The position numbers and the translations under genes are program-made. This document shows positions 1 through 9,000 of a stretch of 9,000 nucleotides of DNA, one piece after another. The stretch covers positions 1 to 9,000 of IMG/VR virus record IMGVR_UViG_2778261420_000011. One strand, given 5' to 3'. Within the stretch, counting starts at the first letter, position 1; every line of letters starts with the position of its first letter. This DNA is from a virus (taxonomy: Duplodnaviria; Heunggongvirae; Uroviricota; Caudoviricetes). A model generated the notes under the pieces. It was given only the letters and a program-made list of their open reading frames with translations. It was not told the origin of the DNA and did no database searches.

Positions 1-1082
1 CACTTAATCATATCCATCCAGGCAGATTCGGCAGTGACCCACACATTCATGTGTTTGGTAAAAAAATTCACCCGCGCAGAGACCTGCTCCTTCGCTTTTT
101 TCGCCAGACGACGCAGATCATCCCAGCGTTTACAGATGCCCAGGCCAGGATTCGCTTTCTGCCAGACCGTTTCATCAAACGGATCATCTCCCTCATCGAG
201 CGTGTAAATGATCGCAAAGTAGGAGTCGTCTTTTACCGCGCCCTCCACGTCGCTGTTATAGCCTCGCAATACCTTAATGGCGTAATCGCGCTGCTCGTAG
301 CAAATCCCTTCCTTGTTAAAGCCAGCCGTGGTGATGCCAAATAACAGAGACTGCAGACGGGCACCGGTTGCCGTTTCCAGAACGTCCCACACGTCACGGG
401 TTTTATGAGCATGCAGCTCATCAATAATGGCGCAGTGGATGTTCAGACCGTCCAGGTTGTTTGCATCCGAGGAAAGCGGTTCAAATTTTGATGCGCTCTG
501 CTCCTGGTAAATCGCCAGCTTGTTGAAATCAAACAACCGCCCGAGTGTCGACCGGGCTTTTCTGACCATATTTTTGGCGTCTTCAAACACAATTCTGGCC
601 TGGTCACGCGTGGTTGCGGCTGAATACACCTCAGCCCCGCCTTCACCATCTGCCCCCGTCATATACAGACCGATACCCGATGACAGGGTTGATTTTGCGT
701 TTTTACGGGCAACTTCGTTGTATGCTGTCCGGAACCGGCGCACCATCACCGGGCGTCCACTGCCATCGCTGCGCATGACAACTTCCCCGGTTTCTTCATT
801 CACCAGCGGAATGACAAAACCAAAAATATTAATGAGGATAAACACATGCCAGTCCATCAACTCAATGGGCTGACCTGCCAGCGCCCCTTTCACATGGGGT
901 ACAAATTTGTAGAAATTAAGGATGTGCTGTGCACGAGGTTCACTGAAATAAATCCCCCGCTCTTCGCCGTACTTCAGATCATCAAGAAAACGCTGGCAGG
1001 CCAGACGGACAAATTCGCCAGCAACAATTTCTCCTGCAACAACACGTTCGGCGTAGCGGATCCCGTCAGCCACTTTTGCCAT
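1..1082 (-). CDS. Phage terminase large subunit (TerL), 3'-truncated by the window edge
   Basis: Minus-strand frame checked codon by codon: open from ATG at 1082-1080 to position 3 (360 codons, no stop). Starts MAKVADGIRYAERVVAGEIVAGEFVRLACQRFLDDL and contains IHCAIIDELHAHKTRDVWDVLETATG, an acidic Walker-B-like motif typical of terminase ATPase domains. Start overlaps the terS stop (TGATG). Absent from the ORF track because it has no stop inside the window. Confidence 0.85.
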   Translation of the reverse strand, partial: MAKVADGIRYAERVVAGEIVAGEFVRLACQRFLDDLKYGEERGIYFSEPRAQHILNFYKFVPHVKGALAGQPIELMDWHVFILINIFGFVIPLVNEETGEVVMRSDGSGRPVMVRRFRTAYNEVARKNAKSTLSSGIGLYMTGADGEGGAEVYSAATTRDQARIVFEDAKNMVRKARSTLGRLFDFNKLAIYQEQSASKFEPLSSDANNLDGLNIHCAIIDELHAHKTRDVWDVLETATGARLQSLLFGITTAGFNKEGICYEQRDYAIKVLRGYNSDVEGAVKDDSYFAIIYTLDEGDDPFDETVWQKANPGLGICKRWDDLRRLAKKAKEQVSARVNFFTKHMNVWVTAESAWMDMIK

Positions 1083-1564
1083 CAGTCTCTCGCTTTTAAA
1101 AGCTCTGCCAGCGGATCAACATCATCCGGTCCGGCGGTATTTACTTTCGCCCGGCTTGCCGGTGACATACCAAACTCTGCAAGCATCGCCCGAATCCGCT
1201 TCCAGGCATCAGCCTTCATCGCAGCAGCCGGGTGTGCCTTGATCAGCACATCGCCATTCTGCGTTTCCGTGCGGTAGGTATAACCCTCAACATCGAGTAT
1301 TTCGCAGTGATGCCGGTATTCGGTGTAGGCTTCCACCAGTAACTCGAGCGCACGTGCATCGAGCTGAGAAATGATCCCTTCCGCATTCAGCTCTTCCGCC
1401 ATTCGCCTGAACCAGTACTTCCCCTGCGCCCCTAAATGTTGCGGAATTTTAGGGAGACCTTTTTCATCCTTTTTAGCGGTTTTTTTGGAGTCTTTAACTG
1501 GCCGCTTTGAGGGGTTACCTCGTATCAAATGCAGGCGTGGCGGGGTTTTCGGGGGTCCAGACAT
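1082..1564 (-). CDS. Phage terminase small subunit, P27 family
   Basis: 160 aa; N-terminus MSGPPKTPPRLHLIRGNPSKRP matches the conserved P27-family terminase small subunit signature as I recall it. ATG at 1564-1562; stop TGA 1084-1082 overlaps the terL start. Confidence 0.85.
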   Translation of the reverse strand: MSGPPKTPPRLHLIRGNPSKRPVKDSKKTAKKDEKGLPKIPQHLGAQGKYWFRRMAEELNAEGIISQLDARALELLVEAYTEYRHHCEILDVEGYTYRTETQNGDVLIKAHPAAAMKADAWKRIRAMLAEFGMSPASRAKVNTAGPDDVDPLAELLKARD

Positions 1565-1681
1565 AATCGGTTTTACCTATCAATCATTTAATCACATTCC
1601 AAAAAAAAGTTTTCGAACCTGCGGCGATGCGAGGAAAGGTCAGGCGGCGGTACTGAGCAGCCTGGGTTGCAGAGATTTGAT

Positions 1682-1696
1682 CCCCCCCCCTCCCCC
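1682..1696. repeat. Homopolymeric C9-T-C5 tract (G-run on the minus strand) in the terS upstream intergenic region
   Basis: Read directly: t-ccccccccc-t-ccccc at 1681-1696. Lies in the 230-bp non-coding gap upstream of terS, where a cos/packaging site is expected. Confidence 0.9.
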
Positions 1697-1794
1697 TTGA
1701 AGATGGCGGCAAAAAGCAGATACTGGCCACCCATCAGGATGCTCAGCATGGTGTATTCAGTTAATCTCAATAAATAAAAGATGGAGTCTAAGAA

Positions 1795-2310
1795 ATGGAT
1801 AAAACCAGAAAATATGACAGAGCCTTACAACTTGAAATCCTCAATGCCCTTATAGATTGCGCGCCTAACTCTTTAAACAAGGCACAGGAGCGAGACCTCA
1901 TTGAGAAGTTTGACAGTTACGATCACTTTGTGGCGTGCATGTTATACCTTGAAATGCATGGTCTCGTTTCCACCCCCTTCATACGCAGTGACACCATGGC
2001 TGGCGTTGAGTTTATCTTCTGTGCCCCTAACTGCTACATTACAGAAAAAGGAATTGATTTTCTTCTCGATGATGGCGGCTTAAGTGCGATCCTTAAAGTT
2101 CAGACCTTTCGGTTACACAGTGACACGATTGTTGCCCTTGAGGATATAATCCGTGTCGCAAATATATCTGAAGATCAGAAGAAGGGATTGATTTCAAAAC
2201 TCCGAGAGCTTCCGGGAGACGCCATAAAACATTTGACCCTACAGTTACTGACTCAGGGGGTTCTGAATCTGCCGAACGCACTTCGACTAATTCAAACAAC
2301 CCTCCAGTAG
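1795..2310 (+). CDS. Hypothetical protein, moron-like insertion; N-terminal region resembles a small winged-helix-like phage domain (possibly DUF2513-like)
   Basis: 171 aa ORF on the strand opposite all flanking late genes. GGAG Shine-Dalgarno at 1783-1786, 8 nt before ATG 1795. AT-rich (about 35% G+C in the first 60 nt by hand count) against GC-richer terminase flanks. Followed by a hairpin plus T-run at 2327-2364. Family assignment is from memory of motifs such as YLEMHGLV...ITEKGIDFL, not from a search. Confidence 0.55.
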   Translation: MDKTRKYDRALQLEILNALIDCAPNSLNKAQERDLIEKFDSYDHFVACMLYLEMHGLVSTPFIRSDTMAGVEFIFCAPNCYITEKGIDFLLDDGGLSAILKVQTFRLHSDTIVALEDIIRVANISEDQKKGLISKLRELPGDAIKHLTLQLLTQGVLNLPNALRLIQTTLQ

Positions 2311-2326
2311 GGCTAAACTCATCTGA

Positions 2327-2364
2327 GGGGCGAATTAACTCAAATTTGCCCCATCCCAGTTTTT
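2327..2364 (+). terminator. Candidate intrinsic terminator downstream of the 1795-2310 gene
   Basis: ggggcgaatt (2327-2336) pairs with aatttgcccc (2343-2352) with one G-U wobble, loop aactca; a T5 run follows at 2360-2364 but is separated from the stem by 7 nt, so it is a weak terminator. Confidence 0.3.
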
Positions 2365-2445
2365 CACTTAAAACAACCCAAAATCCCTCCCGGGTATCTG
2401 CATGAATATAGAAACTATTTTTATGCATTACAGCAGTGAATATTA

Positions 2446-2796
2446 TCATCGAATACGTTCCCTTGCTGTCTTCTCTCTGTGGCATTCCCTGCATAACGAC
2501 TCAAGATTGGAGTCATCATCGGTGCCGCCATGAGCTTTTGGAATCATGTGGTCTACAGTCCTGGCCTCAACGGCTCGTCCATTGCGCAGACAGTTCTTAC
2601 ACAGATGGTTATCACGCTTCAGTATACGCGCACGTATAACATCCCATTTCGAGCCATAGCCACGCTGGTGGCGACTCAGTCCGCGTTGATGCTGTACCCA
2701 TCCTTCACCACGATGTTTATCGCAGTAACCAGAACTGTCTGTGGTTGTACGTGCACATCCACGCTTACGGCAGGCGCGTGGGATTCGTGGGGGCAT
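2446..2796 (-). CDS. HNH endonuclease, terminase-associated (HK97 gp74-like)
   Basis: Cys/His-rich HNH core: CRKRGCARTTTDSSGYCDKH ... HLCKNCLRNGRAVEARTVDHMIPKAHGGTDDDSNLESLCRECH. Start placed at internal ATG 2796-2794 (MPPRIPRACRK), which has a GGAG 5 nt upstream; the track's longer start at 2895 has no ribosome-binding site. Confidence 0.8.
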   Translation of the reverse strand: MPPRIPRACRKRGCARTTTDSSGYCDKHRGEGWVQHQRGLSRHQRGYGSKWDVIRARILKRDNHLCKNCLRNGRAVEARTVDHMIPKAHGGTDDDSNLESLCRECHREKTARERIR

Positions 2797-2915
2797 ATGT
2801 ACTCCAATGAAGAAGCCACCGACATAGCCTCCTCCATTCGTCGTGAAACTATTTTCATCTACCCAGTAATGAACTCTTTGAAGAGTTGTAATCAATACAA
2901 CTCGCTAATGGAGAG

Positions 2916-2939
2916 GCTTGTCTCACACGTGAGACAAGC
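2916..2939. repeat. Perfect 11-bp inverted repeat with 2-nt centre (gcttgtctcac-ac-gtgagacaagc), followed on the plus strand by a T-rich stretch
   Basis: Read directly. Could be a protein-binding palindrome or a hairpin with a 4-nt loop and 10-bp stem. Located in the non-coding gap upstream of the HNH gene start. Confidence 0.6.
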
Positions 2940-3018
2940 TTCCTGTTTGATTTACTGGACACTATAGAAGGACAGAATGCCTTCATCACTCGAATAACAT
3001 CAATTAAGGAGGTTCAAC

Positions 3019-3141
3019 ATGTTTCATTTCACAAATCATCAGGCTGTAATTATGGCTGCATCAGCTTGTGCCACAGACCTTTTCCGCTTCACTTTGAGCC
3101 TGATTCATTTCTACCTGACCGGCTCGCCTCTATCTTTTTAA
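3019..3141 (+). CDS. Small hydrophobic ORF (40 aa), hypothetical
   Basis: Consensus Shine-Dalgarno AAGGAGG at 3006-3012, 6 nt before ATG 3019; translation MFHFTNHQAVIMAASACATDLFRFTLSLIHFYLTGSPLSF ends at TAA 3139-3141. Below the length cutoff of the ORF track. No homology known to me. Confidence 0.35.
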   Translation: MFHFTNHQAVIMAASACATDLFRFTLSLIHFYLTGSPLSF

Positions 3142-3321
3142 TCCCCGCTTTATCCAAATTGCATTGCCAGAATGCCGACAACAGACTGACATTCAAATCC
3201 TGACTACCTCCAATAGGCTGAGCATCCACCTATATAGTTTTAATTTTCATCAATCCATTTAACTATCGTTTAATTGTTGTCACATAGGATTCTGCCGTTT
3301 TTAACAATGCAGGATAATAAG

Positions 3322-3615
3322 ATGAAAAAAATGTTGTTTTCTGCCGCTCTGGCAATGCTTATTACAGGATGTGCTCAACAGACGTTTACTGTTGGAAACA
3401 AACCGACAGCAGTAACACCAAAGGAAACCATCACCCATCATTTCTTCGTTTCGGGAATTGGACAGGAGAAAACTGTTGATGCAGCCAAAATTTGTGGCGG
3501 CGCAGAAAATGTTGTTAAAACAGAAACCCAGCAAACATTCGTAAATGGATTTCTCGGTTTTATTACTTTAGGCATTTATACTCCACTGGAAGCGCGTGTG
3601 TATTGCTCACAATAA
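3322..3615 (+). CDS. bor: Bor lipoprotein (lambda Bor / Iss serum-resistance family)
   Basis: MKKMLFSAALAMLITGCAQQTFTVGNKPTAVTPKETITHHFFVSGIGQEKTVDAAKICGGAENVVKTETQQTFVNG...YTPLEARVYCSQ is near-identical to lambda Bor as I recall it; lipobox LITGC. Start set at ATG 3322 (AGGA at 3311-3314), not the track's upstream 3274. Confidence 0.9.
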   Translation: MKKMLFSAALAMLITGCAQQTFTVGNKPTAVTPKETITHHFFVSGIGQEKTVDAAKICGGAENVVKTETQQTFVNGFLGFITLGIYTPLEARVYCSQ

Positions 3616-3646
3616 TTGCATGAGTTGCCCATCGATATGGGCAGCT

Positions 3647-4108
3647 CTATCTGCACTGCTCATTAATATACTTCTGGGTTCCTTCCAGTTGTTTTTGCAT
3701 AGTGATCAGCCTCTCTCTGAGGGTGAAATAATCCCGTTCAGCGGTGTCTGCCAGTCGGGGGCTGGTTGCATTATCCACGCCGGAGGCGGTGGTGGCTTCA
3801 CGCACTGACTGACAGACTGCTTTGATGTGCAACCGACGACAACCAGCGGCAACATCAGCGCGCAGAGTTTCATTTTCAGCTTTCGCATTGGCTAATTCTC
3901 TCGAGTACTTTGCATCGAGTGCAGCAACATCACGCTGACGCTGCTGCATGTCAGCGATGGTGGCGATCGACTGCTTCAGCTCACTGACTTTTTTATCACG
4001 CTGTTCTTTGTAGGCGATGGCGTTATCACGGTAATGATTGACCGCCCACGACAGGCAGACGATGATGCAGATAACCAAAGCATAAATAATCGCGGCGACT
4101 CTGCTCAC
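3647..4108 (-). CDS. Rz spanin (inner-membrane subunit, i-spanin)
   Basis: Lambda-Rz-like sequence ([28 protein letters not shown] ... [13 protein letters not shown]). Start placed at GTG 4108-4106 to give a 153-aa product matching lambda Rz length; this GTG overlaps the endolysin stop TGA (4107-4105) and has a GGGGGAT SD upstream. The track's TTG start at 4123 is less likely. Confidence 0.88.
3706..3888 (-). CDS. Rz1 spanin (outer-membrane lipoprotein, o-spanin), embedded in Rz in the +1 frame
   Basis: 60 aa: [60 protein letters not shown], with lipobox VVVGC and a proline-rich core, near-identical to lambda Rz1 by recollection. Confidence 0.85.
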
Positions 4109-4638
4109 TGCTCTATCCCCCAACAGGCTAATGCGCTTTCCTGGTCACGACGAATAACCTGTCCATAGCAGTTATTTGAACGTATGCGGCAATCGCGCCC
4201 ACCATCTTTTATCCACCAGCGAATCGCCTCGCATGCGCCCTTACGATCACCGGCATTCAGCCGCTTATAAAACGTCGACGGGAAACACTTACCGGGGCCA
4301 ATGTTATAGGGACAGAATGACGCTATACCCGCTTTTTGTGGTTCGGTCAGTGGTACTTTAATATTGCGCTCCACCCATGCCAGCGCCTTATCACGCTCAA
4401 TGGCGTTGACCTGGTCGCATTTTTCCTTCGACAGTTTCATACCGGGAAAAACGGGTTTTCCATCCACCATCGTGGCACCCCGACAGATGGTCCAGATGCC
4501 GGACCCATCGCGGTATGCCGTTGTGTGGTTACCTTCTTTTTCATCCAGAAACTGGTCGAGAATATCAGGCGCGGGCGCACCGACGGCAATCAGTGCCAGA
4601 ACGGCAGCCGACAGGCCGTATCTGATTTTTGCGTTCAT
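4105..4638 (-). CDS. SAR endolysin (phage lysozyme, T4-lysozyme fold; RrrD/R21-like)
   Basis: 177 aa; N-terminal Gly/Ala-rich weakly hydrophobic segment [24 protein letters not shown] (signal-anchor-release type) followed by [22 protein letters not shown] lysozyme core. Closely resembles E. coli prophage lysozyme RrrD/RrrQ by recollection. Confidence 0.9.
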
Positions 4639-4701
4639 GGATATTTATCAGGATTTATCGGTTTCTGCCCACGGACAGGTTTATCTGTTCCGGTCAGTGA
4701 C

Positions 4702-5052
4702 TTAAGGTTGTGATTCCGGAGGAGTCTTCAGAGAACCAGTAATTCTTCCCGGTAGCTTTCCTTTGTAGGTTATCCATACATTCTGCGCCTCTAAAATTAC
4801 GGGGCGCTTTTCCGGCGACTGCTCATCCCCTTCACATAACCCGGCAGCAACATCCAGGAAGACCTGTCTGATGCTCCTTCTGGCTGCTGCCTCATAAAAC
4901 TCCAGCGCGGCACCTTCAACACGGTCCAGCGAGATGTCCAGGTCAAAAATTTCACCGTCAAAGCGTTTTTTGTCCCGTAACGCTAAAGTTACCGTAACTT
5001 TATTCTCAAAATTGCGGATCCCTTTCACAATCAGTTCATAGTTTTGAGTCAT
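4702..5052 (-). CDS. Hypothetical protein inserted between holin and endolysin (YdfR position of Qin prophage; possibly DUF1327)
   Basis: 116 aa ORF with ATG at 5052-5050 and a GGGGAGAG SD; stop is 63 bp upstream of the endolysin start. The family name is inferred from synteny with Qin (essQ-ydfR-rrrQ), not from recognised sequence. Confidence 0.65.
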   Translation of the reverse strand: MTQNYELIVKGIRNFENKVTVTLALRDKKRFDGEIFDLDISLDRVEGAALEFYEAAARRSIRQVFLDVAAGLCEGDEQSPEKRPVILEAQNVWITYKGKLPGRITGSLKTPPESQP

Positions 5053-5056
5053 TGAA

Positions 5057-5272
5057 TTACTCTCCCCGTGCAGCCTTACGCTTGTCTTCTCTGATTTTGA
5101 AGTACAGATTTGTCAGATAAGTCAGGAAGCCCAGAACCAGACTCCCCAGCACACCAATCGCAGCCCACTGTGACGGACTGACCTGATCAAGCCACTGTAA
5201 AAACCAGTAGCCAGCACTGCCTGCGGAGGTGCCATAGGCAATGCCCGTTGAAATTTTGTCCATGGATTTCAT
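5057..5272 (-). CDS. Class II holin, S21-type pinholin (EssD/EssQ-like) with dual-start motif
   Basis: 71 aa: [71 protein letters not shown]; the Met1-Lys-Ser-Met4 dual start gives antiholin/holin forms as in phage 21 S. GGAGGTGAGG SD upstream. Confidence 0.9.
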
Positions 5273-5330
5273 AGCCTCACCTCCGCAAATAACGGATGGC
5301 GTAGTTTTACACTGAGAAATGAAAGGGATT

Positions 5331-5356
5331 TGAAAAGAAAAGCCCGCAAAAGCGGG
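5331..5356 (-). terminator. Intrinsic terminator (minus strand) between the tRNA array and the holin gene
   Basis: Minus-strand hairpin gcccgc-tttt-gcgggc (plus 5341-5356) followed by ttttcttttc (plus 5331-5340). Confidence 0.6.
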
Positions 5357-5433
5357 CGAAACAATATATACAGTAAGGAAAGCACTCTATCCAACAAACC
5401 ACCCACAGTTAATCGGAATAAAAGCAGAGTGCT

Positions 5434-5505
5434 TATGAATGATCGCCTGCCCGAAGGTTAGTATTTCTGCACAGCAATTTTGCAAAAAAAAGCGATCATT
5501 CATAA
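5434..5505. repeat. Perfect 14-bp inverted repeat (ttatgaatgatcgc / gcgatcattcataa) flanking a 44-bp spacer
   Basis: Read directly: arms at 5434-5447 and 5492-5505. The spacer contains an A8 run and the small palindrome gcaaaattgc. Each arm contains a GATC site. Confidence 0.85.
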
Positions 5506-5512
5506 CTTAAAC

Positions 5513-5558
5513 GTCTTTCAGTCACTCCGGGATTTCCCATCATCGCAGACTGAAAGAC
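5513..5558. repeat. Perfect 11-bp inverted repeat (gtctttcagtc / gactgaaagac) with 24-nt spacer, immediately downstream of the tRNA array
   Basis: Read directly: arms at 5513-5523 and 5548-5558. Would form a stem-loop in the minus-strand transcript just 3' of tRNA-Gly. Confidence 0.8.
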
Positions 5559-5564
5559 TCTAAC

Positions 5565-5639
<75 letters not shown>

Positions 5640-5642
5640 ATA

Positions 5643-5718
<76 letters not shown>

Positions 5719-5720
5719 AC

Positions 5721-5797
5721 TGGACCGCCACCGGGGACTCGAACCTCGCACACTCAACTTAAAGGGTTGACGCTCTTTCCTGATGAACTGGTGACGG
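5721..5797 (-). tRNA. tRNA, anticodon UUU (Lys-like), non-canonical; possibly a pseudo-tRNA
   Basis: Reverse complement CCGTCACCAGTTCATCAGGAAAGAGCGTCAACCCTTTAAGTTGAGTGTGCGAGGTTCGAGTCCCCGGTGGCGGTCCA folds as a cloverleaf (acceptor with one G-U, D arm GTTC/GAGC, anticodon stem TCAAC/GTTGA, T loop TTCGAGT), but has C at position 33, A at position 8 and an A-C mismatch in the T stem. Confidence 0.5.
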
Positions 5798-5798
5798 T

Positions 5799-5874
5799 TG
5801 GTGGCCCTTGCTGGATTTGAACCAGCGACCTGGCGATTATGAGTCGCTCGCTCTCACCACTGAGCTAAAGGGCC
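5799..5874 (-). tRNA. tRNA with CAU anticodon, ileX/ileZ-like (tRNA-Ile2, lysidine type) rather than elongator Met
   Basis: Reverse complement GGCCCTTTAGCTCAGTGGTGAGAGCGAGCGACTCATAATCGCCAGGTCGCTGGTTCAAATCCAGCAAGGGCCACCA: perfect acceptor stem, anticodon loop CUCAUAA, encoded CCA. Resembles E. coli ileX by recollection; the Ile2 versus Met call cannot be made from sequence alone. Confidence 0.75.
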
Positions 5875-5883
5875 GGGCGCAGG

Positions 5884-5912
5884 ATAATAACGTTACGAAA
5901 TAAATGTTGCAA
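5884..5912 (-). promoter_or_regulatory. Candidate sigma70 promoter driving the tRNA array
   Basis: On the minus strand: TTGCAA (plus 5907-5912), 17-bp spacer, TATTAT (plus 5884-5889); the tRNA 5' end at 5874 lies about 10 nt downstream. Hexamer match and spacing only. Confidence 0.5.
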
Positions 5913-5993
5913 GCATTCAAGAATCACCTGGTTAAAAATTACCCTTACTTCCTCCACCAGCGCATTCACCATTTCTATCCGAGATAAGTGGCA

Positions 5994-6019
5994 CAAAAAA
6001 ACCCGCTTGTGGGCGGGTT
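5994..6019 (-). terminator. Intrinsic terminator (tR'-like) about 70 bp downstream of the Q-position gene; structure is bidirectional
   Basis: Hairpin acccgc-ttgtgg-gcgggt at 6001-6018, flanked by A7 (5994-6000) on one side and tttgtttgctttt on the other, so it gives a U-tract on either strand. Confidence 0.7.
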
Positions 6020-6084
6020 TTGTTTGCTTTTGCCATCACGTACAAAATCGGCAAAATATCAGATTTGCATGAAATATATGCCTT

Positions 6085-6774
6085 TCAATCTACTTTTGCA
6101 ACACTTTGCTTTGAAAATGCCGCCTTTTGTTTTGAACGTGTTCTCATTACAAACAATAAAGCCTCACTATCCAGTCGGTGAAAAATGTGTTTCATTGCAA
6201 CCCAGTGACGAGTAAATGTTTTGGACCAGTTTTTAGTTGTCACTCCCGCCAGTAATGCCAGCTCCTGGTATTCATAACCTTCCCCACCAAAAAGTTCTGC
6301 TTTTACTGCCTGCGCCGCCAGCCAGATTAATTTTTTCAGGCGTTCCTGCGTTTTCCCTGCAATTTTTCTGGTACCGGATTGAGTATTAAATTCATTCCAC
6401 GCCCACTGTGTTATCGCGATCTGATATTCCCAACAAATACTCCCGCTGTAACTCCACAACAACCAGGCTTTATGATGTTCTTCAAGAGACAGAACAGCCC
6501 GCCGCCACGATGATGTCGAAAACTCAACCGGACTGACCAGAGGAATTGACGTCCCCTTCGCCAGCGATTGTTTCCCCGGGATTGGTGGATTATCCCGCGT
6601 AATCATTTTTCCGGTCACTTCATCTCGGTACCGGATTTTTTTACGCCTGTAACGCCCTGTATCGAACATGGCATTCTCCTGCCAGGCTTCAAGCTGACCT
6701 TTTGTTGCCCCACTCAAATCAGCGGTGGCGATAATGAGCTGCTCACGCACAAACTGTAAATACTGGTTATTCAT
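6085..6774 (-). CDS. Putative late-gene antiterminator (Q-like by position; QuuQ-like), family not confirmed
   Basis: 229 aa from ATG 6774-6772, which abuts the rusA stop (ATGA overlap at 6771-6774). Sits immediately upstream of a terminator, the tRNAs and the lysis cassette, which is the canonical Q position. No Zn-finger or other motif I can recognise, so function is positional inference. Confidence 0.5.
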   Translation of the reverse strand: MNNQYLQFVREQLIIATADLSGATKGQLEAWQENAMFDTGRYRRKKIRYRDEVTGKMITRDNPPIPGKQSLAKGTSIPLVSPVEFSTSSWRRAVLSLEEHHKAWLLWSYSGSICWEYQIAITQWAWNEFNTQSGTRKIAGKTQERLKKLIWLAAQAVKAELFGGEGYEYQELALLAGVTTKNWSKTFTRHWVAMKHIFHRLDSEALLFVMRTRSKQKAAFSKQSVAKVD

Positions 6775-7130
6775 GCGCACTCCAGTTCTGTGATTTTTAT
6801 CCCCAGCCGCCCACCAGGAACGAGCTGACCGCGCACAATATTGATTTCATCAAACTGCTCGTCGTCTATAAGTAGTCCGGCATGCGTCAGCGCATCCAGT
6901 GGTGCCTTCAGGATATTGTCCAGGTCGCGGCGGCGCTTATCCGGTGGCTCTGCAATAATCTTTATCGCCAGCCTTCCGGACAGGTTTAATTTCAGCCGCT
7001 GCTGGCGAACAATAAGCGCCACAGCCCGGCGATAACGCTTTCCCTCCTCCGAGATAAAATATGTGCTGCCACGGCGTCGCCAGTAAGTATTCACCGTCGG
7101 TGGGTAAGGTAAAACCAAATCTATGGGCAT
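6771..7130 (-). CDS. rusA: Crossover junction endodeoxyribonuclease RusA (Holliday junction resolvase)
   Basis: 119 aa: MPIDLVLPYPPTVNTYWRRRG ... PDKRRRDLDNILKAPLDALTHAGLLIDDEQ ... GGRLGIKITELE shows the conserved RusA blocks including the acidic catalytic region DLDN...DAL...DD. ATG at 7130 with GAGGTG SD. Confidence 0.9.
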   Translation of the reverse strand: MPIDLVLPYPPTVNTYWRRRGSTYFISEEGKRYRRAVALIVRQQRLKLNLSGRLAIKIIAEPPDKRRRDLDNILKAPLDALTHAGLLIDDEQFDEINIVRGQLVPGGRLGIKITELECA

Positions 7131-7142
7131 CAGTCACCTCGT

Positions 7143-8192
7143 TTACCCGAGCACGCCAGTTGCAAAGGCGTGATCAAGAAAATGAAAAATTAACTCAACC
7201 TGGGACCCGTACTTTTTCTCAAACTCCAGCGGGTCAGCATGAAGTTCGTTGTGGTGCTCCCGGCACAACGGTAGTGTGAAAATATCGTGGGATTTTGTCC
7301 CCATACCGCCCTGCCCATGGCCAATCAGGTGATGCGGATCATCAGCTGGCTTTCCACAGCATGCACACGGCTGCGTCTTAACCCAGCGCGTGAACTTTTC
7401 ATTAACCCAGCGACGACGTTTAGGCCGTTTCATGAAAGATTCCGGGGACTCCGGATCAACGGCGATGCTTACTACCGTCTTTTCCTGTGGTGGATTTTGT
7501 TGCTGGTGGACGTGAGGTGGCAGCGCAATATTTTTTGTGCGCTGCTTCAGTATGCTGGGGGCTGTCTGTTCTCCCGGTACGATGTCGCTCTCACTATATA
7601 CGGAGCGGATTTTTTCCACCGGTAATCCCAGTGAACGACGCAATACAGACTCCGGAAGCGCATCAGCCACCTGATTGCAGACCGCCCACCAGGATAATTC
7701 GGCCAGCGATAACTCCCTCTCCTGCGTACCGCTGATTGCGTGACGGATGACGTCAATCATCCATGCTGACAGGTTTTGATGAGCAAGTTGCTCGAGTGAT
7801 TCGGATGTCTGGTCACGCAGCTGGTTGTCGCAGTGCCAGCACAACACCATTGCGCCGGTACCATAACGGTGAATGACGGTTTCGCTGTGATGATAATCGC
7901 CGTGTGGCCACTGGCAGGATTTAATATGGCGCAACAGCCAGTCAGACAATGCACCAGCACTACCAGCAGCACGAATTACCCGTGCATTACTGAAAAACGG
8001 CAGCAATGTTTTGTCTTCCACCAGCGGCTGGCGAACGGCAGGAACGACCCCGGACGGCAGATTACGCATGCTTTTCGGTTCCGGCTCCACCAGTACCCGG
8101 GTATTGTGGAATACCGGCATGGATTCACGGCCCGGCTTAACGACCACCAGCCCGAGTTCCGGTACCAGAACAGGTCGAAGTAATACCCGCAC
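7143..8192 (-). CDS. DUF968-family protein (YdfU-like) with C-terminal Cys/His HNH-like motif
   Basis: 349 aa; C-terminal CACCGKPADDPHHLIGHGQGGMGTKSHDIFTLPLCREHHNELH. Start codon is GTG at 8192-8190, preceded by a strong GGAGGT SD. Lies between rusA and a small upstream ORF, as ydfU does next to quuQ in Qin. Confidence 0.75.
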   Translation of the reverse strand: MRVLLRPVLVPELGLVVVKPGRESMPVFHNTRVLVEPEPKSMRNLPSGVVPAVRQPLVEDKTLLPFFSNARVIRAAGSAGALSDWLLRHIKSCQWPHGDYHHSETVIHRYGTGAMVLCWHCDNQLRDQTSESLEQLAHQNLSAWMIDVIRHAISGTQERELSLAELSWWAVCNQVADALPESVLRRSLGLPVEKIRSVYSESDIVPGEQTAPSILKQRTKNIALPPHVHQQQNPPQEKTVVSIAVDPESPESFMKRPKRRRWVNEKFTRWVKTQPCACCGKPADDPHHLIGHGQGGMGTKSHDIFTLPLCREHHNELHADPLEFEKKYGSQVELIFHFLDHAFATGVLG

Positions 8193-8193
8193 G

Positions 8194-8472
8194 TTACCTC
8201 CAGATGCGTTGCTGGAATGTGCGGGACGGACGCGGTGGGCGTTCGGAGTAAGGAAGCCTGACGGAGATTATCCAGTGACGATAATCGAGGCTGAGGGCTT
8301 TCTTAATCTCGTATCCGTATCTGCGGTAGCATTGAATTAGCCACTCGGCCTGTTCTTCAGTGCATGGGGCATGCTGGAACCAGTCAGATTTGAAAGTGCG
8401 GGAACGCCGCCCGTGCCTGCTGGCAAAGACGGCAGAATCATCAGAATTGTGTAATTTGGTATCGTGCGCCAT
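8194..8472 (-). CDS. Hypothetical small protein (Rem position of Qin prophage)
   Basis: 92 aa from internal ATG 8472-8470 (MAHDTKLHNSDD...). The track's longer start at 8553 would lie inside the upstream terminator U-tract. Stop TAA 8196-8194 is 1 nt from the GTG start of the DUF968 gene. Confidence 0.45.
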   Translation of the reverse strand: MAHDTKLHNSDDSAVFASRHGRRSRTFKSDWFQHAPCTEEQAEWLIQCYRRYGYEIKKALSLDYRHWIISVRLPYSERPPRPSRTFQQRIWR

Positions 8473-8540
8473 CGGTTGTCTCTGCTGGCGCAGCAGGTGC
8501 CAGTTGTTCAGGCTGGCGTGCGAATTGTAAACCAGAATGC

Positions 8541-8571
8541 CAGGAAAAAACAAAACCCGCCGAAGCGGGTT
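8541..8571 (-). terminator. Intrinsic terminator downstream of hok (minus strand)
   Basis: Minus-strand hairpin acccgc-ttcg-gcgggt (plus 8555-8570) followed by tttgttttttcctg (plus 8541-8554). Confidence 0.7.
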
Positions 8572-8610
8572 AAGTGCGGGTGCGTTGAGGATGCCTGACT
8601 CATCAGAGGT

Positions 8611-8632
8611 GGCGAGGGATTTCTCCCTCGCC
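8611..8632 (-). other. Perfect 8-bp stem-loop (ggcgaggg-atttct-ccctcgcc) in the hok 3' untranslated region
   Basis: Read directly, just 3' of the hok stop at 8640. Hok-family mRNAs carry structured 3' ends involved in fold-back inhibition; assigning that role here is inference. Confidence 0.5.
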
Positions 8633-8639
8633 TGGTCTC

Positions 8640-8795
8640 TTACTCCTCAGGTTCGTAAGCTGTGAAGACAGCGACCTCCGTCTGGCCGGTTCGGATTCGT
8701 ACCTCGCAGAGGTCTTTCCTCGTTACCAGTGCCGTCACTATGACGGTTAAACAGATGACGATCAGGGCGATTAACATCGCCTTTTGCTGCTTCAT
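8640..8795 (-). CDS. hokD: Hok/Gef-family type I toxin (HokD/RelF-like), 51 aa
   Basis: MKQQKAMLIALIVICLTVIVTALVTRKDLCEVRIRTGQTEVAVFTAYEPEE matches E. coli HokD as I recall it. AAGGAG SD 9 nt upstream of ATG 8795. The track's 70-aa version (start 8852) is an in-frame upstream extension. Confidence 0.85.
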   Translation of the reverse strand: MKQQKAMLIALIVICLTVIVTALVTRKDLCEVRIRTGQTEVAVFTAYEPEE

Positions 8796-9000
8796 AGCCT
8801 GCTTCTCCTTGCCTTTCGGCACGTAAGAGGCTAACCTAGATTTGCCGTTCATAGATTGAGCCTCAGATTAATGTTAAGCGTCTTGCAGGACGCGTAATGT
8901 TAACTGGGGCTTTTCTCTATCTGCCTTTGGTGTTCATGCCTGAGACAGATAGCCTCAAGCACCCGCAGTAATTTTACATAAAGGTTATGGTTCCTTTCAA

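Follow-up and report, generated by a model that had tools for sequence, protein, structure and literature searches.

Evidence for a mobile prophage cassette of two convergent genes overlapping on opposite strands near the packaging genes of a tailed phage

In the DNA analysed here (the window, 9,000 nucleotides of the virus record IMGVR_UViG_2778261420_000011, positions 1 to 9,000), the genes for an HNH endonuclease and for the terminase small subunit, both late genes on the minus strand, are separated by a long gap in which an open reading frame runs on the plus strand, antisense to the late operon. How did such a gene come to lie in a packaging region, is it the only gene in the gap, and what may it do for the phage? 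Sequence comparison shows the segment to be a mobile moron cassette with two convergent coding genes, here called A and B, which overlap on opposite strands; what the two proteins do can be proposed with less confidence.

The insert and its neighbours

1082-1564, minus strand: terminase small subunit gene terS, P27 family, the late gene that follows the cassette as late transcription proceeds (PF05119, E = 1.7e-25; PGAP annotation of an identical region)
1565-1695, unstranded: terS-proximal segment common to related insert-less phages, presumed cos region (sequence identity)
1696-2516, unstranded: mosaic segment in place of 89 bp of an insert-less relative (blastn against vB_EcoS-640R1)
2446-2796, minus strand: HNH endonuclease gene, the late gene preceding the cassette (PF01844, E = 1.5e-15; start according to PGAP)

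An earlier note, made from the letters of the window, had described a gap of about 880 bp between HNH and terS with a G+C content below that of its neighbours, and both points hold: the distance between the terS start (1564) and the HNH stop (2446) is 881 bp, and the G+C content of 1696-2445 is 0.429, compared with 0.534 in terS and 0.527 in HNH. The part of the gap next to terS (1565-1695) shares 94-99% identity with eight phages, which do not share the rest of it. When the window was aligned by blastn with the insert-less relative (L002), positions 1-1695 and 2517-5212 aligned and 1696-2516 did not; with vB_EcoS-640R1 the junction falls at 1695/1696. The mosaic segment takes in the final 71 nt of HNH. 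Inspection of the HNH-terS region across related phages thus revealed a presence/absence polymorphism, with 821 bp in the window (1696-2516) versus 89 bp in vB_EcoS-640R1, a related phage without the insert. Of 5426 complete E. coli genomes only 28 carried the segment, and of 50,697 phage records one; the exact cassette is carried by the inducible phage PhiR49_2 of E. coli ECOR13, which has been deposited in GenBank. The presence or absence of the segment in relatives, its occurrence in so few genomes and the differing sites of its homologues (see below) agree with the earlier proposal of a horizontally acquired moron.

Gene A and its winged-helix protein

1795-2310, plus strand: gene A, 171 aa, antisense to the late operon (ATG start; open reading frame, homologues and fold)
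1782-1785, plus strand: Shine-Dalgarno sequence GGAG of gene A (sequence; 9 nt before the ATG)

Gene A had been noted as a plus-strand frame of 171 codons with a Shine-Dalgarno sequence of its own, and it was recovered as such. Its product is identical to WP_000361881.1 and matches the profile of PHROG 3983 with E = 1e-56 (residues 5-171 on positions 2-164 of 165), a family of 1028 clusters at 50% identity that has no assigned function. The length of the protein is constant among 194 homologues down to approximately 45% identity, and substitutions fall mostly at third codon positions (e.g., 26/22/70 and 50/31/95). By these sequence criteria, gene A is a real protein-coding gene under purifying selection.

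The structural model agrees with the previous description of a winged-helix-like N-terminal half and a C-terminal extension: residues 1-90 are modelled as a winged helix (YjcQ/DUF2513/PadR-like, pLDDT above 90), followed at residues 95-171 by a highly conserved four-helix domain with approximately 75 helical residues. YjcQ (PF09639; PDB 2HGC) and DUF2513 (PF10711) are prophage winged-helix proteins with the same fold as the N-terminus of gene A, and among 75 distant members of the gene A family, 11 match DUF2513 and 5 match YjcQ (E below 0.01). Gene A itself remains below the Pfam threshold for YjcQ (E = 0.18; 12.5 bits versus a cut-off of 23.3 bits), has no match to DUF2513, and differs from both by its additional conserved four-helix domain of about 75 residues. 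As neither YjcQ nor DUF2513 has an assigned function, the fold match leaves the role of gene A unexplained.

A winged helix also brings DNA-binding regulators to mind, and one alternative, which we consider unlikely, is that gene A encodes a PadR/MarR-type DNA-binding auxiliary repressor of prophage or host promoters and gene B a lytic-phase anti-repressor, so that the cassette would tune lysogeny and induction and would not attack other phages. PadR/MarR regulators have, like the modelled gene A protein, a winged-helix topology followed by a helical region, and the helix-3 motif LYLExHGL resembles PadR recognition helices; however, they show no significant sequence match to gene A, the N-terminal domain itself is acidic (pI 4.7, net charge -6), and the putative recognition helix (YDHFVACMLYLEM) contains no basic residue. 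A regulator of this kind would, moreover, be compatible with a defence role for gene A.

Searches for known functions gave no matches for the gene A or gene B protein among the defence-protein models of PADLOC-DB 2.0 (E up to 1) or among the NCBIfam models, and a search for catalytic domains, HEPN included, found none in the cassette. A hydrophobic segment was sought in both proteins and found in neither, and a membrane or exclusion protein was rejected on this ground. A profile search of PDB returned Protein A of S. aureus for gene A (E = 2.3e-10), a spurious match whose score was inflated by five repeats; per domain it amounts to 7.5-10 bits (independent E 7-28), and it vanishes with the broader profile A5.

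Gene B and the antiparallel coding overlap

2093-2449, minus strand: gene B, 118 aa, running with the late operon (ATG at 2449; homologue alignment)
2446-2449, minus strand: ATGA junction, in which the HNH stop TGA overlaps the gene B start ATG (sequence; start set by homologue alignment)
2093-2310, unstranded: antiparallel coding overlap of genes A and B, 218 nt, with a conserved core at about 2155-2310 (shuffles and codon conservation)

The inserted unit is not the single gene that had been supposed: it consists of two convergent genes with overlapping 3' ends. The minus-strand frame at 2093-2494 had been offered as an either/or alternative to gene A, which turned out to be a false dichotomy, since that frame is real from the ATG at 2449 and gene A is constrained as well. 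The final 218 nt of gene B lie antisense within gene A, and the conserved core of its protein covers approximately residues 1-95 of 118. The start of gene B has an ATGA layout, which is typical of translational coupling, here presumably to the late operon. Among homologues the ATG is conserved and accompanied by a Shine-Dalgarno sequence, and the protein remains conserved where the DNA no longer aligns. The 39-47 codons of gene B that lie outside gene A are conserved as protein with an excess of third-position substitutions; on such comparative evidence gene B is a coding gene. It is almost never annotated (17 database clusters versus at least 194 for gene A) and is omitted by PGAP, standard gene callers dropping it because of its overlap with gene A.

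The overlap was examined with synonymous-codon shuffles in 16 loci, in which the antisense frame is open for 41-75 codons, against an average of 7-18 in the shuffles; P is at most 0.045 in each of the 16 and at most 0.005 in 12 of them. The antisense frame always has the same position relative to gene A across loci, and the conserved overlap comprises 128-230 nt of coding sequence. In gene A, the same-codon fraction is 0.705 at residues 129-171 versus 0.38-0.42 elsewhere, so that synonymous conservation climbs from about 0.40 to 0.70 exactly over the core of gene B; in gene B, it is 0.83 in the overlap core versus 0.40 in the free part, and the third positions of gene B are its least variable ones within the overlap. 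Complementary codons encode residues of about 121-171 of gene A, in the four-helix domain, and of about 47-95 of gene B, in its C-terminal half. These patterns indicate that the overlap of the two genes is under selection. Residues 1-70 of the gene B protein form a five-stranded β-barrel in a confident AF2 model, which includes residues encoded in the overlap; a structural match for this barrel was sought and none was found, known toxins included.

A structure at the RNA level was also considered at the 3' side of gene A.

2327-2364, plus strand: hairpin with a 10-bp stem (2327-2336/2343-2352) and a T-run (2360-2364), 3' of gene A (fold)

The downstream hairpin of the earlier note is present in the window with its stem and T-run, and the region 2300-2400 folds at -24.9 kcal/mol (z = -2.6), but beyond the window the feature does not persist: it is missing from about half of the homologous loci, covariation is absent (53.8% of cells paired versus 52.5% in shuffles), and RNAalifold found no consensus structure across the family. 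A conserved terminator after gene A was rejected for this reason. On the other strand, the bases of the hairpin encode the GWGKFELIRP motif of the gene B protein.

These data bear on the possibility that only gene A is functional and that the antisense frame is untranslated, its conservation being due to an element acting at the RNA level, for instance the target of an antisense RNA or a terminator within the 3' end of gene A. The scarcity of gene B in annotations would fit such an explanation, and RNA structure can also cause synonymous constraint. Nevertheless, it is very improbable, because the codons of gene B outside gene A evolve as protein-coding ones behind a conserved start, the frame stays open far beyond the shuffles in every locus, the model folds residues 1-70 across the boundary of the overlap as one barrel, and the one candidate hairpin tested (2327-2352), just outside the overlap, gave no sign of covariation.

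Signals upstream of gene A

1723-1740, plus strand: degenerate copy CTGGCCACCCATCAGGAT of the motif CTGATCAnnTnTCAGGAT, candidate operator or promoter part (motif comparison)

The motif CTGATCAnnTnTCAGGAT lies approximately 61-67 nt upstream of the gene A start in many homologous loci. A TCAGGAT-type motif was found in 9 of 16 loci, and across all 46 fetched loci the exact core occurred only at this position; the copy in the window has three mismatches and is by itself not significant. The motif may serve as an operator or belong to a promoter. For the auxiliary repressor discussed above, a conserved and partly palindromic motif found only upstream of gene A would be a favourable sign, and gene A could possibly be autoregulated via CTGA-N7-TCAG, although the motif is absent from 7 of the 16 loci and degenerate in the window. 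A strict scan of positions 1500-3000 of the window found no sigma-70 consensus promoter upstream of gene A, and a relaxed scan of 17 loci gave no site consistent in position, so that the idea of a separate transcription unit for gene A derives only from its orientation.

Distribution and genomic sites of the pair

The A-B pair occurred in every examined relative with approximately 40% identity or more, in phages of Enterobacterales, Pseudomonas and Acinetobacter; it is intact in most of them and visibly decayed in four lineages. It is conserved at differing prophage sites in Salmonella, E. marmotae, Proteus, Serratia, Erwinia, Yersinia, Morganella and others, is also found in the Edwardsiella phage GF-2, and has left weaker but full-length traces in Pseudomonas and Acinetobacter phages. 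A tblastn search of the phage collection with the gene A protein returned no Salmonella phage record. The sites of homologues include the Q-holin and tape measure-tail M intervals, positions within tail genes, the far side of HNH, and an immI-like region. A subfamily of gene A with a different C-terminus (e.g., L036, L039, and L042) occurs without gene B.

In the lambdoid and siphovirus-type prophages that were read via gene calls, homologues of gene A are opposite to the flanking lytic genes, and a cruder survey of open reading frames in 29 loci gave the same orientation for most. Gene B is co-oriented with its neighbours in the prophage loci read, for which the crude survey of 29 loci was also used, and follows closely on the lytic gene before it: in Serratia 2 nt separate it from the preceding gene, in Proteus 15 nt separate it from the tape measure gene, and in Salmonella it comes directly after a terminator hairpin downstream of Q. 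An exception is the Acinetobacter phage AbIPP1, where it is not obviously in line with a lytic operon. This orientation and packing suggest that gene B would be driven by lytic transcription.

In three phages gene A lies within the immunity region, namely after cI, after a Mnt-like gene, and between cro and cII. In AbIPP1 it immediately follows cI in the same orientation, where rexAB and bstA are located, and in GF-2 it overlaps the stop of an Arc-like regulator gene, which is in the Mnt position and diverges from arc-ant. The positions in AbIPP1 and GF-2 indirectly point to expression of gene A in lysogeny. Location in immunity regions would likewise suit an auxiliary repressor, whereas the Enterobacterales cassettes sit at arbitrary sites of the late operon, far from such regions.

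Gene B might instead be an ordinary late packaging or virion-accessory protein, on whose 3' end an unrelated moron (gene A) has landed. In the window, the ATGA coupling of gene B to HNH and its position adjoining terS and the presumed cos site would be expected of such a gene. The wider survey makes this hardly credible: the same pair recurs with the same overlap frame at Q-holin, tail, immI-like, and early or immunity sites (the last in Pseudomonas and Acinetobacter), related HK97-like phages package without gene B, and every B-like frame in the fetched loci was accompanied by an A-family gene or a remnant of one.

The strict linkage of the genes could also reflect an addiction or abortive-infection pair, in which a toxic gene B product is made only when lytic transcription crosses the cassette and gene A provides the antidote or regulator, or the reverse. 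The effect of such a pair would be to maintain the prophage or to kill cells that become infected. In type I toxin-antitoxin systems, the transcripts of toxin and antidote overlap on opposite strands. The authors of the Tab study have likened defence/counter-defence pairs to addiction modules (PMC10884400). We consider such a pair improbable. The gene B protein has no membrane-spanning or strongly hydrophobic segment (maximum Kyte-Doolittle 19-residue mean of 0.88), its fold resembles no known toxin, and both proteins are acidic and soluble-looking. In addition, gene A is truncated in some lineages, and a broken gene A beside an intact gene B (e.g., L026 and L035) would be unexpected if the product of gene B were toxic. 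Together with the Klebsiella copy, in which gene B is frameshifted, these cases imply that neither gene is indispensable to the prophage.

Proposed role and relation to known systems

The reading that we tentatively prefer, at slightly less than an even chance, is that gene A encodes an accessory or defence protein expressed in the lysogen and gene B its lytic-phase antagonist. In the lysogen, the gene A protein would be made from its own transcription unit and serve an accessory function, most likely interference with superinfecting phages. Upon induction, late transcription would run head-on through gene A and lower its expression while producing the gene B protein, which we propose neutralises the gene A protein and thereby spares the phage's own lytic cycle. 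The pair would then represent a "noncontiguous operon" for defence and self-immunity, comparable to Tai/Ati or Tha/Ith but made up of unrelated proteins, and the coding overlap, by making the two genes genetically inseparable, would explain their always moving together. A defence role gains some indirect backing from where the genes lie in other phages and from the similarly organised systems in the literature. Several results speak against this reading: the winged helix could equally be that of a plain transcription factor, the defence and family models gave no match, a sigma-70 promoter for gene A was not found, the hairpin is not conserved, gene B in AbIPP1 departs from the lytic arrangement, and some lineages carry a frameshifted gene B or a truncated gene A. 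A broader proposal, possible though rather unlikely, is that of a widespread type of prophage immunity module, with a defence protein encoded on one strand of a stretch of DNA and its own inhibitor on the other; the overlap would then do more than make transcription mutually exclusive, as it would render defence and self-immunity inseparable and force them to co-evolve.

Prophage defences directed at conserved phage functions need a linked self-immunity in the lytic phase, as in Tai/Ati, Tha/Ith, Tab/anti-Tab, TerI/anti-TerI and BstA/aba. The architecture of genes A and B fits this recently recognised principle and, if the principle holds for them, would add an unrelated protein pair with a more intimate genetic arrangement. 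The closest likeness is to Tai/Ati of phi80 (taiEcA = orf63, atiEcA = orf64; He et al. 2024, PMC11364771). Both are lambdoid-phage morons located close to the packaging module, with one gene antisense to the Q-dependent late operon (lysogen-expressed in the case of Tai, and by inference for gene A), a small partner within that operon, and frames that overlap on opposite strands, and the "noncontiguous operon" of Tai/Ati couples immunity to the phage life cycle. However, Tai/Ati is divergent with a 20-nt 5' overlap, whereas genes A and B are convergent with a 3' overlap of 128-230 nt, and ati is downstream of tai in the late operon, whereas gene B is upstream of gene A. Tai/Ati is a system that blocks the tail assembly of other phages and in which binding of the partner protein brings about neutralisation. 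Identity with Tai/Ati was rejected, as the proteins are not homologous (hhalign probability of 0.1% for gene A versus TaiEcA and 0.8% for gene B versus AtiEcA) and tblastn of gene A does not find phi80.

Tha/Ith of the S. aureus phage 80alpha (Rostol et al. 2024, PMC11087260) similarly combines a prophage defence gene and a protein inhibitor on opposite strands with overlapping transcripts. Unlike genes A and B, in which no such domain was found, Tha is a HEPN RNase whose gene belongs to the cI operon, and Ith is expressed from a constitutive promoter of its own (PMC11087260), whereas the presumed inhibitor of the present pair rides on the lytic operon. Identity with Tab was rejected, since Tab has 83 aa and sits between terS and terL (PMC10884400), and so was identity with GiPD474, an ATPase, or with TerI, which comes from Listeria. 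Transcriptomes of lysogens have highlighted genes antisense to lytic genes as candidate accessory loci, and the lysogeny-expressed genes STMMW_20121 and STMMW_26411 were reported there (PMC7067206). A literature search on YjcQ, DUF2513, and antiparallel overlapping genes in combination with prophages returned nothing relevant.

Whether prokaryotes have pairs of real protein-coding genes that overlap in antisense over long stretches is a matter of continuing dispute. The present pair provides clean comparative evidence from several gammaproteobacterial orders, comprising retention of the frame, synonymous constraint confined to the overlap, and a model that spans its boundary, and would, if true, be among the best comparative cases of a long functional antiparallel coding overlap in bacteria or phages. 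It also places an essentially unannotated gene beside a "hypothetical protein" family of about a thousand clusters at 50% identity, and suggests a search rule for further systems, i.e., an antisense gene in a lytic operon with an overlapping, co-oriented small open reading frame. With lambdoid morons such as bor and HK97 gp15, the cassette shares a low G+C content, presence or absence in close relatives, opposite orientation within the late region, and a ribosome-binding site of its own; it is unlike them in being a pair of genes whose coding sequences overlap antiparallel over a long stretch, with one of the two in the late operon, and in that a promoter was not found. The classical moron bor is itself present in the same window, at positions 3319-3615.

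Genomic context and mobility of the cassette

The window comes from an E. coli prophage of HK97/lambdoid type and represents its late region, in which all lytic genes lie on the minus strand. Between the genes for HNH endonuclease and terminase small subunit (terS) lies a cassette, conserved and mobile, whose two genes (here genes A and B) are antiparallel and overlap; one of them is essentially unannotated.

Features of the window, from high to low coordinates
8640-8852, minus: Hok, the first of the lytic genes
between Hok and Q, minus: DUF968, then RusA (lytic genes)
6085-6780, minus: Q antiterminator
5565-5874, minus: genes for four tRNAs (Gly-tcc, Thr-tgt, Lys-ttt, Met-cat), flanked by Q and holin
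downstream of the tRNA genes, minus: holin, DUF1327, lysozyme and Rz, in that order
3319-3615, plus: bor lipoprotein gene (PF06291, E = 3.8e-30), between Rz and HNH
2446-2796, minus: HNH endonuclease
2449-2447, minus: ATG start of gene B, overlapping the HNH stop codon (ATGA)
2327-2352: 10-bp hairpin, followed by a T-run at 2360-2364
2093-2095, minus: stop of gene B (product 118 aa)
1795-2310, plus: gene A (171 aa)
1782-1785, plus: GGAG, ribosome-binding site of gene A
1723-1740: degenerate copy of the upstream motif CTGATCAnnTnTCAGGAT
1565-1695: 131 bp adjoining terS, presumably the site of cos
1082-1564, minus: terS, P27 family, with terL next

The gap from the terS start (1564) to the HNH stop (2446) is 881 bp, in agreement with the spacing of about 880 bp in the earlier note. 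The opposite-strand gene with its own Shine-Dalgarno sequence reported there is also real (gene A, with 194 homologues of 160-175 aa), and the G+C content of 1696-2445 is indeed lower (0.429) than that of terS (0.534) and HNH (0.527). The proposal that it is a moron was supported by the suggested kind of comparison with a relative: vB_EcoS-640R1, a close relative without the insert, aligns to 1-1695 and 2517-5212 of the window and has 89 bp in place of 821 bp. The terS-proximal 131 bp are common to eight phages without the insert. Several E. coli chromosomes are identical to the stretch tested (1700-2445), and phage PhiR49_2 of E. coli ECOR13 shares 99.8% identity over the gap (1565-2445). Of 5426 complete E. 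coli genomes, only 28 carry the cassette segment.

Homologues elsewhere occupy varied sites: between Q and holin in Salmonella and Klebsiella, between Rha and lysis-side genes in E. marmotae, between tape measure and tail protein M in Proteus, inside tail genes in Serratia, and on the other side of HNH in E. coli GDSC2BY4G. At all these sites the gene A homologue is opposite in strand to its neighbours, and most of the 29 loci in a crude ORF survey agree. A further copy (96% identity), in the fetched locus L023 (E. coli 2014C-3075; 6509-6746), lies in a degraded prophage carrying stx1d, about 2.9 kb from stxB1d, implying that the cassette also travels on Shiga-toxin phages.

Gene A and its product

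Substitutions in gene A fall mostly at third codon positions, and an exhaustive profile search for the family yielded 1028 clusters at 50% identity. The product is a RefSeq 'hypothetical protein' (WP_000361881.1), and its entire length is covered by a match to PHROG 3983 (unknown function; E = 1e-56). Distant family members match Pfam DUF2513 (11 of 75) or YjcQ (5 of 75), for both of which the protein of the window scores below threshold, and no solved structure spans both domains of A. With a pI of 4.7, the winged-helix domain is acidic, and its third helix lacks basic residues. A conserved functional surface is marked by invariant polar residues (R9, Q12, Y51, T83, D88, D93, and H108) and the GIDFLxDDGGL loop.

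A second gene antisense to gene A

The single-gene reading of the earlier note was incorrect, since a second, antiparallel gene overlaps gene A. A conserved minus-strand ORF lies downstream of all homologues read, except in a more distant A subfamily with a different C-terminus (L036, L038-L042). Its product opens with M-K/I-I-F/Y-T-A and carries the motif DFW..LS..LGWGKF.LIRP; in nearly all of 16 loci, the conserved ATG follows a Shine-Dalgarno sequence. In the window, gene B crosses a 136-nt 'intergenic' stretch and then runs antisense into gene A; the frame 2093-2494, named earlier as a possible competitor, contains a real gene from the ATG at 2449, whereas the N-terminal extension beyond it is spurious.

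In the 39-47 codons of B outside gene A, conservation persists at the protein level where DNA alignment is lost, and differences at codon positions 1/2/3 number 2442/1756/3706. Within the overlap, third positions of B are the least variable (1802/1814/1208). The antisense frame remains open for 41-75 codons into gene A in 16 of 16 loci, in a constant relative frame, compared with a mean of 7-18 codons in synonymous-codon shuffles of gene A (P <= 0.045 in all 16, <= 0.005 in 12); the rare pair ATA-AAA for Ile-Lys in gene A avoids an antisense stop. The same-codon fraction of gene A at identical residues rises from 0.38-0.42 (residues 1-128) to 0.705 (residues 129-171), and synonymous constraint steps at about residue 121, where the conserved core of B starts. 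It is very probable that these are two real overlapping genes.

AlphaFold2 predicted a five-stranded β-barrel for B residues 1-70, which span the overlap boundary (pLDDT 81-91), and disorder for residues 100-118, which show no conservation. Gene callers seldom report B (17 database clusters, all 'hypothetical'); it is absent from the PGAP annotation, and no family was found in Pfam or PHROG. A B HMM matched an unannotated ORF in Edwardsiella phage GF-2 (E = 1e-41). It also gave weak matches, extending into the part of B outside the overlap, in Pseudomonas phage YMC11/07/P54 and in Acinetobacter phage AbIPP1. In Klebsiella, B is frameshifted: an identical frameshift within the GWG motif splits it in three independent assemblies (L016-L018; about 4335-4759 in L016) with A intact, which would mean either that B has decayed or that the frameshift is programmed. 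Gene A is truncated in L026 and L035.

Hairpins and the upstream motif

The downstream hairpin of the earlier note is present in the window and, with its T-run, accounts for the end coordinate 2364 reported there; it is not a feature of the family. Its bases also specify, on the other strand, GWGKFELIRP, the most conserved motif of B, so the same DNA may serve two purposes in some lineages.

No sigma-70 consensus promoter for gene A was found in scans of the window and homologous loci. The motif CTGATCAnnTnTCAGGAT, which includes a GATC (Dam) site and an inverted repeat, CTGA-N7-TCAG, is found in at least five distant lineages. Most loci that carry it have it about 61-67 nt upstream of gene A (e.g., L012 3894-3908, L024 3929-3943, L028 3922-3936, L037 3925-3939, and L043 3920-3934), and about 350 kb of fetched sequence (46 loci) contained no further copies. 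In L012, L021, and L024, CTCCAATAAAAAA lies beside a G+C-rich hairpin about 100-130 nt upstream of gene A, and on the minus strand CTCCAATAAAAAA reads as a putative intrinsic terminator just past the cassette. The window lacks CTCCAATAAAAAA because a mosaic junction at 1696 shortens its cassette.

The ORF WP_154675861.1 (about 54 aa; 1584-1750, minus), annotated by PGAP inside the presumed cos segment, overlaps a C-rich run (1682-1695); a 60-aa version had no PHROG match, and it is probably not a gene.

Possible roles of the pair

Gene B shares the direction of the lytic operon and starts close behind the lytic gene that precedes it (ATGA with HNH in the window, 2 nt in Serratia, and 15 nt in Proteus); in Salmonella it directly follows a terminator hairpin downstream of Q. 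Gene A is antisense to this operon. In AbIPP1, gene A comes after cI in the same orientation, a place also taken by rexAB and bstA. In GF-2, the overlap is with the stop of an Arc-like regulator gene diverging from arc-ant, the mnt position of P22 immI. These positions point indirectly to gene A as a lysogeny gene. They also fit the main rival explanation, that A is a PadR-like regulator and B its anti-repressor, which is further favoured by the fold of A and the restriction of CTGATCAnnTnTCAGGAT to its upstream site.

The cassette resembles, in layout, a prophage defence and self-immunity module. In phi80, the lysogen expresses TaiEcA, which lies antisense in the Q operon; TaiEcA is neutralised by the small AtiEcA, a product of the late operon, and ati loss selects for tai loss (PMC11364771). 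Tha/Ith of phage 80alpha form overlapping antisense transcription units (PMC11087260), and the same logic is seen in Tab/anti-Tab (PMC10884400) and TerI/anti-TerI. Based on the orientations, the lysogeny-type positions of A, and these systems, we propose that A would serve the lysogen in an accessory role, most probably directed at other phages, and that B would act as its lytic-phase antagonist, with head-on late transcription also lowering A expression. The full model is put forward tentatively.

Identity with Tai/Ati by sequence was ruled out (hhalign probabilities 0.1% and 0.8%), and PADLOC models did not match the pair. Moreover, A and B converge with a conserved coding overlap of 128-230 nt at their 3' ends, whereas Tai/Ati of phi80 are divergent and share 20 nt at their 5' ends. 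The relation would thus be one of 'works like', not 'is a member of'.

Other variable sites in the window

The tRNA set at the Q-holin site differs among related prophages (Arg, Arg, and Met in PhiR49_2; Arg and Ile in 1EC213). The bor gene is a second antisense moron, and its site is also polymorphic, since PhiR49_2 and E. coli 1EC213 carry other DNA in place of 2798-3665, with no bor annotated in that interval.

Follow-up and report, generated by a model that had tools for sequence, protein, structure and literature searches.

A candidate promoter trap in enterobacterial prophages: predicted T7- and SP6-group promoters in front of an unannotated 40-codon reading frame

The 9,000-nt stretch of DNA analysed here, which we call the window (positions 1 to 9,000 of the IMG/VR virus record IMGVR_UViG_2778261420_000011), contains a short plus-strand cassette in which two predicted promoters, one of the T7 group and one of the SP6 group, stand in front of a 40-codon ORF that very probably represents a genuine small gene. 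Both promoters resemble those of virulent podophages, which carry their own RNA polymerase, and the prophage encodes no such polymerase. We consider it rather probable that the cassette is silent in the prophage and is transcribed by the polymerase of an invading phage, whereupon its small peptide aborts or excludes the infection. For the wider proposal the balance is about even, namely that such promoter-trap immune cassettes are widespread in enterobacterial prophages, that they stack promoters specific for individual Autographiviridae lineages (T7-, SP6-, K11- and KP34-like), and that they are modular and deliver a suicide or exclusion peptide.

The window is part of a lambdoid/HK97-like prophage with its late genes on the minus strand, including Q (6085-6780), four tRNA genes (5565-5874), the holin (5057-5272), the endolysin (4105-4638) and Rz (3647-4123), as well as an HNH gene (2446-2796, Pfam HNH) and the small terminase (1082-1564). 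The ORF lies between HNH and bor/iss (3322-3615, plus strand), the latter being on the same strand as the ORF and 180 nt downstream of it, and the 526 bases from the HNH start to bor hold no RefSeq-annotated feature. Elsewhere in the window, a genuine Hok gene was recognised at 8640-8852 by Pfam. The cassette is always found at the distal end of the lysis cassette, oriented against prophage late transcription, with HNH and terminase usually next to it. In phage SfV, which has no cassette, the Rz1 stop codon is only 27 nt from the HNH start, and SfIV has a cassette of about 290 nt at this very Rz1/HNH junction, so that it is an insertion relative to SfV, lying like a moron between two genes that are neighbours in related phages. 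In the window, the 3' end of the ORF is overlapped by a minus-strand remnant (3092..3229) of the C-terminus of a truncated SfIV-type o-spanin (Rz1), in which 23 of 29 residues are identical to residues 74-102 of SfIV Rz1 (BLASTP); in SfIV and the Klebsiella phages, the intact o-spanin gene terminates within the small ORF. Lambda-like sequence starts at about 3207. Judged by these matches, the remnant is a recombination scar left by an exchange with a lysis and bor module of the lambda type, and it marks the original position of the cassette, that is, the end of the lysis cassette.

The more precise of the two promoter matches is P2 (2950..2970, plus strand), which reads ATTTACTGGACACTATAGAAG, or ATTTACTGGACACTATA|GAAG when divided at the predicted +1 at 2967. 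A sensitive blastn search with the intergenic region gave an unexpected match to K1E-like podophages at 2920-2978, and within it P2 agrees in 21/21 bases (-17..+4) with the promoter that is repeated in K1E-like Vectrevirus podophages. Vectrevirus ACG-C91 contains seven intergenic plus-strand copies of ATTTAC[TC]GGACACTATAGAAG, four of which are identical to the sequence in the window, and SP6 has the classical ATTTAGGTGACACTATAGAAG at the equivalent places. The 21-mer occurs once in the window, and none of 200 shuffles had any match, even when 3 mismatches were allowed. In IMG/VR, the exact 21-mer is present only in 65 prophage cassette copies and at 45 sites on Vectrevirus-like contigs, one of which is upstream of the major capsid gene. 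The same leader and a member of the same ORF family follow in 64 of the 65 prophage copies, and the remaining copy (L292) is broken off right after P2. The predicted start site is located 52 nt 5' of the ATG at 3019 on the same strand, and this orientation and spacing to a gene with a ribosome-binding site are those of phage late leaders. The predicted 5' UTR of the P2 transcript (2967..3018) begins with a stem-loop, GAAGG-ACAGAAUG-CCUUC (2967-2984), which appears in both the minimum-free-energy and the centroid folds, and continues with a conserved leader that ends in TTAAGGAGGTT. The leader of the Vectrevirus capsid gene has the same layout, with a 5' stem-loop, a spacer of about 25 nt and TAAGGAGGT. 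By sequence, orientation and spacing, P2 is a predicted SP6-group promoter, at which transcription would initiate at 2967. Moreover, the SfIV-type cassettes have ATTTAGGTGACACTTTAGAAG, the SP6 consensus with one mismatch, before the same ORF.

Further upstream is P1 (2893..2915, plus strand), a promoter-like element of the T7 group and Berlinvirus type with the sequence CAATACAACTCGCTAATGGAGAG, divided as CAATACAACTCGCTAAT|GGAGAG at the predicted +1 at 2910. Berlinvirus CarlSpitteler (L241) has 14 sites of the form AATACGACTCACTA[A/T]TGGGAGAG, and over -17..+2 the element is identical in 18/19 positions to the site at 16895 of this phage, gcaatcAATACAACTCACTAATGG. When scored against the -17..+6 consensus AATACGACTCACTA[A/T]TGGGAGA, the P1 allele of the window deviates at -6, where A is replaced by G, and at the start site, where it reads GGAGAG in place of GGGAGA and the run of G residues is shortened; with the G at -6, the allele may be weakened. 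Other P1 alleles (SfIV, L173) are one mismatch away from genuine phage sites, and the SfIV allele AATACGACTCACTAATGGGGAGG matches 316 T7-like phage records, at roughly 6-11 places each among the records listed. The segment that proved informative, 2893-2984, lies just upstream of the region (3006-3141) to which an earlier, sequence-only reading of this DNA had drawn attention.

A hairpin with a 13-bp stem and a 4-nt loop, followed by a T-rich stretch, is located between the two promoters (2913..2942, plus strand) and was scored as terminator-like in the scan. Its pairing is kept in 94% of the cells in a comparison of 11 alleles, and three pairs have changes in both arms of the stem; none of 500 shuffles reached the observed pairing, and slid positions gave 31-49%. 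The same hairpin cores are present in intergenic regions of podophages, namely GTCTCACACGTGAGAC in ACG-C91 and GTCCAACACGTTGGAC in SP6 and K61PH164C1. An origin of the compensatory changes in place is weakened by the finding that both versions of the stem are available ready-made in podophages. On transcripts that start at P1, the hairpin would be a 5' stem-loop; to host RNA polymerase coming from upstream, it looks like an intrinsic terminator and may block read-through.

The ORF itself had been proposed in the sequence-only reading, which regarded the combination of AAGGAGG, a 6-nt spacer and an ATG opening a 40-codon frame as unlikely to arise by chance. All of these elements are in place, the Shine-Dalgarno sequence at 3006-3012, the spacer TTCAAC at 3013-3018 and the ORF at 3019..3141 on the plus strand (ATG at 3019-3021, TAA at 3139-3141), which encodes the putative 40-aa payload peptide MFHFTNHQAVIMAASACATDLFRFTLSLIHFYLTGSPLSF. 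Its homologues fall into 16 protein clusters. The frame, the start and the stop position are kept in all 26 distinct 123-nt alleles from E. coli and Shigella and also in the Klebsiella homologues, and the Shine-Dalgarno sequence is intact in every allele except L087 (AAGGAAG, together with a P-to-L change), which bears out that the arrangement is beyond chance. The analysis of conservation and synonymous substitution pointed in the same direction, since the frame is never broken and the distinct changes in codons 21-40 comprise 8 synonymous vs 3 non-synonymous ones when read in the plus frame (26% synonymous expected). In the C-terminal half, LFRFTLSLIHFYLTGSPLSF, substitutions are mostly synonymous, the Klebsiella alleles contribute additional synonymous differences (CTA, TCT, TTA), and the last 20 residues are essentially invariant. 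By this pattern of substitution, the plus frame of the C-terminal half is the frame under purifying selection. Given that the frame is kept and that this half is under such selection, we regard translation of the ORF as very probable, and the ORF as a genuine, unannotated small gene. It is not annotated in RefSeq in any E. coli genome that has the cassette, and one GenBank phage record lists it as a hypothetical protein. Searches with four payload peptides against the Pfam, PHROGs and PADLOC profiles gave no match, and no description was found in the literature, which was searched in full text, including for the peptide motif, and with few papers from subscription journals covered.

The peptide had also been called hydrophobic, and this holds only in part. 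The best 19-residue Kyte-Doolittle window scores 1.40 for the peptide in the window and 0.90 for that of SfIV, both below the 1.6 usually required of a membrane helix, so hydrophobicity is only moderate for the peptides of E. coli and SfIV, and borderline for that of the window; the Klebsiella homologue reaches 1.83, peptides of unrelated sequence that occupy this slot reach 1.5-2.3, and the other payload families have medians of about 2.0-2.1. As for the class of peptide, the product is probably a small hydrophobic toxin-like peptide, and this part of the earlier suggestion stands, while its type I toxin and its leader peptide are not upheld, as discussed below.

The 241-base cassette was found in 632 of 5,426 complete E. 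coli genomes (about 12%). Strains of ST131 and O157 are among the carriers. Shigella phage SfIV has the cassette as well, with 84% DNA identity, and so do Klebsiella prophages. In Klebsiella, the order of the stack is a hairpin, a T7-like site, the hairpin again, AATAGTGGCGAGTATAGAAC, TTAATGTTACACGAGTAGGAAC and a fourth element, AAGTTACACAATAGAA. Of these, AATAGTGGCGAGTATAGAAC occurs at 13 sites in the Klebsiella Molineuxvirinae (SP6-like) phage K61PH164C1, and TTAATGTTACACGAGTAGGAAC (core TTAATGTTACACGAGTAGGA) corresponds to four sites TTAATGTTACAGGAGTAGGA in Drulisvirus KP34, one of them directly 3' of the KP34 RNA polymerase gene. The Klebsiella T7-like element, TTAAGACTCACTATTAGGAAG, does not match the promoter of KP32, ATTAGGGCACACTATAGGGAG. 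No exact counterpart was found in the podophage contigs of IMG/VR for this element, nor for the P2 variants ATTTAATGGACACTATAGAGG and the SfIV-type TTTAGGTGACACTTTAGAAG (T at -3); the scans with these sequences returned only prophage cassettes or scattered single matches. Such P2 variants and the T7-like element may have undergone decay instead of retargeting. A further P2 variant, ...GACAGTATAGGAG, was seen among the cassettes. The payload in Klebsiella is either a homologue, MLKISLL...LSLIHFYLTGSPLSF, or else a peptide of this size with an entirely different sequence.

Furthermore, a metagenome scan that used the o-spanin tail as its anchor yielded 61 unique cassettes, which encode 36 distinct peptides, all of 36-41 aa and each preceded by a strong Shine-Dalgarno sequence. 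The peptides in this slot belong to at least four unrelated hydrophobic families, with a median best 19-residue hydropathy of 1.5-2.1. At least one upstream promoter-core motif is present in 58 of the 61 cassettes, among which further T7-like and K11-like promoter types were observed. Per 250 nt, the ORF strand has on average 2.26 of these motifs upstream, as compared with 0.15 for the opposite strand and 0 for the downstream region; as the regular expression was defined post hoc on the same data, only these strand and position controls are informative. The comparisons establish that the promoter type follows the phages of each host genus and that the payloads are interchangeable, in addition to the architecture of the cassette, its conservation and the coding selection on the peptide, all as read from the sequences.

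On this basis we assume that the cassette (2893-3141) would be silent in the lysogen, because it has a consensus ribosome-binding site but no detected host promoter, with the upstream hairpin possibly acting against read-through. When a T7-like or SP6-like phage infects the cell and makes its polymerase, the cassette would be transcribed at late-gene strength, strong expression upon infection being expected because promoters of these types are recognised only by Autographiviridae polymerases. The small, probably membrane-active peptide would then be made in bulk, the infection would be aborted or excluded, and the lysogen population, and the prophage with it, would be protected. A generic membrane-damaging effector, comparable to type I toxins or holins, would fit, because the small hydrophobic payloads are interchangeable among unrelated families. 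During the lytic cycle of the prophage itself, the convergent orientation would let late transcription suppress the ORF. Both promoters and payloads appear to be modular, and the sensors are perhaps renewed by recombination with infecting phages, as suggested by the occurrence of identical hairpin and promoter variants in different podophages. In short, we infer that both promoters are active upon infection, that the peptide has a toxic or inhibitory effect and that protection results.

The alternative that survives best, although we regard it as unlikely, is that the cassette does respond to phage polymerases and that its benefit is other than abortive infection, the peptide being an inhibitor of a podophage protein, or helping the prophage to escape or to lyse the cell, or strong transcription by the phage polymerase, in antisense into the lysis and late genes or onward into bor, being itself the useful product. 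The same promoter matches apply to it, and transcripts from P1 and P2 would run into bor and, in antisense, into Rz, R and S. In addition, the N-terminal half of the peptide is fast-evolving and without purifying selection (3 synonymous vs 26 non-synonymous changes in codons 2-20), a pattern that an arms race with a phage target could produce. However, the sequence 3' of the cassette varies with the context, being bor, SfIV-type Rz1/Rz or lambda-type Rz, whereas the Shine-Dalgarno sequence and the peptide form a constant unit, and with at least four unrelated hydrophobic families in the slot, generic membrane toxicity fits better than a specific inhibitor.

It is also improbable that the cassette is a neutral relic, a piece of podophage regulatory DNA captured by recombination in front of a fortuitous ORF and functionless since. 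Podophages have hairpin cores and promoters identical to these, and recombination with a podophage could have brought in hairpin and promoter together, which would account for their presence and not for their maintenance. P2 is as variable as the flanking DNA (pi 0.097, 9/21 sites variable, not below background), and some alleles look decayed, such as L087 with its mutated Shine-Dalgarno sequence and P-to-L change, and L292, which ends after the promoter. Against this, P1, the leader, the Shine-Dalgarno sequence and codons 21-40 have a diversity 3- to 6-fold below that of the flanks, with pi of 0.038 for P1 (the least variable upstream segment), 0.038 for the leader and 0.018 for the Shine-Dalgarno sequence as compared with about 0.12 for the flanks, and the C-terminal half changes mostly synonymously. 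Moreover, the architecture recurs in Klebsiella with promoters appropriate to that genus and with different peptides of the same size, and the search for a homologue of the peptide in Autographiviridae found none.

The sequence-only reading had itself offered a small membrane protein, a type I toxin-like peptide or a leader peptide, expressed from the plus strand as part of an accessory region near bor. Expression of this kind by the host polymerase, which we consider very unlikely, agrees with the strong Shine-Dalgarno sequence, the conserved ORF, the moderate hydrophobicity of the peptide and the position of bor on the same strand 180 nt downstream, and a possible pairing of the Shine-Dalgarno sequence with an anti-SD stretch near the ORF 3' end, seen in the fold, recalls the fold-back inhibition of hok mRNA. 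This pairing has no statistical support, since the fold of the P2 transcript has a z-score of -0.25, which is not significant. Furthermore, no sigma-70-like promoter was detected on either strand of 2300-3800, where shuffled sequences gave a mean of 2.7, and an Rfam scan of the same region at a permissive threshold returned only noise. The antisense or divergent RNA antitoxin and the host promoters typical of type I toxin-antitoxin systems were likewise not seen in 2300-3800, and it is on their absence that the type I reading fails. The sole promoters 5' of the ORF are the predicted ones of the T7-group and SP6-group phage types, which speaks against plus-strand expression in the lysogen. An obligatory linkage to bor, as expected for a leader or attenuator or for a bor-linked accessory gene, does not exist either, because SfIV, the Klebsiella prophages and many E. 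coli prophages, including some where the cassette directly abuts Rz, have the cassette without bor, and lambda-type bor loci are found without the cassette. Finally, the hypothesis that the ORF is untranslated and that 3079-3141 is conserved as an RNA or DNA element or as antisense coding sequence for the o-spanin tail, prompted by the o-spanin gene ending within this stretch in SfIV and the Klebsiella phages, is highly improbable, since the changes in codons 21-40 count as only 1 synonymous vs 10 non-synonymous in the o-spanin frame against 8 vs 3 in the plus frame, the stretch is conserved in the window although o-spanin is only a truncated remnant there, the stop codon switches between TAA and TGA at the same position, and the o-spanin tail differs with each peptide payload.

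The proposed promoter trap can be compared with several known systems. With the late (class III) units of T7 and SP6, such as T7 phi10 and the Vectrevirus capsid-gene unit, the cassette shares the promoter (21/21 for the Vectrevirus type), the 5' stem-loop leader, the TAAGGAGGT-type ribosome-binding site and the conserved intergenic hairpins. It differs from them in that it resides in a temperate siphovirus prophage encoding no such polymerase, stacks different polymerase specificities, and encodes a 40-aa peptide that has no Autographiviridae homologue. The type I toxins (hok/sok, ldr, tisB, ibs) resemble the proposed payload in being hydrophobic and plausibly membrane-lethal peptides of 30-50 aa that are tightly silenced in healthy cells, but the cassette has no detected antisense RNA antitoxin or host promoter and its peptide no similarity to Hok; the proposed trigger is transcription by the invader's polymerase, in contrast to antitoxin decay in type I systems. 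Pecota and Wood reportedly observed in 1996 that hok/sok excludes T4 after the shut-off of host transcription. Engineered phage-triggered suicide systems and the pET logic follow the same principle of a payload behind a promoter that only phage machinery uses; a phage-inducible promoter fused to a lethal gene is said to have been built in Lactococcus by Djordjevic, Klaenhammer and colleagues in 1997. Those systems are man-made, whereas the cassette is natural, widespread, multi-promoter and prophage-borne.

Morons and exclusion genes (lambda bor, lom and rexAB; P22 sieA/sieB) are like the cassette in being inserted between conserved phage genes and oriented against late transcription, and in probably serving the lysogen. 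They are expressed in the prophage from their own sigma-70 promoter and have a terminator, whereas for the cassette neither a host promoter nor a downstream terminator was found, the only hairpin with a T-tract being upstream of the ORF. Helper-activated satellites and islands (P4, PICIs, PLE) and the Abi gene abiD1, whose inducer is a phage protein, also depend on a product of the infecting phage, but they use protein activators or anti-repressors together with the host polymerase, while the cassette mimics the cis-acting promoter of the invader. We know of no natural resident element in which the promoter of an invader's polymerase serves as the switch. The parts of the cassette are familiar, SP6/T7-group late promoters on the one hand and small hydrophobic toxins on the other, and their combination is not.

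In known immune systems, the cue is a phage protein, a pattern in nucleic acids or the shut-off of the host. If the promoter trap is confirmed, it would represent a new sensing principle, in which a resident element copies the promoter of the invader so that the invader's own polymerase expresses the countermeasure. The textbook picture of E. coli chromosomes as devoid of promoters for T7-type polymerases would then need qualification, as about 12% of the complete genomes contain the cassette, and genome annotation would gain several families of small membrane peptides that it now lacks. K1E/K1-5-like, SP6-like, KP34-like and T7-like phages are favoured as therapy phages against E. coli and Klebsiella. 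If our proposal is true, such cassettes could explain strain-specific failures of phage therapy, and selection on the promoter and polymerase specificity of these phages would be predicted.

In the window, the gene for the small terminase is separated from the HNH gene by a plus-strand ORF of 171 amino acids (1795-2310), whose direction opposes late transcription. This ORF belongs to PHROG 3983, for which no function is annotated, and it gave no match in Pfam. Grouped with its region are a minus-strand feature at 2093-2494 and a terminator-like hairpin on the same strand (2395-2376). Because the gap between the small terminase and HNH genes is only about 147 nt in strain M217 (L001), the region of the 171-aa ORF is, judged from this sequence comparison, a second moron-like insertion of the window. 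The insertion lies close to the location at which cos is expected in HK97-like phages. Furthermore, at 3092-3229 the minus strand carries what remains of an o-spanin of the SfIV type, namely its truncated C-terminal part (23 of 29 residues identical to residues 74-102 of Rz1 from the Shigella phage SfIV), and this remnant adjoins the junction with lambda-like sequence at ~3207. It marks recombination of an SfIV-type lysis and bor module with one of the lambda type.

Among the other genes on the minus strand of the prophage, four clustered tRNA genes (Gly-TCC, Thr-TGT, Lys-TTT and Met-CAT; 5565-5874) are placed in the late leader, with the Q antiterminator on one side and the holin on the other, and a gene for a DUF968 protein of 349 aa (7143-8192), which has a weak HNHc-like match at its C-terminus, lies upstream of RusA and Q. 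In addition, the gene at 8640-8852 encodes a genuine type I toxin of the Hok/Gef family (Pfam PF01848, E = 3e-23), with which the small ORF can be compared within the same prophage.

Upstream of the small ORF and in its frame there is a second ATG at 2977, which is stopped in the window by TAA (2995-2997), and in many alleles TCA replaces this TAA, giving an extended frame of 54 aa (MPSSLESHQLRRFN...). This extension is probably not used, since ATG 2977 has no Shine-Dalgarno sequence. When the predicted transcript is folded at minimum free energy, the Shine-Dalgarno sequence of the small ORF pairs with a CCUC stretch close to the ORF's 3' end (3008-3013 with ~3126-3131), and CCTC or TCCT also occurs near the 3' ends of unrelated Klebsiella payloads. 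Such pairing, in a predicted fold whose z-score is not significant, could bring about fold-back inhibition of translation, a possible likeness to the hok mRNA.

Further promoter-like classes, none of which could be matched to a phage, namely ATTAAGACTCACTATTAGGAAGG, TAATGCGACTCACTATAGAGAGG (T7-like), AATTAGGTAGCACTATAGGGAGG (K11/KP32-like) and AAGTTACACAATAGAA, are present upstream of small ORFs in Klebsiella and metagenome cassettes (loci L005, 2255-2285; L195, 4188-4208; L370, L373, L355, L388 and L374). Two other copies appear to be examples of cassette decay: in L292 (IMG/VR contig 2778261354_000001, ~6905, minus strand) the cassette ends directly after promoter +4 (..TATAGAAGtaagcgtgc..) and the promoter no longer faces the small ORF, while in the cassette locus L087 the Shine-Dalgarno sequence is mutated to AAGGAAG, together with a P-to-L change. 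Moreover, comparison of the hairpin at 2920-2935 with those of L001, the Vectrevirus podophage ACG-C91 (L006, 2501-2520), SP6 (L183) and the locus L184 revealed two main cassette versions, GTCTCACACGTGAGAC and GTCCAACACGTTGGAC, each identical to hairpins of different podophages. The fact that both versions match different podophages suggests that prophage cassettes and virulent phages have repeatedly exchanged the hairpin-promoter unit, and not that it was altered by compensatory mutation in place.
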